A stretch of 64,000 nucleotides of DNA from an uncultured Candidatus Rokubacteria bacterium (GTDB lineage Bacteria > Methylomirabilota > Methylomirabilia > Rokubacteriales > CSP1-6). This document shows, one piece after another, positions 1 through 64,000 of this stretch. The stretch covers positions 1 to 64,000 of the forward strand of contig CAVYTA010000005.1 in NCBI GenBank assembly GCA_963771355.1, written 5' to 3'. A program made the position numbers and the translations under genes. Numbering within the stretch: position 1 is the first letter of the stretch; the number at the start of each line of letters is the position of its first letter. The notes under the pieces are model-generated. The model saw nothing but the letters and a program-made list of their open reading frames with translations. It did not search any database and had not been told where the DNA came from.

Positions 1-1
1 C

Positions 2-1351
2 AGTGAGCGTCTGCGGCTCTTCGGGAAGATTGGCGACCTTGAGACGGTCGTCGAGGAAGGGGTCGTGCTTCATGTCGACGCGGAGCGGGATCTCGGCCGG
101 CACCGAGTCGCCGATCTCGACCAGACGATCGGCCAGCCAATCCCCGAGGCCATCGCGCTCGAGGACTGACATGACGACGTCGATGTTGGTCTTGAACTGG
201 ATGAGCCGCTCGCGCGGGTCGGTGACCGGTCCGTTGCTGATCCCCTGGAACTCGACACCGTAGCGTGCCTCGAACGTGCGCGCCAGGGCGACGAAATATT
301 CCGAGTTCATCTTCATCCCGTACGGATGGCTCGGGTAGCCCACCACCTGGTCGCCCGCCCCGGGGATCTTGCCGTTCACCGCGCCGGGCCAGTATCCCTT
401 GGTGGTCGTGCCGATCACGATCATCGGACGGCGATCCGCCGGATCCCAGGCCTCCATGGTCCGGAGCGCGCCCACGATCTGGTCGTAGTCGTGACCATCC
501 GGCAGTGTGAGCACGTTCCAGCCGTACGAAGTCCATTGGTCGACCAGGCGGTAGCCGGAGAACTTGCTGGCCACAACGCCGCCGATCAGCGAATCGTCGA
601 TGCCGGCGTTGTTGTCGGACAGGAAGATCCGGAGCCGCTTGCCGACCTGCAGCGCGATCGCCTGGGTCTTGAGCTCCTGGGCGTGTCCCTCGGTCATGGC
701 GAACTCGCCCTCGAGCGCGATGACCTTCGGGGTTCCCATGGGGGCGCCGATGATGTCCCAGAACGCCGCCTTTCCCGCTGCCGTAGCGATTCCGACGCCC
801 GAGGGGCCCCCGTTGACGTCGTTGGTGAGATCGGTGGACTCGATGTGCCCGGACAGCGCCCGGATGCCGCGCCCCTTCGCCTGGGCGAACAGCGGATGGT
901 CCGACAGCCCTTGGTCCGCGAGCAAGGTCCTCAGCGCGCCGGCGCCGCGACGAAATCCCAGCGCGTCGACCGGCAGCATGGCGACGTCTGGCGCCACGTG
1001 ATAGCGGGGATCGCCCGTCGCGTGATGCTTCCGGTACAGCGCCTGCCCCAGGATCATCCACAGCGCGTAGCAGGTGGGCGCGCAGTGTCCCGCCGCCAGC
1101 ATGAACTTGTCGCCGTACGGATGCTTGGGGCGTCGGTAGTCATAGCGGAGCCCGCCCAGCTCGGGCCCGGCCAGATGCGCCGCTACGTTGAATGGCGTGT
1201 AGGCGAGCGGGCCGCCGAAATGCCCGGTCTGGGCATAATTGCCGAGCAGGGTGAGAGCCATGCAGGTCATGTAGCCGATGTCTTCCAGGCGGCGCCGGTC
1301 GTAGGGAAGCCCTGGTGCCATGTCCGACCGTGGCGACGTGTGAACACTCAT
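2..1351 (-). CDS. Transketolase-like ThDP-dependent enzyme (5' part; runs off the left edge)
   Basis: Not in the ORF track. Manual translation from ATG 1351 (RBS GGAG) gives MSVHTSPRSD...QTGHFGG...DKFMLAAGHCAP...LSGHIES...GPSGVGIATAAGKA...ALEGEFAMTEG...LSDNNAGIDD, matching transketolase N-domain motifs. Confidence 0.75.
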   Translation of the reverse strand, partial: MSVHTSPRSDMAPGLPYDRRRLEDIGYMTCMALTLLGNYAQTGHFGGPLAYTPFNVAAHLAGPELGGLRYDYRRPKHPYGDKFMLAAGHCAPTCYALWMILGQALYRKHHATGDPRYHVAPDVAMLPVDALGFRRGAGALRTLLADQGLSDHPLFAQAKGRGIRALSGHIESTDLTNDVNGGPSGVGIATAAGKAAFWDIIGAPMGTPKVIALEGEFAMTEGHAQELKTQAIALQVGKRLRIFLSDNNAGIDDSLIGGVVASKFSGYRLVDQWTSYGWNVLTLPDGHDYDQIVGALRTMEAWDPADRRPMIVIGTTTKGYWPGAVNGKIPGAGDQVVGYPSHPYGMKMNSEYFVALARTFEARYGVEFQGISNGPVTDPRERLIQFKTNIDVVMSVLERDGLGDWLADRLVEIGDSVPAEIPLRVDMKHDPFLDDRLKVANLPEEPQTLT

Positions 1352-1396
1352 CGAAGTCTCCTGTTCTCCCAGGCAGATCTGAATATTGTGATGGCG

Positions 1397-2437
1397 CTAA
1401 GGCTCGACGCGCTCGATCTTCACGCTCCGACCCGTGCGCGCGGACTCGATCATCGCCAGCGTGACCTCCACGACACGCAGCCCGTCCAGGCCGGTCGCGG
1501 CGGGCTGGCCCCCGGTGGCGGCCGCGCGCTGGAAGTCCTCGATCTCGGCCACGTAGTTCGGCAGCAACGCTTCCGGGTAGTCGGCGGTCTCGTTGACAGT
1601 GTCGCTCGTGATCTCGAAGTGGCCGGTGCGCGCTTCCCACATCGAGTGGTGTCCGGCGATGAGCCCGGTGATCCCGTACACGCGGAAATCGTTGCGCGAA
1701 TCGGGAAGAAGGCGGCTCGCGACCACCTGGCCGAGCGTGCCGTTGTCGAAGCGCAACGTGAGGCAGGCGAGCTGCTCGAGCGGGCGCGCGACCGTCTGGC
1801 CGTCGGTGACCGCAGTGATCTCGTCCACCTCGGCGCCGAGCACGAAGCGCAGCAAGTCGACCGAGTGCACGCCGGTGCCCATCATCGTGGACGCGCCCCC
1901 GATCAGCTCCGGCGTGTCCCACCACTGCGTGAGCGGCGTACGCGGCGGTGAGCCGTCGCGGCCGCGCACGCCGAAGGCCCACTGCGCCTGGGCGAGCACG
2001 ATGCGCCCCAGCGCGCCGGCGGCGACGAGCTCGCGGGCCCGTCTATAGGCCGGGTGCTGGCGCAAGTTGAAGGCCACGCCGAGCGTGACGGCCGCGCGGC
2101 GGCACGCGTGGACCATTCGCACGGCGTCGGCGATCGTCGTGGCCATCGGCTTCTCGCACAGCACGTGCTTTCCGGCTGCCGCCGCCTGGCCGACGTGCTC
2201 GGCGTGCAGGGCGTTCGGCGAGGCCACGAAGACACCGTCGACCCGCGAGTCCTTGAGGAGGTCGCCGAGCTGACTGTACGCCGCGCGCACGTCATGCTTC
2301 TGCGCGAACGCCTCCGCGCGATCCTGATCGCGGCTGTACACTGCGACGAGGTCGCCGCCGTCGGCCGCGGCGATCGCGGGCGCGATCTTGATGTCGGGAT
2401 GTTTGCCGGTGCTGACGATGCCCCATCCGAACGCCAT
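1397..2437 (-). CDS. Gfo/Idh/MocA family oxidoreductase
   Basis: N-terminal Rossmann fold, 'ASPNALH', 'GKHVLCEKPMA', 'GVHSVD'. Confidence 0.9.
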   Translation of the reverse strand: MAFGWGIVSTGKHPDIKIAPAIAAADGGDLVAVYSRDQDRAEAFAQKHDVRAAYSQLGDLLKDSRVDGVFVASPNALHAEHVGQAAAAGKHVLCEKPMATTIADAVRMVHACRRAAVTLGVAFNLRQHPAYRRARELVAAGALGRIVLAQAQWAFGVRGRDGSPPRTPLTQWWDTPELIGGASTMMGTGVHSVDLLRFVLGAEVDEITAVTDGQTVARPLEQLACLTLRFDNGTLGQVVASRLLPDSRNDFRVYGITGLIAGHHSMWEARTGHFEITSDTVNETADYPEALLPNYVAEIEDFQRAAATGGQPAATGLDGLRVVEVTLAMIESARTGRSVKIERVEP

Positions 2438-2452
2438 GGATCCTCCTCGCGA

Positions 2453-3199
2453 TCAGGCCGGCCGGTTCGCCTTGAGGAACGTGCGCACGTGCCGCACCGC
2501 GAGCGGGATCTTCTCCTTCGTGTCCTTCCAGGGGTAGAAGGTCATCTCGGCCTTCGGGGACAGCATCGCCGACTCGAGGGCGGGCTCGTAGGGGTGCGAA
2601 GGGGTCTCGTCCGGCATGACCAGCACGGGCGCCGGGCAGCCCTGGACGACGTCGCGCGGCACGCTGAACACGAAGTCGGCGTTCGTGACGTACATCCGGG
2701 TCAGGAACTTGTCGATCATGTCCATCGTGAGGTCAGGCCGCTGCTTGACCAGCGCCGGCCCCCAGGTCTGCAGGCTGTTGTCGTACATGGGGTTCGATTC
2801 CTTGCGGAAGCCGACGGGCTGCGACACGACGGCGGCGACGATGCGCTCCGGCGCGCGCTCGACCAGCTTCCAGATGAACGGCCCCCCGATGCAGTAGCCG
2901 ATCACCATGAAGCGCTGGATGCCCAGGTGATCCATGAGCGCGAGATGGTCGTCGGCATAGGAGTCCCACGGCCGATCCATCTCGAGCGGCCCGGAGGACT
3001 GGCCGCTCGGTGCGTTGCGCAGGTCGGCCGTGATGCAGCGGTACTCGTCCTTGAATTCCTCGGTCGCGTTGAACGGCGCCCGGTCCGACATGAAGCCGAT
3101 GGTCGAGTTCTGGCCCCCGCCGGGAATGACGAAGAGCGGGAAGCCGGAGCCAGCCTCCTGGTAGTGGATGCGGACAGGGCCCTTCTCGTAAAATGCCAT
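2453..3199 (-). CDS. Alpha/beta hydrolase (Cys at nucleophile elbow)
   Basis: 'IHYQEAGSG', nucleophile elbow G-Y-C-I-G-G. Confidence 0.85.
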   Translation of the reverse strand: MAFYEKGPVRIHYQEAGSGFPLFVIPGGGQNSTIGFMSDRAPFNATEEFKDEYRCITADLRNAPSGQSSGPLEMDRPWDSYADDHLALMDHLGIQRFMVIGYCIGGPFIWKLVERAPERIVAAVVSQPVGFRKESNPMYDNSLQTWGPALVKQRPDLTMDMIDKFLTRMYVTNADFVFSVPRDVVQGCPAPVLVMPDETPSHPYEPALESAMLSPKAEMTFYPWKDTKEKIPLAVRHVRTFLKANRPA

Positions 3200-3263
3200 G
3201 GTGCTCCCCTTTCGCGGCTGGTCTAGGGCGATGGGCAGGATACATCAAACGGAGGGAAGGAAG

Positions 3264-4688
3264 TCATGGTGCGCGCCGCCAGAGCCGCTCGGCCATCACG
3301 CCGACCGCGCGCTCCACCGCCTCCGCAGCATCGAGGATCATGTCCTCGCGGAAGCGACGGCCGACGATCTGGACGCCGACCGGCTGGGCGTCGTTCTCAT
3401 TCGCGGGCACGATGGCCGCGGGCAGGCCCATGAAGTTCATGGCATAGCTGTAGAGCGCGCTGCCGAGCACCTCGCGCACGCCCTCGGCGCCCTGCTCGTC
3501 ACGGTTCCAGGTGAAGATCGGCGCCGGAAGGAACGGGGTGAGGACCAGCGGGTAGTCGGCCATGAACGTGGTCCAGGCGCGAATGAAGCGGTTCCGGTCG
3601 GCGAGCGCCTTGAGGAACTCGAGGCCCTCGAACGGCTGGAAGTAGCGGTAGTACTCGTCGAAGATCGCCACGACGGTCTTCGAGCCGTACTTGCGCACGT
3701 CGGCGTCCATCAGCGCTTTGGCCTCGCCGAAGAGGCAGCGCGCGCCGGTGACGGCTGCCTCCTCGAGGAGGGGCGGCTCGACTTCGCGCACGTCGTACCC
3801 GGCGGCGGCCAGCGCAGTGCGCGCGGTGTCGAGCGCCCGGGCGACCGCGGGGTGCAGGGGGAAGTCGAAGGTGTTCCGGGTGAAGGCGACCTTGATGGGC
3901 CTCGGCTCGGGCGTCCCCTCGAACGGCATGGGCACCTGCCAGGGATCGCGGGGGTCGTAGGCGACGAGCGAGCGCATGGCCAGGCGTACGTCGCGGACCT
4001 CGCGGCAGATCACGCCCTGCACGGACATCACCTGCGCCAGCATGCCGCGCTCGACGGTGGCCGAGGGATTGTAGGCCGGTACCCGGCCGAGACCGGGCTT
4101 CACGGTGGCCGCGCCGCAGGCGTAGGCCGGAAAGCGGAGCGAGCCGCCGATGTCGTTGCCGTGCGCGATCGGGCCGTAGCCCATCATCACCGCGGCGGCC
4201 GCGCCACCCGAGGAGCCGCCGGCCGAGGCGGTGTCGTTCCAGGGATTGAACGTGCGGCCGTGCAGCTCGTTCACCGTGGTCCCACGGAAGGAGAACTCCG
4301 GCGTGTTGGTGCGCCCGACGATGATGGCCCCGGCCCGACGGAGGTTTCGGACCACGGGCGCATCGGCCGGCGCGATCACGCCCTTGAAGGCGACGACGCC
4401 GTTGGGCGTCGCGCACCCCTCTTGATCCACGTTCTCCTTGATCGTGACCGGCACGCCATGCAGCGGCCCGATCGGACCGCCCGCACTCATCGCCTGGTCG
4501 TGTGCCTCGGCCTCGCGCAGCGCGGCCTCACCGAGATCGTCCACCACCGCATTGATCTGGCCATTGGTGGCGCGCATGCGGGCCACCACGCTCCCCACGG
4601 CCTCGACCGCGGTCACGCTGCGCGCTGCGATGGCTTCGGCCAGCTCGCAGGCGCTCCACTGCCACAGCGGCCTATTCGAGGCTGCCAT
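3264..4688 (-). CDS. Amidase signature family protein
   Basis: 'GPLHGVPVTIKEN', 'GGSSGG', 'GNDIGGSLRFPA'. Confidence 0.92.
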   Translation of the reverse strand: MAASNRPLWQWSACELAEAIAARSVTAVEAVGSVVARMRATNGQINAVVDDLGEAALREAEAHDQAMSAGGPIGPLHGVPVTIKENVDQEGCATPNGVVAFKGVIAPADAPVVRNLRRAGAIIVGRTNTPEFSFRGTTVNELHGRTFNPWNDTASAGGSSGGAAAAVMMGYGPIAHGNDIGGSLRFPAYACGAATVKPGLGRVPAYNPSATVERGMLAQVMSVQGVICREVRDVRLAMRSLVAYDPRDPWQVPMPFEGTPEPRPIKVAFTRNTFDFPLHPAVARALDTARTALAAAGYDVREVEPPLLEEAAVTGARCLFGEAKALMDADVRKYGSKTVVAIFDEYYRYFQPFEGLEFLKALADRNRFIRAWTTFMADYPLVLTPFLPAPIFTWNRDEQGAEGVREVLGSALYSYAMNFMGLPAAIVPANENDAQPVGVQIVGRRFREDMILDAAEAVERAVGVMAERLWRRAP

Positions 4689-5814
4689 TGCTCAGGCCGT
4701 AGAAGCCGAGGGCACCGCCGGCGAGCACCTGGTGCTTCGCCTCGGGGGACAGCCGCCCGAGCCGATCGCGGAGCATCTGCGGCGCGCCCGGGAAGAAGCC
4801 GTCCGAGTGCGGATAGTCGGTGGCCCACATGATCTTGTGCGGCCCGATGTAGTCGGCCAGCACCGCGATGCTGCTCTCGACCGGCTCGAACGAGATCCAG
4901 CAGTTGCGCTGGAACAGCTCGCTCGGCCTCGTCTTCGGCGCGGACTCGTTGAAGCCCTGGTCGTCGAAGTGCCGGTCCATGCGGTCGAGCCACGGCGCGA
5001 TCCAGCCGCCGCCCGACTCGAGAAATGCGACGCGCAAGCGCGGGTGACGGTCGACGACGCCGCCCCAGATCACGCTCAGCGCGACCAGCATCATTTCCAT
5101 GGTGTGCGAGATCATGTGGCGCGCGGCGCGGTCCTCCTCGAAGCGGTCGACGCCGACGGTCGGCATCGCGTTGGTCGACCCTTCGTGGAAGCCGATCGAG
5201 AAGTCGAGTTCCTCGGCCATGGCCCAGAACGGCTCGTACATCGAATCGCTGATCATCTTCTTGCCGTGATACGGGTTGGGCCGCAGGAACCCGCCGCGCA
5301 TCCCAAGCTTCTCGCGGGCGTGGCGCATCTCATCGACCGCCAGATCGACCGACTGCATCGGCAGCATCGCGACCCCGAACAGGCGCTCGGGATACGGCGC
5401 GCAGTAGTCGGCCAGCCAGCGGTTGTAGGCGCGGCACATCGCGGCGGCGAGGGCCGGATCCTCGACGGCGCCGGCGAACAGGCCGAGACTGGGATAGAGG
5501 AAGGCGGCATCGATGCCGTCGGCATCCATGTCGACGATGCGCGCGTGCGGGTCGAACCCGCCCTTGCGCCCCTCGGCATACTTCAGGGTGTTGGGCTTGA
5601 CGATCCCCTGTCGGACGCCGACGGAACCCAGGCTGCCGATGCCCCGCGGATTGCCCAGCAGCTTGCCTTCGACGCTCAAGCGTTCCTTGCCGTTGTCGTC
5701 GATGACGAACCGCGGCCGGCGCTCGCGGAATTCGGGATCGATATACCTGTCCCACAGGTCGAGCGGCTCGAGGATGTGGCCGTCCGCGTCGATCACGTTG
5801 TACGCACGCGTCAT
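4672..5814 (-). CDS. Amidohydrolase_2 family metal-dependent hydrolase/decarboxylase
   Basis: 'IDADGH', 'FHEG', 'LESGGGW', 'WATDYPH'; RBS AAGGAGG before ATG 5814. Confidence 0.9.
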   Translation of the reverse strand: MTRAYNVIDADGHILEPLDLWDRYIDPEFRERRPRFVIDDNGKERLSVEGKLLGNPRGIGSLGSVGVRQGIVKPNTLKYAEGRKGGFDPHARIVDMDADGIDAAFLYPSLGLFAGAVEDPALAAAMCRAYNRWLADYCAPYPERLFGVAMLPMQSVDLAVDEMRHAREKLGMRGGFLRPNPYHGKKMISDSMYEPFWAMAEELDFSIGFHEGSTNAMPTVGVDRFEEDRAARHMISHTMEMMLVALSVIWGGVVDRHPRLRVAFLESGGGWIAPWLDRMDRHFDDQGFNESAPKTRPSELFQRNCWISFEPVESSIAVLADYIGPHKIMWATDYPHSDGFFPGAPQMLRDRLGRLSPEAKHQVLAGGALGFYGLSNGSLE

Positions 5815-5827
5815 TGGCAATCCCTCC

Positions 5828-6652
5828 TTACTTCGCGGCCGCCGGGAACGCCGGCAGCTTGCCGATGTCGCGCATGTCGTGCTGGATGACGACGGTCGCT
5901 TTGATATTCGCGACGATCTGCTTCATGCGCTCGATCGAGGCGACCGTCGCGGCGCGGTCGACGTTGAAGTGCGGCACGCCGCCACTGTCGTAGTTCTCGC
6001 GGAAATGGACCAGGTCGCCGGTGAGCAGCACCGGGCCCATGTCCTTGAGCCTGACGAGCAGGCAGCTATGGCCCGGCGTGTGACCCGGCATCCTGAGAAC
6101 GGTCACGCTGCCGTCGCCGAACACGTCCTTGTCCCCGGTCAGCGGCTCGACCTTTCTCTTCTCGTCGATCCAGCTCTTGAAGCCCGCCACATTGGCGCCC
6201 TGCATCGGCGTCGGCGCGATGATCCCGTCCCAGTCGCCCTTGCCGATGAGTAGCGTCGCGTTGGAGAACGGCGCGAGCTGCCCGGTATGGTCGCCGTGAA
6301 AGTGGCTGATGCCAACGTACTTGACCTGGTCGGGGGTGACGTTGAGCTCCTTCAGGCGATCGACGATACCGACTTTCGGCGCGTTGGGACTCGTGCCGGG
6401 GGCGAAGCCGGTGTCCCACACCATGTATTCGGTGCCGTGCTTGATCAGGTAGCAGCTGAACGTGAACGTCAGCTTGAGGTCCTTGTAGGCGAACGTATCG
6501 GTGAAGCGCTGGCCGACGTCCGTCGGCGTGGCGCCCGTGCCGCAGTCGATGCGTGTCAGCGTGACCTCGGCCGGCGCTTGCGCCATCGCCGGCAGGCCGG
6601 TGAGAACGTTGGCGCACAGGCCAACCGCGAACAGGATCGTGGCTTTCAGCAT
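5828..6652 (-). CDS. N-acyl homoserine lactonase-like metallo-beta-lactamase fold protein with signal peptide
   Basis: HFHGDH, GHTPGH and LLTGDLVH motifs; hydrophobic N-terminus ending AMAQA. Confidence 0.85.
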   Translation of the reverse strand: MLKATILFAVGLCANVLTGLPAMAQAPAEVTLTRIDCGTGATPTDVGQRFTDTFAYKDLKLTFTFSCYLIKHGTEYMVWDTGFAPGTSPNAPKVGIVDRLKELNVTPDQVKYVGISHFHGDHTGQLAPFSNATLLIGKGDWDGIIAPTPMQGANVAGFKSWIDEKRKVEPLTGDKDVFGDGSVTVLRMPGHTPGHSCLLVRLKDMGPVLLTGDLVHFRENYDSGGVPHFNVDRAATVASIERMKQIVANIKATVVIQHDMRDIGKLPAFPAAAK

Positions 6653-6698
6653 GGTCTCCTCCCCACAGCGAGTCGAAGTGGTGTTGTGCACGACATGA

Positions 6699-7541
6699 CT
6701 AGTTCTTCTTCGGGGACCAGCCATACGCCTTGGCGCAGGCGCCGCCCATCAGGACTGCGCGTTCACTGGCGCTCAGGCGATCGGTCTGGCGAAAGGGCTC
6801 GACGGCCTGTTCGTAGTTGACGACGGCGAAGGCGCGAGTCCAGTCGGTCCCCCACAGGCAACGTTCGAGGCCCCAGGCGTCGAACACGCGAGCGAGAGGG
6901 TCCCAGATGTCCGGGAACGGATAGGGTTCCCGGGACAGCGTGCAGGCACCGCTGACCTTGATCACCGCGTTCCGGCGCTTGGCGAGATCGAGCACCTTGG
7001 GCAGATCGGCCCAGGGCTGCGGCGGGGCGGGCGGCGTTCGGGGCTGCATGATGGCCAGATGGTCGATGATGAATCGCGTGTCGGGGTGGCGGTCGATGAG
7101 CGCCGCGCCCGCGTCCACGTTGCCCCAGCACAGCATGTTGACCGGAAGGTCGTGCCGGACCGCTGCGCGCAGGATCCGGTCGAGGCCCGGGTCGCGCGGA
7201 TCGCGCCCCGCCTCCTTCGTCATCATGATCCGGATGCCGACCGTGCCCGGCGTTCTCTTCCAGTCGGCGATGACGTCGGCGACGGCCGGATCATCCGGAT
7301 CGACCGGCTTGACGAGGGCGAACCGGCCGGGATGAGCCCGTTGCACTTCCACTGCATAGCTCGCGTCGTAGCGGTACATGGAAAAGGCGGAGATGAAGAT
7401 CGCGCCGTCGACGCCGACCCTGTCCATCGCCGCCACCATCTCGTCACCGGTGACGTGATCGGGCCAGTTCGGGACAGTGTGCCAGGGCCGTTTCGATGTG
7501 TTCGCCTCGTAGACGTGGACCTGGGAATCGATGGTGGCCAT
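6699..7541 (-). CDS. Amidohydrolase_2 family (lactonase-like) protein
   Basis: 'IDSQVH', 'IIDHL', 'WGTDW'. Confidence 0.85.
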   Translation of the reverse strand: MATIDSQVHVYEANTSKRPWHTVPNWPDHVTGDEMVAAMDRVGVDGAIFISAFSMYRYDASYAVEVQRAHPGRFALVKPVDPDDPAVADVIADWKRTPGTVGIRIMMTKEAGRDPRDPGLDRILRAAVRHDLPVNMLCWGNVDAGAALIDRHPDTRFIIDHLAIMQPRTPPAPPQPWADLPKVLDLAKRRNAVIKVSGACTLSREPYPFPDIWDPLARVFDAWGLERCLWGTDWTRAFAVVNYEQAVEPFRQTDRLSASERAVLMGGACAKAYGWSPKKN

Positions 7542-7758
7542 CGGAACGTTCCTCCGTGCCAAGCGGGTTCGTCACCTCTATCCATATCGGGCGGGAGGTC
7601 CGGAGAATAGCCGGTGTCGCCGGCAGAGGCAACGTGAAAGGCGCAGGGCCCATCGCGCGGCTCCCAGTGGGCCTATACTCTCTCCGGACGTGCCGAGCGC
7701 AGCATGCGTTGGCTGCGCGGGCGTAACCCCTGTGCATCACGGAGGCGGGAGGTCGGTC

Positions 7759-8451
7759 ATGACCGTGCGGCTGGAGTCGGTGACGTTCACGAGCGGAGAC
7801 GGGGCGACGCGCGTCCCGTCGTACCTGGCCATCCCGGACCGCGACGGGCCCCATCCGGTCGTGTTGATTCTCCGGGGCGTGGCTGGACCGGACGACGGGT
7901 ACACGGAGATTGCCCGGCGCCTCGCCGAGTGGGGCTATGTGGCCCTGGTACACGGCTGGAAGGTTCGCGGGGCCGACCCGGCGGATGAGCCCGTGTACGC
8001 CGATCTGCAGGGAGCAATGTCCTTCCTGGGTTCGGTCGGACCGGCTGATCTCAAGAGACTGGCCGTCCTCGGCTTCTGTCGCGGTGGGGTGCACGCGCTC
8101 ATGGCAGCCCGAGCGCACGCGGAGATCCGCGTGATCGTCGTCTTCCACGGCTTCGCCTTCCGGCCGGCGGGGGCTCAGCCAGGCGCCGAGCCCTACGATC
8201 TCGCCGGGGGCGTGAACGTCCCCATGCTGGTGCTGCACGGTACGGAGGACGAGCGGGCGCCCATGGCGGAAATGCGTCGGATGGAGGCACGGATGCGGGC
8301 CCTCGGCAAGGTCTGCGCCTTCGTGTTCTACGACGCCGCCCGCCACGGCTTTGCCGTGCGCACCCACCCCGGCTATGCCGAGGATGCGGCGAAGCAGAGC
8401 TTCGACGAGGCCAAGCGCTTCCTGGCGAGATACCTGCCCGTTACTGGATAA
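7759..8451 (+). CDS. Dienelactone hydrolase family protein
   Basis: 'GFCRGG', 'HGTED', 'ARHGF' catalytic triad; RBS GGAGG before ATG 7759. Confidence 0.9.
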   Translation: MTVRLESVTFTSGDGATRVPSYLAIPDRDGPHPVVLILRGVAGPDDGYTEIARRLAEWGYVALVHGWKVRGADPADEPVYADLQGAMSFLGSVGPADLKRLAVLGFCRGGVHALMAARAHAEIRVIVVFHGFAFRPAGAQPGAEPYDLAGGVNVPMLVLHGTEDERAPMAEMRRMEARMRALGKVCAFVFYDAARHGFAVRTHPGYAEDAAKQSFDEAKRFLARYLPVTG

Positions 8452-8501
8452 GATTGACAGCGGCGCGGGCTGATTGCACGCGTGAGAGGAGACGGGCACG
8501 A

Positions 8502-8960
8502 ATGGCGACCGACCGACGACAGCAGATCCGGCTGAGCCCCGACGAGCAGGCCGCGTTCTTCCGGGAACGCAAGAAGGCCGCCCTGGCCACCATCGACAAG
8601 GACGGCTTCCCCCATGTCGTGGCCATGAACTACTTCGCGCGGGACGGCGCATTCTACATGACCTCGTACGGGAAGGCGCAGAAGGTCGTCAACATCCGCC
8701 GGAATCCCAAGGTGGCGTTGATGATCGAGGCCGGCGACGAGTACGCCGAACTGCGGGGCGTGATGATCCGGGGGCGCTGCGAGGTCCTCGAGGACGAAAC
8801 CAGCGTCAGGGCGGCGTTCGAGGCGCGGGCGGGGGCACAAGCGAGTGCGTCGCCGGTCCAGCCGGGAGCGCTGGCCAGCGCGCCGAAGCGCGTGGTGCTC
8901 AAGATCGTTCCGGAGAAGGTGGTCAGCTGGGACCACCGCAAGCTCGGCGGACGATACTGA
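8502..8960 (+). CDS. Pyridoxamine 5'-phosphate oxidase-like (PPOX class, possibly F420-dependent) protein
   Basis: 'LATIDKDGFPHVVAM', 'QKVVNIRRNPKVAL', 'SWDHRKLGG'. Confidence 0.85.
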   Translation: MATDRRQQIRLSPDEQAAFFRERKKAALATIDKDGFPHVVAMNYFARDGAFYMTSYGKAQKVVNIRRNPKVALMIEAGDEYAELRGVMIRGRCEVLEDETSVRAAFEARAGAQASASPVQPGALASAPKRVVLKIVPEKVVSWDHRKLGGRY

Positions 8961-9098
8961 CCGGCGGACGGAGGAGAGCGAGACGGACAGGCGGTGTGGG
9001 TGTGCGACGGGAAGGGGTGGGGCCGCTTGGGCCAGCAAACGGCGACAGGTTCAACGCGGCCGATGGGCCTAGACCTGAACTTCGAAAAGGAACCAGCG

Positions 9099-9407
9099 CT
9101 ATTTCGGTCCGAACACATCGATGGCGATACGGCCAGCGTTGACCGCGCAGGGCCAGCCAGCATAGAACGCCACGTGGGTGATCAGCCCCTTCAACTCGGT
9201 CTCCGTTACCCCATTGTCGAGTGCCCTCTGCATGTGGCCCCGCATCTCGTCGGTCCGGTAGAGCGCAGCCAGCATGGCCACGGTGATCAGACTACGGTCA
9301 CGCTTGCTGAGGTCGGGATGCTCCCATACGTCGCCGAACAGCACGTCGTCGCGGAGTTGCCCCAGCTTGGGAATGAATTCGTACACCGTTGGTTTGTTCT
9401 GAGGCAT
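9099..9407 (-). CDS. Carboxymuconolactone decarboxylase family protein
   Basis: 'DVLFGDVWE...LSKRDRSLITVA...H..RALDNG...YAGWP'. Confidence 0.9.
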   Translation of the reverse strand: MPQNKPTVYEFIPKLGQLRDDVLFGDVWEHPDLSKRDRSLITVAMLAALYRTDEMRGHMQRALDNGVTETELKGLITHVAFYAGWPCAVNAGRIAIDVFGPK

Positions 9408-9482
9408 GGGTCGATCTCCTCGTGCATGGGTCGCGTTGGCGGTGGCGAATCTCCGGAATACTCGATGGCCAGGTCAGAGAGT

Positions 9483-11063
9483 CTAGTCGACGAGCGAGAA
9501 GAGTCGCCACTCTCCAGGCATACCCTTCAGCGAGTGCTGCCCGCGATCCTCAAAGCGCGCGTCCGATCCGACGACGATGTCCTTCACCGTGCTGGACACC
9601 AGGATGTCACCAGGGCCGGCGAGTCCCTGGATTCGCGCCGCGACGTGCACCGCCATCCCCGTCAGCGTGCGCCCTTGCAGCTCGCATTCGCCAGTGTGTA
9701 TACCGGCCCGGATGTCGATACCGAGACGCTTCACGGCCTCTCGTGCTGCCCGGGCACATTCGAGCGCGCGCGCAGGGGAATCGAAGCGGACAAAGAACCC
9801 GTCGCCAGCCGTGTCGACCTCGATGCCTTCGCACCGCGCGATCTCGGCACGCACGGCATGGTGATGCTGCGAGAGCACAGCCCGCCAGCCGGCATCGCCC
9901 AGACGCCGGGCATGCTCGGTGGACCCGACGATGTCGGTGAAGAGCAGCGTGGCGAGAATGCGCTTCACCTCGCTCACCGTCTGTTTCTGACGCTTCGAAG
10001 AGTCGATGAGCTGCGCGACGCCCTGGGCGGACGCGGCCAGCTGGCCATCCGCGTCGTACACGTCGATGTCGGCGATGGCGAGCCCTCGACCACGGATCAT
10101 GCCCTTCGCCTCGGCACGCAGGAGTCTGCCGTCGGCCGGAACCGCCCGGAAGAAGGATGTCGAGTGGGCAAGGCCGGCAAACGACTGGCCGGGCTGCACG
10201 AGCAGCAAGCCGGAGGTGCGCGAGGCGAAGTTGGCCAGCGCTGCGATGGCGCCGGGCGCCACGCAGCGAGAGAACCGGCAGAGCCACTCGGTGGCGGGCA
10301 TGGTCATGGCCATGGTCACCGCCCCTTGGTGTTCGTCGATCGCCTCGATCCGGCATCCGGTCAACTCCGAGAACGGGGTGAGGAATCGGCCGTGCAGGTA
10401 CGCCTGCAGGAAGGCCAAGCCACCTTGCTCGTCGAGCATCTCCGGTGGAGCGAGCCTGCTCCGGACGGCGCGCAGATAGGGGTCGGGTGTCGGGTAGGCC
10501 GCTTCATCCACCCGACGAAGCTCTGAAGGCGGCGGTGGCGGGGACGGTTCCACCTGCCGGACCTCGCAATGGCTGGTTCCGTGCGCAACCTTCCGCCCCT
10601 GAGGATCCTCGACCTCGACCTCCACGAACACAAACAATCGGCTGGCGTTGACGACGCGCGCGCGAGCCAGCAAGTTGCCGGCCTGAGGACGGGTCGGCCG
10701 GAAATAGTTGAGCGCCAGCGAGACCGGTTCAACATCCAGGCCGGGTGTGAGCGTGGTCATCGCCACTCCGGTGACCGCAGTTTCGGCGAGCATCGAGACC
10801 TCGAGCTCTCCCGTGGTGATCGACGACCACCCCGTTGCCGGCATCACCCAGGTTCCAGACCCTGGCCCCACATGGCCCGCCCGTATTCCCAGTAGACGGG
10901 CGATCGGGGGAGAGGGCAGCTGAGACTGCTCGAACGCCCGGATGCGGTCGATTCCGGGCAACGCCCAGAACCAGAGAGGCGGTACGTGCCCTCGAACGGC
11001 TTCGTCGACGATCACACCGATGTCTCCATGGACCTCATGCAGGGAGGCGGCCGACTGACCCAC
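9483..11063 (-). CDS. Tandem PaaI-type hotdog domains fused to a class III nucleotidyl cyclase
   Basis: Two hotdog-like repeats ('LNYFRP...ARARVV...VEVEDPQGRKVAHG' and 'SFFRAVP...IDVYDADGQLAASAQG'), then cyclase motifs 'LLFTDIVGST', 'TAGDGF', 'IRAGIHTGE', 'AVHVAARI', 'LKGMPGEW'. Start codon uncertain. Confidence 0.85.
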   Translation of the reverse strand: MGQSAASLHEVHGDIGVIVDEAVRGHVPPLWFWALPGIDRIRAFEQSQLPSPPIARLLGIRAGHVGPGSGTWVMPATGWSSITTGELEVSMLAETAVTGVAMTTLTPGLDVEPVSLALNYFRPTRPQAGNLLARARVVNASRLFVFVEVEVEDPQGRKVAHGTSHCEVRQVEPSPPPPPSELRRVDEAAYPTPDPYLRAVRSRLAPPEMLDEQGGLAFLQAYLHGRFLTPFSELTGCRIEAIDEHQGAVTMAMTMPATEWLCRFSRCVAPGAIAALANFASRTSGLLLVQPGQSFAGLAHSTSFFRAVPADGRLLRAEAKGMIRGRGLAIADIDVYDADGQLAASAQGVAQLIDSSKRQKQTVSEVKRILATLLFTDIVGSTEHARRLGDAGWRAVLSQHHHAVRAEIARCEGIEVDTAGDGFFVRFDSPARALECARAAREAVKRLGIDIRAGIHTGECELQGRTLTGMAVHVAARIQGLAGPGDILVSSTVKDIVVGSDARFEDRGQHSLKGMPGEWRLFSLVD

Positions 11064-11179
11064 CGTTGCTCTGAGGGGGCAGAATAGGGGATGGGCGCGT
11101 GGCTCCGCAAGGCGCCACTCAGGTGCTGACGGGTCCCACTACCCTTGCGATGCTGGAACCCGCTTGCGAGTCCAGTTCG

Positions 11180-11662
11180 TTAGCTCGCCCGGCGGATCAA
11201 CTTCTCGATTGAAGTTGGAAATCGCGTCTGAAAGTCCAACAACTTGGCCCAAAGCGGCGTGATCTTAATACGAGCCATCTGCTTGTACATCGCGCGCACC
11301 TGCGCCTCAAAAGCATCCCACTGGTCGGGTCCGACACCCTTTCTAGATGCAGCGAGGTATTCGGGCGGTACGCCATCCACTATATCGATGGCGGCAGTAC
11401 CTCGCACGAGCAAAACATGCGGCGGGAAAGCGTTCGTATCAACGGTGAATGCCACCTTCGGATTTGTTTTCAGTGCCGAAACTTTGGGCGCGTGCGGAAC
11501 CGTACAAAGCACAAACTGACTACCGTTCCAGTGGAAGCCAATCGGGATCGCGCGCGGAAATCCGTCCGGTCCGAGGTATGCCAACCGCGCCGGAATACTG
11601 GATTGCATTAGCTCTTGTGCCAGCGGATCGCTAAGCACTCGAGTGACATCCTGTGGTTGCAT
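11180..11662 (-). CDS. Pyridoxamine 5'-phosphate oxidase family protein
   Basis: 'ARLAYLGPDGFPRAIPIGF', 'KVSALKTNPKVAFTVD'; visibly lower GC. Confidence 0.85.
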   Translation of the reverse strand: MQPQDVTRVLSDPLAQELMQSSIPARLAYLGPDGFPRAIPIGFHWNGSQFVLCTVPHAPKVSALKTNPKVAFTVDTNAFPPHVLLVRGTAAIDIVDGVPPEYLAASRKGVGPDQWDAFEAQVRAMYKQMARIKITPLWAKLLDFQTRFPTSIEKLIRRAS

Positions 11663-12057
11663 CCTAGCCTCCCTCCGGTCTCAGTTGTACTGAATGTACC
11701 GAAAATCGCCAAGAAAACGAAGCTGAAGAAGACAGCGTAACCTGACGCCGGCCAGGAGGTCTGCTCCGGCCGGTGAAGGGACTCGCGTTCGCCTTGCGGT
11801 TCAATGGCGGCGTGTCTGGTCGAAGGGGTTGAGGGGCCCTTGACCACGGGGCTGCGGCGGCGCAGGATTACGCGGGGTCAGAGGCCGATCGTCGTGCCGA
11901 CACGCCCTTCTCGCCCTTGAGGTGCGGTTGCCTGCGATCCCCCGGGCCGGGCTCGGGTTCCGAGTACGAAGTGTTCACCGCCCGGTCCGCGGCGTGCTTA
12001 TATTCCTTAAGCTTCTGAGACGCTCGAGGCATACCGGCGGCAACAGTGGAGGCGCAG

Positions 12058-13269
12058 ATGCCCACCCAGGTAGGGGTCGGATACAGCGAACACGCGAAAT
12101 CCCATGAGGCAGGAGCCGAGGCCGCTCGGGCCGCTCTCGCGGATGCCTCCCTCGCCTCGTGCAATCTGGTCCTTCTGTTCGGGACAGAGAAGCATGATCC
12201 CGAGCGATTGCGCGACGGAGTCCGCGAGGTAGTCGGCTCGGCACCGAGGCTTATCGGTGGGTACTCGATGGGTATCATCTCGAGGGATCGGCTCGGCTAC
12301 GATGGACACCAGGTAGGTGTCGCCGTCATGTCGTCAGACTCCGTGAACGTCGACATGTTCATCGAGACTGGCCTGGTGGGTAACGAGCACAAGGTCGGGC
12401 TCGCGCTCGGTGAGCAGATCAAACGAAACCGCTACGCGGGCTCACCCAATATCGTGCTCATGTACGACTCCGTCATCCGTTCGGCCGCGCAGGGTCTGGA
12501 GCTGAACATGGCGACGCCGCTCATCGAGGGCATCGCCGAGGCGATCGGTACCTGGCCGCCTACCGCCGGCGTGGGCATGATGGGCAGCATGCAGTGGAAC
12601 CCCACCTTCCAGTGGTTCGACGATCGCATTGAGCAGCATAGTGCGATGGCCCTCGTATTATCGGGCGCCGCGCGAATGGACACGATCATCATGCACGGCT
12701 GCCGACCCGCCGGCAGCTACCACACGATCACCAAGGCCGAGGGACCGCTCGTCCTGGAGATCGACGGCAAGCCTGCCCTCGATGCTATCGCCCACCTGCT
12801 CGGGCCCGACAGCGACAAGAGCTGGGAGGACTACCCGCTCTTCGTCACGCTTGGCGTGAACAAAGGGGACAAGTTCGGTCAATTCAAGGAGGAGGACTAC
12901 GCGAACCGGCTCGTCATGGCCGTCGATCAGGAGCGGCGGGCACTGGTCATGTTCGAGAACGATCTCAAGCAGGGCTTCGAAGTCCAACTCATGCGGCGAA
13001 GCATCGACTTCGACTACATCAGCCGGCGAACTGACGAGCTTCTTGGCCGCCTCGGGGGCCGCACCCCATTCTTCGCCCTCTACATCGACTGTGCGGGCCG
13101 CGCGAGCGCCTACTGTGGCACCGAGCGGGAAGAGGCCGCGGAGGTCCAGCGCGTCATTGGATCTCGTGTCCCTCTCCTCGGGATATACGCCGGAGTCGAA
13201 ATCGCCATGGTCGGCGGAGACATACAGGCCCTCGACTGGACGGGCGTTCTCTGCATGTTCAGCGAGTGA
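12058..13269 (+). CDS. FIST N+C domain sensory protein (NosP-like)
   Basis: 'HGCRP', 'ITKAEG..VLEIDGKPA', 'YIDCAGR', 'PLLGIYAGVEI'; RBS GGAGG. Confidence 0.88.
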   Translation: MPTQVGVGYSEHAKSHEAGAEAARAALADASLASCNLVLLFGTEKHDPERLRDGVREVVGSAPRLIGGYSMGIISRDRLGYDGHQVGVAVMSSDSVNVDMFIETGLVGNEHKVGLALGEQIKRNRYAGSPNIVLMYDSVIRSAAQGLELNMATPLIEGIAEAIGTWPPTAGVGMMGSMQWNPTFQWFDDRIEQHSAMALVLSGAARMDTIIMHGCRPAGSYHTITKAEGPLVLEIDGKPALDAIAHLLGPDSDKSWEDYPLFVTLGVNKGDKFGQFKEEDYANRLVMAVDQERRALVMFENDLKQGFEVQLMRRSIDFDYISRRTDELLGRLGGRTPFFALYIDCAGRASAYCGTEREEAAEVQRVIGSRVPLLGIYAGVEIAMVGGDIQALDWTGVLCMFSE

Positions 13270-13278
13270 CGGCTTCCC

Positions 13279-14630
<1,352 letters not shown>

Positions 14631-14634
<4 letters not shown>

Positions 14635-15605
14635 TGGACCGCCGCGCGTTCCTGGCTGGTGCTGCCGCGCTCCTCGCCGCGTCGCGCGCCGCCGAGGCGC
14701 AGCAGGCGAAGGTCGCCAAGATCGGGTATCTGACCGGTAGTTCCGTGGGCCCCCTCGATGCATTCAAGCAGGCATTGGGTGAACACGGGTACATGGAGGG
14801 ACGAAACCTCGCGATTGAGAGCAGATCAGCTGAGGGAAGAGTTGAGCGGCTTTCCCCTCTTGCCGCCGAATTGGCTCACCTCAACGTCGATGTGTTCCTG
14901 GTGACCGTCAACAGAGTCGCCATGGTCGTGCGAGAGGCAGCGCCGAAGACCCCCATCGTGATGACGCGTGCCGAGGAACCAGTTCGCCTTGGGCTCGTCA
15001 AGAGTCTTGCCCGGCCGGGTGGCAACATCACGGGGATCGCGATCGTGGCCGGCGCCGAGATCTATGGCAAGAACCTGGAGTTGCTGAAGGCGGTCCTTCC
15101 CGGCAGGGTGCGCATCGCGGCTCTGTTCAATACCACGTCTTCCGTCAACGCACTCTGGTTGAAGGCCACTGAAGAGGCGGCGGGCAAGCTGGGGGTGAGA
15201 CTTGTCCCGACGGGAGTCCGCAGCCCGGAGGACTTCGAACAGGCATTTGTGCTGATGAAGCAAGCGGAGGCGACCGGCTTTGTCGTCCTTGGTGAGCCGC
15301 TCTTCTTCGGGCCCAACAGCCGACGGGTCAACGATCTAGCACTACGGAGTGGACTGGCTTCCATGTGGCCCCTTCGAGCTGGGGTAGACGCAGGTGGCCT
15401 CATGTCTTATGGCACCCCCGTGCCCGACTCGTATCGCAGCGCGGCTGCCTACGTCGCCAAGATTCTTCGGGGTGCCCAGCCCGGTGATATGCCCATGGAG
15501 CAGCCCACGAAGTTCGAGTTGGTGATCAACCTGAAGACCGCTAAAGCTCTCGGCCTCACGCTTCCGCCGGCGCTCCTACAGCGGGCTGATGACGTGATAG
15601 AGTGA
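14631..15605 (+). CDS. ABC transporter substrate-binding protein (ABC_sub_bind family, Tat-like leader)
   Basis: 'MDRRAFLAG', 'SLARPGGNITG', 'EQPTKFELVINLKTAKALG'. Confidence 0.9.
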
Positions 15606-15814
15606 CCGACCGCCGAGCGTTCCTTGCCGGTTCGGCCGCGCTGCTTGCCGTGCCGCTTGCCGCCGAAGCACAATCGGCAGCGAAAGTTTACCGCGTTGGC
15701 CTTGTCTTCCCCTCGCCCCCGGTCGGCCTACGAACTGCGCGACGGCGCCGCATCTGGATCATCACCAAAGCCGATCGCTCCGCGACCAGTACCCTGGTGC
15801 CCGAGGAATACTGA
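15602..15814 (+). pseudogene. Chimeric remnant: N-terminus of a second ABC substrate-binding protein joined to the C-terminus of a small mobile-element-type protein
   Basis: 'MTDRRAFLAG...AKVYRVGLV' stops abruptly, then 'SAYELRDGA/RIWIITKADRSATSTLVPEEY*' with a 1-nt shift. Confidence 0.65.
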
Positions 15815-15869
15815 CAGTCTGATGGGCCCTGTTTAAGAACTGGAGGCTGAGGTCGCCAGTGTCCTTCGG

Positions 15870-16247
15870 TCACTCTCTCCGAGGCTGGAATAGTTCGACT
15901 GGGTTCCCCGATGGGTCGTCGAGGACGATTTGTGATCCACCCGGCCCAGTCACGATGTCATTGCGAAAATGAACACCGGCTGTGCGCAGCCGCGCAACCT
16001 CGGTGGCGATGTCTTCCACGATCAGGTGAATACGATTCCACCCACCGGGCGCGGGCTGCCGGCCATCGGGCATTGGCCGGCCGGCGGAGCTTGTCGGTCC
16101 GCTGAGCAACAGCCGGAGATCACCGCGCGCGACATCGGCAAACGCTGGCAGCGTCTTGGAGAGGAGCGTGAAGCCGAAGTGGGTCGTGTAAAACGCGATC
16201 GCGGCTTCGACGTCGTTGACCATGTACCGAACGTTCACGCTCGTCAT
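15870..16247 (-). CDS. VOC/glyoxalase family protein
   Basis: 'VRYMVNDVEAAIAFY', 'DDPSGNPVELF'. Confidence 0.9.
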   Translation of the reverse strand: MTSVNVRYMVNDVEAAIAFYTTHFGFTLLSKTLPAFADVARGDLRLLLSGPTSSAGRPMPDGRQPAPGGWNRIHLIVEDIATEVARLRTAGVHFRNDIVTGPGGSQIVLDDPSGNPVELFQPRRE

Positions 16248-16359
16248 CGCCGCTTCTCCCTGGCTCTCGTTAAGTAGGCCGTGATGCTCTGGATTGAAGT
16301 GCTGGTCGGTGGCGTCAGCCATAAGTCGGCACGAGCATTGTGGCGGTGCGCCGTCCGTC

Positions 16360-17163
16360 TCAAGCCATTCTGATGTAAGCCACGCCGAGAGCCACGAGAG
16401 CGAGCGAAAGGACCAGTTCATATCGCATTCGCAGCGGAGGCGCGAACTTGTAGACGAGGACGACGATGCTCAGGATTACCGCCCACCACAGACTGGACAT
16501 CCCGAGAAGGACCATGGCCACCATGAGCGCCCCACTGCATCCAATGCAGCTGAGGCCGTAGCGCGTGCCTGCGACCGCGGCGCTCCGCATCAGGTTGAAG
16601 GGAAGCGGCCCATGCAGCGCGCACAGCTCGCGGCAGCGGGCCTGGCTCGCCCGTTTGATCGGGCTGACGGAGTAGACGCCGGCCAGAGCGAGAGCCACTC
16701 CAGCCACCAGAGCCTGGTTGGGCCAGGGCATTCTGAGGGCGGTGTAGAGCGCATAGCACACCGCGCCAAACATCAGCCATACGCCGAGGTACGTACCCGC
16801 AAGCACCCCAGTGGCGACCTGCCATCCGCGTCGCCGTTCGGCCGTTCGCGCGAACTCGAGAACCACCGGGATCGCCGAAGGCAGCATCATCGCCGCCATC
16901 ATCACGGCCCAGGTCGCGGCGAAGGACTCGAGGGGGCCGAGGCCCATATCCATTCCGTCCATTTCGGCCATGGAGCGCGAGTGCTGAACCATGAAGGCCC
17001 ACGCCACGCCGGCGACAGCGAGGACGACCAATGCGGCCACCGTAGGTTTGGCCAGCTCCTGTCGGGCGTCGAGGGCCTTCATCAGGACTCGGCACGCTGG
17101 ACAGAATCCGCCCGGCCTTGCTTGCCGGACGAGCCCGATTGCCAGAAGGAGCCGGCCGTCCAT
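16360..17163 (-). CDS. DUF2182 predicted metal-binding integral membrane protein
   Basis: 'WAVMMAAMMLPS', 'YGLSCIGC..ALM'; TGATG overlap with the upstream DUF899 gene. Confidence 0.85.
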   Translation of the reverse strand: MDGRLLLAIGLVRQARPGGFCPACRVLMKALDARQELAKPTVAALVVLAVAGVAWAFMVQHSRSMAEMDGMDMGLGPLESFAATWAVMMAAMMLPSAIPVVLEFARTAERRRGWQVATGVLAGTYLGVWLMFGAVCYALYTALRMPWPNQALVAGVALALAGVYSVSPIKRASQARCRELCALHGPLPFNLMRSAAVAGTRYGLSCIGCSGALMVAMVLLGMSSLWWAVILSIVVLVYKFAPPLRMRYELVLSLALVALGVAYIRMA

Positions 17164-17882
17164 CAGTCCTGATACTCGTCGCGACGGCGAACCCACCCAC
17201 CCGCGCCCGAGTCGCCCTCATCGCGGCCTTTCGGTACGAGATCCATGTAGTGATAGGCGACGTTCAACATGTCGAGCCCACGCTCATAGGTCGAGTACGT
17301 GTGGTAGATCTGGTCGGCGTCCTTCACGAACACGCTGATGCCGGGGCCCTCAGTCAACCCCCACGGGCGGAGCCGGTAGTTGTAATCGATCTTCTCGGCC
17401 CCATCGGTGAAAGAGACGCGATAGTCCAAGTTGAAGTCGCTGCCGAGCGATGACAGCCACGGGAAGCCCCAGCCCATCCGTTTCTTGTAGGCGGCAAGCT
17501 TCGGGTGGGGAGCCCGTGAGACCGCGGCCACCGTGATGTCGCGGTGGTTCAGGTGGACGGTGATGCCGTTGAAGTTGTCCATCCAGAAGGAGCAGACGAA
17601 GCACGGCGCGTCGGCTGTCCAGGGCGTATGCGGGCCCGCGGTGTCGGGATGGAACATCGCGTGATAGATGACCAGCTGGCCGCGTCCCCCGAAGACGTCG
17701 CTGAGCGTCTGCGTCCCGCTCTCGCCCTGAAACGTGTATTGCTTTTCGACGAGCTCCCAGGGCAATTCGCGACGCTCCCGGCTCAGCTGGTCGCGCATCC
17801 GGGTGAACTCCTTCTCCTTCGCCAGGTGCTTCTTCCGTGCCTTGAGCCACTCGTCGTGTTTCACCACCTTGTGAGCAGGCAT
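17163..17882 (-). CDS. DUF899 thioredoxin-like protein
   Basis: 'EWLKARKKHLAKEKE', 'CFVCSFWMD', 'YHTYSTYERG', 'PKGRDE'. Confidence 0.9.
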   Translation of the reverse strand: MPAHKVVKHDEWLKARKKHLAKEKEFTRMRDQLSRERRELPWELVEKQYTFQGESGTQTLSDVFGGRGQLVIYHAMFHPDTAGPHTPWTADAPCFVCSFWMDNFNGITVHLNHRDITVAAVSRAPHPKLAAYKKRMGWGFPWLSSLGSDFNLDYRVSFTDGAEKIDYNYRLRPWGLTEGPGISVFVKDADQIYHTYSTYERGLDMLNVAYHYMDLVPKGRDEGDSGAGGWVRRRDEYQD

Positions 17883-18147
17883 CTGGGCCCTCCTTGTCGA
17901 GCTCTCTGGACGTGGGTCCTCACGAGTCCGAGCAACCGCAGGTTCTCCTGGCCAGCCTGCTCACAGACTGCTGAGGAGTCAAGCCGAAGGACGCGGAAGC
18001 CCCGCTTGGTGCCAGCAATGACTCGGCCGGAATCGGTTGCGTGCCGCCGCCTTCGGCCTCATCATGCTGGCTGACCCCTGCTAGGGCCAGGCCCAAGCCC
18101 CGAATTACCGGAGCGTGGGGCCAGACCCGACCACCGCCAGAGGTCCC

Positions 18148-18318
18148 ATGGTGTTCAAGACCCTCACCGTGCGCAAGGAAGGGTCCGTGCTGTTCGCGGA
18201 AATCGGAGCACCCCCCATGAATCTTCTGGGGCCCGAACTGGTCCGGTCCAGGTGGTCGTGTTCAAGAGTGCCGAGCGTGACTACTTCATCTCCCACGTCG
18301 ACGTGACCCGGATCAAGC
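18148..18318 (+). pseudogene. Enoyl-CoA hydratase/isomerase N-terminal remnant
   Basis: 'MVFKTLTVRKEGSVLFAEIGAPPMNLLGPELV', then in another frame 'VQVVVFKSAERDYFISHVDVTRIK'; the rest is missing. Confidence 0.65.
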
Positions 18319-18400
18319 CTGGGAACAGCCGCAACTCTTCTCTGAAGAACTCCGCGCGCGTTCCGATCGCTGCGGGGATCACCTTGAAAGGACGAAAGGA

Positions 18401-18808
18401 ATGTTCATGAAAACGACTCGAATCATGGCAATCGCGGCGCTGATCGTCACGACCGGCCTGGCGCTCTACGTGGCGCAGGCGCAGCAAGTGGGAGGCCGGC
18501 GCATCGATCTCCAGCGGCACGACCTGAGCGTCGCGGGCCGGGAGGTCGTGCAGACGATCGTCGAGCTCGCGCCGGGGACGACGGCCCCCCGGCACTGGCA
18601 TCCGGGCGAAGAGATCATCTATGTCCTCGAAGGCACGTGGGAATACACGGTGGAGGGCAAGCCGCCGGTGACCCTCAAGGTCGGGGACGTCCTGTTCATC
18701 CCGGCCGGCACCATCCACTCGGCGAGGAACGTCGGCACCGGCCGCGCCGCGGAGCTCGCGACATACATCGTCGAAAAGGGGAAACCGCTCCTCATGCTGG
18801 CCAATTGA
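18401..18808 (+). CDS. Secreted cupin domain protein
   Basis: Signal peptide; 'HWHPGEEIIYVLEG', 'IPAGTIHSARN'. Confidence 0.9.
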   Translation: MFMKTTRIMAIAALIVTTGLALYVAQAQQVGGRRIDLQRHDLSVAGREVVQTIVELAPGTTAPRHWHPGEEIIYVLEGTWEYTVEGKPPVTLKVGDVLFIPAGTIHSARNVGTGRAAELATYIVEKGKPLLMLAN

Positions 18809-18897
18809 CGCGATCAGCAGATGAGGGCAGTGGAGAAGAGGTCGTCCTCGGCAATGAAATCGCGCATTTGAGCGATGGACGTGGTGGCTGGAGCGGC

Positions 18898-18927
18898 TGT
18901 CGATCTGGTCGAGCGTCATTCGACTAA
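18898..18927 (+). promoter_or_regulatory. ECF42-type promoter TGTCGA-N17-CGACTAA upstream of a VOC gene
   Basis: Same boxes and spacing as at 35765-35794 (minus strand). Confidence 0.7.
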
Positions 18928-19010
18928 CCCCAGAGAGAGCCGAATCGGTGACGAGAAGGCATCGTGGCCGACACAACCTACGTACCCGTAGACCCAAGAG
19001 GAGGTAAGAA

Positions 19011-19496
19011 ATGACCAAGGCCAGCCAGCCCATTCCACCCGGCCACGAGGGCTTGATTCCCCACCTCGTGTGCGACCCGTGCGCGGCCGCGATCGAGTTT
19101 TACAAGAAGGCCTTCGGCGCCCAGGAGCTCAATCGGGCTCCCGCCCCCGACGGGCGCCGGATCATGCACGCCGCCATGCGGATCGGCAGCGGCGTCGTGT
19201 TCCTCGTGGACGATTTTCCGGAGTTCTGCGGCGGCAAAGCCTCGTCGCCGAAGGCGTTGAACGGCACGCCGGTCACCATCCACCGCTATGTCGAGGACTG
19301 CGACGCCGCGATCAAACGGGCCGCGGACGCCGGTGCCACCGTGCAGATGCCCCCGGGCGACATGTTCTGGGGCGACCGCTACGGCGTGGTGACCGATCCG
19401 TTCGGCCATAGCTGGTCATTCGCGACGCATGTCAGAGATCTGACGCCCGCAGAAATGGAGGCGGGCATGAAGGAGGCGTTCGCGCAGCATTCGTAG
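19011..19496 (+). CDS. VOC (PhnB-like) protein
   Basis: 'AAIEFYKKAFGA', 'DMFWGDRYGVVTDPFGHSW'. Confidence 0.9.
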   Translation: MTKASQPIPPGHEGLIPHLVCDPCAAAIEFYKKAFGAQELNRAPAPDGRRIMHAAMRIGSGVVFLVDDFPEFCGGKASSPKALNGTPVTIHRYVEDCDAAIKRAADAGATVQMPPGDMFWGDRYGVVTDPFGHSWSFATHVRDLTPAEMEAGMKEAFAQHS

Positions 19497-19633
19497 GGTC
19501 GAGGGATACTACCGCGGCGCGGGGGCGGGAGCTGGCCGATAGCGCTCGGCGACGGAGACCTTCACCGGCCAGTCCGTCTCCAGCCGCGGGTCGCTTCCGC
19601 TTCCCACCGCGTGAAGCACGACGTTCAACGGGC

Positions 19634-20548
19634 TCAAGATCGACGACCGCCGAACTGATCCGCGTGAAGCGACACGAAGTCCCGGACGCTCATCGCCGGC
19701 CGGCCGGTCACCCGCTCCACGCCATCCGTCAGCCGGTCATACCGACCCGCCCGGTGCAACTCGGCCATCGTCAGCAGATGCTGGGTCAGGTGCTCCGGCA
19801 CCCCCGCCTTCTTCAGCTGACGTTCCCAATCCTCGGGGGGAATGTCGGCGTATGTGACCTCACGGTTGAGCGCATCCGAGTACTCCCGTGCGACCCCGTG
19901 CATGTCCTGCGACCGCGGACCGGTGAGCTCGTAGAGCCGGCCCAGGTGCGGCCGCGGTTCGGCGAGGACGGTAGCGACGACCCGAGCGACGTCTTCCGCG
20001 GCGACCGGAGAGGTCTTGCCGCGCTCGAACGGCAGCTCGATGCGGCCTCGGTCGCGAACGGTCGGGCCGGCAAGCGGGTAGAAGGTCTCCAGGAACATGG
20101 TCGGCCGGATGGTGACGACGGGCAGGCCGGACCACGCGAGTGCCTGCTCGCTGAGCCAGTGCTGCCGCTGCTGACGGCTCGGGGTGGTGTTCTGGATGCT
20201 CATCTGGGAGACGGTCATCTGGGACATGTTCACCAGGGCGTCCACCCCGACTTCCCGAGCGACCGCCGCCATGGTCACGGTCGCTTCCAGGTACCCGGCG
20301 GACACGGACATGCCGAAGTAGACTCGCCGACAGCCGCTGACAACCCGATAGACGTCGGCCGGTTCGAGAAGGTCTCCCACCACCACCTCGGCGCCGGCGG
20401 CCCGCAAGCCCGCCGCCCGATCGTCCTCGCGGCGGACCATGGCGCGAACCGGAAGCCCGCGATCGAGGAGCAGCCCGGTCACGGTGCGCCCGACCGCGCC
20501 CAGTTGACCGGCGGCCCCGGTGACGAGGATCGCCCCGTTGTCGGCCAT
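19634..20548 (-). CDS. NmrA-like NAD(P)H-binding protein
   Basis: 'ILVTGAAGQLG', 'YELTGP'. Confidence 0.88.
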   Translation of the reverse strand: MADNGAILVTGAAGQLGAVGRTVTGLLLDRGLPVRAMVRREDDRAAGLRAAGAEVVVGDLLEPADVYRVVSGCRRVYFGMSVSAGYLEATVTMAAVAREVGVDALVNMSQMTVSQMSIQNTTPSRQQRQHWLSEQALAWSGLPVVTIRPTMFLETFYPLAGPTVRDRGRIELPFERGKTSPVAAEDVARVVATVLAEPRPHLGRLYELTGPRSQDMHGVAREYSDALNREVTYADIPPEDWERQLKKAGVPEHLTQHLLTMAELHRAGRYDRLTDGVERVTGRPAMSVRDFVSLHADQFGGRRS

Positions 20549-20664
20549 GCGATTCCCAGCCCTTTCTTCGAGCTCCTGGTCGCCTACACTGTGTACATGC
20601 GTCTTATCGTGTCGGCGTGAGCGATGCAACCTCTTTGAGGAGTGACACCGCAATGAGAGTGGAC

Positions 20665-20997
20665 ATGTTCCCTGAACACATGCTGAGCGTGCGGGCCACG
20701 GTGGAGCCGGGCCGGGAGACCGAGTTCAACCGATGGTACGACGAAGAGCACGTCCCGGATGCCGTGCGGATGCTCCCCGGCTGCATGGGCGCCGCGCGCT
20801 ACAAGGTCGTGCTGGGTGACGGCTCGCATCAGTACATGGCCCTCTACGCCTTCGAGAGCGCGGCCAAGCTCGCCGACGCGCTCAGCGGCCCCGCGATCAG
20901 GGAGCTGATCAAGATCTACGACCGCGACATCGGCGCCTTCTCGACGCGCGTGCGCACGACCTACGAGCGAGTCCTCCTGCACGCGAAGACCTCATAG
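20665..20997 (+). CDS. EthD/DUF4286-like dimeric alpha-beta barrel protein
   Basis: 'EFNRWYDEEHVPD...PG...ARY...YMALY'. Start uncertain. Confidence 0.75.
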   Translation: MFPEHMLSVRATVEPGRETEFNRWYDEEHVPDAVRMLPGCMGAARYKVVLGDGSHQYMALYAFESAAKLADALSGPAIRELIKIYDRDIGAFSTRVRTTYERVLLHAKTS

Positions 20998-21071
20998 TCG
21001 CGTGGGGGCATACAGCCCGGTCTCGTCCCTTTCGGCGCCACCTGAGCTCACTGGGTCGCCTGGGGAATCGC

Positions 21072-21110
21072 TTGACAGGAAACCGTCGATTTGATAACCC
21101 TTCCCACTAA
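21072..21110 (+). promoter_or_regulatory. Putative sigma70 promoter with overlapping Fur/Per-type box
   Basis: TTGACA at 21072-21077; TGATAAC-C-CTTCCCA (21092-21106) matches 10 of 14 positions of TGATAAT-N-ATTATCA and overlaps the -10 position. Confidence 0.45.
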
Positions 21111-21156
21111 CGGTTCGATCCGATCCGCCCGGTAGCCAGGATTTCGAGGTTAGGCG

Positions 21157-21615
21157 ATGCGGCGGGCCGCCCGCAAACGTACGACACGCCAGTTGGAGCA
21201 GGTGTTCAAAGCTCTCCAGGGCGATCACACTCACCCGTTCGCCCATGAGATCTACCAGCGGGTTCACAAAAAGCTGCCTCGGATCAGTCTCGCCACCGTT
21301 TATCGCAACCTTCACAGTCTCGTCGACGAGGGTAAGATCCGCACCCTCCTTCTGGACGCACAGGGAGCCCGATTCGATCCCGAGACCAGCCAGCACGATC
21401 ATTTCGTCTGCGAGCGATGCGGTCGAGTGGTCGACCTGTTCCTGCGCAAAGCTCGACCGGTCGATCTGAGTTCCCTCGCGAAGCAAGGCTACGTCGTCTT
21501 GACGCACACCTTGACGGTCCATGGGATGTGTCAGGTCTGTGCCGCTCGACGGACCTCGAGGTCCCAGCGCCCGGCGCGAAGGCTTCGCAAAGACCGATGT
21601 GCACGACGGCAGTAG
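21157..21615 (+). CDS. Fur family (PerR/FurA-like) transcriptional regulator
   Basis: 'ISLATVYRNL', 'HDHFVCERCG', 'GMCQVC'; lies upstream of katG. Confidence 0.92.
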   Translation: MRRAARKRTTRQLEQVFKALQGDHTHPFAHEIYQRVHKKLPRISLATVYRNLHSLVDEGKIRTLLLDAQGARFDPETSQHDHFVCERCGRVVDLFLRKARPVDLSSLAKQGYVVLTHTLTVHGMCQVCAARRTSRSQRPARRLRKDRCARRQ

Positions 21616-21642
21616 GGGTGTCTCACAACTAAAGGAGTCGCT

Positions 21643-21975
21643 GTGGCCGATGCCAACGTGGTGCGGCTCGAGCTTGGTCGCATCGGCTTAGGATCTTCGA
21701 CGCCAAAGGCGGTCCCCGCCCGGGCGAAAGGACGGTGTGAGATGGTGCCTGATCCGACTCCGCCCTACCGTGTGCCCGATTTCTGCCCTGACTGCCGCGA
21801 GAAGTTTCTCGCTGTGGTGGGCTGGATAGCCCCGGCGCTGGAGTCGACCCTCTCGCCGGCCCCGCCTGAGCCCATCACCACCCCCGAGGACACGCTGCGC
21901 AAGGCGGGCATCAGCAGCGAGCGCCAGGCGGCGTATCAGCGGCGGATGTCGAGCCTGCTGGCGGGGAGGGGGTGA
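21643..21975 (+). CDS. Small hypothetical protein with CPDC motif
   Basis: RBS AAGGAG before GTG 21643 (alternative ATG 21742); same strand, between the regulator and katG. Confidence 0.55.
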   Translation: MADANVVRLELGRIGLGSSTPKAVPARAKGRCEMVPDPTPPYRVPDFCPDCREKFLAVVGWIAPALESTLSPAPPEPITTPEDTLRKAGISSERQAAYQRRMSSLLAGRG

Positions 21976-22015
21976 AGGCCTGACGGCGCCAGGCTCCCGC
22001 CCGAAGAGCAAGTGA

Positions 22016-24262
<2,247 letters not shown>

Positions 24263-24468
24263 TCTCAGGGACTAAGCCGTAGCAGTCATTGTGCCGACCA
24301 GCCTCGACGTGGCATCGGGTCATTCCCGACCACGTCGAGGTTGACCGAACGCTACCGAGCCGCATGGTCGGCCACCTGGCCAAGGCCGACCCGGCCTGCG
24401 CCGGGGGCGTGAAGAAGCGAACACCACGCTCGACATGGGTGCCGGTATTTCCATGCCGTCCGGTTGCG

Positions 24469-25312
24469 TCAGCGAAGGAACCGGAGCGCGTTGTCGTGGA
24501 AGATCTTGCGGCGCACGACGTCGTCGAGCCCGCGCTCCCAGGCCCAGCGGCGTTCCTCGTCGTAGTCGTAGGGAATCAGCGGGAAGTCCGAGCCGAAGAG
24601 CACCCGGTCCTGGTGCCGGACGAGGTCCGCATCGGACACGGCGCCGGGATCCGCCCCCGTGTACGGCGTGGCGTGCGGACGTCATGGCCATCGTGGTGTC
24701 GACGTAGAGGTGAGGGTACGCCGGCAGCAGCGCCAGGAACTCCGCACTCTGGAACGCGCCCATGTGGGCGACGCAGACGCGCAGTCGCGGGAAGCGCGCC
24801 ATCAGCCGCGCGAACCGCTCGAACCCCGTGAAGGGATCGCGATACGGCATGGTGCCCACGTGGAGCACGAACACGTGGCCCGCCTCCTCCGCCCGCTCGT
24901 ACACGCCGAACAGCCGCTCGTCGTCGACGTGGAAGCGCTGCACCGAATGGTGGAACTTGAAGCCACGCAGCCCGAGGTCACCGGTGGCCTCGCGCGCGAT
25001 GTCGTCGAGGTCGGGGTCGTCGGGGTGCAGCGTGCCGAGCGCGATCGCCTCCGGGAGCCGGGCCGCCTGCGCGGACAACCACTGATTCAGCGCTCGCGAC
25101 ATGCCGGGCTTGTGGGCATAGGAGAAGAAGCAGAAGCGACGCACCCCGCGGGCTCGTAGCGTATCGGCCACCGCCGACGGCTCGAACGAGTGCCCGGCCG
25201 GCCAGCCGTGATTGGTGAACCAGCGCTCGATCGCCCGGGCGAGCCCCTCGGGGTGAAGGTGGACGTGGACGTCGACGCTGGGGAACGCCGTCAGGGGGAG
25301 CCGGGCTTCCAC
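24469..25312 (-). CDS. Amidohydrolase_2 family protein (one frameshift near 24675)
   Basis: 'VDVHVH', 'GFKFH', 'AHMG'; the C-terminus 'DRVLFGSDFP...KIFHDNALRFLR*' lies in another frame. Confidence 0.85.
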
Positions 25313-26877
25313 TACGGCGTCTCCCCGGCCCGGCCCTTGGTGGCGAACTGCCGCTCGTACAGCGCGCGAAGCTCCTCGAGCGTGGTCGCCTGGCCCGGGC
25401 CCTTGTCCTCACGGATGTGCGCGATGCGGGCGAAGCGCAGCGCCATCCCCGAGGGATAGGTCGGACTGCGCTGGATCTCGTTGTACTCGACTTCGACGAC
25501 GACCTCCGGCTGCACCCGCACGGTGTAGCCGTCGTCGGCGAGGGAGAGGGCGCGCAGGCGTTCGGTCATCACACCGAACTCCGCGTCGGTGAGGCCCTTG
25601 AAGGTCTTGCCGACGTCCGCGAAGGTCTCTCCGTCGCGCACGGCCAGATGATAGTTGGACAGCCAGCCCCGCCGCCGCCCCGAGCCGCGGTCGGCGGCGA
25701 CTATCACGCAGTCGATGGTCTCCGGGGTCTTGAGCTTGAACCAGCGCTTGCCGCGCCCGCCCGGCTCGTACGGCGAGCGCGGGTCCTTGGCCATCACCCC
25801 TTCGTGGCCCGCGGCAAGCGCGCGGGCATGAAACGTCCGGGCCGACTCGGCGTCGTCGATCAGCACACGCTCGGCCAGGTAGCGGCCGCCGGTCACGCGG
25901 GCCAGCGCCTCCCAGCGTTCGGCCTGGGACGCGTCGATGAGCGAGCGGCCGTCGGCGTGCAGGCAATCGAAGAAGTGCAGGGCGAGCGGCATCTCGCGGG
26001 CCAGGGCTTCCACGCCGTGGACCCGGCGGAAGCGCCGCATCAGCTCCTGGAAGGGCAGCGGCCGGCCCTCCGCGTCCAGCGCCACGACCTCGCCGTCGAG
26101 GATGAAGGGCGCCCCCCGCAGCCCGCGAGCGACGGCCGCCACGTCCGGCAGGCTCCGGGTGACGTCGGAGAGACGGCGCGTCCAGATGCCCACCCGGTCA
26201 CCCTCGCGATGCACCTGCACGCGGGCGCCGTCGTACTTGAACTCCAGGGCGGTGCGACCGCCGTGGGCGCGCAGCACGTCCTCGAAGTCGGTCGCCAGCT
26301 CGGCCAGCATCGGCAGCAGCGGGACGAACGGCCGCGGCGCCACGCCGGCGAGGGCCGCCGCCCCGCCCGCCCGCGCCAGCGCCGCGACCGCAGCCAGGTC
26401 GCCGAGGAACAGCGCGGCCCGGCGGACGGCGGTCAGGTCGGCGGCGGCGGCTACCCCGATGGCCTCGAGCACGAGACCGTCGGAGACGCCGGTGCGCAGC
26501 TCACCCCCGAGAATTCGATTCAGGAACTCGCGCTCCTCCTCGCCGGCACGCGCCGACAGCTCCGCCAGGCGCGCCTGCCGCGCTCCGCGCGAGCCACTGC
26601 CCGTTGCCTCGGCTACCGCCGCGAACGCGGCGCTCACGTCGCCGAGAGTGAGCGGCGGGCCCCCGCGCGCCGGGAGGCCGCGCGGCAGGCCGCGCACGCC
26701 GAGCACACGGGGATCTGAAGTGGGGAACGGATGGCCGGTGAGAAACGCCACCGCCGACGGGAGCTCGCTCGTGTCGACGGCCTGGAGGAAGTCGGCCACG
26801 AGCCGCCGCTTGTCGAGGCGCCCCGGCGTGGCCTCGAGCCGCCGGCCGAGGCGGGCGAAATCGGCGAAGAGCGTCAC
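25312..26877 (-). CDS. ATP-dependent DNA ligase (DBD-adenylation-OB, LigB/archaeal type)
   Basis: 'EFKYDGARVQVH', 'ILDGEVV', 'HEGVMAK', 'WFKLK', 'ALRFARI..IREDK'. Confidence 0.95.
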   Translation of the reverse strand: MTLFADFARLGRRLEATPGRLDKRRLVADFLQAVDTSELPSAVAFLTGHPFPTSDPRVLGVRGLPRGLPARGGPPLTLGDVSAAFAAVAEATGSGSRGARQARLAELSARAGEEEREFLNRILGGELRTGVSDGLVLEAIGVAAAADLTAVRRAALFLGDLAAVAALARAGGAAALAGVAPRPFVPLLPMLAELATDFEDVLRAHGGRTALEFKYDGARVQVHREGDRVGIWTRRLSDVTRSLPDVAAVARGLRGAPFILDGEVVALDAEGRPLPFQELMRRFRRVHGVEALAREMPLALHFFDCLHADGRSLIDASQAERWEALARVTGGRYLAERVLIDDAESARTFHARALAAGHEGVMAKDPRSPYEPGGRGKRWFKLKTPETIDCVIVAADRGSGRRRGWLSNYHLAVRDGETFADVGKTFKGLTDAEFGVMTERLRALSLADDGYTVRVQPEVVVEVEYNEIQRSPTYPSGMALRFARIAHIREDKGPGQATTLEELRALYERQFATKGRAGETP

Positions 26878-27016
26878 GCCCCCATTCTACGGGGTCGAAA
26901 AGCCCCGATCCCGGCGCATTCCTACCCGCCCCATCGGCTTGACAAGGCTCGAGCCGGGGTGTGCATTTAAGCGTGTCGGCGGTCGTACATAGGATCGACA
27001 CCGACCGGAGGTCACT

Positions 27017-27344
27017 ATGGCAGCCACTGTAGAGCGCATCGACGTCGGAACCGCACGGAAGAACGTGTCGAGTGGACAGGCGCTCCTCGTCTGCGCCTAC
27101 GAGGACGATGCGAAGTGCCGGAAAGGGTCGCCTGGAGGGCTCGATCCCCTTGGCCCGTTTCGAGACAATGGCGGCGACCCTCCCCAAGACCCAGGAGATC
27201 ATCTTCTACTGCGCTTGACCCGCCGAGGCGTCGGCTGCCGGGCAGGCAGCACGGTACATCGGGCGAGGATTCGAGAACGCCAAGGCGCTCCGCGGTGGGG
27301 TCCAGGCATGGGTCCAGGCCGGCCTTCCGGCGAAGGATGAGTGA
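27017..27344 (+). CDS. Rhodanese-like protein with in-frame TGA (YCA-U-P), probable selenoprotein; 1-nt indel near 27123
   Basis: Joined frames read MAATVERIDV...LLVCAYEDDAKCRK/GRLEGSIPL...QEIIFYCA*PAEASAAGQAARYIGRGFENAKALRGGVQAWVQAGLP; TGA at 27216-27218. Confidence 0.8.
27221..27265 (+). promoter_or_regulatory. Putative bacterial SECIS element (rhodanese gene)
   Basis: Stem GCTGCC (27234-39) / GGCAGC (27245-50), loop GGGCA; lower pairing CGCCGA with TC(G)GGCG. Confidence 0.65.
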
Positions 27345-27505
27345 GCGAGCGAGGCGCGATCTCAGCGCTTAGCCCTTCGCGCGTGACCAGGAGCATCCTG
27401 TTCTCCGTCGTGAGCACAAAAATTCCTTGACACGCTGGTCGCCCGGGCTGTACCTGAGGCGGAACGGGTCACGGCCAATTGACCGGCGAGACAGCTCCTG
27501 ACACG

Positions 27506-28078
27506 ATGGCCAGCGCCTCCGCACGGAGGCGAACGCCCCCTCGCGGCTACTTGGCCATCATCCGCACGATCGACAAGTTTACCGAGATCACCAGCTACGT
27601 GTTCGTGGTCGTGATCATTCCCCTGATCCTGGCCAATGTCGTCGAGGTCTTCGCCCGCTACGTGCTGCGGTCGCCGACCGTCTGGGCCCTCGACGTGACC
27701 ACGATGTCCTACGCGGCCCTCTTCATGCTGGGGGCGGCACTGGCCCTTCTCAAGGGCGCGCACGTCCGGACCGACATGCTATGGGAGCGGTTCTCGGACC
27801 GAAAGAAGGGGATGATCGACAGCGTGGCCCTGCTGATCTTCTTCCTGCCGACCATGGCCGTGCTGTTTTCCATCTCCATCGACGATTTCCTCTACTCGAT
27901 CTCGATCGACGAGCGGTCCAGCTCCGGCGCCTGGACGCCGATCTTGTGGCCGCTGCGCGGCGTGATCCCGCTGACCGCGTTCATGCTGTTCGTCCAGGGC
28001 ATCTCCGAGCTCATGAAGAGCCTCTGGGCCTGGCGAACCGGGGAGTTCCTGACCGTGCACGAGAAGATCGAGATCTGA
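27506..28078 (+). CDS. dctQ: TRAP transporter small permease
   Basis: 'EVFARYV', 'GAHVRTD', four TM segments. Confidence 0.9.
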   Translation: MASASARRRTPPRGYLAIIRTIDKFTEITSYVFVVVIIPLILANVVEVFARYVLRSPTVWALDVTTMSYAALFMLGAALALLKGAHVRTDMLWERFSDRKKGMIDSVALLIFFLPTMAVLFSISIDDFLYSISIDERSSSGAWTPILWPLRGVIPLTAFMLFVQGISELMKSLWAWRTGEFLTVHEKIEI

Positions 28079-28082
28079 GGGC

Positions 28083-29622
28083 ATGAGCGTCAACGAGGCG
28101 CTCGGATTTCTCATGCTCCTCAGCATGGTCGCGGTCATCTTCATCGGCTTCCCGATCTCCTTCACGCTGCTGTTCCTCGCCCTGGTGTTCGGCGGATTGG
28201 GATTGGGGTGGAACCAGACCTTCAATCTCGCCTATCTGCAGATCTGGGGCACGATGAAGGACGAGATCTTCCCCGCGGTGCCGCTCTTCATCTTCATGGG
28301 CTTCATGACCGAGCAGGCCGGGCTCATGGAGCGGCTGTTCGGGGCGATGAGGAGCCTGCTCGCCTCGGTGCGCGGCTCGCTCTATCTGGCGGTCATCCTG
28401 ACCGCCACCATCTTCGCCATGGCCACCGGCATCGTCGGCGCGGCGGTGACGGTGCTCGGCATCATGGCCGCCCCGATGATGCTCAAGTCCGGCTACGACG
28501 CGCGCTTGTCGGCCGGCGCGATCGCCGCCGGCGGCACGCTCGGCATCCTGATTCCGCCCAGCATCATGCTGGTGGTGATGGGCCCGGTCATGGGCGTGCC
28601 CGTCAACATGCTGTACTCGGCGGCCTTCGGCCCCGGCTTCTTGCTCGCCTCCTGCTACATCGGCTACACGCTCCTGCGCAGCTTCATCAACCCGAAGCTG
28701 GGGCCGGCCATGACCATGGAGGAGCGCCGGGCCGCCTACGACGACATGACGACGGAGAAGGTCCGCTTTCCCGTGGTCGGTGCTGGGTCTCGTCTGCATG
28801 GTCGCGATGACCTATCTCGGCGCCGACGTCGTCTTGAGTCGGCTGGACGTTCCGCCGCTCACCGTCAGCGTCGGCCCGGTCGTCGGTGTCGGGCGTCGCG
28901 CTGTTGCCCGCGCTGGCCACCGCGGTCCCCTACTTCCGGAACCGCTACTTCCGGGCGCGTGGTGCTGGGCGTCGCGCCGCTGAGCGCGCTCATCGGGTTC
29001 ACGCTCGGCACCATCATCGGCGGGCTGGCGACGCCGACCGAGGCGGCCTCGTGCGGAGCGTTCGGCGCCACCCTGCTGGCTTTGATCTATGGCCGGCTGG
29101 ACTTCAAGTCGGCCAAGAACGCGGCGATGGGCACGATGGTCACCGTCGCCATGGTCCTGTTCTTGGCGGTGGCGTCCAACGTGTTCGGCGTCCGTCTTCA
29201 CGAAGCTGGGCTCGGCCAACCTGATCACGGATTCGCTCCTCGCCCTCCCGGTGGGCGACTGGTGGAAGCTCGCGCTCATCATGGCCATCTTCTTCATCCT
29301 GGGATGGCCGTTCGAATGGCCGGTGATCATCCTCGTCTTTCTGCCGATCGTCCTGCCGGTGATCGAGAAGTTCCAGCTCGGCCTCAACAAGCTCGATTTG
29401 CTGATCTGGGTCGGCACCGTGATCGCGGTCAACATGCAGACGGCGTACTTGAGTCCGCCGGTGGCGATGTCCGCCTACTATCTGCGCAACGTGGTGCCGC
29501 AATGGAGCCTGTCCACCATCTACCGGGGCATGGCCGACTACATGGTGATCCAGGTCTTCGTCCTCATCGTGCTGCTGCTCTTCCCGAAGATCGCCCTGTG
29601 GCTGCCGCACTTCGTGCGGTAG
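28083..29622 (+). CDS. dctM: TRAP transporter large permease (several indels at 28.78-29.19 kb)
   Basis: 'AVPLFIFMG', 'GGTLGILIPPS', 'ATPTEAA', 'QTAYLSPP' spread over frames. Confidence 0.88.
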
Positions 29623-29644
29623 GGGAGACGCCGCCGGGGAGACG

Positions 29645-29674
29645 AAAAGAAAGGGCGGCCGAGGGGCCGCCCTT
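29645..29674 (-). terminator. Intrinsic terminator between convergent dctM and dctP
   Basis: Stem AAGGGCGGCC / GGCCGCCCTT with loop GAGG; U-rich tail on the minus strand. Confidence 0.75.
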
Positions 29675-29699
29675 CTCGTGTCTCGACCCGGTCCGGCGA

Positions 29700-30818
29700 T
29701 CAGCGCTTCGCGGGCCAGTAGTGATCAGCCTGGAAGCTGTAGGGCGGGAACATGAAGCGCTTGGCCGGCACGACCTTCGACGCATAGGCGCGCTGCGACT
29801 CGTAGACCTTCTTGAAGAACGGGTTCTTGGCGGATTCGGCCGCCGCGAACTCGTCCCACACCTTGAGAAACGCCTTGTTGATCTCGGGCGGCGTGGTGAG
29901 CAGCTTCACGTTGTGCTTCTCCACCAACTCGGCGATGGCGTCCGCGTTCTGCCGCTGCCACGACGCCCACCAGCGCAGGAAGGTCTCCGACGTGGCCGAC
30001 TGGATCGCCTCCCGCTGCTGGGGCGTCAGGCTGTCCCAGACGTCCTTGTTGATGGCGAGCTCGGCGACCGAGGCGCTCTCGTGCATGCCCGGCGTGTAGT
30101 GGTACTTCCAGACCGTGTGGAGGCCGAGCCGGTGGTCCTCGACGCCGCCGACCCACTCCGCACAGTCGATGGTGCCACGCTCGGCGGCGGGCAGGATCTC
30201 GCCGCCCGGCATGTTGACCACGGCCATCCCCATCTTGGAGTAGAGCTCGGCCACGATGCCGGTCTGGCGGCACTTCATGCCCCGGAAGTCGGCCAGGTCC
30301 TTGATCGGGCGCTTGAACCAGCCCATCGCCTGCGGGCTCGGGGGGATGCTGGGGAACGCGACGAGGTTGAGCTTGAGCTCCTTCTGGTAGAACTCGTTCC
30401 AGAGGTCGAGCCCGCCGCCGTCATAGACCCAGCCGATGAAGTCGATGGCATCCATCCCCGCGATGCCGGCCGGCGTGTTGGCGAAGAGCGTCGCCGCCTT
30501 GTTCTTGCCAAACCACCAGTAGGAGATCCCGTAGGCGCCGTCGATCACCTTCTTGTGGGTCGCGTCGAGGATCTCGAACGGCGGCACGATGGCCCCGCCC
30601 GGCAAGGCGTCGATCTTGAGCTGGCCCGCGGTCAGCTTGTCGACTCGATCGGCAAAGAACTTGAAGGCCTCCTGGGTCGTGGATGACGCCGGCACCGCGG
30701 ACTGCATCTTGAGCACTCGCGGCGGTTGGGCCTGCTGGGCGGGCACTGGTCCGGCGAACGCCACCGTGATCGACACCGCCGCGACCACGGCGGCTCTCGT
30801 GAGGGTAGTAAAGGCCAT
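29700..30818 (-). CDS. dctP: TRAP transporter solute-binding protein
   Basis: Signal peptide, 'QAMGWF', 'FRGMKCR', 'MPGGEILPAAERGTID'. Confidence 0.92.
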   Translation of the reverse strand: MAFTTLTRAAVVAAVSITVAFAGPVPAQQAQPPRVLKMQSAVPASSTTQEAFKFFADRVDKLTAGQLKIDALPGGAIVPPFEILDATHKKVIDGAYGISYWWFGKNKAATLFANTPAGIAGMDAIDFIGWVYDGGGLDLWNEFYQKELKLNLVAFPSIPPSPQAMGWFKRPIKDLADFRGMKCRQTGIVAELYSKMGMAVVNMPGGEILPAAERGTIDCAEWVGGVEDHRLGLHTVWKYHYTPGMHESASVAELAINKDVWDSLTPQQREAIQSATSETFLRWWASWQRQNADAIAELVEKHNVKLLTTPPEINKAFLKVWDEFAAAESAKNPFFKKVYESQRAYASKVVPAKRFMFPPYSFQADHYWPAKR

Positions 30819-31014
30819 TCTTGTCATCCTCCTATTGTGCGAAGCGGGTGTGGGCCCCTTCTTCGGTCTCGCTGGCCGAAAGCTTACCTCGGAGCAGGGG
30901 CTTTCAACCAGAGGGACCGTTCGGGCCCCCGCTGAGGCCGCCCGGCCACACGCTGTGACTCCCCGGGAGGCAGTTTCCAGCCACGCGGACCGATTCTGGT
31001 GTTAGATAGCGGAC

Positions 31015-31728
31015 ATGATTACAGGCCCTATCATCGCCGAGATCGCGGCGCTGGTCGGAGACCCTGCGAGAGCGACCATGGTGTCGGCGCTTCTCGATGG
31101 CCGCGCCCTGACCGCGAGCGAGCTTGCCGGTACGGCGCGAATCACGCCTCAAACCGCCAGCGCTCATCTCGCGAAGCTGACAGAGGCGGGCATGCTTTCG
31201 GTGGTCCGCAATGGCCGGGAGCGCCATTTCCGGCTTGCCTCGCCGACAGTGGCAGACATGATCGACGGGATCGTCGCCGTCGCTCTAGAGAAGAGACCAC
31301 GATACCGCCCCCTATCCCAGCAAGCACGCGCGCTCAGTGCGGCCCGCATTTGCTACGACCACCTTGCGGGCCGCCTCAGCGTTGATCTCACCGATGCTTT
31401 CGTCGCCCGAAAATACATCGTGCTCGACGAGGAGACCGCTGAAATCACGACCGCGGGCACCCGGTTTCTCAGCACATTCGGGATCGAGCTGTCCAGACTA
31501 CGCTCGACCCGCCGGCCCCTTTGCCGACTCTGCCTCGATTGGACCGAACGACGCCCACACATCGCGGGAGCGGTAGGGGCCGCGATCACCAGGCGCTGCT
31601 TCGAACTCGGCTGGATGGAAAGGATGAAGCGCAGCCACGCCGTTATCGTCACCCCGTTGGGGCGGCGGGGCTTCCAGGAGAGCTTCGGCATCGCCGCGTC
31701 CGACCCGGGCGAGCGACGGACACGCTAG
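31015..31728 (+). CDS. ArsR family HTH regulator (CYDHLAG / CLDWTERR subfamily)
   Basis: 'DPARATM...TASELA...TASAHLAKL', 'ARICYDHLAG', 'CLDWTERRPHIAG'. Confidence 0.92.
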   Translation: MITGPIIAEIAALVGDPARATMVSALLDGRALTASELAGTARITPQTASAHLAKLTEAGMLSVVRNGRERHFRLASPTVADMIDGIVAVALEKRPRYRPLSQQARALSAARICYDHLAGRLSVDLTDAFVARKYIVLDEETAEITTAGTRFLSTFGIELSRLRSTRRPLCRLCLDWTERRPHIAGAVGAAITRRCFELGWMERMKRSHAVIVTPLGRRGFQESFGIAASDPGERRTR

Positions 31729-31850
31729 TGGCGGCCGGGGAATGATCGGGTGGGATCGCTCGAGAAGCCAACGCGAGGCCATTCGCTCTCGGAAACGGAT
31801 CCACGGCGACCTGCCGACGTCTTGCCGTCGGTCGCGGAACCCCGGTAGAT

Positions 31851-31870
31851 GCTTCGATCATCGCCGAAGT
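31851..31870. promoter_or_regulatory. Inverted repeat CTTCG-N8-CGAAG, candidate ArsR operator upstream of the AhpD-like gene
   Basis: gCTTCGatcatcgcCGAAGt; a weaker second copy follows at about 31883-31900. Confidence 0.45.
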
Positions 31871-32031
31871 GTTGAGCGCAGCGTTCGACCGTTTCGGATG
31901 TAAGATCGCCGTCAGGATTAACCAGCCCTTTCATCGTGGGTGTGCCGTCTAGATTGGTCCGCGTTGCGGCGCGTGGCGAACGGCTCGTGGCTGGCGTGGG
32001 ACGCCGCATCGCTGACGTGGGGGAGGTGGCC

Positions 32032-32586
32032 ATGCTCGAGGGGAAAACCCGCATTCCGCCGGTCGACGTCGAGACGCTTCCGGACGACCTGCGGGAGGTG
32101 CTCGAGGAACAGCGCAAGCTTCGGGGGGCGCCGCTCTATCCCTACCTCTTCTATGCGCGCAACCCGGCGTACTTCCGCGCCGCGCAGGCGATGTGGACCG
32201 CCCTCCAACAAGAGACGAAGCGCGTGCCCGGTACGCTCAGGGCGCTGCTCAACCGTCGCGTCGCCTGGTGGAACGGCTGCGAGTTCTGACAGGACGCCAA
32301 TGCTGCCGTGGGCAGCAGGCTCGGCGTCTCGACGGAGAAGCTCGAGGCGCTCAACGACTACGCGAAGAGCCCGCTCTTTACCGATGCGGAGAAGGTGGCG
32401 CTCGAATACGCCGACGCGATCACGGACACGCGCCGCGACGTGGACGACGAGCTGTTCGCGCGCGTGCACCGGCACTACGACGACGACACCATCGCGGAGC
32501 TGACGATGATCATCGCGTGGGAGAACGCATCCTCGCGCTTCAACCGGGCGTTCCGCATCCCCTCGCAAGGGTTCTGGAAGCGATGA
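32032..32586 (+). CDS. AhpD/CMD-like alkylhydroperoxidase with CxxU motif, probable selenoprotein (184 aa)
   Basis: RBS GGAGGT then ATG 32032. ORFs 31936-32289 and 32308-32586 share a frame and are separated only by TGA 32287-89 in 'NGCEF*QDAN'. Confidence 0.88.
32293..32328 (+). promoter_or_regulatory. Putative bacterial SECIS element (AhpD-like gene)
   Basis: Upper stem TGCTGCC / GGCAGCA with loop GTG, starting 11 nt after the TGA; lower stem GACGCC / GGCGTC. Confidence 0.75.
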
Positions 32587-32604
32587 TCGGCGGAGGTGCT
32601 GGCG

Positions 32605-33495
32605 TCATGTCCCCCGGCCCCAGAGCCCGCAATAGCGGCGCAGCACGTACGGCAAATTGTTTTCGTATCCAGGCCAGCTCGCGTACTTCGGCAGCTTGAG
32701 CTCTTTCTCGACTCCGTCCCAGCACTTGCCGGCGTGGGCCTCGGCTTTGACGGCGGCGGAGGCGTCCTGCAGGAATGTCAGGAAGTTTTGGACGTCCTCC
32801 TTGGTGCCGAGCCGCCCGCCGGGTCCAGGATGGCCGGGGATCAGCCGGTCCCATTCCATCGCCATGACCTTCTTCAGCGAGTCTTCCCATTCCATCGGAT
32901 ACGAGTCGATCATGCCGCGCCCCGGAAACGAGCCCACCGGAATGAAGTCGACGGCGAAGAGCAGCTTTTCCTTCGGTAGCCGCATGACGATGGAGCTGTC
33001 GGAATGGTTGAGGCCGAGGTAGGTCAGCTCCAGGCGAGTCTCCCCGAGCTTGAGCGTCTTGTCCTTGCGGAACGAGTCGTCGGGCAGGACCGTGTGCGGG
33101 TCCTTCAGCACCTCGAGGCGCTCCTTGGCGCGCTTGTGCGCGACGAAGGTGGCGCCGGCGTCCTTGAAGGGCTTGCCGCCCGCGATGTGGTCGAGGTGGT
33201 GATGGCTGTAGATGACGTACTTGATGGGCTGGTTCGTGACCTTGCGGATCTCGTCGACGTAGGTCGTGACCGCCTGCGGGCGGCCGTAGCCGATGGGGTC
33301 GGTGGCGATCACGCCCTCGGAGGTGACCACGAACATCGACTGGGCGTTGCCGTAGCGGAAGATGTAGACGTTGTCGGTGCCGTCGACCTTGGTGGTCGCG
33401 AACGGCGGCGGTGTCGGCTGCTGCGCCTGGGCGGTCACGAAGAGGCAGGCGGCGGCCAGGGCAGCGCTTACAAGAGCGTAGGACATGCGTGCCAT
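32605..33495 (-). CDS. Secreted MBL-fold metallo-hydrolase
   Basis: Signal peptide; 'YSHHHLDH', 'NHSD', 'IPGH'. Confidence 0.88.
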   Translation of the reverse strand: MARMSYALVSAALAAACLFVTAQAQQPTPPPFATTKVDGTDNVYIFRYGNAQSMFVVTSEGVIATDPIGYGRPQAVTTYVDEIRKVTNQPIKYVIYSHHHLDHIAGGKPFKDAGATFVAHKRAKERLEVLKDPHTVLPDDSFRKDKTLKLGETRLELTYLGLNHSDSSIVMRLPKEKLLFAVDFIPVGSFPGRGMIDSYPMEWEDSLKKVMAMEWDRLIPGHPGPGGRLGTKEDVQNFLTFLQDASAAVKAEAHAGKCWDGVEKELKLPKYASWPGYENNLPYVLRRYCGLWGRGT

Positions 33496-33552
33496 CGATG
33501 GCTCCTTTCGACGAGTGGGCCAGAGGATCGCGCAGAATTTCATGGCGGCCGC

Positions 33553-35205
33553 TCAGGCCGCGACCTTCATACGGCAGAAGCAGGAGGCCTTCACCGGCAC
33601 CTCTGACCTTGCCAGCGCCAGGTCGAGACGCTGCTTGATCAGGGCGGCCTCGACCGTCTCGCCACGCCGGGTCAGGCATTCGTGCAGCCCGTGCAGGCTC
33701 CAGAGATTGTCGGGATGCTGGCAGGCCCGGCTGAGCTTGCCGTCGAGGCCGAGATCCGAACGGTAGATCGCCTCGGCCTCGGCGACCTGGCCCTGTTCCA
33801 GCAACAGCGCGCCGAGCGCGTGCCGGGTCGGCTGCATCCAGCCCCACGGCTCATCGTAGGGCAGCGCGTCGTCAAGCTCGACCGAGCGCCGCAGATGGGT
33901 GAAGGCGACCTCGTAGTTGCCGCGCCGGTACTCCAGCTCGCCGTTCAGCATCTCCTCGGCCACTGCCAGCAGGTCCCGGACGGTGTTGTTGTGCACCAGC
34001 CGACTCTCCGGCACCCGCCGCTTCGCCTCGATGAACGCTGCCTTGGCCGCCTCGGCCTGGGCGATGTGGCCCAGCGCCGAATGGGCCACCGCCTGGGCGT
34101 AGAGCATCATCGCGGTGGTCGAGCAGTAGAGCTCCCGGTCACGGGGCAGGTCCTGGGCGATGATCTCGTGCCACTTGCCGAAGCGCACCAGCACGTGCTG
34201 CTTCATCGGCAGGTAGCCTTCGACGAAATCGGCCATCGGCGGTGAGGGAATGCGCAGGAGCTCCTCGGGCGTGGTGTCGATTAGCTCCTGCGCCGCCTCC
34301 ATGGCCGGCCCGTACTGGCCGAGGAACATGGCCCCGTAGACCGCGAAATGGTAGTCGTGGGTGCGGTAGAGCGCGTAGACGTTCAGCGCCCCCTCTCGGG
34401 CCAGGAACTTGCGGTCGACGGCGATCGCCTTCTGGTTGTAGACCAGCACGTCGCGGTAGTGGCCGCAGAGCACGTCGATGTGGGTCGGCATGTGGATCAG
34501 GTGCCCGGCATCCGGCACCAGATCGCGCAGCCGGTCGCCCGCCCGCAGCGCGCGCTGCGGGAAGGGCGACATCTCCATCAGGTGGACGTAGAGATGGAGA
34601 AGCCCCGGGTGGTTCCACGAGGCGGGGATGTCGCGGAAGGCGCCCTCCAGCACCTCGACCGCTTCCGCCGTGCCGGCGCCCTCGGCGATGCCTCCGGTCT
34701 TGAGGTCCCACATCTTCCAGGGCGTGAGGTTCAAGATCGACTCGGTGAAGACCTCGCGCACCTCGAGGTCGTCGCGATGGGCGCGGAACACCTCGCGCAT
34801 GGCATCCGCATAGGCGGCATCCCACGGCGATTGGTCTTCGATACTCTCGCGCTGCGGATAGCGCGCGGGCAGGGCGCGGATCAGCGCCTGCTCGACCGGG
34901 CTGGCGCTGCCCGCATGGGTCAGGGCGTTCTGCATCGCGTCATAGGCGGCGGCAAGCGCAGCGGCCTTGCCGGCCGGATCGTAACGGTGCCAGGGCAGGT
35001 TGTAGTTCGGCCCGGCGGCGTAGGAGATACCCCAATAGGCCATGGCGCAGCCGGGGTCGAACTCCAGCACCTTCTGGAAGCAGGCGATCGCCTCACCGTG
35101 GTTGAAGCCGTAGAGCCAGTTGAGGCCCCGGTCGAACCAGAGCTGGGCGTCGGGTACGGAGGTGGTGACCTTGCGGGTGTACGGGCCGAGGTCGTAGTAG
35201 TCCAT
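33553..35205 (-). CDS. Conserved TPR-containing protein
   Basis: 'AQLWFDRGL...GFNHGEA', 'HPGLLHLYVH', 'GHLIHMPTHI', 'YDEPWGW'. Confidence 0.85.
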   Translation of the reverse strand: MDYYDLGPYTRKVTTSVPDAQLWFDRGLNWLYGFNHGEAIACFQKVLEFDPGCAMAYWGISYAAGPNYNLPWHRYDPAGKAAALAAAYDAMQNALTHAGSASPVEQALIRALPARYPQRESIEDQSPWDAAYADAMREVFRAHRDDLEVREVFTESILNLTPWKMWDLKTGGIAEGAGTAEAVEVLEGAFRDIPASWNHPGLLHLYVHLMEMSPFPQRALRAGDRLRDLVPDAGHLIHMPTHIDVLCGHYRDVLVYNQKAIAVDRKFLAREGALNVYALYRTHDYHFAVYGAMFLGQYGPAMEAAQELIDTTPEELLRIPSPPMADFVEGYLPMKQHVLVRFGKWHEIIAQDLPRDRELYCSTTAMMLYAQAVAHSALGHIAQAEAAKAAFIEAKRRVPESRLVHNNTVRDLLAVAEEMLNGELEYRRGNYEVAFTHLRRSVELDDALPYDEPWGWMQPTRHALGALLLEQGQVAEAEAIYRSDLGLDGKLSRACQHPDNLWSLHGLHECLTRRGETVEAALIKQRLDLALARSEVPVKASCFCRMKVAA

Positions 35206-35349
35206 CTGATCCTCCATTGCGGCGGGATGGCGCCGACGGGGGCGTTCCGGTCCGGCCGATTATGCCACGGGGACGGCGGCACGCGTGCCGCGCGACCGCA
35301 GCTGGAGGCAGGTAGTTCCGTGGCGGGGCCGAAGAGCTGTGGCCGCCTC

Positions 35350-35727
35350 CTATTTCTTGATAGCGAAGTCCGCCTGGGCAAAAATCTGACGGATCTCGAT
35401 CACGTCGCCTTCGTCGGCGGGGCACCGTTGCGCCCATTTCACGAGCTCTTCTTTTGAGCTGGCCTCCACCATCCAATAACCGCCCAGCACTTCTTTCGTC
35501 TCGATGAATGGCCCATCGGTCACCATCGGCTTCCCTTTGCCGAACGAAACGCGCGCGCCGGTGTTGAGCGGATGAAGGCCGTTCAGCGAGAGGATTTTGA
35601 CGGCCTTGCCCAACTCCTCATTGAAGCGGGCCATCTCCTCAACTTTCTTTGGGTCGGGCACAAAGCCGGGGTCCAACTTCTTGTTGTCTCGATAAACATT
35701 CGGGATCATCAGCATCATGAATTGCAT
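35350..35727 (-). CDS. YciI/DGPF domain protein
   Basis: 'VTDGPFIETKEVLGGYW', 'IEIRQ'. Confidence 0.92.
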   Translation of the reverse strand: MQFMMLMIPNVYRDNKKLDPGFVPDPKKVEEMARFNEELGKAVKILSLNGLHPLNTGARVSFGKGKPMVTDGPFIETKEVLGGYWMVEASSKEELVKWAQRCPADEGDVIEIRQIFAQADFAIKK

Positions 35728-35764
35728 GGGTCTTCTCCTTGGATCTTAGTTTGGTCCTTCACCC

Positions 35765-35794
35765 TTAGTCGTTTGGCAGCCCCCAGATTCGACA
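35765..35794 (-). promoter_or_regulatory. ECF42-type promoter TGTCGA-N17-CGACTAA upstream of the DGPF gene
   Basis: Reverse complement reads TGTCGA atctgggggctgccaaa CGACTAA. Confidence 0.75.
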
Positions 35795-35815
35795 CACATC
35801 CAAACTATGTATTTT

Positions 35816-36709
35816 CTAATAGAGGATGGGCCCCGAGGGGAGGTAGAGCTCAGGCCGGCCGAACGGCCGCGAGGCGAGGAAGATCGCGAGCTCGCCGATT
35901 CGGAAGCCGCAGCCGACCAGCGCCTCGAGCAGGGAAGCGCAGGCGCCGGGGACGCGCATCGTCACGTTTCCCCCGCCGCCCGCGTTTGCGGCCGCCGCCA
36001 CCGCCTGGAGGAGTGCCGTCTCGTCGCGTCCCGCCGCCGGCCCGATCCGCTCCCCCCGCCGATAGGCGAAGGCGGTGAGCATGCCGCCGCGCTCGATCGC
36101 CACCGCCGCGCTGGTGTCGCTCCGCCAGTGGGCCAGGTCGTCGGCGCGCCCGTGGCCGAAGACCTCGGCGGTCAGCTTCTCGGCGGCGCCGGGATCGCAC
36201 GGCAACTCCCGCTCCCGCGCGTCGAGCCGGACCCGCGCCCTGAGCCGTGCCACCGCCGCGGCATCCCCCTCCAGGCGGTAGATCGGCCAGCGCGGCGCCA
36301 TCCCGGCCATCACGTAGCGGGCCTGGGCGCGCGGGTCGAGCGTGGCCCAGGTGCAGCGCACCTCCGCACCGCGCTCCTCACCGTAGGCCAAGGCCCGCTG
36401 GAGCAAGGCCCGCCCCAGGCCTCGCCCCTGGTTGCCGGGAAGCACGAAGAACATGGACAGGTACCACACTCGGCCGCGGACCAGGGCCGAGACCATGCCA
36501 TGGATCCGCCCCTCCTCGACGGCGCAGAAGTAGCCGTCGGGGTCGCTGGCCAGTCCCGCCCGGGCATCGCTCGCCACCGGGGCGTCGGCCGGCCTCGCCG
36601 CCGGCCGGCCTCTGCGCACCTGGAGGTCGTTGCTCGAGGCGACGTGCACCCGCCAGACCTCCTCGAGCTCGTCCGGCCGGACCTTGCGAATATGCGGCTC
36701 GCCGCTCAC
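35816..36709 (-). CDS. GNAT family acetyltransferase
   Basis: Motif A 'FFVLPGNQGRGLGRALL'. Confidence 0.85.
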   Translation of the reverse strand: MSGEPHIRKVRPDELEEVWRVHVASSNDLQVRRGRPAARPADAPVASDARAGLASDPDGYFCAVEEGRIHGMVSALVRGRVWYLSMFFVLPGNQGRGLGRALLQRALAYGEERGAEVRCTWATLDPRAQARYVMAGMAPRWPIYRLEGDAAAVARLRARVRLDARERELPCDPGAAEKLTAEVFGHGRADDLAHWRSDTSAAVAIERGGMLTAFAYRRGERIGPAAGRDETALLQAVAAAANAGGGGNVTMRVPGACASLLEALVGCGFRIGELAIFLASRPFGRPELYLPSGPILY

Positions 36710-36845
36710 GGGCGCATCATAGCAACGCCCGCCCGCCTGCGCGGCGGACCGCTCGCGCGCCGGCGGCGCAGGGTCGTCGCGCCGGGGATTGCCGGCCGCG
36801 AGGCCGTCGCGTACGAGCCTCTTCTTTCCGGCGCGCCGCGATCGA

Positions 36846-38024
36846 CTAGACCTCGGCGGTGCGGCGGCCGCTCGGGGTGAGGAGAAGGCGCCCGCCGACG
36901 ACGAGTGCCAGCCCGCCCACCGCGGTCACGAAGATCCGCGCATTCTCCTCGCCCAGAAGACCGCTCGCGAACGGGCCGACGAACATCGCGGCGTCGACGC
37001 CGACGCGGTATAGGCCCATCCGCCACGCCAGGTGCTCGGCGCGCGTGTGCTCGCGGATCACGCCGACCGGCAGCATCCAGCCCGCGAGGCCAAACCCGAA
37101 GCACGCGCAGCCCGCCACGAACCACGGGAACGACCCCAGGCCGACCGCGGCCGTGCCCAGCCCGAGCACCACGATGACGAAGCCGAGGACGGGCGTGCGC
37201 CCCAGGCCGTCGGCGAGCCGGCCCACCGGCAGCAGCGCGACGAGGTCCACGAGCTGGGCAAGCATGAGCAGGCCCGAGACGCCACCCCGGTCGAGGCCGA
37301 ACTCGCGCGTCCCCCGGAGCGGCAGGAGGAACTGGCTGACCGCGGACCACGCCAGGGCGAGGACGATGCCCGCCGCGAACATCGTCCACAGCGCCACCGA
37401 CATCCGATCCCCGCGGCCCGCGTCCGATGTGCGCGCCGCGCGCGTCTCCGGTGCCCTCGAGGCGTCGGGGAAGCGCCGGCGGATGCTCGGCACCGCGGCG
37501 AGGATCAGGAGCAGGGGCGCCGAGGCGATCAGCAGCGAGAGGCTCCAGCCCCAGTGGCCGGGGAGCAGCCCGACGAGGCCGAGTCCGCCGAGGACGCCGA
37601 TCATCGCGGAGAACTCGAAGATGTTCAGGCGCACGGAGGCCCCGGGCCCTCGGTCATCGAGTAGTAGCGCGATGAGCCCACTCACGGTACCGAGGGTGTA
37701 CGCGAAGCCCAGGATCAGCCGCCCGAGCACCAGCACGGGGAACGACGAGGATGCAGCCAGCAACACGGTGCCGGCGAGCATGAGTGCGGGGGCCACGCAG
37801 AGTGTGGTGCCGAGGTAGCGGCCGGCCAGCCAGCCGGCAGGGATCGCGGCGGCCATGCGGGCGAAGCCCAGCGCCCCGGCCACGACGCCGAGCTGCCAGT
37901 CGGCCAGCGCGCCGGCGCGGCCGATCTCGGGCAGCAGCGGGCTGAAGGCGCCCATCGAGAAGCAGCTGCAGAGGCTGATGAAGCAGAGCAGCGCGGTGCT
38001 GCTCAAGGCGAGAACGGTCATCAA
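36846..38024 (-). CDS. MFS transporter
   Basis: About 12 hydrophobic segments; 'GRLADGLGR'. Confidence 0.85.
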   Translation of the reverse strand: MMTVLALSSTALLCFISLCSCFSMGAFSPLLPEIGRAGALADWQLGVVAGALGFARMAAAIPAGWLAGRYLGTTLCVAPALMLAGTVLLAASSSFPVLVLGRLILGFAYTLGTVSGLIALLLDDRGPGASVRLNIFEFSAMIGVLGGLGLVGLLPGHWGWSLSLLIASAPLLLILAAVPSIRRRFPDASRAPETRAARTSDAGRGDRMSVALWTMFAAGIVLALAWSAVSQFLLPLRGTREFGLDRGGVSGLLMLAQLVDLVALLPVGRLADGLGRTPVLGFVIVVLGLGTAAVGLGSFPWFVAGCACFGFGLAGWMLPVGVIREHTRAEHLAWRMGLYRVGVDAAMFVGPFASGLLGEENARIFVTAVGGLALVVGGRLLLTPSGRRTAEV

Positions 38025-38328
38025 CTGCGATCGTGCACCGGCGACCGCGGGGCAGTCAAGACGCGGCCGTCTGCAACATCCTAGGACTGCGCCAAATCAG
38101 TCTGGCGGCCGCGATCAGGCGTAGCGCCTGGGTCGGCGGTTGCACACGCGATCGTGTCCACCATCTCCACCCGCTCGCCACTGGCTCTCGATGTGGTCGA
38201 GCCACCGTCCCTGGGGATGCCACTAACGGAACTGCTCGAGTAGAATCAAGACGCCCGCGCCCGTGTGTCACCTGACGGCGCGTCCAGGGTGGGATAAGGT
38301 AGCGCGAAAAAAGGAGGAGATCACGATT

Positions 38329-38784
38329 ATGTCGGAGTACATACCCAGCCCAAGGCAGTGGGTGCGTGACCAGGTGCAGCTCTACGAGGGGAGTGGTGGG
38401 ACCGAAGGCACTACCCTCCGCGAGACGGGGCTGCCGGTGATCATCGTGACGCACACCGGAAACAAGACGGGCGCGATTCGCAAGACTCCGCTGATGCGCG
38501 TCACGGACGGCGCCAACTACGTCCTCGTCGGCTCGGTGGGAGGAGCGCCGGCACACCCGGTCTGGGTATACAACCTGCGCTCCAACCCCGCGGTCGAGAT
38601 CCGCGACCATACCGTGGTCCAGGCCATGCGGGTCCGCGAGGTGGACGAGGAGCACGAGCGGGCGCGGCTGTGGAAGCTCGCCGTCTCGGCGTATCCACCT
38701 TACGCGGACTACCAGGCGCGCACCACACGTCGAATCCCGGTCTTCATTGCGGAGCCGCAAGACCAAGGGAGCCGAAGAGCCTGA
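38329..38784 (+). CDS. Deazaflavin (F420)-dependent nitroreductase family (DDN-like)
   Basis: 'TGNKTGAIRKTPL', 'GGAPAHPVWVYNLRSNP', 'YQARTTRRIPVF'. Confidence 0.9.
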   Translation: MSEYIPSPRQWVRDQVQLYEGSGGTEGTTLRETGLPVIIVTHTGNKTGAIRKTPLMRVTDGANYVLVGSVGGAPAHPVWVYNLRSNPAVEIRDHTVVQAMRVREVDEEHERARLWKLAVSAYPPYADYQARTTRRIPVFIAEPQDQGSRRA

Positions 38785-38890
38785 GACGCGGGCCGTACAC
38801 GTCGTCCTCGGTCGACGGAAAGTGGATCACGCTCTGAGCCTATCGGCCCTGTTCACGGACCCGGTGTGACCGGAGACGTGATCGTCGCGA

Positions 38891-39433
38891 TCAGTCCTGA
38901 CGAGCGGCCAGGATGGTGAGTGAGACCTGCACGCGCTCGCCGAGGTACGCGGCGCCCGTGTCCATGGCCGCGTTCCAGGTCACCCCGAAGTCGCGCCGGT
39001 CGATCGCCGTCTCCGCCCGGAAGGCCGCGGCGATCTTGCCGCTGAACGGGTGCTTGGCCTGGCCGAGATAGCGCGTGTCCAGGACCACCGGCTGCGTCAC
39101 GCCGTGAATGGTGAGGTCACCCGTCACCTTCCAGTGCGCCGGCTCGAGAGCCTCGACTCGGGTGCTCCTGAACGTGATCGTCGGATGGTCCCTGCCGCCG
39201 AGCAGGTCGGCGTCCATGAGCCGGCTCATGAGGCGATCGTTGGTCACGTCCACGCTGGCCACCGGAATCGAGGCGTTGACCGACGACCCGGCAGGCCGGG
39301 CCGCATCGAACTCGAGCGATCCCTCGAGCGCGCGAAAGCTCGTGCGGTAGGTCGAGAACCCCATGTAGTCGAGCGAGAACTCGACGCTCGAGTGCACCGG
39401 ATCGATGGTCCATGTCGCAAACGTGGTCGCCAT
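38891..39433 (-). CDS. YceI family protein
   Basis: 'WTIDPVHSSVEF', 'GDLTIHGVT', 'IDRRDFG'. Confidence 0.92.
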   Translation of the reverse strand: MATTFATWTIDPVHSSVEFSLDYMGFSTYRTSFRALEGSLEFDAARPAGSSVNASIPVASVDVTNDRLMSRLMDADLLGGRDHPTITFRSTRVEALEPAHWKVTGDLTIHGVTQPVVLDTRYLGQAKHPFSGKIAAAFRAETAIDRRDFGVTWNAAMDTGAAYLGERVQVSLTILAARQD

Positions 39434-39483
39434 GGTGGCCCTCCTCGGGATGCCAATACTAGGCCCGTTGCGCGTCGATGAGG

Positions 39484-39758
39484 TGACCCGTCGTCATCGG
39501 CGGTATTGCTCGTCGCTGACCTTTTCCATCCACTCGCCGTTTTTGACCACCCCATTGCTGAGTCCAGCCGGGGCCAGCGGTCACGATCAACGTCTGACCC
39601 AGCGGGTGGGTGTGCCAAGCCGCCCGAGCGCCGAGCTCGAACGTAACGCGGCCGCCAGACACGCGTGACGGCGGGTTCGCGTTGAACAGGGGATCAATGC
39701 GTACGATGCAGAAACGAGCTGCGGGCGGGTTCTCTTGCTGGCACCGGGGGCACTGCAT
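39484..39758 (-). pseudogene. Chimeric remnant: zinc-ribbon N-terminus fused to an internally deleted cupin
   Basis: '[17 protein letters not shown]' + 'VRIDPLF...[23 protein letters not shown]' + shifted tail '[13 protein letters not shown]'. Confidence 0.7.
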
Positions 39759-39831
39759 ATTGGTCCTCCACTGATCGGGCCCGGCAGTTTGCCCCCGGGG
39801 CGAGAGTAGCCCGCGGGTCCGGAGGCCGTCA

Positions 39832-41288
39832 ACGCCCCCCTTCCTCTATTCTATAATGGGAGACCGTCACGATGAGTCGGAAGGAGGCTCCGCGAGCGGG
39901 CCTGGTCAAGGCCGCCCTGGCGGGACGCATCACGAATGCGCAAGGCGCCCAGGCCCTCGACGTGTCGCTCGCGGCAGTTTCGGCGACTCAAGGTCGCGCT
40001 ATCGGGAGGCGGGCGTCCGGGGCCTGGTCCATCGGCTGCGCGGGCGCCCCTCGCCGCGCACGGGGGACGTCGAGGTCGCGGGAACGGGTGTGCGAACTGG
40101 TCCAGACCACCTACCGCGATTTCAATGACTGCCACGCCACCGAGAAGCTCCGCGAGGTCGAGGGCCTGGTGGTCAGCCGCAGCACCGTCCGCCGACTCCG
40201 CCGCGGGCCTTGGCGTGGCCGCGAAGCGCCGCCGCCGCCCTCCGCAGCACCGCGCCCGCCGCCCCCGGCGGGCCGCCAGGCGGCAGCCCTCGTCCTCATC
40301 GACGGCAGCGCGTTCGATTGGCTGGGCACCGGCACGCCTCTGCTCCTGCTCGGCGCCATCGACGATGCCACGGGCACCGTCCTCGCCCTCCACTTCCGGC
40401 CCGCCGAGGATCTGCACGGCTATCTCACCCTGCTCCGCGGCCTCGCCGACGCACGCACGGCCTGCCGGTGAGCCTGTACGGCGATCGCCTCGGCGTCTTC
40501 GTCCGCAATGACGCGCACTGGAGCCTCGAGGAGGAACTGCAGGGCGCGCAGCACCCCACCCAGTTCGGCCAGGTGCTCCGGGAGCTCGGCATCGGCTATA
40601 TCGCCGCGCACTCGCCGCAGGCCAAGGGCCGCATCGAACGGCTCTGGGCCACCCTGCAGGATCGCCTCGTCGCCGAACTGCGCCTGCGTGGCCTCCACAC
40701 CGTCGCGGCCGCCGAGGCCTATCCTGCCCGACCTATCTCGTCGACCACAACCGCCGCTTCGCCCAGCCCGCCGGCCGTGGCCGACCCCGCGTGGCGCCGC
40801 CCCCCGCGCGATCTCGCCGATCGTCTCAGCTGCCGCTACCCCCGGCGCGTCGCATGTGACAACACCGTCCGGCTCGGGGCGCGCGTCGTCCAGATCCCCC
40901 GCGGGCCGCACGGCCGCTCGTACGCCGGCTGCCGCGTGACCCTGCACGAATGCCTCGACGGGCGCCTGCTCGTCGACTACCAGGGCCGCCGCCTCGCCAC
41001 TGCGCCCGCGCCCGCGGCGCGACTTCGTCCTGGTCCCCCGCCGCCCACCCCGCCGCCGCGCCTCCCGGAGCCCCCTGCGCCCCGCCCCCCTGGGCCACGC
41101 GGCGCCGCTCGCGGCGCTCGCGGCGCTGGCCCAGCATCTGCGGCGCTCCGCCCGCCCACATCCCTGGCGGCATACCTTCTCCCGCCGCCAACGCGAGCGC
41201 CAACGCGACCTCACCCCGACCGGAGGGAGGACATTCTCACTGAACAGTTATGCGGACATTTCTACTGGACAGCGACACGCCCCCCTTC
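39832..41288 (+). mobile_element. IS element with DDE (rve-type, ISNCY/IS481-like) transposase, frameshifted, flanked by a 12-bp direct repeat
   Basis: Motifs 'IDGS.FDWL', 'AIDDATG', 'LYGDR', 'SPQAKGRIERLWATLQDRL'; ACGCCCCCCTTC at 39832-43 and 41277-88; subterminal repeats at 41229-47 and 41254-72. Confidence 0.88.
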
Positions 41289-41342
41289 GGGCAGTGCCGG
41301 GGTTCGATGCCATCGTCGTCAAGCTAGTCGATAAGGTCCCTC

Positions 41343-42251
41343 CTAGCAGAATGCCGGCGCCACGGCCTCGAGCTTTTCCCGCAGACCGGGGCCCAGCTTG
41401 CCCACCGTGGTCAGGAAATTCGGATGCGTGATCCCCGAGCCGATGAACGTCCAGCGGAGCGTCTTGAGCTGAGCGGCGCTGACCCGCTCCTTTTCTTCAA
41501 GGGTCAGGCGACGCCCCGTGGCCCGTTCCAGGCTGGCCAAGTCGAGCCGAGTCTGCTGCTGCATTCCGCCGTCGATGAAGCCGCCGAGCTCGAGGTACTC
41601 GTCCACCGCCTTGCCAATGTCGTCGGGCGCCATCTCCGCCGCCAGCTCGTCGACCATCAGTGTGTCGAATTTGGTGTGCTGGGCCTCTTCCAGCCAGTGG
41701 TGCTTCAGCAAGCTCTTGAACTGGGGGTCGAGATCCTGGTCGTCCCTGATGGATTCCAGGTAATGCCGTTGCACGAACCACTCGATGTGGAGCGTGAGCA
41801 GCGCCACCGCCAGTGGGCTGTGCGACAGCACCTCGGTCGCTATCGCCTCCGGGGGCCCGATCACCTCGCAGGGGTGGCCAAAGCCCGCGTCGAACTCCGC
41901 CCGGAATCGCTTGAAGAGCTGGATGTGTTTGGCTTCCTCGCTCGCGAACTGGATGAGCGCCCGCGTCCGGTAGTTGTCGCCGGCTAGGCGCGGCCTCGCG
42001 TGGTCCAGCACGAACGGCAGGATGAACTCCTCGACGAGCCCGAACATGACGAGGTAGCCCAGCCCCCGGATCTGATTCAAAGTCCGCTGCTCGCCGTTCG
42101 AGAGGAAGTCGAGCGCCCTTACACCGGCCAGCGACTCAGGCATGAAGGGCTTGGTGAAGTCGATCCGCTTGTCCCCTCCGATGATGTCCTCGATCTTCCA
42201 GTTGACCTTCTGGGCCGTGGCGAGCGTGCTTTCGTACGTGTAGGTGGCCAT
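41343..42251 (-). CDS. Ferritin-like diiron protein (AurF/CmlI-like ligand pattern)
   Basis: 'VEE', 'EEAKH', 'HIE...H', 'HWLEEAQH'. Confidence 0.8.
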   Translation of the reverse strand: MATYTYESTLATAQKVNWKIEDIIGGDKRIDFTKPFMPESLAGVRALDFLSNGEQRTLNQIRGLGYLVMFGLVEEFILPFVLDHARPRLAGDNYRTRALIQFASEEAKHIQLFKRFRAEFDAGFGHPCEVIGPPEAIATEVLSHSPLAVALLTLHIEWFVQRHYLESIRDDQDLDPQFKSLLKHHWLEEAQHTKFDTLMVDELAAEMAPDDIGKAVDEYLELGGFIDGGMQQQTRLDLASLERATGRRLTLEEKERVSAAQLKTLRWTFIGSGITHPNFLTTVGKLGPGLREKLEAVAPAFC

Positions 42252-42297
42252 TGCTACCTCCTGTGTGTGGTTCGTCGACCTCTCGAGCGAAGGCGGG

Positions 42298-42312
42298 GCA
42301 ACTAGCGTGCCA
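42298..42312 (-). promoter_or_regulatory. Sigma54 -24/-12 promoter
   Basis: Minus strand TGGCAC-GCTAG-TTGC, ending 46 nt upstream of ATG 42251. Confidence 0.8.
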
Positions 42313-42507
42313 CGGCGGCCAAGCGCGACATTTCGAGTCTTTATCCGAACGGCGAGACAACTGGGTGGCTGGAGAGTGGGCGAATGTCCTGCGGGCTTGT
42401 CCCGAGTCAGGGAAGACTGCCCTACGCCTCGCCCTTACCTGATTAGGTATGAAGTGGCTAGCCGCGACCGACATATCGGAGACGGATGCGCTATCCTTAC
42501 GCGCGCC

Positions 42508-43881
42508 ATGGCCACCCGGCATCCCCGCCGACCGCGTCCCGACCTGACCGCGCAGGCCCGGCGGGCCGGCGTCCGTCTCGTGCGCTTCCTCTACACCGAC
42601 AACGGCGGCATCACGCGGGGGAAGGCCACGCACGTGGACGCGCTCGCGCATCGACTGACCGACGGCATCGGGCTGACGGTGGCCATGCAAGCGATGAACA
42701 TGCTGGATCAGCTCCAGCCCGTCGAGGGCCTCGGTCCCGTCGGCGAGATCCGGCTGATCCCTGATCCGCAGACGTTCACCGTGCTCCCGTACGCGCCGCA
42801 TACGGCGGCCATGACGAGTGACATGCTCACGCAGGAGGGGGCGCCCTGGGAGGCGTGCCCGCGTGCCTTCCTCAAGCGGCAGATCGCCGCCTGCGGCGCG
42901 GCAGGGTTCAGCGTGCGCGCCGCCTTCGAATGCGAGTTCACGCTGGCCGTGAAGCAGGCCGACGGCGGGTTCGCGCCGCTGGACGAGAGCCTCTGCTTCT
43001 CCACCGTCGGGATGACGACGGCGGCGCCCGTGATGGACGACGTCGTGGCCGCCCTCGAGGCGCAGCGCATTCCGGTCGAGCAGTACTACCCGGAGCTCGG
43101 CCACGGCCAGCAGGAGCTGACGATTGGCCACGCGCCGGCGCTCGAAGCCGCCGACCACCAGGTCTTCTATCGTGAGACGGTGCGGGCCGTCGCTCACCGC
43201 CACGGACTCTGGGCCTCGCTCGCGCCCAAGCCCTTCGTCGATCAGGCCGGCAACGGCGCGCACATCCACTTCAGCCTGTGGGACGCGGCGGGCCGCCGAT
43301 CCCGCATGTACGATCCGCGCGGCCGCTATGGCGTGAGCACGCTCGGCTATCACTTCATCGCGGGCGTCCTCGAGCACCTGTCGGCTCTGCTCGCGCTCAC
43401 GTGTCCGAGCGTGAACTCGTATCGTCGGCTCCAGCCGCACTTCTGGAGCTCCGCCTACAAGGCGTGGGGGCCCGACAATCGCGAGGCGGCGGTACGGGTG
43501 CCGTCGACGTTTCCCTCCGACCGCGCCGGCTCGACCAACGCCGAGCTCAAGGCGTCGGACTCGTCGTCGAATCCCTACCTCGCGCTGGGCGGAGTGCTCG
43601 CGGCCGGGCTTGACGGCGTCACGCGCGCGCTCGATCCGGGCGAGCCCGTGCTCGTCGACCCTGGCGCCCTATCCGAGACCGAGCGGCGCGAGCGCGGGAT
43701 CCAGCGGTACCCGACCACGCTGGACGCAGCGCTCGATCAGCTGGAGCGTGATCCGGTGCTCATGTCAGCCCTCGGCCCGACACTGGCCCGCGCGTACCTC
43801 GCCGTGAAGCGGTCGGAAGCGGCGGCATTCGGACGTGAGGACGCGGCGTTCGAGACGAAGCACCACTTCTGGAAGTTCTGA
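42508..43881 (+). CDS. Glutamine synthetase-like (GSI-like, gamma-glutamyl ligase) protein
   Basis: 'FECEF', 'ELGHGQQE', 'APKP...GNGAHIHFSL', 'NSYRRL', 'NREAAVR', 'NPYLA'. Confidence 0.92.
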   Translation: MATRHPRRPRPDLTAQARRAGVRLVRFLYTDNGGITRGKATHVDALAHRLTDGIGLTVAMQAMNMLDQLQPVEGLGPVGEIRLIPDPQTFTVLPYAPHTAAMTSDMLTQEGAPWEACPRAFLKRQIAACGAAGFSVRAAFECEFTLAVKQADGGFAPLDESLCFSTVGMTTAAPVMDDVVAALEAQRIPVEQYYPELGHGQQELTIGHAPALEAADHQVFYRETVRAVAHRHGLWASLAPKPFVDQAGNGAHIHFSLWDAAGRRSRMYDPRGRYGVSTLGYHFIAGVLEHLSALLALTCPSVNSYRRLQPHFWSSAYKAWGPDNREAAVRVPSTFPSDRAGSTNAELKASDSSSNPYLALGGVLAAGLDGVTRALDPGEPVLVDPGALSETERRERGIQRYPTTLDAALDQLERDPVLMSALGPTLARAYLAVKRSEAAAFGREDAAFETKHHFWKF

Positions 43882-43883
43882 AG

Positions 43884-45020
43884 GTGGACCTCGACGCCGT
43901 CCCGATACTGGATCAGCACTGCCACTCGCTGCTGCGTGACGGGACGGTCGCCGACGCCGTCGTCTACGCAGGATTCTTTTCCGAGAGCGGCGATCCGACG
44001 ATGCACGCGCACCACGTCCCCGAAACCGTCTTTTACCGATGGGCCATCCGAGAGCTCGCGGGGATCCTGGCCTGCGCGCCGACGACCGAGGCCGTGGTCG
44101 CCGCGCGCGGGGGCATGTCGACCGCCGCGCTGGCGCAGCGTCTGCTCGGGCAGGCGAACATCGCCGTGCTCCTGGTCGATCACGGCTACCAAACCGAAGA
44201 GACGTGGCCGCCGGCTGAGCTGGCGGCGCGTGTGCCGTGTCGTGTCTTGCCAATACTGCGCCTCGAGGCGCTCGCCCAGGAGCTGATCGTCCTCCATGAG
44301 ACCTTCGAAGCCCTGCTCGACGCGTACTCCGCGGTCGTCGAGCGGGCACAGGCGGATGGCTTCGTCGCCCTCAAGAGCATCGTCGCGTACCGCACGGGCC
44401 TCGCGGTGGCGCCGACGTCGCGCGCCGCCGCCGCCGCCGCGTTCGGCCCCGTGAAGGAGCGCGCGCGGCGCGACGGTCGAGTGCGTCTCGCCGCAAAGCC
44501 GCTCAACGACTACCTGCTCCTGCGTGCGCTCGAGATCGCGGCGCGACAGGCCCTGCCCGTGCAGATCCACACCGGCTTTGGCGATGCCGATCTCGACCTC
44601 CGCGAGGCGAACCCGCTGCATTTGCGTCCACTGCTCGAGAGCGGCCGGTATGCGAACGTGCCCTTCGTCCTCCTGCACGCGAGCTACCCCTACGTCCGCG
44701 AGCTCGGATACCTGGCGGCCATCTACGCCAACGTCTATGCCGACGTGGGGCTCGCCATCCCGCATCTCGCCGCCGAGATTCCAACGATGCTGCGCCAGGT
44801 TCTGAGCCTCGCACCCTCGACCAAGGTGTTGTACTCGAGCGACGCCTCGCAGATCCCCGAGCTGTTCTGGCTGGCTGCGCGCTGGGGGCGACGCGGGCTC
44901 GGGACGGTGCTGGACGAGCTGATCACCCTCGGCGCGCTGGACGGCGACGAGGCGCTTGCGATGGGGCGGCGGGTGCTCGGGGGAAACGCCGCCGGGATCT
45001 ACGGGCTGCCTTGGCCATAG
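43884..45020 (+). CDS. Amidohydrolase (FluG/NodGS N-terminal domain-like)
   Basis: 'LDQHCH', 'LKSIVAYRTGL', 'QIHTGFGD.DL', 'LLHASYPY', 'KVLYSSDA..IPE'. Confidence 0.88.
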   Translation: MDLDAVPILDQHCHSLLRDGTVADAVVYAGFFSESGDPTMHAHHVPETVFYRWAIRELAGILACAPTTEAVVAARGGMSTAALAQRLLGQANIAVLLVDHGYQTEETWPPAELAARVPCRVLPILRLEALAQELIVLHETFEALLDAYSAVVERAQADGFVALKSIVAYRTGLAVAPTSRAAAAAAFGPVKERARRDGRVRLAAKPLNDYLLLRALEIAARQALPVQIHTGFGDADLDLREANPLHLRPLLESGRYANVPFVLLHASYPYVRELGYLAAIYANVYADVGLAIPHLAAEIPTMLRQVLSLAPSTKVLYSSDASQIPELFWLAARWGRRGLGTVLDELITLGALDGDEALAMGRRVLGGNAAGIYGLPWP

Positions 45021-45171
45021 CCGACCAGACCACGCCCGACGAGGCGGGTGCGGAGGCGTGGCTCGCGTGGTCGGGGCTCGGACCGCGGTATGAGCGCATC
45101 ACCAACAGGTGGCTGGCGACATTTCTCCCGGCTAGTGGCCGAGCGGCATGATTTGCCGGTAGGCTGAAAGC

Positions 45172-46248
45172 ATGGGATCCCCCGACGGAGGCGACGCGCC
45201 CGTCCTGAGGGATCGAGCGTTCCTGCTCCTCGTCGTCGTCGTCTCCCTGGCCTTCGCGTGGATCCTCTGGCCGCTGTCGGGAGCGATTCTCTGGGGCACG
45301 ATCATCGCGATCGTGTTCGCGCCGCTGAACCGGCGGCTGGGACGGGCATTTTCCGGGCGCCGCGCGCTCGCCGCGCTGGTGACCCTGAACATCGTCATCG
45401 TCATCGTCATCTTGCCCGTGACGGTGGTGGGCGCGGCGCTGATCGGCGAGGTGGCGGGCGCGTACGAGAGGATCAAGTCCGGGGAGCTGAGTTTTGGCCT
45501 GTACTTCCAGCAGGTCGTCCAGGCCCTGCCCGCGTGGGCGGTGAGGCTGCTGGACCGCTTTGGGCTGACCAACCTCTCGGCGGTCCAGGAGCGCCTGTCC
45601 GGCGCGCTGATGCAGGGCAGCCAGTCCCTCGCCACGCAGGCCATCAGCATCGGGCAGAGCACCTTCGACTTCGTCGTGAGCCTGTTCGTCATGCTCTACC
45701 TCCTGTTCTTCCTGCTGCGCGACGGGGACGAGCTGACGCGCCGCATCCGCTCGGCGGTGCCGCTCAGGACCGATCACCAGCGCGCCCTGGCCGAGAACTT
45801 CACCCTCGTCATCCGGGCAACGGTCAAGGGCACCCTCGTGGTGGCGGTCGTGCAGGGCGCGCTCGGCGGCGTGCTGTTCTGGTTGCTGGGCATCCGCGGC
45901 GCGCTGCTGTGGGCCGTGGTCATGGCCGTGTTTTCGCTGCTTCCCGCGTTCGGCACGGCGATTGTGTGGGTGCCGGTGGCGATCTACTTCCTGGGCACCG
46001 GCGCCGTCGGGCAGGGGCTCCTCGTGATCGGCTACGGGGTGCTCGTCATCGGGCTCGTGGACAATGTCCTGCGCCCGGTGCTCGTCGGCAAGGACACCAA
46101 GATGCCGGACTACGTGGTGCTGGTCGCCACGCTGGGGGGACTCTCGGTCTTCGGGGTGAACGGGTTCGTCATCGGGCCGATCATTGCCGCGCTGTTCCTG
46201 GCCGCCTGGAGCATCGTCGCGGCATCGAGGCGACTGAGCGCCGGGTGA
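45172..46248 (+). CDS. AI-2E family transporter
   Basis: 'FFLLRDG', 'VDNVLRP', 'GFVIGP'. Confidence 0.92.
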   Translation: MGSPDGGDAPVLRDRAFLLLVVVVSLAFAWILWPLSGAILWGTIIAIVFAPLNRRLGRAFSGRRALAALVTLNIVIVIVILPVTVVGAALIGEVAGAYERIKSGELSFGLYFQQVVQALPAWAVRLLDRFGLTNLSAVQERLSGALMQGSQSLATQAISIGQSTFDFVVSLFVMLYLLFFLLRDGDELTRRIRSAVPLRTDHQRALAENFTLVIRATVKGTLVVAVVQGALGGVLFWLLGIRGALLWAVVMAVFSLLPAFGTAIVWVPVAIYFLGTGAVGQGLLVIGYGVLVIGLVDNVLRPVLVGKDTKMPDYVVLVATLGGLSVFGVNGFVIGPIIAALFLAAWSIVAASRRLSAG

Positions 46249-46282
46249 GTTCGCTTCGCGGTTCATTACGCTGTACGCACTC

Positions 46283-47407
46283 ATGTACGGCGCCTTCGGC
46301 GTGTCCTCGCCGTTCATGCCGGCCCTCTTCGAGCGGCGCGGGCTCACTCCCGAACAGCTCGGCATCTTGTTCGGCGCCGGGACAGCGATCCGGCTCATCT
46401 CTGGGCCGATGTGCGGCCGCCTCGCGGACTTCATGGGTAGTCTGCGGGGTATGTTCGCCGTGTGCGCCTCCCTGGCGGCGGCGGTGGCGCTGGGTCTCCT
46501 CGGGGCGACGACGTTTCCCGCGCTGCTCGCGATCAGCCTTCTCCACGCAGCGGCGCTGGCGCCGATCACCTCGCTGGGCGACGCGTTGGCGCTTAACGCG
46601 GGCGCCGGCTCCGGCTCCCCGGCGGGCACGCGATTCGAGTACGGCTGGGTGCGCGGGACGGGCTCCGGGGCCTTCATTCTCGGCACGCTCCTCAGCGGCC
46701 AGATCGTCGGCGGCTGGGGCCTCGACGCCATCCTGGTGCTGCACGCGGTGCAGCTGGTTCTCGCCGTCGTCGCCGTCTTGCTCCTCCCGGCACCTGCGCC
46801 GATGAGCCGCGTGGAGGAAGCGACCGAGCCGCCCGGGATACACGGTATGCTCGGGCTGTTGCGGATCGCCGCCTTTCGACGGGTGGTGCTTGTGTCCGCC
46901 CTCGTGCTGGGCAGCCACGCCCTGCACGACACCTTCGCCGTCATTCGCTGGAGTGGAGCGGGGATCAGCTCAGCCATGGTCAGTGTGCTCTGGTCGGAGT
47001 CGGTTGCCGCCGAGGTGGTGGTGTTCTTTCTCCTCGGGCCTTCGCTCGTGACCCGGCTCGGCGCTCACGGGGTCATGGCACTCGCCGCCACGGCCGGCCT
47101 TCTGCGCTGGGTCGTTGTGGCCTCGACCACGGCGGTGACGGCGCTGGCCATCGTGCAGCCGCTCCACGGCCTCACGTTCGCCGCGCTGCACCTGGCCTGC
47201 ATGCGCGTCATCTCGGCCACCGTTCCGTCCGGCCTGGCGGCGACCGCCCAGGCGATGTACGCGCTCGGCGCCGGAGCGGCGACCGCCCTGTTGACAGTAG
47301 CCTCGGGCGTCCTCTACGCACGCCTGGGCGCCGGAGCCTTCCTGGGGATGGCGCTGCTCTGCATCCTCGCGATGCCGCTGGCGCTTTTCCCTAGGCGGCG
47401 CGGATGA
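46283..47407 (+). CDS. MFS transporter (HcaT-like)
   Basis: 'EYGWVRGTGS.AF', 'LWSESVAAEV', 'QPLHGLTFA'. The N-terminus may extend slightly upstream. Confidence 0.85.
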   Translation: MYGAFGVSSPFMPALFERRGLTPEQLGILFGAGTAIRLISGPMCGRLADFMGSLRGMFAVCASLAAAVALGLLGATTFPALLAISLLHAAALAPITSLGDALALNAGAGSGSPAGTRFEYGWVRGTGSGAFILGTLLSGQIVGGWGLDAILVLHAVQLVLAVVAVLLLPAPAPMSRVEEATEPPGIHGMLGLLRIAAFRRVVLVSALVLGSHALHDTFAVIRWSGAGISSAMVSVLWSESVAAEVVVFFLLGPSLVTRLGAHGVMALAATAGLLRWVVVASTTAVTALAIVQPLHGLTFAALHLACMRVISATVPSGLAATAQAMYALGAGAATALLTVASGVLYARLGAGAFLGMALLCILAMPLALFPRRRG

Positions 47408-47543
47408 CGCGTCCGGCGCCCGAGACCGCGCCGGGCTCGGGCAGGCGCCCGTCGCGGATGATCGGGCGGCGTTGACGAACGACCACTGAATGCCGCGCGA
47501 GCGCGCGACGTAGCGCGGACCGCCGTCCGGCATGTCGTGGACG
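47391..47543 (-). repeat. Orphan 3' fragment of a D-aminoacylase gene, a diverged copy of 48776-48929
   Basis: About 150 bp closely matching; encodes 'VHDMPDGGPRYVARS.GIQWSFVN...RVIRAA*'. Confidence 0.85.
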
Positions 47544-47622
47544 TCGAGAGGGTGAGGGTCAAGCGCGCCCACCAGAGCCGATAGCACGGCATGATGCACC
47601 TTCGATTCGAGTCGTGTTCGCG

Positions 47623-48060
47623 TCAATCCAGGAACGGCAGCACCACGAGCGCGTCGGGCTCGACTCCGGCCTGTTCGCAGACCGCCTGGGCCTTCTGCAT
47701 GAACTCTTCGGCCTTCTCCTCGTCGCCCAGGCCCAGGTGGACGGTGGCGAGGCCATCGTAGCAGGGAGACAGCAGCGGCGGCTCGTCGGCCTCCTCGGCG
47801 AGCGCGAGCGCTTCCTGGTAGTGGGCGATCGCGCGGGTCGGCTCGCCGTGACACTGGTAGATCTGCCCGAGCACGATCAGCGGCACCGCGAGGTGATCGA
47901 GCTGTCCGAAGCGCCGGTCGAGATCGTTCGCGGCGTGTGCGGCGCCGACGCCCTGCTCGTCGCAGCGGTTCGTGAGCGCGCAGTAGGCCACCGCGAGATT
48001 CGCGTAGAGGCGCGACTGGAACCCGAGGTCGCCGATCTTCTTGGCCATCTCAAGGCCGGC
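47623..48060 (-). pseudogene. C-terminal TPR remnant of a large regulator/ATPase-type protein
   Basis: 'LYANLAVAYC...LGQIYQCHG...YQEALALAEE...LVVLPFLD*' with no convincing start; related copy at 54238-54452. Confidence 0.65.
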
Positions 48061-48218
48061 CGCGCATAACCTCGTGTCCCGGAATCGATACGCTCTTGAC
48101 ACGCGGATTGCGGTAAACTCCGAGGACGCTATTCGGGTGGGCAATGGGGCCCGCCCCGGGGCCATGCTGCCGGCAAGCAGGACGTGAGATGAAACATCAC
48201 TTGGCGAGGAGGACAGAA

Positions 48219-48620
48219 ATGGAGATGCGGACAGCGAGAACAATTCTTGGCTTTACGTTGATGGTTGTCGTGTTCGCCGTGGCGGACGTCTCGGCGCAAG
48301 TTGATGTCAAGAGCCTAGCCGGCAAGTGGCTCGGCTATGCGGCACCCACGAGCGGCTCAGAGACCACTCTCCAGGTCGAAGTCAAGCCCGACGGTACGTA
48401 TACGACCCGGTGGAAGGACACCTCGGGGAAGGGCGTCATTAAGAAGGAGGGTGACAAACTCATCGCCGAGGGCAGCCTCGTCAGTGGTGGCAGCACGGCG
48501 ATCGCCGGCGTCGGAAGGGCCGAGCTAACGGTCACCGAGAAAGACGGGAAGCCTCAGAAAATTTCCGGCATCGGACGCGATCAGCAAGGTCCTTACAATT
48601 TCACACTGACGAAGCAGTAA
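48219..48620 (+). CDS. Secreted hypothetical beta-rich protein
   Basis: RBS AGGAGG, signal peptide ending VSA-Q, 'SLAGKWLG'. Confidence 0.7.
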   Translation: MEMRTARTILGFTLMVVVFAVADVSAQVDVKSLAGKWLGYAAPTSGSETTLQVEVKPDGTYTTRWKDTSGKGVIKKEGDKLIAEGSLVSGGSTAIAGVGRAELTVTEKDGKPQKISGIGRDQQGPYNFTLTKQ

Positions 48621-48775
48621 GGGCAAGCGCCGATGCCAGGCGAGCCGCCAGCGGGCTGCGGCGGCCCCTGGTGTCGGCGCGTTTTTCCTCTCTCCCGGTG
48701 CTCGACGCCGACAAGGAAGCGAGTGTTCTCGCCAAGCTTTTTCTCGTCCTGCGCCCCCGCGCGGCTACCCAGGAT

Positions 48776-50464
48776 TCACGCGGCGCGGATGACGCGTCCG
48801 GCGCCCGCGACGGCGGCGGGCTCGGGCAAGTGCCCGTCGCGGATGATCGGGCGGCCGTTGACGAACGACCACTGAATGCCGGTCGAGCGCGCGACGTAGC
48901 GCGGCCCGCCGTCCGGCATGTCGTGGACGATCTCTTCCTCGTGGCAGGCGATGGTGCCGGGGTCGAAGACGGTGATGTCCGCGGCGAGCCCCGGGGCCAG
49001 GCGCCCGCGGTCCGGGATGCCGAAGATCTCCGCCGGAGCTCCCGTGATGAGGCGCACGGCGGCCTCGAGCGATAAGGCCTGGCGCTCGCGCACCCAGTGG
49101 CCGAGGAGCTGGCTCGTCTGGCCCGCCTCCGAGAACTGGGTGATGTGGGCCCCCGCGTCGGAGAGACCCAGCACCGCCGTCGGATGCAGGAAGATCTCCG
49201 CCACCGCGGCCGCGTCGGTATTCATGGTGGCCGACATGAACTCGGTGCGGAAATCGTCGGCCAGCGTCAGGTCGAGGAAGGCGTCGACGACATCCTTCCC
49301 GGTGTCGCGCGCCAGCTCGACCACGCTCTTGCCCGCGAAGCGCTGCAGCTCGGGCTTCATCACACGCTTGATCCGAAGGGGGACGATGTCGCCGTTGAAG
49401 AGCGCGGTGCGGCGGACGTTCTCGCGGAACTCGGCGCGGAAGCCAGGGTCGGCGAGGATGCCACGCCACTCCGACGGCTTGGCCTCGAGGACGCGGCGCC
49501 ACGCCTGGTAGCGTCCGAACACGAAGCCGTTCGTGATCGTGAAGGTCGAGGTCAGCGGCGAGCACGTCCCCTGCGGATGCAGCCGCAATCCCTCCCGCCA
49601 CGCCGCTTCGACCTTCTCGAGAATGCGGCGATGCTCCTCGGGGCGCACGGGATTGTGGCGCACGGAGACCATGGTGACAGGCCGCTGGGCGGCCCGCGCC
49701 AGCTCCGCGTAGCGGTCGACCTCGGCCACGCGGTCGGGCCGGCTTCCTCCGATCGTGAGCTCGACGATGCCACGTCCGGTCGATCCCATCGCGGCGGCCA
49801 GGTACTCGAGCTCGCGGTCGCTCCCGAGGCGGCTCGGCACCGGTCGCCCGCGGTCACCCACGTGGTTCAGGTTGGTCGTCGACGAGAAGCCGATGGCGCC
49901 GTCCGCCATCGCGCGCCGCACTTCCGCCCCCAGGCGCTCGAGCTCGTCGGGGGTGGCCTCGCGCGTCCACGCCGCGTCTCCCATGACGAACTGTCGCACC
50001 GCGGAGTGGCCGATGAGGGGCGCCACGTTGACCCACAGGGGCAGGCGGTCAAGGCTGTCGAGGTACTCGCGGAAGGTTTCGAACTCCCACCGGATGCCCT
50101 TCTGCATCGCCTCGAGCGACATGCCCTCCACGTACTCGAGCATCTTCATCAGGGTGAGCCGGTCGTCGGGGCGGCACGGCGCGAGCGTGAAGCCGCAGTT
50201 ACCGGTCACGATGGTCGTCACGCCGTGCCACGACGTGCACGAGGCACTGGGGTCCCACGTGAGCTGGGCGTCGTAGTGCGTGTGCGGGTCGATGAAGCCG
50301 GGCGCCACCACGAGGCCGTCCGCGTCGATCTCGCGCGCGCCCCGACCGGAGACGGTGCCGACCTCGGTGATGCGGCCACCGGCGATGGCGAGGTCGCCGG
50401 AGTACCCGGGCGCGCCGGTCCCGTCGACGATGTAGCCACCGCGGATCACGAGGTCGTGCGCCAT
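48776..50464 (-). CDS. N-acyl-D-amino-acid deacylase family amidohydrolase
   Basis: 'APGFIDPHTHYDAQ', 'GVTTIVTGNCG', 'SDAGAH', 'DRGRLAPG'. Confidence 0.92.
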   Translation of the reverse strand: MAHDLVIRGGYIVDGTGAPGYSGDLAIAGGRITEVGTVSGRGAREIDADGLVVAPGFIDPHTHYDAQLTWDPSASCTSWHGVTTIVTGNCGFTLAPCRPDDRLTLMKMLEYVEGMSLEAMQKGIRWEFETFREYLDSLDRLPLWVNVAPLIGHSAVRQFVMGDAAWTREATPDELERLGAEVRRAMADGAIGFSSTTNLNHVGDRGRPVPSRLGSDRELEYLAAAMGSTGRGIVELTIGGSRPDRVAEVDRYAELARAAQRPVTMVSVRHNPVRPEEHRRILEKVEAAWREGLRLHPQGTCSPLTSTFTITNGFVFGRYQAWRRVLEAKPSEWRGILADPGFRAEFRENVRRTALFNGDIVPLRIKRVMKPELQRFAGKSVVELARDTGKDVVDAFLDLTLADDFRTEFMSATMNTDAAAVAEIFLHPTAVLGLSDAGAHITQFSEAGQTSQLLGHWVRERQALSLEAAVRLITGAPAEIFGIPDRGRLAPGLAADITVFDPGTIACHEEEIVHDMPDGGPRYVARSTGIQWSFVNGRPIIRDGHLPEPAAVAGAGRVIRAA

Positions 50465-50672
50465 GAGCCATCCTCCTGGGAGTGTTCGCGGGCTCGAATC
50501 ACCGGGTCCAGAGGTCCCAACTATCCCACCGGAGCTCATGCCGGATCAAGCCGGAGGCGCGTTGGCCAAGCGTATCCTTGCTGTCTGACAACCGTTGACA
50601 GGCTCTCGCCGCGCGTGCTATTCGGCGGGCACAGGTGACCGGTCCCGTCCGATCGACGAGAGGAGAATCGCG

Positions 50673-51144
50673 ATGACCGCGGTCACCGTCAACGGCGAGC
50701 GCTTCGAACGTCGACCTGCCCGACGACACGCCGCTGCTGTGGGCGCTGCGCGACGAGCTCGGGCTGACCGGCACCAAGTTCGGCTGCGGCATGGCGCTCT
50801 GCGGCGCCTGCACCGTGCACGTCGACGGGCAGCCGGTGCGCGCCTGCATGACGCCGGTCGCGCGCGGTCGGCCAGCAAGAAGATCACGACCATCGAGGCG
50901 ATCGGCGCGCGACACGGTCGGCCAGGCCGCTGCAGGCGGCGTGGGTCGATGTCGGGCGTGCCCCAGTGCGGCTACTGCCAGGGCGGCCAGATCATGTCGG
51001 CCGCCGCGCTCCTCAAGCGAACGCCGAAGCCGACCGACGCCGAGATCGACGAGGCGATGAGCGGCAACATCTGCCGCTGCGGCACCTACGTGCGGATGCG
51101 GGCCGCGATCAAGCAGGTCGCGGCCACAGGGAGGCGCGCGATGA
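50673..51144 (+). CDS. iorA: 2Fe-2S subunit of isoquinoline 1-oxidoreductase/aldehyde oxidoreductase (frameshifted)
   Basis: '[30 protein letters not shown]', '[11 protein letters not shown]', 'NICRCGTY' across frames. Confidence 0.85.
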
Positions 51145-53483
51145 GCGCGCCGCGGCTCGGACGTCGCGACCGGCCAGTCCCTCGATCGCCAACGTGAGCC
51201 GGCGCGCGGTTCCTCCAGGGGATGTCGGCGCTCGGCGCGCTTCGTGCTCGCCGCCGGCTTGCCGTCACGGCCGCGGCGCCGCCGATCCGCCGAAGTACGG
51301 CGCGCGACGGCATGCCGAACGGCTGGGTCGACGACCCGCTGGTGTTCGTGGCCATCGCCGATGACGGCACGGTCTCGATCGTCTGCCATCGCTCGGAGAT
51401 GGGGCAGGGCGTGCGGACCGGCATGCCGATGATCGTCGCCGACGAGCTCGAGGCCGACTGGAAGCGCGTGCGCGTCGTGCAGGCGCCCGGCGACGAGAAG
51501 CGCTTCGGCAACCAGGACACGGACGGGTCGCGCAGCACCCGGCATTTCTTCGAGCCGATGCGCCGCTGCGGCGCGGCGGCCCGGACCATGCTCGAGTCGG
51601 CCGCCGCCGCGCGGTGGAAGCGTGCCGGTGGGCGAAGTGGAGGCGAAGAACCACGAGGTCGTGCACGCGAAGATCGGGCCGGCGGCCGGCTACGGCTCGC
51701 TGGCCAAGGCCGCCGCCGGCCCAGCCCGTACCGGCGCGGGACGACGGTGCGCCTCAAGGACCCGTCGAAGTTCCGCTACATCGGCAAGGGCAACCTGAAG
51801 CTGGTCGACGGGCGCGACATCGTGACCGGCAAGGCCCAGTACGGCATCGACACGCGGCTGCGCCGGCATGCTCTACGCAGTCGTGGCGCGGCCGCCCGGT
51901 CGTACGGCGGCAAGGTCGCGAGCTTCGACGCGACCGAGGCCGCTCAAGGTGCCCGGCGTGGTGAAGGTCGTGGAGATCGAAGCGAGCCCCGCGCCCGCCG
52001 TACTTCAACCCGCTCGGCGGCATCGCGTGGTCGGGCGACAACACCTGGGCGGCGATCCAGGGCCGCAAGGCGCTCAAGGTCGACGTGGGACGACGGCCCG
52101 AACGCCAGCTACGATTCGGCGGCCTTCAAGGCGACGCTGGAGGAGGCCGCGCCGCAAGCCGGGCAAGGTCGTGCGCAACGACGGCAACGTCGACGCGGCC
52201 ATGGCCGCGGCCGCCAAGCGCGTCGAGGCCGAGTACTACGTCCCGCACCTCGCGCACGCCACCATGGAGCCGCCCGCCGCGACCGCGCGCATCACCGAGC
52301 GGCAAGTGCGAGGTGTGGGGCTCCTTCCAGTCCCCGCAGGCGACGCGCGATCTGCGTGGCCAAGCGCCTCGGCATGTCCGCCGCCGACGTCACCGTGCAC
52401 GTCACGCTGCTCGGCGGCGGCTTCGGGCGGAAGTCGAAGCCCGACTTCGCGCGTCGAGGCCGCGGTGGTGTCCAAGGCGATGGACGGCAAGCCGGTCAAG
52501 GTGACGTGGACGCGCGAGGACGACCTGATGCAACGCCTACTTCCACACGGTGTCCGTCGAGCATCTGGAAGCGGGCGTCGACGCGCAGGGCAAGCCGGTG
52601 GCGTGGCTACACCGGAGCGTGGCGCCGACGCATCGTCTCGACGTTCGACGCGGGCGCCAAGAACGAGGCGCCGCTCGAGCTCGGCATGGGCGTCATCAAC
52701 GTGCCCTTCGCGATCCCGAACGTCCGCATCGAGAACCCGGAGGCCGTCGCGCACACGCGCATCGGCTGGTTCCGCTCGGTCTCCAACATCCCGCACGCGT
52801 TCGCGGTGCAGTCGTTCGTGGCCGAGCTGGCCGCGGCGGCCGGCCGCGATCCGAAGGACTATCTGCTGGAGGTCATCGGCCCGGCGCGCAAGATCAGTCC
52901 CGAGGACGCTGCGGCGACACCTGGAACCACGGCGAGTCGCCGGAGCGCTACCCGGTCGACACGGGCCGCCTGCGACGCGTGGTCGAGACGGTGGCGCGCG
53001 AGGCCGGCTGGGGCCGGACGATGCCGAAGGGCCGGGGGCTCGGCATCGCCGGCCCACTACAGCTTCGTGAGCTACGTCGCGGCGGTGGTCGAGGTGGCGG
53101 TGGACAGCAAGCGGCGCGCTGACGATCCCCCGCGTGGACATCGCGGTGGACTGCGGCGCGACGGTCAACCCCGAGCGGGTGCGCGCCCAGATGGAGGGCG
53201 CGGCGTCATGGGGGTCGGCGTCGCGACGCTCGAGCGAGATGACGTTTCAAGAACGGCCGCGCCGAGCAGGACAACTTCCACACCTACGAGCTCACGCGGA
53301 TGGCGAGGCGCCGCGCGACGATCCGGGTCCACATCGTTCCCGGCGGGGACTACGGCAAGCCGATGGGCGGTGTGGGCGAGCCCGGGCGTGCCGCCGGTGC
53401 CGCCGGCCCTCTGCAACGCGATCTTCGCGGCCACCGGCAAGCGGATCCGGCGGCTGCCGATCCGGGACCAGCTCAAGGCCTGA
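51141..53483 (+). CDS. iorB: Molybdopterin-binding subunit of isoquinoline 1-oxidoreductase-like enzyme (many indels)
   Basis: 'RSEMGQG', 'LLGGGFGRK', 'WFRSV', 'GGVGEP', '[15 protein letters not shown]'. Confidence 0.85.
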
Positions 53484-53500
53484 GCACACTCAGTACGCGA

Positions 53501-53535
53501 GAGGCCGGGCGCGATCAGTCTGCGCGCCCGGCCTC
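53501..53535. terminator. 13-bp GC-rich hairpin between convergent genes
   Basis: GAGGCCGGGCGCG / CGCGCCCGGCCTC with a 9-nt loop; no clear U tract. Confidence 0.55.
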
Positions 53536-53550
53536 CCGTGATCCTGACGG

Positions 53551-54219
53551 CTAGAGGGCGCGGGCCGCGCGCACGATCTCCTCGTCGCTCGGGAACTTGG
53601 AGAGGTCTCCGATCCCCTCCAGAGCCTCGATATGCTGCCAGCGGATGATCCCGTCCCGATCGATGAGGAAGTGTCCGCTCAGCTGCAAGCCGTGGGTCAT
53701 CGCGATCTGGTTGTCGACCTCGGTGGCCTCGAATCCGTCCCGCTTGTTCAGGGTCGCCATTGCTTCGAAGGGATTCTGCGGCGTGGGGAGCTCGCCGGTA
53801 GGATTGATCCGTGCCGCCTGCAGCTGACCCATGGTGACCTTCCCCTGGGACCACGAGGCTTCCGATTCCTTCTCGACGAGGGTGCCCTCGGGCACCCTGA
53901 ACGCCCGGTGTGTCGCCGCCTCCGGGTCCGCGGTGAGCAGCACGCGTGCGGGGCGATACTTGTAGTAGAGCCGCGCGCGCTCCAGCGGGGTATTGACCAC
54001 CGCCATCGTCTCCGCGCCCACCGCCTTGAGCTTCTCCTGCGTGGTGCCCAGCTGGGCGAGCTGGCGCCGGCAGAAGGGGCAGTGCAGGCCGCGGAACATG
54101 GCAATCAGGACCGGACTGCGCCCGCGATAGTCGGCGAGCGAGACCTGGCCCTCTCGGTTGACCGCGGGCAGCAAGAAGTCGGGGGCGGGATCACCGGGGC
54201 GAAGAAGCATGGATGCCAT
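53551..54219 (-). CDS. AhpC/TSA (redoxin) family protein
   Basis: 'PGDPAPDF.L', 'FRGLHCPFCR', 'FLIDRDGIIRW'. Confidence 0.88.
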   Translation of the reverse strand: MASMLLRPGDPAPDFLLPAVNREGQVSLADYRGRSPVLIAMFRGLHCPFCRRQLAQLGTTQEKLKAVGAETMAVVNTPLERARLYYKYRPARVLLTADPEAATHRAFRVPEGTLVEKESEASWSQGKVTMGQLQAARINPTGELPTPQNPFEAMATLNKRDGFEATEVDNQIAMTHGLQLSGHFLIDRDGIIRWQHIEALEGIGDLSKFPSDEEIVRAARAL

Positions 54220-54237
54220 GAGTCGTTGCCTTTCCAC

Positions 54238-54452
54238 TCGAGTCGTGTTCGCGCCAATCCAGGAACGGCAGCACCACGAGCGCGTCGGGCTCGAGCCCGA
54301 CGCGCTCGCAGACCGCCTGGGCTCTTTGCATGAACTCTTCCGCCTGCCCCTCGTCACCCAGATCCAGCTGGACGGTCGCGAGGCCATCGTAGCAGGGAAA
54401 GAGCAGCGGTGGCTCCTCGGCTTCCTCGGCAAGGGCGAGCGCTTCCTTGTAG
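54238..54452 (-). repeat. Second TPR C-terminal remnant (homologous to 47607-47822)
   Basis: 'YYKEALALAEE.EEPPLL.PCYDGLATV...LVVLPFLD'; the stop is TGG here rather than TGA. Confidence 0.8.
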
Positions 54453-54461
54453 TAGGCTCCC

Positions 54462-56867
<2,406 letters not shown>

Positions 56868-57161
56868 CGGCCTCTCCTTGCATCTCACAGGCTTCACGAC
56901 TGGCAGGGACTGCCGACACGCTGGGCGAAGGCGCCCCCTCCGGCAGTGGGCGCATCGATGCAAAGTGTCGATTCCGAAGATACTCCAACTGGAAGAGCCT
57001 ACGCTGTGAAGAAGTGGGGCTTGCCGCACGGGAGTATCCTTCACCGAGAAACCCGCCGGCGGGGCGCGACCGCGTAGCTTCTTTCCGTGCGGATTTGCTA
57101 AGCTGGTCTCTCGATCCCGCCTGACACGTCCGATCCAGGGTCCGCCAACACTGCCGAGAGG

Positions 57162-58076
57162 ATGCGCATGGACCATGTAGAGTTCGACCGCGAGCCGCCC
57201 GCCAACTTGACGACGTTGGTCATAGCGTTTGGGGGATGGATCGATGCCGGCCGGGCGGCCACGGGCGCCTTGCGCCACCTGACCCGCGACCTCCGGGCCG
57301 AGCGGTTGGCGCGGATAATCCCCGAAGAGTTCTTCGTGTTCACCCAGGAGCGGCCCGAGGTGCGGTTGAGGCCCGACGGGGGCCGCGACATTCACTGGCC
57401 CCGAAGCGAGTTTTTTGCGTGGCATCCAGGAGAGGGGCGGGACGGCCTTCTCCTCTTTTGCGGTCCGGAGCCCCATCAGAGATGGCAAGCCTACACGAAG
57501 GCGTTCCTCGGCGTGGCCGAGCGCTGTGGGGTGAAGCGGATCGTCTCGCTCGGGGCGCTCCTGGCGGGCGCTCCTCACACCCGGCCGGTGCGAGTCACGG
57601 CTCGCTGCACCGACCCCGCCGCGAAGGCGCTGCTCGAAGCCTGGGGTATCTATCGGCCTCCGACCTACGAAGGCCCGACCGGAATCTCCACGATCGTCCT
57701 GGACGCGGCGGAGCGACGCGGAATGCAGCACGTCGGCTTCATGGGCCAGGCGCCGCACTATCTGCCCGATTCCGAGAATCCGGCCGCGATCGAAACCTTG
57801 GTCACCTACGTGGCTCGTCTGCTCAACCTGACCCCGGACATGTCGCATTTCGTCGAGGCCATCCAGGACTTTCGCGTCGAATGCGATCGGGCGGTGGCCC
57901 GGGACCGCGCGACCCGCGAGCACGTGCAGAAGCTGGAGCAGGAGTACGACGCGGCGGCGGCCGAGGAGCAGCAGCCACTACCGGGCGGAGAGCTCGACTC
58001 GGACCGGCTGATGCGAGACGTCGAGGATTTCCTGCGCCGGCAGCGGGAGGGTGGGGCGGGCGGGACGAGCGCCTGA
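57162..58076 (+). CDS. PAC2 family (proteasome assembly chaperone-like) protein
   Basis: 'AFGGWIDAG.AAT', 'GPEPHQRW', 'PHTRP', 'YEGPTGI', 'PHY'. Confidence 0.88.
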   Translation: MRMDHVEFDREPPANLTTLVIAFGGWIDAGRAATGALRHLTRDLRAERLARIIPEEFFVFTQERPEVRLRPDGGRDIHWPRSEFFAWHPGEGRDGLLLFCGPEPHQRWQAYTKAFLGVAERCGVKRIVSLGALLAGAPHTRPVRVTARCTDPAAKALLEAWGIYRPPTYEGPTGISTIVLDAAERRGMQHVGFMGQAPHYLPDSENPAAIETLVTYVARLLNLTPDMSHFVEAIQDFRVECDRAVARDRATREHVQKLEQEYDAAAAEEQQPLPGGELDSDRLMRDVEDFLRRQREGGAGGTSA

Positions 58077-58102
58077 CACGTCGACGCCGACGGGAGGCCG
58101 TC

Positions 58103-59713
58103 ATGGGCGACTGGTACGCCAAGCAGACGATCGGACTTCTGCCCGAGCGGGCGGCCCGGCAGTGGGGCGCGCGTGAGGCCCTGGCCTTTCAGGGACGACG
58201 GTGGACATTCGCGGAGTTGCACACGCGCGTCGACGCGGTGGCGAAGGGACTCCTGTCACTCGGCATCGCGCCGGGGGACAAGGTTGCCCTCTGGATGGTC
58301 AACCGTCCCGAGTGGATCGACGCGATGTTCGCCATCATCAAGATCGGCGCTGTTCTCGTCCCGATGAACACGCGCTTCCGCACCGAGGACATGGCCTATA
58401 TCCTCGCGCAGTCGGACGCCGCCGCGGTGCTCCTCGCCGACCGCTCGGGTCCGGTGGACTACCTCGGCATGATGCGCGAAGTCGTACCGGCCCTGGGCAA
58501 GTCGCCGGATTCGCGCTTTCCTTGCCTCCGCCACGCGGTGGTGCTCGCGGATCGGGCCGCCGCCGACGTGACCGACTGGAGCGAGGTGCTCGATCGGGGG
58601 ACGTCGGTGACCGCGGCGGCCCTGCGCGACCGGGCCGCCCGGGTCGATCCCGAGGACAGCGCCTTCATCCTCTACACCTCGGGGACGACCGGGTTTCCCA
58701 AGGGGGCCGTGCACAACCACGGCATCATCCGGAACGCCTGGGATCACGGCGATCGCATGGGCCTGACCGTCAACGACGTGATCCTCATGTACCTGCCGCT
58801 CTTTCACGCCTTCGGCTTCGTGGAAGGGCCGCTCATGTCGATGATCCGGGGCGCCCGTCAGGTGCTGACCGACACCTTCGACGCCGGCCCGTGCCTCGAT
58901 CTCATCGCCAGCGAGAGGGCGACGATCATTCACGGCTTCGACACCCACTACAAGGAGCTGCTGGACGCCCAGGAGCGAAGGGCCCGGGACGTGTCGAGCG
59001 TGCGCACCGGTATCTGTGGTACCGGCATGTCGAGCTCCATTCCGATCGCCCGTCGCGCCCGGCGGACATTCGGCAATCTCATGACCGGATTCGGGATGAG
59101 CGAGGTCGGCATCGGCGTGACCTTCTCCTTCCTCGACTCGACCGAGGAGCAATGCGTGGAGGCCAACGGCTATCCCGGCTCCGGCTATGAGGTGCGCATC
59201 ATCGACCCGGAGACGGGGGTCGACCAGCCGGTGTCGGTGCCGGGTGAGATCCTCGTCCGCGGGTACATCGTGACGCGGGGCTACTACAAGCGGCCCGAGG
59301 AGACGGCAAAGGCCATCGACGCCGAAGGCTGGTTCCACACCGGCGACATGGGGCTGATGCGCCCGGACGGCCACATGCGGTTCCTCGGCCGCTACAAGGA
59401 CATGCTCAAGATCGGCGGGGAGAACGTCGATCCCATGGAGGTCGAGGCCTTCCTGATGACCCATCCCGCCGTCCAGGCGGCGTCGGTGGTCGGGCTGCCC
59501 GACGCGCGGCTGTCCGAGGTGGCGGTGGCCTTCGTGCAGCGCGAGGCCGGCCAGGCGCTTTCCGAGCAGGAGGTCATCGAGCACTGCCGCGGGCGGGTGG
59601 CGAGCTTCAAGATTCCCCGCCACGTCGTCTTCGTCGACGAGTTCCCGATGACGAGCTCGGGCAAGGTTCAGAAGGTCAAGCTCCGCGAGCGGGCGCGGCA
59701 GGAGTGGGCCTAG
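58103..59713 (+). CDS. AMP-binding acyl-CoA synthetase
   Basis: 'YTSGTTGFPKG', 'GFGMSE', 'WFHTGD', 'GRYKDM..GGENV', 'SGKVQK'. Confidence 0.93.
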   Translation: MGDWYAKQTIGLLPERAARQWGAREALAFQGRRWTFAELHTRVDAVAKGLLSLGIAPGDKVALWMVNRPEWIDAMFAIIKIGAVLVPMNTRFRTEDMAYILAQSDAAAVLLADRSGPVDYLGMMREVVPALGKSPDSRFPCLRHAVVLADRAAADVTDWSEVLDRGTSVTAAALRDRAARVDPEDSAFILYTSGTTGFPKGAVHNHGIIRNAWDHGDRMGLTVNDVILMYLPLFHAFGFVEGPLMSMIRGARQVLTDTFDAGPCLDLIASERATIIHGFDTHYKELLDAQERRARDVSSVRTGICGTGMSSSIPIARRARRTFGNLMTGFGMSEVGIGVTFSFLDSTEEQCVEANGYPGSGYEVRIIDPETGVDQPVSVPGEILVRGYIVTRGYYKRPEETAKAIDAEGWFHTGDMGLMRPDGHMRFLGRYKDMLKIGGENVDPMEVEAFLMTHPAVQAASVVGLPDARLSEVAVAFVQREAGQALSEQEVIEHCRGRVASFKIPRHVVFVDEFPMTSSGKVQKVKLRERARQEWA

Positions 59714-60120
59714 CCGCGGCCCCCCATGTGACAGACGAGCCGCCACTCGGCATCGGTCACCGGCTGAACCGAGAGCCGGGGCAGCCGGACCAGGGCCATG
59801 CCGGCGAAGCGCTTGTCGGCCTTGATCCGATCGAGGTCGACCGGGGTCGGGAGGGGCTCCACCGCAGCGACATCGATGGAGCGCCAGGCGGGATCGGTCG
59901 AATCGGGGTGCGCTTCCGCGATCACCTTGACGATGCCGACGATCGCGCGCTCCTTGCCGGTATGGTAGAAAAACGCCTGCTCACCCTTCTTCATGGCGCG
60001 CAGGTGGTTCTGGGCCGAGAAGTTGCGGATCCCGGTCCACTCCGCTCCTTGGCGGCCCTTCGCGACCTGCTCGGCCCACGACCAATCATCGGGCTCGCTC
60101 TTCAACAACCAGTAGGCCAT
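59710..60120 (-). CDS. EVE domain protein
   Basis: 'YWLLKSEP', 'WTGIRN', 'FFYHTG', 'RLSVQPV'. Confidence 0.92.
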   Translation of the reverse strand: MAYWLLKSEPDDWSWAEQVAKGRQGAEWTGIRNFSAQNHLRAMKKGEQAFFYHTGKERAIVGIVKVIAEAHPDSTDPAWRSIDVAAVEPLPTPVDLDRIKADKRFAGMALVRLPRLSVQPVTDAEWRLVCHMGGRG

Positions 60121-60212
60121 GGCAGCCCCGCCTCCTTGCCGGGCACGCCCGCCAGGGTAGCAAATCGCCCAGGATCGCGGTCTCGACGTTGATGAAGCGG
60201 TGAGGGTCCGGG

Positions 60213-61514
60213 CTAGTCGAAGCGGTAGGCGCGGTACACGCGGGCGATCTCCCCGCTCCGCGCGGTGCCGATCGGGGCCGTCGGCCCGCCGAGGCGCCGG
60301 AGCAATTCGTCCCGCTGGGCGATCTCGGAGTCGCAGAGCGCGGCGCCTTTCAGCAGGAACTCGGAGAACTCGTTGGGGTAGGCGGTAGGGCAATCCGAGC
60401 GCGTGGCGCGGCTGAAGCCGAGGAGCGAGGCGGTGGTGGAGAGCAGCTGGATGCCGAGCCGCCGCGTGGCGATCGTGTCCGGCTCGTAGTAGGCCTCGAT
60501 CTCGTCGACGAATCGGAGGGAGGACACGACCCCGACGCGGCGGCCCCGCTCCTGCAAGGAGAAGACGTACCGCGTGCCGGGCCCGAAGATGTCACGCCCG
60601 ACGATGGCGACGACGAACTCCCCCGGGCGGGCCGCGGCGGGATAGCGGCGGTCGATCTGGTCCAGCACGCGGCTGCCGTCGTACTGGCCGCGCGCGCGGT
60701 CGAGCATGTCCTCCTCCGGCAGCACGATCGCAGGAAGGACGTCGCAGGCCAGACGCCACTTGCTCTCCAGCATCAAGCAGATGTCCTTGAGCGCGATGCG
60801 CGGGTCGGCCTGGTTGATGGACAGGAGCCGGAAGCGGAGCCCGGAGTGAAGCGGGGCCACCGCCAGGTCGACGGGCGCCGGGGATGGCGCGCCGCCCACC
60901 CCGAGTTTCTCGAGCTTGATGTCGAGGACGACCCGGCCCTCGCTCCGCGGGGGCGCCGTCGCCGCCAGGTCCTGGAAATGTCTGACCGCGCGGGCGCGAT
61001 CGCCACGCGCCCCGTACAGCTCGCCCAGGAAGATCTGATGGAGCATGCTCTGCGGCTCGAGACCGAGCCCCGACTCGAGGGAGCTGATGGCCGCCGCCTG
61101 GTCTCCGGCGGCGGCGTAGATGGAGGCCAGGCGGAACCTGACGAATGCGTATCGACGCTGCTGCACGTTGTTGAGCCCTTCGATGAAGGGGAGCGTGCGC
61201 TCGTAGTCCGGCCGCGCGAGCGCCAGCTGTCCCCGTCGACGCTGGCTCTCGGCCCGGTACAGGAGCAAGAACCACGTGTCCGTATCCACGGGGTATTTGG
61301 CGAAGAACTGCTCCACGCCGCTCAGGACCGCCGCGTCGTCGCCCGCCTGGAACCGCGTCAGGATCGTCCGGACCTCCTCGGCCATGGCGAAGGCGTCGCG
61401 CCCCTGACCCTGGGCGCCGGCACGCGGCAGGTCGGCGGCGAACGTGAGGGTGAACACGAAACACGCGGCGAGGGCGACACCGAACGGTCCGTGGGGGCGG
61501 CGCGCTCTGTGCAC
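60213..61514 (-). CDS. Secreted TPR protein with C-terminal archaemetzincin-like domain lacking HExxH
   Basis: Signal peptide, TPR helices, 'RGQYDG', 'DIFGPGTRYVFS', 'VGVVSSLRF', then 'IQLLSTTASLLGF...DCPT'. Confidence 0.7.
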   Translation of the reverse strand: MHRARRPHGPFGVALAACFVFTLTFAADLPRAGAQGQGRDAFAMAEEVRTILTRFQAGDDAAVLSGVEQFFAKYPVDTDTWFLLLYRAESQRRRGQLALARPDYERTLPFIEGLNNVQQRRYAFVRFRLASIYAAAGDQAAAISSLESGLGLEPQSMLHQIFLGELYGARGDRARAVRHFQDLAATAPPRSEGRVVLDIKLEKLGVGGAPSPAPVDLAVAPLHSGLRFRLLSINQADPRIALKDICLMLESKWRLACDVLPAIVLPEEDMLDRARGQYDGSRVLDQIDRRYPAAARPGEFVVAIVGRDIFGPGTRYVFSLQERGRRVGVVSSLRFVDEIEAYYEPDTIATRRLGIQLLSTTASLLGFSRATRSDCPTAYPNEFSEFLLKGAALCDSEIAQRDELLRRLGGPTAPIGTARSGEIARVYRAYRFD

Positions 61515-61515
61515 G

Positions 61516-62256
61516 CTAGGTCAGCCCGCCATCCACACCGAGGACCTGGCCCGTGATGTAGCTCGCTTCGTCGGATACGAGGAAGGCGACCGCGTTGGCA
61601 ACTTCCTCCGCCGTTCCCATGCGACCGAAGGCGGTCAGCTTGACGAGGCCGTCCTTCACCTCCTGCGGCAATCCTTGCGTGAGGTCGGTCGGGATGAGAC
61701 CCGGCGCGACGGCGTTCACGGCGATGTTCCGGCTGCCATATTCCTTCGCCATCGCCTTCGTGAAGCCGATGATGCCGGCCTTGGCCGCGGAGTAGTTCGT
61801 CTGGCCCGCGATGCCCACCATGCCCGCCATCGACGTCATGTTGACGATGCGCCCGTACCGTTGCGTCATCATCTGGCGCAGCGCCGCCTTGCTGCAATTG
61901 AAGACGCTCTTCAAATTCTGCTGGATGATGGTGTCGAAGTCTTCTTCCTTCATCGTGACGAGCGGGCCATCGCGGGTCGTGCCCGCGTTGTTCACCAGGA
62001 AGTCGAGCCGCCCGTAGGTGCGCGTGACCGCGCCCACCACTCCCTGCGCGGTGGCGAACTGGCTCACATCGCCCTGTACCGCGATCGCGTCGCCCCCGGC
62101 CGCCTTGATGGCGGCGACGACGTCATCCGCCGCGCCGGCGCGGGTGTTGTAGTTGACCGCGACGCGCGCGCCGAGCGCGGCGAGCTTGATCGCGCAGGCC
62201 CGGCCGATGCCGCGCGATGCTCCGGTCACGAGTCCGGCCTTGTCGGCGAGGTTCAT
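61516..62256 (-). CDS. fabG: 3-oxoacyl-ACP reductase
   Basis: 'TGASRGIG', 'NNAG.TRD', 'GQTNYSAAKAG', 'YITGQVL.VDGG'. Confidence 0.92.
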   Translation of the reverse strand: MNLADKAGLVTGASRGIGRACAIKLAALGARVAVNYNTRAGAADDVVAAIKAAGGDAIAVQGDVSQFATAQGVVGAVTRTYGRLDFLVNNAGTTRDGPLVTMKEEDFDTIIQQNLKSVFNCSKAALRQMMTQRYGRIVNMTSMAGMVGIAGQTNYSAAKAGIIGFTKAMAKEYGSRNIAVNAVAPGLIPTDLTQGLPQEVKDGLVKLTAFGRMGTAEEVANAVAFLVSDEASYITGQVLGVDGGLT

Positions 62257-62326
62257 CGTCGTGGTGTCCTTCGAGGCTGCGCACTAGCCTTCGATCCTGG
62301 TATAGTATCGCGGTCGGTGTCTTTCC

Positions 62327-63265
62327 ATGACTGATCCATCCCTCGCCCCTTCCGTCCTGGCGCCGCTCTCAGGAGCCGAGGAGGGAGGGCGCGTCCCCCC
62401 GCGCTGGTACTCGCACGCGTACAATCGCCCCGAGGTTTACCGCCTCGCCGCCGCGATGGGATGGCTGCCCCGCCCAGCCCGGCTCGGGCTCGCCCGGGCG
62501 ATCGGGCGGGCGGCGCGGCGGCTCTTCCCGGCCGAGCGGGCCGTCGTCCGGGCGACGCTCGAGGTGATGACGGCCGCCAGCGGCGCGCGGCTGGACGAGC
62601 TGACCGCCGGCGTCTTCCGCGATTTCGCCATGTGCTTCAGCGATCTCGTCACCACCAACCGCCAGCCGTCGACGCGGCTCACCGCCCACGTGAGCCAGGC
62701 GCGCGGCACCGAGCGGCTCGAGAGGCTCGAGGGCGGCATGATCTCGCTGACCGCCCACGTCGGCAACTGGGAGCTCGCCGGCCGGCTGCTCGCGCTCCGG
62801 TCCGCGCGGCCGACCCACGTCGTGGTGGCCGAGGAGGAAGTACGGGCGCTCAAGCGATGGGTGCGTCGGGATGGCGATGGCGTGCGCTTCGTTCCCCGCT
62901 CCGCGCCGACCGTCTCGCTCCAGCTGGTCGCCGCGCTCCGGCGAGGGGAGGTCGTGGCGGTGCAGGGAGACCGCGCGCTGGGAACCCGCGGGGATGCCCT
63001 GGTCCCGTTCTTCGGGCGCCCGGCGCCGTTTCCGCTGGGACCGTTCATCCTTGCCCGCGCGCTGCGGGTCCCCCTGGTTCCCGCCTTCTGCATGCTCGAC
63101 TCCGACCGGCGCTACGAGGTGACCGTCCCGGAGCCGCTGACCGTCGCCGCCGGGGGCGAAGAGGACGCCCTCCGCACCTGGGTCGCGCTCCTCGAGGACA
63201 CCGTCCGCCGGCACCCGACCCAGTGGTTCAACTTCTTCGACGTCTGGAACCCCATCTCCGGGTAA
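62327..63265 (+). CDS. Lipid A lauroyl-type (LPLAT) acyltransferase family protein
   Basis: 'TAHVGNWE', 'QGDR', 'VPFFG', 'PTQWFNF'. Confidence 0.9.
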   Translation: MTDPSLAPSVLAPLSGAEEGGRVPPRWYSHAYNRPEVYRLAAAMGWLPRPARLGLARAIGRAARRLFPAERAVVRATLEVMTAASGARLDELTAGVFRDFAMCFSDLVTTNRQPSTRLTAHVSQARGTERLERLEGGMISLTAHVGNWELAGRLLALRSARPTHVVVAEEEVRALKRWVRRDGDGVRFVPRSAPTVSLQLVAALRRGEVVAVQGDRALGTRGDALVPFFGRPAPFPLGPFILARALRVPLVPAFCMLDSDRRYEVTVPEPLTVAAGGEEDALRTWVALLEDTVRRHPTQWFNFFDVWNPISG

Positions 63266-63281
63266 CGCGAAAAGCCTCGAC

Positions 63282-63557
63282 GTGGAGAGCGAAAAGGTCC
63301 TGGACGCCATCAAGACCCTCCTGGTAGAGCGGCTGAAGTTCGATCCCGCCCGGGCGGCCGACATCACCGTGCATACGTCGCTGCCCAAGGGGATCGAGGG
63401 TTCTCTGGGACTCGACTCGCTGGACTTCATCGAGCTGGCGATGGGAATCGAGGAGCGCTGTGGCGTCATGATCGACGACCAGGAGGACCTGGCGCCCCAT
63501 TTCAAGTCGGTCGGCGCCCTCGTCGACTTCGTCGCCTCCCGGCAGAGCGGGAGGTGA
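63282..63557 (+). CDS. Acyl carrier protein
   Basis: 'LGLDSLDFIEL' phosphopantetheine site. Confidence 0.92.
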   Translation: MESEKVLDAIKTLLVERLKFDPARAADITVHTSLPKGIEGSLGLDSLDFIELAMGIEERCGVMIDDQEDLAPHFKSVGALVDFVASRQSGR

Positions 63558-63558
63558 C

Positions 63559-63999
63559 GTGACGGGAAGCGAGATCGCGCTCGCCGAAGCGACCGCCGCC
63601 GCGGCCTCGCTCCAGCAGGCCCTCCCCCCTTCGCTACACCCGCTATTCGGCGGCTCGTTCCTCCGCTCCTGGGACCTCTACGATGAGTTCGTCTCCCGGC
63701 TGACGCTCCGCGTCTTCGAGGGCGCTGGACTGGAGGCGGCCATGCGAGAGCCGGGCAGCACGTCGGACGTCGCGGCCCGCGCGGGCCTTGATCCGGGACC
63801 GGCCCTGATCCCGCTCGACTGGATCCTCCGGCAGCTCGCCGCGCGGCAGCTCCTCGAGGAAGTACGCGCCGCCGAGGGCACCCGCTGGCACCGGAGCTCC
63901 GCGCCGCTTCCCGCCCTCGATCCCGGCCCCATCCGCGAGGAACAGGCCGCGCTCGATCCCTCGTGGCTGCCGGCCTATACCCTCGCGGAGACGGTGGCG
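63559..63999 (+). CDS. Partial CDS running off the right edge (winged-helix-like N-terminus, possibly a methyltransferase)
   Basis: RBS GGAGG then GTG 63559; open to the window end ('...DVAARAGLD...LDWILRQLAARQLLEE...'). Confidence 0.55.
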   Translation, partial: MTGSEIALAEATAAAASLQQALPPSLHPLFGGSFLRSWDLYDEFVSRLTLRVFEGAGLEAAMREPGSTSDVAARAGLDPGPALIPLDWILRQLAARQLLEEVRAAEGTRWHRSSAPLPALDPGPIREEQAALDPSWLPAYTLAETVA

Positions 64000-64000
64000 C

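Follow-up and report, generated by a model that had tools for sequence, protein, structure and literature searches.

A double hotdog with decayed thioesterase sites fused to an Rv1900c/LipJ-type class III cyclase: a candidate one-component receptor

Hotdog thioesterases, hotdog sensors and class III cyclases

For most bacterial class III cyclases, the signal that serves as input is not known. Rv1264 is modulated by fatty acids and the same is reported for Rv2212, also a class III cyclase; the regulatory domains of both are unrelated to the module described here and lack a hotdog. The purine and His positions of Rv1900c are said to be dispensable, a finding ascribed to Sinha et al. in 2005. Rv1900c is described as forming asymmetric homodimers with one ATP analogue bound, and class III cyclases as needing aids to dimerisation [PMC5699072]. 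PaaI-type hotdog thioesterases have a composite active site, formed by the helix acid of one subunit together with the first Gly in the HGG turn of its partner [PMC13114782, PMC2698920, PMC516016]. Glu is the catalytic acid reported for 4HBT-II, YdiI and SaPaaI [PMC516016, PMC13114782], and TA-type thioesterases are described with an Asp at the loop position [PMC2698920]. The subunits of Thermus thermophilus PaaI rotate by up to 2 degrees on binding [PMC2698920] and SaPaaI is reported to be cooperative [PMC13114782], so that the hotdog scaffold has a known route from ligand binding to quaternary change. FapR is a non-catalytic hotdog sensor of malonyl-CoA [PMC516016, PMC3536700] and was described in 2013 as the only well-characterised family to use the hotdog fold non-enzymatically [PMC3536700].

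The gene described here, from a 64-kb window (the whole stretch of DNA that was analysed), encodes a protein that resembles each of these systems in part. Its cyclase domain is 53% identical to that of Rv1900c/LipJ (1ybt/1ybu, NF058673) and likewise has a His for the transition-state Asn and a non-Lys residue at the purine position, and in both proteins the N-terminal domain is a soluble enzyme fold. This domain is a double hotdog in the fusion and an alpha/beta hydrolase in LipJ, and the fusion has Asp401/Thr450 where Rv1900c has Asn/Asp. With the PaaI/4HBT-II proteins (TE11, TE13; 2pim, 3nwz, 1q4s, 1j1y, 4m20) the fusion shares the fold of each half and the motif register and, by prediction, may share a tetramer-like assembly; it differs from them in having two copies per chain plus a cyclase, in lacking the oxyanion Gly at both sites, through a change to Pro at one and a deletion at the other, and in one acid that is Asn. 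The likeness to FapR lies in the recruitment of a hotdog for non-enzymatic sensing, which for the fusion is proposed, and, judging from the Arg110-Asn119 spacing reported for FapR, in an Asn at the catalytic-acid position comparable to Asn262 of the fusion. However, FapR is a single-hotdog homodimer of Firmicutes with a helix-turn-helix (HTH) output, whereas the fusion has a tandem PaaI-derived hotdog and a second-messenger output. No sequence link between the two was found, and the Pfam and NCBIfam scans and the AF2 model revealed no HTH in the fusion corresponding to the N-terminal one of FapR.

A family of stand-alone double-PaaI proteins (340–375 aa; Atlas clusters, with Actinomycetota as the commonest phylum) is colinear with the fusion over 340 residues at 27–35% identity and also shares its N-terminal arm and Pro-rich linker. 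In contrast to the fusion, these proteins keep the Asp and a (Y/Q)GG turn and have no cyclase, and their sequences suggest that they are probably active thioesterases. Conservation in this family (P0149–P0268) is strong at a single composite site, and none of the solved structures is close to it. By analogy, the fusion would be a pseudo-thioesterase sensor in the manner of FapR that acts on an Rv1900c-type cyclase, but it is a member of neither FapR, nor LipJ, nor the active PaaI proteins. The earlier note on this DNA knew of no previous characterisation of the architecture, and neither do we: no description of a hotdog-cyclase fusion was found in the full-text literature, subscription journals being outside the scope of the search, and a survey of hotdog proteins from 2004 does not use the word 'cyclase' in its main text [PMC516016]. 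As databases label both domains automatically, the architecture is on record, though we found no study of it.

The gene and its domains

The minus-strand ORF 9483–11063 is open from stop to stop and contains all five motifs quoted in the earlier note, which had taken this whole span as the gene. The gene itself is real, while its start is probably the GTG at 11015, giving a protein of 510 aa (Table 1): 79 full-length homologs start here and a GGAG lies about 10 nt upstream, and on the strength of these homolog starts 11063 was rejected as the start. Residue numbers refer to the 510-aa protein; adding 16 converts them to the 526-aa ORF. Neither a sigma-70 promoter match for the gene nor an Rfam match within the window was found, and sequencing runs on record as RNA share words with the gene at a level (at most 0.19) too small to bear on expression. 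The flanking genes at 8454–9407 and 11180–11662 encode two PNPOx/F420-type proteins and a carboxymuconolactone-decarboxylase (CMD)-family protein, an arrangement in common with the nearest genome, L082, only. Further along the window (12046–14634, plus strand), a FIST N/C protein with a weak NosP match far under the cut-off is followed by a GAF-HisKA-HATPase kinase, and the pair possibly forms a gas- or heme-sensing module.

Table 1. Coordinates of the fusion gene, its domains and key residues in the window
Feature	Positions	Strand	Remark
Double-hotdog/class III cyclase fusion gene, 510 aa	9483..11015	-	GTG start 11015 (probable), ORF to 11063
N-terminal arm and cap helices, residues 1–35	10911..11015	-	E-x-V-R-G, L-P-G; also in stand-alone double hotdogs
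Hotdog 1, residues 36–154	10554..10910	-	GG turn deleted
Glu72	10800-10802	-	hotdog 1
Glu78	10782-10784	-	catalytic-acid position of hotdog 1
Pro-rich inter-hotdog linker (residues 155–185) and hotdog 2 cap helix (residues 186–212)	10380..10553	-	
Hotdog 2, residues 213–338	10002..10379	-	last strand in predicted dimer interface
Pro254	10254-10256	-	oxyanion-Gly position of hotdog 2
Asn262	10230-10232	-	catalytic-acid position of hotdog 2
Short basic linker, residues 339–350	9966..10001	-	low pLDDT; fixed length within close family
Rv1900c/LipJ-type class III cyclase domain, residues 351–510	9486..9965	-	
D361	9933-9935	-	cyclase
D405	9801-9803	-	cyclase
D401	9813-9815	-	cyclase
T450	9666-9668	-	cyclase
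H457	9645-9647	-	cyclase
R461	9633-9635	-	cyclase

The N-terminal half had been assigned as two PaaI-like hotdogs, and profiles, model and structural matches agree on this. Pfam detects 4HBT, 4HBT_3C (below the cut-off) and Guanylate_cyc in the protein, NCBIfam TIGR00369 matches two stretches (E 5.5e-18) and AF2 models the hotdog region alone with a pLDDT of 97.3 and a pTM of 0.95. The top structural match of this model is the double-hotdog thioesterase 3cjy (Z 20.9, rmsd 3.3 Å, 225 residues aligned), and single PaaI chains fit each hotdog half (Z 11–12.5, rmsd 1.4–2.0 Å), including 2pim (Z 12.5, rmsd 1.8 Å) and 3e1e (Z 12.5, rmsd 2.0 Å). The hotdog fold in dimer geometry, a feature of PaaI/4HBT-II thioesterases, is present by all three approaches. 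For the full-length protein, the pLDDT is 92.1 and the pTM 0.69 with a low-confidence block at residues 341–350, hence each domain is well predicted and their mutual position is not.

Two copies of residues 1–342 are predicted to form a homodimer with a score of 0.79 (best control 0.00), passing a mark that 20/30 solved pairs and 1/23 single chains reached, rough counts for which own alignments were used. At least 94% of the contacts recur across the runs, the pLDDT is at least 90, and the contacts involve alternate strand residues, including 326–337, a pattern that we read as a predicted back-to-back packing of sheets like that in PaaI tetramers and TesB dimers (TB/DdhB). Since PaaI and TesB assemblies have already been solved, the pass may come by likeness; if the dimer is real, both linkers would come to lie at the twofold axis and the cyclase domains would be paired. 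Between G324 and F359, the chain spans 35 residues in 66 of 68 close rows, compared to 30–41 in 36 more distant ones. The best-kept residues of the clade, R106, N123, F105, F130, E132 and H145, fall within the predicted dimer interface, Arg106 and Asn123 of hotdog 1 being invariant in all 80 close rows.

The cyclase domain had been likened to that of Rv1900c/LipJ, with both metal Asp residues kept, an Asp at the Lys position and a His at the Asn position, all of which is borne out. It matches PF00211 (E 1.9e-10) and superposes on 1ybu with a Z of 28.8 and an rmsd of 0.8 Å over 161 residues, and in the alignment to 1ybt H457 falls opposite a His and D401 opposite an Asn. The LipJ model NF058673 scores 207.9 against a cut-off of 800 and its match is restricted to the cyclase. 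The metal Asp pair D361 and D405 and the transition-state R461 are invariant among fused rows (79/79 close and 29/29 distant), H457 is present in 79/79 and 23/29 of these, respectively, and D401 in 59 of the 79 close rows. The presentation of these residues as an atypical feature does not hold up as a novelty: an Asp at the Lys position occurs in 61/79 similar LipJ-type domains from hotdog-less loci, a set that is biased in having been found with this family's own patterns, and in two of the three closest own-genome paralogs, so that these residues are a LipJ-type trait. The canonical Lys plus Asp/Thr adenine pair is absent from the query, which has Asp401/Thr450; a K/D adenine pair is found in 4/79 close versus 20/29 distant fused rows, and position 450 is occupied by N15 K13 D12 S11 A9 G8 T7 among the 79 close rows. 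In the LipJ-type cyclases L013–L080, a swapped Asp/Lys pair is seen at the two purine positions in 48 of 79. In a tblastn search with the cyclase domain, the genome gives 16 matches, three of which are close LipJ-type paralogs (C5:459175, C5:80679 and C4:123813). Receivers of cyclic nucleotides (cNMP) exist in the genome, as 12 cNMP-binding domain matches were obtained, none of which flanks the fusion gene. A Pycsar or other defence role found no support, with no PADLOC hit at E 0.01 and PNPOx-like and CMD-like flanking genes, with no adjacent cNMP-binding effector.

Loss of the thioesterase motifs in cyclase-fused lineages

The best 120 of 3916 homolog matches have 48–95% identity, and 79 of these 120 are at least 495 aa long and align end to end, which rules out a chance fusion or assembly artefact. 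One relative at 82% identity belongs to Methylomirabilota according to NCBI, which makes this phylum probable for the host as well. Of 61 relatives searched, four gave a full double-hotdog match, and these four lie within the set of 8 same-genus genomes; in a sample from the phylum, the count is 4/201 genomes, and 13 of 80 loci on GTDB contigs carry both parts. Fusion loci at 42–51% identity are assigned by title to mycobacteria, Nocardioidaceae, Binatia and other deltaproteobacteria, Myxococcales and Thioalkalivibrio, a host list that leaves out L001 and L002, whose DNA is 96.6% and 95.1% identical to the window. Judged by this distribution, the fusion gene is a conserved family but a patchy accessory gene. 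No shared neighbourhood, including acyl-CoA metabolism genes, was found across 12 loci compared by eye from crude ORF calls; a thiolase-like gene lies upstream in two mycobacterial loci among them. No other output fusion of the double hotdog was found at 658–2000 aa among 7992 candidates, a negative of little weight, since a P450 fusion surfaced separately (P0221, 796 aa, in which the double hotdog precedes a C-terminal domain resembling cytochrome P450 by eye). In the same-genus genome L082, a broken partial second copy of hotdog 1 (L082:3279–3596, 82–90% DNA identity) lies just upstream of the intact gene region and adjoins another class III cyclase gene, and at L011:5842–7546 and L012:3894–6759 the fusion gene is present in copies with a frameshift or an interruption.

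When 50%-identity representatives were searched with the hotdog region, 704 matches resulted, of which the best 150 were examined. Sixty rows shorter than 325 aa were removed, as were 10 truncated, extended or ambiguous ones, and the remaining 33 cyclase-fused rows (three with a frameshift in the cyclase) were compared, together with the query, with 47 stand-alone double hotdogs. Profile alignments, one pair of which shares the query row, place the (Y/Q)GG of the stand-alone proteins opposite the HGG of solved PaaI proteins and opposite A253-P254-G255 of the query; the family baseline is (Y/Q)GG and not the HGG that the earlier note had used as its reference. Motifs published for these enzymes fix the register as well [PMC516016, PMC2698920, PMC13114782]. 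The hotdog-1 acid and the first Gly of hotdog 2 are both kept in 45/47 stand-alone representatives versus 1/32 rows of the main fused clade (32 rows, SH-aLRT 98 in a tree with the motif columns removed) and 0/80 close rows. A deletion of 2–4 residues shortens the hotdog-1 turn in all 32 main-clade rows to a span of 18–20 residues, as compared to 22 residues in 46/47 stand-alone rows, and the second acid is D/E in 33/47 stand-alone versus 4/34 fused rows. The hotdog-1 acid position is E in 11/32 main-clade rows and otherwise freely variable; within the close family, Glu78 is kept in 72/80 rows and position 72 is E/D in 77/80. In site A of the query, Glu78 faces Pro254, which has no backbone NH, and in site B Asn262 replaces the acid and the GG turn is absent, thus both sites are incomplete; a Gly at the oxyanion position, the first Gly of the turn, is found in 0/80 close rows. 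The earlier claim that both hotdogs lack the HGG...D signature therefore stands as far as the broken sites are concerned and needs amending for hotdog 1, which lost its GG turn through a 3-residue deletion and retains the acid position as Glu78. On these alignments, the degeneration of the hotdogs is real and tied to fusion, loss being seen only in cyclase-fused lineages; Fisher p-values, which disregard the relatedness of the rows, were set aside in this comparison and in that of the second fused family.

A second fused family is represented by P0244, which falls among stand-alone rows in the tree. The best 120 of 378 matches to its hotdog part comprised 81 fused and 29 stand-alone rows, the other 10 being excluded because their length was odd or the motif could not be matched. 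Among these, the Asp, the Asn and the first Gly are intact in 29/29 stand-alone versus 33/81 fused rows. The changes are confined to one fused-only subclade (SH-aLRT 99), in which 48/50 rows are altered, with Gly replaced by S/A/T/P in 43 and Asp by Asn in 13. Because all 31 fused rows outside this eroding subclade are intact and 0/7 independent fused/unfused pairs differ in the motif, fusion permits loss without forcing it; these same pairs leave fusion as an immediate cause of motif loss unsupported. Motif loss is thus located in the main clade, the eroding P0244-family subclade and the single row P0237. The FLR, DLK and HRGR motifs, which probably contact CoA, are nearly invariant in the younger P0244 family, a pattern to be expected where catalysis is lost first while binding is retained. 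The cyclase domains of this family form one clade (26/26 sampled, SH-aLRT 100) that is weakly placed apart from the main clade. Since an AU test does not reject a single clade of all fusions (p 0.214), the two domain trees at most suggest that the fusions arose independently. Intact, eroding and cyclase-less members are intermixed in the P0244 family, one member of which is a Trebonia sp. according to NCBI, and the fused state changes at least seven times on well-supported branches.

Erosion in the main fused clade extends to the CoA-type motifs of hotdog 2, with R290 retained in 17/32 rows versus 45/47 stand-alone rows, H307 in 12/32 versus 41/47, R310 in 2/32 versus 42/47 and D283 in 9/32 versus 43/47; hotdog-1 R106, in contrast, is better retained in the fused clade (31/32 versus 29/47). 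Acyl-CoA is therefore only a candidate ligand. In FapR, the adenosine 3'-phosphate of malonyl-CoA is described as not being contacted specifically [PMC3536700], and the decay of the motifs would hence be compatible with a thioester ligand, yet it removes positive support for one. Hotdog 2 is the least conserved domain in the close family, with a mean identity of 0.40 in the 68-row close alignment compared to 0.60 for hotdog 1 and 0.68 for the cyclase. The dN/dS values against four relatives, three of which have few substitutions (a duplicate fifth row was left out and a sixth was unscored), are 0.17–0.27 for hotdog 1, 0.23–0.76 for hotdog 2 and 0.18–0.41 for the cyclase, and indicate that the hotdog region remains under purifying selection. 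Pocket-side positions beyond the interface residues listed above are also conserved in the close family, namely W244 (79/80) and F/Y248-S249-R250.

A candidate receptor mechanism and its rivals

We hypothesize that the pseudo-thioesterase double hotdog acts as a sensor that regulates cAMP synthesis, making the fusion a one-component receptor, and assign this reading a probability of about 0.5. Its starting point is the state of the two sites, with Pro254 in place of the Gly whose NH would polarise the thioester and Asn262 beside a missing GG turn. Two chains are predicted to pack sheet to sheet as in the PaaI tetramer, the last strand of each running through the 12-residue linker into the cyclase. 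A ligand in the tunnel would then shift the subunits, comparable to the half-site induced fit of PaaI, and change the closure of the cyclase dimer, and the product, by comparison with Rv1900c, would be mainly cAMP. As to the ligand, descent from the acyl-CoA substrate of the ancestral enzyme is most likely, and it is probably an acyl-thioester or its acyl/aryl moiety; that it is acyl-CoA itself we regard as doubtful. Equally tentative is a broader scheme, in which a family of one-component acyl-CoA-to-cAMP receptors would have arisen from a thioesterase through three stages of conversion (intact, eroding and dead fusion), with catalysis lost more than once.

The double hotdog could instead be a mere scaffold that binds no ligand, dimerises and holds the cyclase pair constitutively on or off. 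We consider this unlikely, though the location of the best-kept residues in the predicted interface, the decay of both the catalytic and the CoA-type motifs of hotdog 2 and the reported need of class III cyclases for dimerisation aids [PMC5699072] all fit such a role. It sits less well with the conservation of the pocket-side positions E72/D, E78, W244 and F/Y248-S249-R250, and a 340-residue two-domain module seems costly just for dimerising. The conserved pocket acids Glu78 and Glu/Asp72 also leave room for residual chemistry, and the protein may still be an enzyme, bifunctional, slow or rewired, that uses Glu78 alone or a new Glu72/Asn262 site and for which an effect on the cyclase would be optional. 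Precedents exist in the catalytic Glu of 4HBT-II, YdiI and SaPaaI and in the loop Asp of TA-type thioesterases, and fully intact fused proteins occur in the P0244 family (33/81 among the best 120 of 378 matches). Nevertheless, the lack of a backbone NH at Pro254, the absence of Gly from this position in all 80 close members and an acid that is E in just 11/32 main-clade rows and otherwise varies freely make retained catalysis improbable.

A further rival concerns the output, in that a cyclase with Asp401/Thr450 might be promiscuous, GTP-preferring, weak or dead. In having an acid at the Lys position the domain is akin to guanylyl cyclases, and position 450 is unconstrained in the 79 close rows. 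However, the canonical Lys/Asp adenine pair is found in 20/29 distant fused members, Rv1900c likewise lacks the Lys and is yet titled an adenylyl cyclase in the PDB, and the metal Asp, Arg and His residues are invariant in the close rows; the PADLOC search, having given no match, provides no sign of Pycsar either. We therefore hold an output other than cAMP to be quite improbable.

Should the pseudo-thioesterase sensor indeed respond to acyl-thioesters, CoA-ester or lipid pools would be linked directly to cAMP, and the protein might serve as a genetically encoded acyl-CoA reporter that can be read out in cya strains. If the family proves to be an acyl-CoA-to-cAMP receptor, no earlier hotdog sensor would have had a second messenger as its output, and the family would be, after FapR, the second well-defined hotdog sensor without enzymatic function. 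Whatever the ligand, the matched stand-alone, intact-fused, eroding and dead versions constitute a series for the conversion of an enzyme into a receptor.

Follow-up and report, generated by a model that had tools for sequence, protein, structure and literature searches.

A predicted C-x-U rhodanese selenoprotein gene in a Candidatus Rokubacteria genome, masked by an in-frame TGA and one surplus base

Introduction

Rhodanese selenoproteins with a CxU active-site motif are listed in the available parts of two reviews (PMC9312934 and PMC13188914), and the kind is already catalogued, being modelled as NF041203. A UxU rhodanese from an Olavius symbiont was described in 2007 (PMC1976440, as far as its accessible text goes), and the literature search for a UxU selenocysteine rhodanese gave only this paper. 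According to the available part of PMC10135228, Cx4R/T and DxR are the motifs of active sulfurtransferases, while Cx5R is that of phosphatases and arsenate reductases. Selenoproteins are expected in the lineage studied here, as a Methylomirabilota metagenome-assembled genome (MAG) with 63 predicted selenoproteins is noted in the accessible text of the 2026 review, one of the two reviews cited above.

The gene described in this work is located in a window, i.e., the whole analysed stretch of DNA, of 64,000 nucleotides from an uncultured Candidatus Rokubacteria bacterium, and all positions given below refer to it. It resembles the catalogued kind in its loop, C-A-U-P-A-E, and differs from it in other conserved features.

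Gene layout

The predicted single-domain rhodanese-fold selenoprotein gene occupies positions 27017-27344 of the plus strand and consists of 108 codons and one surplus base. A Shine-Dalgarno-like GGAGG (27007-27011, plus strand) is located 5 nt upstream of the ATG at 27017, and purine stretches of the GGAG/GAGG type also precede the start in the orthologues. The N-terminal rhodanese half is read in frame 1 from this ATG to ...DAKCRK. Frame 2, shifted by one base, continues with GRLEGSI...IIFYCA, the TGA at 27216-27218, PAEASAAGQA...ALRGGVQAW and the stop codon TGA at 27342-27344; the 3' piece scored 29.1 bits with the Pfam Rhodanese model PF00581 (cut-off 22.2). The preliminary description had proposed that the deletion of one base gives a complete single-domain rhodanese with the TGA inside the active-site loop and the signature ALRGGVQAW beyond it; both halves and their frames were confirmed, and the TGA and the signature are present where it had placed them.

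Three residues of the product are of particular importance, all on the plus strand: Cys26 (27092-27094), part of the LLVCAY signature of the subfamily, at the strand end where rhodaneses normally have DxR; Cys65 (27210-27212), the first residue of the active-site loop, which aligns with the canonical catalytic position of rhodaneses; and the in-frame TGA (27216-27218), also TGA in homologues, which corresponds to the predicted Sec67 of the C-x-U motif.

A scan of 26850-27520 for sigma-70 promoters and terminators found none, and a search of 26800-27600 against Rfam gave no match at E <= 1. Contigs of the RNA runs X15 and X17 span the rhodanese gene, although contigs from RNA libraries do not demonstrate transcription. 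Just 5' of the ribosome-binding site, at 26997-27000, public contigs vary by small indels; as these run in both directions, they partly reflect strain variation.

The surplus base

The surplus base, a probable assembly insertion, lies within 27119-27128 (plus strand). Contigs from four public DNA runs (X1, X2, X3 and X6, from four studies, none known to be the source sample) were aligned on 26900-27450, and in all four the depth of sequence without one base equalled the total depth at the site (49.8/49.8, 17.2/17.2, 14.9/14.9 and 6.46/6.46, respectively). The gap was placed at 27121, 27122 or 27128, the least diverged contigs pointing to 27128 and more distant alleles aligning it at 27121 or 27122. 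The same one-base gap was found in two of four further runs, X7 and the RNA run X17; the spanning pieces from X11 and X15 carry four and three gaps, and the gap at this site is not among the rows listed for them.

The orthologue search suggested in the preliminary description gave a consistent picture. Among 60 relatives searched, 15 close orthologues (104-112 aa) were examined; each has a single intact frame, with TGA in 14 and TGC in one at the selenocysteine column, and the nearest one reads uninterrupted through the broken spot. Programmed frameshifting was therefore ruled out. Likewise, the database protein P0125 contains both pieces of the window gene in one frame, with 65 of 66 residues identical (35/36 and 30/30). 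The preliminary description had ascribed the extra base to a homopolymer; this part is probably wrong, because the closest alleles place it at T27128, after GGG, where homopolymer length is unaffected.

The dctM gene, 1.4-1.9 kb further 3', contains four one-base insertions (28778, 28881, 28958/9 and 29190/1) which are absent from the X7 and X11 contigs, and it is split over several frames in comparison with an intact copy from the same genus. None of the extra bases, at the rhodanese site or in dctM, lengthens a homopolymer. Taken together, these comparisons indicate that the indel is most likely an assembly artefact and that the gene is most likely intact in the living cell.

The in-frame TGA

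The conservation of the TGA was assessed in a species-genome scan, from which the best 80 of 194 relatives were used; these loci overlap the 15 orthologues, so the two sets are not independent. TGA occupies this column in all 80 loci. The C-terminal rhodanese signature follows it in 79 of them, with the 41 downstream codons conserved as protein. The preliminary description had made its reading depend on Cys or Sec occupying this column in homologues, and cysteine was indeed found there in one of the 15 close orthologues and in 26 of 120 full-length protein hits. These 120 hits comprised 26 C-x-C, 10 C-x-S, 60 C-x-W and 17 W-x-W forms and seven other or unparsed ones; the tryptophans at the loop columns presumably arise from gene callers reading TGA as Trp.

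The codon of Cys65 is also TGA in 31 of the 80 loci, mostly assigned to Acidobacteria by record title, which gives a U-x-U motif. In these forms (L090, L097, L107, L152 and 27 other loci, and also L205), two UGAs three bases apart stand 5' of one hairpin, whose loop lies 27 and 21 nt from them. They come from Acidobacteria, Desulfobacterales, Nitrospirota and one family of the window's own phylum, and their scatter on the tree suggests repeated switches between Cys and Sec.

The genome carries the machinery for selenocysteine insertion: selA, selB and the tRNA-Sec gene are clustered on contig C7 and selD is on C4, all four above curated cut-offs, and ARAGORN reported a tRNA-SeC(tca) on C7. The SelD of this genome has Cys at the usual site. 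Among 50 tested genomes with TGA-form loci, 45 had selA above the cut-off (these being MAGs whose completeness is not given). In a sample of the phylum, matches to the gene were found in 39 of 201 genomes, with TGA in 40 of the 41 matches.

With regard to the criteria for selenocysteine recoding, the gene has a conserved UGA with protein beyond it, Cys homologues, a hairpin that agrees with the SECIS model, and a genome with selA, selB, selC and selD. On these grounds UGA-67 is very likely read as selenocysteine, with SelB presumably binding the hairpin and Sec-tRNA decoding the UGA. The central proposal of the preliminary description, a CxU rhodanese selenoprotein doubly masked by a TGA and an indel, is thus upheld by intact orthologues, by Cys at this column elsewhere and by the presence of the Sec machinery.

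The SECIS-type hairpin

The hairpin GCTGCC-GGGCA-GGCAGC, which the preliminary description had located 15 nt 3' of the TGA, is present at 27234-27250 (plus strand). It has a 6-bp stem and a 5-nt loop, GGGCA, which starts with GG and lies 21 nt after the UGA, and it agrees with all four bacterial SECIS constraints published in the model of PMC13188914 (section 5, as available). The folding energy of 27228-27256 is -14.4 kcal/mol. Taken by itself, this stability does not exceed what chance would give (z = -0.9 to -1.95 in four folding windows), and 165 of the 793 plus-strand TGAs of the window are followed by a hairpin of at least 6 bp that fits the same crude model; stability was therefore dropped as standalone evidence.

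The support for the hairpin comes instead from its being conserved and covarying. Across the 15 sequences, 97.8% of the cells are paired, compared with 22-53% for slid controls, and ten double-sided changes were found, although the relatedness of the sequences inflates this shuffle test. Of 75 distinct sequences, 51 have the pair TA at columns 27:39, 12 have CG, seven TG and four GC, and one is unpaired there. The third positions of the two alanine codons concerned occur mainly as GCT/GCA (48), GCC/GCG (7) and GCT/GCG (7), against 84 GCT among 803 background Ala codons. The glycine codon of the loop is GGT in 64 of 68 sequences, compared with 102 of 501 in the background. In the one Cys orthologue with DNA, a single case, the stem has decayed at this position. 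The hairpin covaries at synonymous sites and fits the bacterial SECIS model.

Predicted fold and conserved motifs

The AlphaFold model of the closest intact orthologue has a mean pLDDT of 83.9. Its best structural match is the E. coli protein GlpE (Z 15.9, rmsd 2.5, 104 residues aligned, 18% identity); the structure matches listed are rhodanese-fold entries, and the ESM Atlas gave generic rhodanese clusters only. A GlpE-like fold is predicted, in which the active-site loop opens with Cys65-Ala-Sec67. Since the clade starts directly at the rhodanese domain, the protein is probably cytoplasmic.

None of the 80 genomic loci lacks Cys26 of the LLVCAY signature, 117 of the 120 protein hits have it, and it is kept in all ten C-x-S forms. 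The DxR motif was found in none of the 80 loci. In the HMMER alignment, the Asp of DxR comes one residue after Cys26, so the equivalence of the two is approximate. In Cdc25, this region contains a "backdoor" cysteine, whose register with Cys26 is uncertain. The R/T position of the Cx4R/T loop is occupied by Glu in 78 and by Asp in two of the 80 loci. Neither is a Cx5R loop present: the window reads C-A-U-P-A-E-A, and no Arg stands at that column of the 15-sequence alignment. The Ser found at the Sec position in 10 of 120 protein hits indicates that some homologues can do without the second chalcogen.

Distribution and genomic neighbourhood

The subfamily occurs in Rokubacteria, Acidobacteria, Desulfobacterota, Nitrospirota and NC10, the closest named homologues among the best 80 of 194 relatives being Ca. 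Rokubacteria MAGs. Its distribution within the phylum is patchy, as the 39 of 201 genomes mentioned above indicate. We clustered 3666 flanking ORFs from the 80 loci and the window, and no cluster was wider than eight loci; the window's own neighbours cluster with those of a single other locus at most. When 138 nearest-neighbour ORFs at 72 of the 80 loci (eight near-duplicates omitted) were scanned with Pfam, no recurring functional theme emerged. As the neighbours are not conserved, gene context gives no pathway, and the attempt to derive one from it was dropped.

Several other features of the window are described here in their own right. A PerR/Fur-like regulator followed by the catalase-peroxidase gene katG (over cut-off) lies at 21157-24262 (plus strand), 3-6 kb 5' of the rhodanese gene, with no conserved linkage. 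An amidohydrolase-like ORF at 24320-25312 (minus strand), without an NCBIfam hit, drifts in its C-terminal part to non-protein-like sequence, which is probably another assembly frameshift. The frame-broken dctM, encoding a TRAP large permease, is located at 28083-29622 (plus strand), with dctQ before it and dctP after it on the opposite strand.

An AhpD/CMD-like gene at 32032-32586 (plus strand), 5 kb 3' of the rhodanese gene, reads C-E-F-U at the TGA of 32287-32289, and a similar GCTGCC...GCAGC hairpin follows this codon. With the TGA translated as U, it scored 244.6 bits on NF053654 "YciW-related (seleno)protein", for which the cut-off is 310. This gene is likely a second selenoprotein gene.

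Proposed function

In the literature searched, no biochemical study of any CxU rhodanese was found. Judged from its sequence features, the protein may well be a cytoplasmic redox protein that handles reactive (sulfane) sulfur or persulfides, a reading we hold with moderate confidence. It is suggested because both loop positions convert to Sec and because the classical anion-binding residues have been lost; the loop has an acidic residue in place of Cx4R/T and no Cx5R. The general link of selenocysteine with redox-active cysteine, described in the available part of PMC1794560, is a further basis for a redox role. In such a mechanism, a persulfide or polysulfide would donate a sulfane sulfur to Cys65, and Sec67 would attack the Cys65-bound sulfur, so that sulfide is released or the sulfur is passed on and a Cys-Sec selenenylsulfide is left. 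Thioredoxin or a small thiol would then re-reduce the selenenylsulfide, with Cys26 possibly acting as the resolving cysteine.

A broader proposal, which we regard as tentative, is that of an uncatalogued, widespread cytoplasmic subfamily in which DxR was traded for a third redox cysteine. Cys26, Cys65 and Sec67 would form a relay, the U-x-U members would have an intramolecular diselenide, and the selenium-dependent persulfide reductase chemistry would be new to the rhodanese fold.

The persulfide-redox role has two functional rivals. Somewhat doubtful, in our opinion, is an ordinary GlpE/PspE-like sulfurtransferase or selenium carrier, in which Cys65 would carry a persulfide or perselenide, formed from thiosulfate or from selenite-derived selenium, to an acceptor such as SelD, and Sec67 would only tune reactivity. 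Perselenide delivery by rhodaneses is an idea present in the literature. The rank of GlpE as the best structural match (Z 15.9), the Cys kept at the catalytic position and the retention of Cys26 and Cys65 in the C-x-S homologues are in line with this reading; however, Cx4R/T is absent, with an acidic residue there in all 80 loci, DxR is lost, and the nearest neighbours at 72 of the 80 loci show no linkage to sel or sulfur-metabolism genes.

Unlikely, and ranked below the carrier, is a role in thiol redox or metal(loid) binding without any link to sulfane sulfur, in which Cys26, Cys65 and Sec67 would constitute a peroxide-sensing, disulfide-exchange or metal/metalloid site on a rhodanese scaffold. 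Three conserved chalcogen residues would suit such a site, as would scattered oxidative-stress neighbours: a peroxidase adjoins L140, MsrAB and rubrerythrin flank L128, and the window has its PerR-like gene and katG ~3-6 kb upstream. Such neighbours were found at just two of the 72 loci examined, however, and the Cx5R loop of arsenate reductases and phosphatases is missing.

Status of the window copy and of its TGA

It is quite improbable that the family is real and that the copy in this strain is a recent pseudogene with a true one-base insertion. The gene is dispensable, being present in 39 of 201 phylum genomes, and the surplus base stands outside any homopolymer. Moreover, a same-genus genome has a second copy (L082) that diverges after the hairpin. 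Further decay, which the preliminary description had named as a mark against an intact gene, was nevertheless absent: the two pieces match an intact database protein in 65 of 66 residues, and the SECIS is intact. The four similar insertions within 2.1 kb downstream are, moreover, all missing from near-identical contigs. An assembly artefact is hence the preferred explanation of the indel. As for L082 itself, it follows the family to just inside the hairpin and then continues as unrelated sequence similar to the regulatory domain of an adenylate cyclase, which may be a truncation, a fusion or a misassembly.

That the TGA is a true stop, with the annotated 66-residue peptide as the product, can practically be dismissed: the best 120 of 427 database hits to the N-terminal 66 residues do all end exactly at this codon (120/120), but in 79 of 80 loci the 41 codons downstream show protein-level conservation, TAA or TAG occupies the column in none of the 80 whereas the terminal stop varies between TGA, TAG and TAA, the Cys homologues are full length, and the hairpin covaries.

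Implications for annotation

The same 120 hits show how the family is represented in the database: they are stubs of 64-66 residues that stop exactly before the TGA and are labelled "hypothetical" or "ArsR regulator", two of them bearing the name "ArsR family transcriptional regulator". As 120 of the 120 best hits are truncated at the TGA and some are misnamed, the selenoproteomes of soil bacteria are undercounted. The main value of this analysis is therefore the correction of annotation, the protein itself being a modest variant, a sister subfamily of a predicted selenoprotein kind. The CxU rhodanese kind has been predicted for about two decades, and a specialist would be little surprised. 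The natural CxU, UxU, CxC and CxS forms of one soluble protein of 105 residues also offer a handy panel for determining what Sec adds to a rhodanese.

Comparison with known families

The E. coli thiosulfate sulfurtransferase GlpE (PDB 1gmx) has the same predicted fold and length, and its active-site loop likewise begins with Cys. It differs in that the present protein lacks DxR and Cx4R/T, has Sec two residues past the catalytic Cys and contains an extra invariant Cys. Within the PDB, the single-domain protein closest in sequence (E 1e-7) is Bacillus halodurans BH2092 (3nhv/3o3w), which likewise has one rhodanese domain with the longer active-site loop; unlike the window protein, with which it shares ~20% identity, it has no Sec and keeps DVR.

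DedA-rhodaneses and other fused CxU/CxC domains share the loop C-x-U-P-x-E-A-T/S-S-A with an in-frame TGA, but in these proteins the rhodanese is part of a fusion with a membrane domain or another domain and retains a DxR-type motif, and the tree places them outside this clade. One such gene is present in the same genome (C6:238200-238538, L053), encoding a DedA-type membrane protein with a rhodanese that reads C-T-U-P-N-E; the part tested scored 94.3 bits on NF041203. Rhodanese domains with C-S-TGA-P-G-E were observed at the N-terminus of fusions in L042, L043, L045 and L046. Their partner presumably represents a nucleotide-cyclase domain, judging by the motifs DIAGST...GDG, and Sec-bearing, redox-regulated cyclases in these relatives are possible. 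In L044, L047 and L049, TGA occupies the canonical catalytic position and is followed by A-C-P-H-H, which gives a U-x-C motif; this is not among the five rhodanese forms in the table of the 2026 review, in the part available.

Identity of this clade with the family of the 2007 UxU report was rejected as far as it could be tested: the U-x-U gene in the Olavius Delta 1 genome is a member of NF041203, and the single copy of this clade in that genome is of the C-x-U form. The literature search for LVCAY found no relevant paper. The string is absent from four deep-Sep supplements and from one BSepDB supplement, the latter being uninformative as it lacks the word "rhodanese" too. BSepDB form 3 may already include members of this clade.

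The best NCBIfam match is NF041203, rhodanese_LYCAU (form 3), which has the same single rhodanese domain with the C-x-U-P-x-E loop at the same place; U-x-U variants occur in NF041203 and in this clade alike. However, all seven intact orthologues tested scored 51.4-67.9 bits, below the NF041203 cut-off of 115, whereas true members scored 177 and 120.6. The published representative of NF041203 carries DVR and is extended at its N-terminus by a long hydrophobic stretch (PMC12013277, available part), while this clade has LLVCAY and no extension. For a tree with 54 rows, we combined 26 of the 80 loci and 12 protein hits with 16 other rhodanese domains, both NF041203 members among them; five further candidate loci were dropped as they had no motif match. 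The 38 LLVCAY rows form one side of a branch with 100/100 support and a length of 1.2, opposite the 16 other domains; the root is a midpoint root, and the bootstrap had not fully converged. The clade therefore looks like an uncatalogued sister branch of the known CxU selenoprotein kind, lying outside NF041203.

Follow-up and report, generated by a model that had tools for sequence, protein, structure and literature searches.

The DNA analysed here, a window of 64,000 nucleotides from an uncultured Candidatus Rokubacteria bacterium, carries two genes on its forward strand that are each interrupted by an in-frame TGA. The first is a rhodanese-like gene with a C-A-U motif (27017..27344), which corresponds to about 108 amino acids in an intact relative. 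Judged by its conservation, the TGA at 27216..27218 is the predicted selenocysteine (Sec) codon of an IFYCA-U-PAE stretch: among 30 rhodanese loci, our own included, 29 have TGA and one has TGC at this site. The product contains a Rhodanese domain (Pfam, 29.1 bits versus a cut-off of 22.2), and its closest NCBIfam model is NF041203 (rhodanese_LYCAU; E 3e-15), whose curated cut-off of 115 is missed by both the partial product (55.9 bits) and the intact relative (51.4 bits). In Table 1 of PMC13188914, NF041203 is “Rhodanese-like form 3” with a CxU motif. The protein shares the identical YCAU motif and Sec position with this family, but is a divergent relative rather than a formal member. Near 27119–27125, compared with three relatives, the window copy carries one surplus base, and the assembled gene is therefore out of frame upstream of its own TGA, a detail that was missing from an earlier sequence-only reading of this DNA.

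The second gene (32032..32586) encodes an AhpD/CMD-like protein of 184 amino acids with read-through and a C-E-F-U (CxxU) motif; its predicted Sec codon, again assigned by TGA conservation, lies at 32287..32289. TGA is present in 30/30 order-level loci and, across taxa, in 62 of the 66 covered loci, with Cys in the remaining four. Pfam recognizes the CMD domain (38.6 bits, cut-off 23), and NF053654 matches the protein over its full length (E 5e-73). YciW-related (seleno)proteins (NF053654) and AhpD-like CxxU selenoproteins (TIGR01926, PF02627) are both contained in Table 1 of PMC13188914, and the CEFU motif within a CMD domain is the arrangement found in these families; the scores differ from those of members, however, as the protein stays below both curated cut-offs (244.6 versus 310 bits for NF053654, 40.3 versus 81.8 bits for TIGR01926). 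A frequent neighbour is an ArsR-family regulator gene (Pfam HTH_20/HTH_5), here at 31015..31728 and present at 24 of the 44 AhpD loci with a long upstream flank.

Immediately downstream of each TGA lies a hairpin of the SECIS type. Hairpin 1, in the rhodanese-like gene, is GCTGCC/GGGCA/GGCAGC (27234..27250), a 5 nt loop on a 6 bp stem, and hairpin 2, in the AhpD-like gene, is TGCTGCC/GTG/GGCAGCA (32301..32317), a 3 nt loop on a 7 bp stem with its 6-bp core at 32302–32316; the gaps between TGA and stem measure 15 and 12 nt, and the loop G lies 22 and 19 nt past the UGA, respectively. Minimum-energy folding predicts both hairpins, with energies of -10.9 and -10.5 kcal/mol and z-values of about -2.3 for each minimal hairpin (-1.1 and -2.9, respectively, for 44-nt stretches). 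The window holds exactly two copies of the pattern GCTGCC-N3-6-GGCAGC, compared with 0.06 expected from shuffled sequences. The sequence-only reading had thus described the elements accurately, including the short G-initiated loops and the 5' arms that encode Ala-Ala (GCT GCC, in frame) in non-homologous proteins (Pfam Rhodanese versus CMD).

Canonical bacterial SECIS elements, according to the bSECISearch model (Fig. 2A of PMC13188914; see also PMC4605307), have an apical loop of 3–9 nt on a stem of 4–16 bp, a G within the first two loop positions that is usually followed by G or U, a UGA-to-loop distance of 16–37 nt and a minimum free energy of at most -7.5 kcal/mol. Both hairpins agree with this consensus in loop and stem size, loop G, spacing (21 nt for rhodanese, 18 nt for AhpD) and energy, placed in frame just past the UGA with stems of 6–7 bp and loops of 3–5 nt that begin with G followed by G or U; no difference from the canonical element was found for either. 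When positions 26800–32800 were searched against Rfam, no SECIS family matched the hairpin region at E values up to 1, and the scan returned four weak, unrelated matches, all under the gathering score.

The genome encodes the required machinery, comprising a SelB above cut-off, a tRNA-Sec and SelD; selB is preceded by an open reading frame that, judged by a motif, is putatively SelA-like. The C-terminus of SelB can be aligned with SelB C-terminal domains of solved structure, down to the SRKY-x-x-P-L-x-E-Y end, and has the winged-helix character that is usual for SelB proteins recognizing canonical elements. Within the order, tRNA-Sec is present in 121 of 151 genomes. Since the TGAs are conserved in relatives and SelB, SelD and tRNA-Sec are available, both TGAs are very likely Sec codons and both hairpins very likely SECIS elements, as far as sequence comparison can tell.

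In the 29 TGA-bearing rhodanese homologues, 98.3% of the stem cells are paired and 21 cells are compensatory, a value reached in none of 500 shuffles; the exact GCTGCC/GGCAGC core is present in 11 of the 30 loci, and 18 of the 29 TGA-bearing homologues have compensatory variants in its place. For AhpD, the loop GT is kept in 62/62 TGA homologues, and in the close Cys homologues the loop G is lost in all three (GTG→AAG), the stem being kept in two of them. Because bacterial SECIS elements reside inside the reading frame, the stem of each family is fixed by its peptide. Codon enumeration gives a single Watson-Crick stem for the AhpD peptide AAVGS, namely GCTGCC/GGCAGC, and eight for the rhodanese peptide AAGQAA, two of which dominate among relatives; two Ala-Ala helices following Sec can therefore easily arrive at the same stem.

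On these grounds, we consider it highly probable that both hairpins are ordinary bacterial SECIS elements whose shared stem is a coincidence imposed by the encoded protein sequences. Through each hairpin, SelB would direct selenocysteine to the UGA that precedes it, presumably reading a G-led loop on a 6–8 bp stem some 20 nt past the UGA, with the particular stem sequence probably not being required. A generic filter for stem plus G[G/U] loop, with thresholds that were set after the folds had been seen, recovers 30 of 37 Sec sites versus 2.1–4.2% of true stops and Cys/Trp codons, and passes three of five sites that lie outside the 37-gene set and had not been found with the filter. The G-led loop about 20 nt past the UGA is thus common to the Sec genes of this genome, as in the published SECIS model, and SECIS elements of separate bacterial genes are known to be frequently dissimilar to one another (PMC13188914). 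A 6-bp stem is common to one of 221 non-homologous Sec pairs, where two null models predict 0.2–1.3.

Speaking against mere coincidence, the only stem-sharing pair is also a pair of neighbours, 5 kb apart. Given that 20 non-homologous Sec pairs lie within 64 kb of each other in the genome, we estimate identity combined with adjacency at roughly a few percent per genome. The hairpin might instead have been copied once between neighbouring genes, a local SECIS transfer that would offer a route for Cys-to-Sec conversion; rhodanese and AhpD genes also lie about 1 kb apart at another locus (L288), and in another genome (G140) they share a contig at a distance of 31 kb. We regard such copying as very improbable, as the identity is confined to 6+1 and 6+1 nt flanking loops of unequal length, the hairpins differ in their distance from the UGA, their 3' arms are read in different frames, and the AhpD stem is forced by its peptide alone. 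Moreover, in rhodanese and AhpD genes alike the stem recurs in two families of the order whether or not the genes are adjacent, and a rhodanese gene lies near the AhpD gene at one of the 44 loci with long flanks, for which reason conserved synteny of the two genes was rejected.

A shade more improbable still is a reading in which both TGAs are genuine stops or arose in assembly, with the hairpins as chance GC-rich stems. Frame errors in the vicinity, namely the surplus base of the rhodanese-like gene and a TRAP dctM frame that seems to be broken, lend this reading some plausibility, and the rhodanese copy of the window could be a pseudogene; against it, dozens of genomes, with identities as low as about 50%, keep TGA at a motif aligned to Cys, the family profiles run across the TGA, and the rhodanese stem covaries.

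The sequence-only reading had gone further and proposed GCTGCC-G-loop-GGCAGC as the sequence recognized by the SelB of this lineage, marking its Sec genes and usable as a probe. In its favour, the exact core stands behind two Sec TGAs and behind not one of the 16,284 control sites, which comprised true stops as well as Cys and Trp codons. Weaker biases surround the loop G in 35 Sec versus 449 control hairpins, among which paralogues are not independent: C at -2 in 71% versus 30%, A at -1 in 43% versus 12%, and G/U at +2 in 80% versus 39%. A core missing from the organism's remaining Sec genes had been named beforehand as counting against the proposal, and just two of 43 predicted Sec sites have it, 41 being without it. 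In the 151 genomes of the order, the exact probe produced 144 matches, by hand count 50 AhpD, 2 AhpD-like, 11 rhodanese and 81 others, versus 96 matches for the reversed pattern; none of 15 inspected “other” matches lay in a coding frame, so that the search returned the same two families plus background and no new Sec family. Neither is the core confined to the lineage: AhpD genes carry it in records assigned by title to other phyla, for instance Reyranella, Binataceae and Gemmatimonadales, though a MAG may be mistitled, and it also occurs in two Bradyrhizobium Cys genes. Together with the compensatory variants of the rhodanese homologues, this leaves a lineage-specific recognition sequence as the least credible of the explanations; the exact-sequence probe is useless here, and no new SelB recognition rule is gained. 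What endures of the sequence-only reading are the very likely Sec codons and SECIS hairpins, and a large hidden selenoproteome.

The expectation of a wider, unannotated selenoproteome, possibly with new families, was borne out by about 45 predicted Sec genes in the genome. A paralogue-only BLAST screen for TGA/Cys pairs was abandoned as noisy, with many antisense-frame matches and TAG/TAA controls scoring too, and was replaced by a frame-dominance filter combined with profile scans. Among 80 hand-picked candidates, 36 were retained as Sec sites of known type and three as candidates of new type; the other 41 were discarded because they were true stops, coupled genes or frameshifts, or lacked support. 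Candidate new families are a CoA-transferase-fold alpha subunit, in which Sec takes the position of a glutamate in the ring-cleaving hydrolase IpdA and of a Cys in full-length homologues; a DUF411/CopG protein whose CxCC metal motif has Sec as its first residue; and a small membrane protein in which VL-U-P is conserved. The first two came from the generic screen, not from the core, and are not in the 2026 catalogue. Our literature search found no selenoprotein study of Rokubacteria and no DUF411 protein with selenocysteine and, in titles and abstract starts, no CoA-transferase selenoprotein family with a SECIS element. It is probable that this genome and its order encode these three families, with canonical hairpins, outside the 119-family catalogue. 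Methylomirabilota, the phylum also indicated by the titles of the closest records, already includes a Sec-rich MAG in which 63 selenoprotein genes have reportedly been predicted (Deng et al. 2026, ref. 66 in PMC13188914), a similarly large, redox-dominated selenoproteome.

The annotation of the rhodanese-like and AhpD-like genes is corrected accordingly. The two genes illustrate how a protein shapes an RNA signal lying within its own reading frame: the stem tracks the peptide, and the loop G tracks the Sec codon and disappears on reversion to Cys. A structural filter together with Cys/TGA pairing, in turn, exposes these many Sec genes in a single genome, including probable uncatalogued families.

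Two GCTGCC/GGCAGC hairpins, each downstream of an in-frame TGA and with a 5' arm encoding Ala-Ala, had been pointed out by the sequence-only reading, and both were confirmed. They are located at 27234–27250, following TGA 27216 of a rhodanese-like gene (IFYCA-U-PAEASAAGQAA; U, selenocysteine, Sec), and at 32302–32316, following TGA 32287 of an AhpD/CMD-like gene (NGCEF-U-QDANAAVGS), and are the only occurrences of GCTGCC-N3-6-GGCAGC in the whole window (0.06 expected). In both genes, GCT GCC of this core is read as two Ala codons; given that GCT makes up 2.5% of the Ala codons counted in this genome (1749/70,317), its use is consistent with selection acting at the RNA level. Near 27119–27125, the rhodanese gene has one base more than three relatives, which may be an assembly error, and the TRAP dctM gene at 28083–29622 looks broken across several frames, probably through assembly indels. 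At 31015–32586, an ArsR-family regulator gene and the AhpD-like gene form a pair that recurs, in either orientation, in 24 of 44 loci.

Both TGAs are very likely Sec codons. The host genome (5.5 Mb, 70% GC) encodes SelB, tRNA-Sec and SelD, and the C-terminus of its SelB is alignable to the C-terminal domains of solved SelB structures. Among the 30 best loci per gene, drawn from a set of 151 genomes belonging to the order, the site is TGA in 30/30 for AhpD and in 29/30 for rhodanese, with TGC in the remaining locus; most of the records nearest to the AhpD gene bear Rokubacteria or Methylomirabilota in their titles. In NCBIfam, the two proteins are best matched by “(seleno)protein” models, NF041203 (rhodanese-like) and NF053654 (AhpD-like), with scores under the curated cut-offs, and Table 1 of the 2026 review PMC13188914 includes rhodanese form 3 (CxU) and AhpD-like (CxxU) families.

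The 6-bp rhodanese stem is 98.3% paired across the 29 TGA-bearing homologues and displays 21 compensatory cells at two pairs, a value equalled in 0/500 shuffles; slid controls were far lower. The exact core is present in 11/30 rhodanese loci, and in the sole Cys homologue (TGC) the stem is broken. Among the AhpD genes, almost every order-level locus (29/30) has the core. A cross-taxon set of 74 loci, eight of them lacking coverage of the site, left 66 for comparison, comprising 62 with TGA and four with Cys, one of the latter being a distant paralogue. The exact core occurs in 45 of the TGA-bearing loci and variants in 17, while the loop GT is retained in all 62; in the three close Cys copies (L279, L286 and L300; records titled Rhizobium and Bradyrhizobium), the loop is changed from GTG to AAG and the stem is retained in two. 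Hence, the presence of the loop G goes with Sec, and that of the stem with the gene family; these three loci constitute a clean natural control for the SECIS loop G. The core is also seen in AhpD records titled as other phyla, titles which, for MAGs, are possibly wrong. Conserved TGA, encoded Sec machinery and covariation together uphold the reading of the TGAs as Sec codons and of the hairpins as SECIS elements.

The further claim that the core is a lineage-specific signature was confronted with the genome's other Sec sites. Coding potential was scored on either side of every in-frame stop, and 80 TGA candidates chosen by eye were scanned against NCBIfam; profiles run across the TGA in 34 of these, and two more are DsbA-type by Pfam. 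Including sites from homology and structure scans and one C-terminal C-U-A-E-P radical SAM site, about 45 Sec sites are predicted, a list that is non-exhaustive, above all for sites close to the ends of proteins. Two of the 43 tested sites have the exact core, and two sites added later lack it; thus, the signature claim falls. A generic rule, which asks for a perfect stem of 6 bp or more, G[G/U] at loop position 1 or 2 and a loop G 16–27 nt after the UGA, describes 30/37 Sec sites versus 2.1–4.2% of true stops and Cys/Trp codons. Its thresholds were chosen after the folds had been seen, yet lie within the published consensus, as given in the Fig. 2A legend of PMC13188914 and, in PMC4605307, as a 6–8 base-pair stem with a conserved G about 20 nt downstream. 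Seven of the 37 sites fail a strict canonical hairpin filter, including clear sites of known families (contig positions C6:-1824664, C6:-1073583, C5:-877653 and C6:-636803), and may have looser or non-canonical SECIS forms.

As a probe (TGA-N10-16-GCTGCC-G-N2-4-GGCAGC), the core gave 144 matches in the 151 genomes, assigned by hand to the AhpD gene (50), a same-register AhpD-like variant (2), the rhodanese gene (11) and others (81), the last against 96 for a reversed-pattern control. None of the 15 “other” matches that came with loci has the TGA in a coding frame, and no further Sec family rose above background, so that the proposed use for a wider selenoproteome yields only the two known families.

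The sharing, considered by that reading to be hard to attribute to chance, is probably a coincidence imposed by the encoded peptides. For AAVGS of AhpD, GCTGCC/GGCAGC is the sole perfect Watson-Crick 6-bp stem among 1536 synonymous encodings, and for AAGQAA of rhodanese it is one of eight possible stems; Ala-Ala occurs at codons 4–7 past Sec in 5/37 sites. Exactly one of 221 non-homologous Sec hairpin pairs has an identical 6-bp stem, where 0.2 or 1.3 are expected under two nulls. Chance under peptide constraint is made less probable by the matching pair being neighbours (only 20 of the non-homologous pairs are separated by 64 kb or less) and by the adjacency of both genes in one other locus; however, rhodanese lies near AhpD in only 1/44 loci, against 24 for the ArsR gene. 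A milder but real loop-flank bias in Sec hairpins (C at -2, A/C at -1, G/U at +2) does not conflict with the loop pattern already published. The shared-core hairpins are a real feature of an ordinary kind.

A wider selenoproteome, possibly with new families, was nevertheless rightly anticipated. According to PMC13188914, 63 selenoprotein genes have already been predicted in one Methylomirabilota MAG; the Sec genes of the present genome include no fewer than six of the UGSC family, six AhpD-like ones, three for rhodanese and three for formate dehydrogenase, and about 17 of thioredoxin fold. Three candidates have no identifiable counterpart in the table of PMC13188914 and no NCBIfam match at E 1e-5, and none carries the GCTGCC core. 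The first, a CoA-transferase-fold subunit A (PF01144; C7:248361–249122, TGA 248670, LEHS-U-P; L051, L215), has a canonical SECIS, a single TGA in 31 of 32 matching genomes (151 searched), and an identical TGA position with a conserved hairpin, CTCCA-GGC-NGG[A/G]G, in 30/30 loci; the site is Cys in 13/13 aligned full-length homologues. It lies opposite E of chain 6con_A and A of 6coj_A, which we take to be IpdA Glu105 and its E105A mutant. A subunit B gene follows, with GctB, AibB and IpdB as closest solved chains. The second, a DUF411/CopG protein (C2:110696–111151, TGA 110813, SPT-U-GCC; L065), has TGA in 21 of 25 loci and TGC in the other four. A literature search retrieved no paper on these two Sec families, which supplements or other papers may list. 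The third, a small membrane protein (C5:866717, VL-U-P; TGA in 6/6 matches), is possibly a member of the mercuric-transport family in that table. It is situated in a metal-resistance-like island (C5:866484–877695; L217) near MerR-like regulator genes, together with two other Sec candidates, a MerB/SaoL-like lyase (SL-U-TT) and an HMA-domain protein (NF041115).

By established SelB biology, the SelB-GTP-Sec-tRNA complex would attach to the G-led loop via the last winged-helix domains of SelB and would thereby deliver Sec at the UGA, which lies about 20 nt before the loop. The rhodanese-like product would be a small rhodanese-fold carrier of sulfur or selenium (CxU), and the AhpD-like product a thiol/selenol redox enzyme of AhpD fold (CxxU), predicted to be controlled by the adjoining ArsR-type regulator.

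Follow-up and report, generated by a model that had tools for sequence, protein, structure and literature searches.

Within a 64,000-nucleotide stretch of Rokubacteria DNA (the window) there is a gene of the AhpD fold, the reading frame of which is interrupted by a single TGA codon that is very likely decoded as selenocysteine (Sec). Taken as a whole, this is probably an intact gene for a CxxU-type AhpD-fold selenoprotein, a thiol-type oxidoreductase that would serve in oxidant defence, acting upon either an oxidant or a partner disulfide. It belongs to a catalogued class of Sec-containing AhpD-fold genes, the prediction of which dates from 2005 (PMC1088965); the preliminary description of the sequence had also stated that AhpD-like CxxU selenoproteins exist. 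The less ordinary part, which a specialist may not have seen, is a probable reversion from Sec to cysteine in relatives, with rewiring of the active site. The features of the locus are collected in Table 1.

Table 1. Features of the predicted selenoprotein gene and its upstream neighbor, in window coordinates.
Feature	Position	Strand	Basis
ArsR/SmtB-type HTH regulator, 303 nt upstream	31015..31728	+	Pfam HTH_20/HTH_5; NF033788 at 53.8 bits against a cut-off of 55
Shine-Dalgarno-like GGAGGT before the ATG	32022..32027	+	Read off the sequence
AhpD/CMD-fold gene, 184 aa, one TGA read through	32032..32586	+	Frame, Pfam, AlphaFold
Cys83 codon, first CxxU residue, likely resolving cysteine	32278..32280	+	Conservation; role proposed
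Phe85 codon, aligned with Tyr50 of PA0269; relatives of Cys type have Tyr	32284..32286	+	
TGA, predicted selenocysteine 86	32287..32289	+	Conservation; alignment to second Cys of CxxC
Lower stem, arms 32292-32298 and 32323-32329; folds here, not conserved	32292..32329	+	
Asn90 codon, aligned with His55 of PA0269; relatives of Cys type have His	32299..32301	+	
Candidate SECIS upper stem-loop; GTG loop 32308-32310 (Val93 codon)	32301..32317	+	Fold and conservation
Glu164 codon; Gln in Cys-type relatives	32521..32523	+	Column comparison

A TGA codon within a conserved gene

The frame contains one internal stop, the TGA at 32287-89 in the context NGCEF-TGA-QDAN, and terminates at a second TGA at 32584-86. 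Reading through the first gives a product of 184 amino acids, as originally proposed, with the CxxU motif C83-E-F-U86. A mechanical ORF list cuts the gene into 31936-32289 and 32308-32586, fragments that share a frame and are parted by this TGA alone; the preliminary description had said as much, and had expected gene callers to split the gene in this manner. Recovering it is an annotation rescue, in that callers divide a conserved selenoprotein gene of abundant soil bacteria. The AhpD fold had been thought to continue on both sides of the TGA, and the Pfam CMD domain (PF02627) indeed matches residues 45-128, crossing it, at 38.6 bits against a gathering cut-off of 23, while the coding score is above zero both 5' (0.22) and 3' (0.33) of the codon.

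Two public DNA runs, out of four, yield contigs that span the site, and these keep TGA where a sequencing error might have revealed TGC or TGT. One of the two contigs has no differences from the window and the other has four, all of them elsewhere; none of the 40 variants listed from a total of 48 falls within 32287-89. The TGA is not a sequencing error. In all four runs, the main contigs disagree with the window at three bases (32379, 32381 and 32385), one of the changes turning Thr117 into Ser, and these differences are either strain variation or assembly error. Six RNA runs contain a fraction of 0.23-0.49 of the sampled words, a figure that is not evidence for expression of this gene.

The search for Sec machinery called for in the preliminary description was successful. 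The genome (5.5 Mb, 99.8% complete) carries tRNA-Sec (C7:111447), selA (C7:113232), selB (C7:114503) and selD (C4:225335). The tRNA scores 69.1 bits against a gathering value of 47, and the three protein genes also lie above their curated cut-offs. TGA is the commonest stop codon of the genome, ending 1738 of 2901 long ORFs, and since it is the main stop, decoding at codon 86 would have to be site-specific recoding rather than another genetic code. This bears upon the possibility that the codon is read as Cys or Trp. Cys-inserting UCA tRNAs occur in some bacteria, and Trp is found at column 86 in 10 of the best 120 database homologues, but the tRNA-Sec is the sole UCA-anticodon tRNA among the 62 tRNAs found here. 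Moreover, the Sec-type signature described below is found in the rows with Trp (9/9 in the tree set), where a gene caller working with a different code most likely translated TGA. Such a reading is very unlikely.

The TGA was expected to be kept in relatives, and it is. A survey of the class gave a match in 145 of 201 genomes, and 46 out of 46 site-spanning matches of at least 55% identity hold exactly one TGA, a count that excludes 341 weaker matches. The genome collection yielded 74 loci, 66 of which cover the site; 62 of these have TGA and four have TGC or TGT, one of the four being a distant paralogue of 31% identity. Loci from 53% up to 97% identical, under labels of several phyla, retain the same TGA codon. 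We then asked which hosts have selA and selB, using 50 host genomes drawn from the 66 site-covering loci (47 TGA-bearing, 3 Cys-bearing). selA is above cut-off in 41/47 TGA-bearing and 1/3 Cys-bearing hosts, and selB in 39/47 and 1/3. Six of the 47 TGA-bearing genomes, all draft bins of 2.3-4.8 Mb, gave no sign of either gene; this may reflect incompleteness or misbinning, yet it counts against the Sec reading. TGA copies that are 80-97% identical (L077, L078, L080, L086, L091-L093, L095, L096, L098, L099, L101, L105, L106, L109) lie in bins titled Actinomycetes, Alpha- and Betaproteobacteria, Verrucomicrobiia, Chloroflexota, Acidobacteriota and others, by lateral transfer or by misbinning.

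If the TGA were instead a true stop or a lesion, the locus would comprise two small genes, a pseudogene or an assembly error. The prevalence of TGA as a stop in this genome is in keeping with that, as is the appearance of frameshifts in other genes of the window. Three genes seem to cross reading frames, at 28083-29622 (+), 24320-25312 (-) and 39872-41334 (-); by eye we take them to be a TRAP-transporter large subunit, an amidohydrolase-like gene and a transposase-like gene, and their frame-crossing suggests indel errors or pseudogenes. Against this, independent contigs agree at the TGA, the codon is held in place over the whole range of identity with both halves conserved, and synonymous codons are frozen within the hairpin that follows it. 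In the structural model, termination at this point would leave Cys83 cut off from the remainder of the catalytic helix (residues 84-96). We find a stop or lesion scarcely credible, and consider SelB-dependent insertion of Sec at codon 86 very likely.

The genome is selenoprotein-rich. CxxU is present in 6 of its 17 CMD matches, and each time a hairpin follows at the same offset, with a sequence that differs from case to case. The five further CxxU CMD/AhpD genes with SECIS-like hairpins are at C5:823978, C6:274454, C6:1251416, C6:2682477 and C7:66320, and in four of the five the His at +4 is absent. A second CMD-domain gene of the window (9123-9371, -) has neither CxxC nor TGA in its matched part. 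A crude genome-wide scan returned 34 candidates with TGA, hairpin and coding potential, some clearly false. Named from their motifs, they presumably include two FdhA-like genes (TGA-HS), peroxiredoxin-like genes (TPG-TGA, TFV-TGA), five or six of UGSC type and several thioredoxin-like UxxC genes; the FdhA-like and peroxiredoxin-like candidates likewise carry TGA and hairpin. A Methylomirabilota bin has been cited as carrying 63 selenoprotein genes.

The hairpin 3' of the TGA

A two-tier hairpin had been described just downstream of the TGA, and both tiers do fold. The upper stem of 7 bp starts 11 nt past the TGA and its loop 18 nt past it, with a folding energy of -10.5 kcal/mol, and the lower stem adds 7 bp beneath. 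The 49-nt fold as a whole has -23.4 kcal/mol (z -2.6), and 3 of 200 shuffles are as good. The bacterial SECIS (bSECIS) model as set out in PMC13188914 has a loop of 3-9 nt with G in one of its first two places, a spacing of 16-37 nt and an MFE of -7.5 or below. The GTG loop, 18-nt spacing and energy found here agree with this model, which bears out the prediction. As a control for chance, hairpins of the same geometry were counted after other TGAs of the genome: they stand behind 79 of 2027 ordinary stops that end long coding ORFs (3.9%), and behind 4810 of 118271 TGAs of all kinds.

The two tiers fare differently in relatives. Five core pairs of the upper stem are kept in all 62 distinct TGA loci. 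In the lower tier, pairing over the same loci amounts to 82.9%, two of the pairs being broken in 26/62 and 21/62, and this level is accounted for by the codons for Asp88 and Gly98. We have therefore rejected the lower tier as part of the SECIS, and only the upper part of the hairpin as first described is retained. Covariation is likewise rejected as support: among the 62 loci it does not exceed that in shuffles (290 of 500 reach the observed value) and there are no compensatory changes, because the hairpin is nearly invariant.

The evidence for a SECIS consists of frozen synonymous sites rather than covariation. The codon for Ala91 is GCT in 70/70 distinct TGA loci, compared with 2.7% genome-wide and 50 of 1450 at the other Ala codons of the same TGA genes. 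Similarly, Ala92 is GCC in 68/69 and Gly94 is GGC in 56/56. These counts do not represent independent events, since the loci are kin, although they cover a range of 53-97% protein identity. By analogy with the known bacterial pathway, SelB with its Sec-tRNA would bind the G-containing loop and deliver Sec at codon 86.

Fold, active site and neighborhood

The AlphaFold model, made with 38 sequences in the alignment, is all helical with a pLDDT of 94. A fold search places AhpD-like peroxidase-related proteins at the top, including 2prr (TM 0.87), 6k40 (0.88) and 2o4d. The CxxU motif stands where the catalytic helix begins, and position 86 aligns with the second Cys of the CxxC motif in 2gmy, 2o4d and 6ohi, in agreement with the CxxC that the preliminary description gave for AhpD/CMD proteins at this place. 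The best family is NCBIfam NF053654 (residues 6-184, E 5e-73), for which the protein scores 244.6 bits against a cut-off of 310; TIGR01926 peroxidase-related enzyme gives 40.4 bits against 81.8, and there is no match to TIGR00778 at E 0.01. The scores lie below the cut-offs of both NF053654 and TIGR01926, and we have filed the protein under neither.

NF053654 (GroundWater_YciW, 'YciW-related (seleno)protein') has in common with our protein the motif NGCEF-U-QD-x-NAAVGS and the SECIS core. It corresponds to a sister clade, the members of which at 55-60% identity (L052, L111, L113, P0109, P0114) pass the cut-off, whereas the protein studied here falls in a separate, well-supported clade that also has a large Cys lineage. 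The fold, CxxU motif and UGA with downstream bSECIS are shared with the catalogued AhpD-like (COG2128/TIGR01926) and CMD-like (PF02627) selenoproteins, a class that these sources give as predicted, without experimental verification (PMC1088965, PMC2398784, PMC13188914 Table 1). Compared with that class, the subfamily here is centered on soil Rokubacteria/Methylomirabilota, and is below the TIGR01926 cut-off. Searches of the literature open without subscription listed nothing that deals with this subfamily or with its loss of His; BSepDB entries or the source of NF053654 could already list it.

PA0269 (2o4d), Atu0492 (2gmy) and M. tuberculosis AhpD have the same fold and CxxC-type helix, but in our protein the second Cys is replaced by Sec. 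The relay of PA0269 comprises Glu36, Cys48, Tyr50, Cys51 and His55, described as essential for AhpD catalysis in the account of PMC3141380, which also gives weak thiol-dependent reduction of H2O2. The corresponding residues here are Ala71, Cys83, Phe85, Sec86 and Asn90, and thus the canonical AhpD relay is not present. The preliminary description had called the product a Sec peroxidase-reductase. The Sec part of that name is well supported by the TGA, the SECIS and the machinery; peroxidase function can be proposed rather than demonstrated, because the Glu, Tyr and His of the AhpD relay are absent from the Sec form. A selenol has a pKa near 5 and is ionised at neutral pH. An already ionised selenol would make the Glu/Tyr/His proton relay dispensable, and Ala71, Phe85 and Asn90 fit with this; if so, the Sec form is an AhpD-fold enzyme working without a His relay.

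We suggest that the Sec86 selenolate would attack a peroxide, a reactive halogen species or an oxidised partner protein, that Cys83 would resolve the intermediate to a selenenylsulfide, and that a cellular reductant would then recycle the enzyme. We regard this cycle as the probable one. The assignment of Sec86 as attacking and Cys83 as resolving is drawn from AhpD chemistry and from conservation: Cys83 is Cys in 75/75 Sec-type rows yet Asp in 7/88 Cys-type rows, and S or Se at position 86 is never lost in full-length rows. In the mammalian enzymes MsrB1 (Sec) and MsrB2/B3 (Cys), different active-site residues are needed, and the Sec form needs a resolving Cys, according to PMC1278935. They provide a precedent both for residue differences between Sec and Cys forms and for a resolving Cys that the Sec form requires, although they are of unrelated fold and are distant paralogues, compared with the pairs of 80-89% identity here.

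The upstream ArsR-type gene is the only conserved neighbor. A homologue lies directly upstream in 32 of the 60 related loci with enough flank, and in six of the 60, among them all three Cys loci, there is instead a divergent LysR-like gene. The largest non-regulator cluster covers 8 of 65 loci, and conserved neighbors among those 65 include no AhpC, thioredoxin or other enzyme, and no halogenase or catabolic gene. We have therefore rejected operon partners. The ArsR-type neighbor is likely the regulator of the AhpD-fold gene, and would control it under stress. Its extended C-terminal region contains three cysteines (CYDHLAG, CRLCLDW) and could be a sensor of oxidants or metals, and the orientation of the regulator gene relative to the selenoprotein gene flips among relatives. 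A promoter and terminator scan of 30800-33000 gave no promoters and one terminator-like site, which is chance level.

A different function for a genuine selenoprotein is possible but clearly less probable, namely a specific small-molecule role as a Bmp8-like reductive dehalogenase, or a detoxifier of electrophiles or metal(loid)s under the ArsR-type regulator. The debrominase Bmp8 (6ohi) has the same CMD fold and CxxC motif (TM 0.78, 23% identity), appears at ranks 4-6 of the fold search and matches in sequence at E 1.7e-7; the fold therefore leaves the substrate unfixed. The missing AhpD relay points the same way. The conserved aromatic and polar residues Y41, W55, N74, R75, W163, N165 and N171 suggest a defined pocket, and a genome with six CxxU paralogues may well use them on different substrates. 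However, the peroxidase-related proteins fit better (TM 0.87-0.88 against 0.78). Bmp8 has a His at +3 for which there is no counterpart here, and PMC7918430 places it in a bromopyrrole gene cluster, a context that our locus does not have. Residue 82 of Bmp8, mutated to Ala in the ligand complex, seems to correspond to the motif's first Cys on a count that assumes a three-residue tag, and this position is replaceable by Asp in our family. The absence of a halogenase or catabolic gene from the conserved neighborhood also counts against this role. We therefore retain oxidant defence as the preferred function.

Cysteine relatives and the direction of exchange

Cys was expected at the TGA column in homologues, and it is present in 103 of the best 120 of 458 database homologues, with 10 Trp and 7 other residues or gaps. 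Cys relatives are 80-89% identical to Sec forms. We compared 75 Sec-type rows (66 TGA loci and nine Trp rows) with 88 Cys rows at the 80% level. Only five of the 184 columns split the two sets: F85/Y, U86/C, N90/H, V93/K and E164/Q. Column 85 is F in 74/75 Sec-type and Y in 85/88 Cys-type rows, column 90 is N in 73/75 and H in 84/88, and column 164 is E in 75/75 and Q in 83/88. Val93 is encoded by the SECIS loop codon, and is Lys in the Cys type. Tyr85 and His90 of the Cys type restore two residues of the relay, and Ala71 remains Ala. The five-column split is best taken as a hypothesis rather than a statistic, since at most two events underlie it.

In a quick tree of 63 of the 165 rows, calculated with columns 85, 86, 90 and 93 removed and 164 kept, the Cys sequences fall into two groups, both nested within the Sec rows and behind branches with support of 97-99. 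We have sought formal proof of the direction with an AU test on 34 of the 165 rows (20 Sec, 12 Cys and two paralogues). Forcing the 20 Sec rows to be monophyletic costs 24.1 log units with a p-AU of 0.073, so that Sec monophyly is not rejected and the test falls short of proof.

Independent support comes from the DNA of Cys genes, which retains traces of the hairpin. From metagenomes we collected 40 distinct Cys-codon loci (50 found, 10 duplicates dropped), with a search pattern that allowed His or Asn at position 90. Ala91 is still GCT in 18/40, compared with 35/900 at other Ala codons; the core of five pairs survives whole in 13/40, and the loop G is present in 1/40. His90 is CAT in 32/39, one base from the AAT of the Sec type. 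The leftover GCT and partial stem represent a decaying SECIS, and the Cys forms are therefore probably Sec-to-Cys revertants; a decaying SECIS remnant is used as the same kind of sign in PMC1794560. For AhpD-like proteins, Table 1 of that paper records two Cys-to-Sec events and no Sec-to-Cys event, unlike the direction favoured by our evidence. Bacterial Sec-to-Cys reversions are described as rare, mostly in FdhA and SelD, in the accounts of PMC13188914 and PMC1794560.

On balance we lean, though not strongly, toward a recent reversion outside FdhA and SelD with its path still visible. A related lineage would have reverted to cysteine and taken Tyr85, His90 and Gln164. The SECIS would have decayed, the Val loop codon would have become Lys, and the changes Phe85 to Tyr, Asn90 to His and Glu164 to Gln would have rebuilt the relay. 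The Sec form would then work without a His relay, and Glu164 may be a selenium-specific partner. One locus, L194, combines Phe85, Asn90 and Gln164 with a Cys codon and is an apparent intermediate; intermediates of this type would order the steps.

It has long been asked why certain enzymes employ selenium (PMC1278935). With a small, well-folded Sec/Cys pair that has five consistent differences, the question becomes testable with few point mutants. In some Cys-type proteins (P0004, P0031, P0036, P0063, P0074, P0078, P0080) and loci (L162, L188, L200) the motif is DxxC instead of CxxC.
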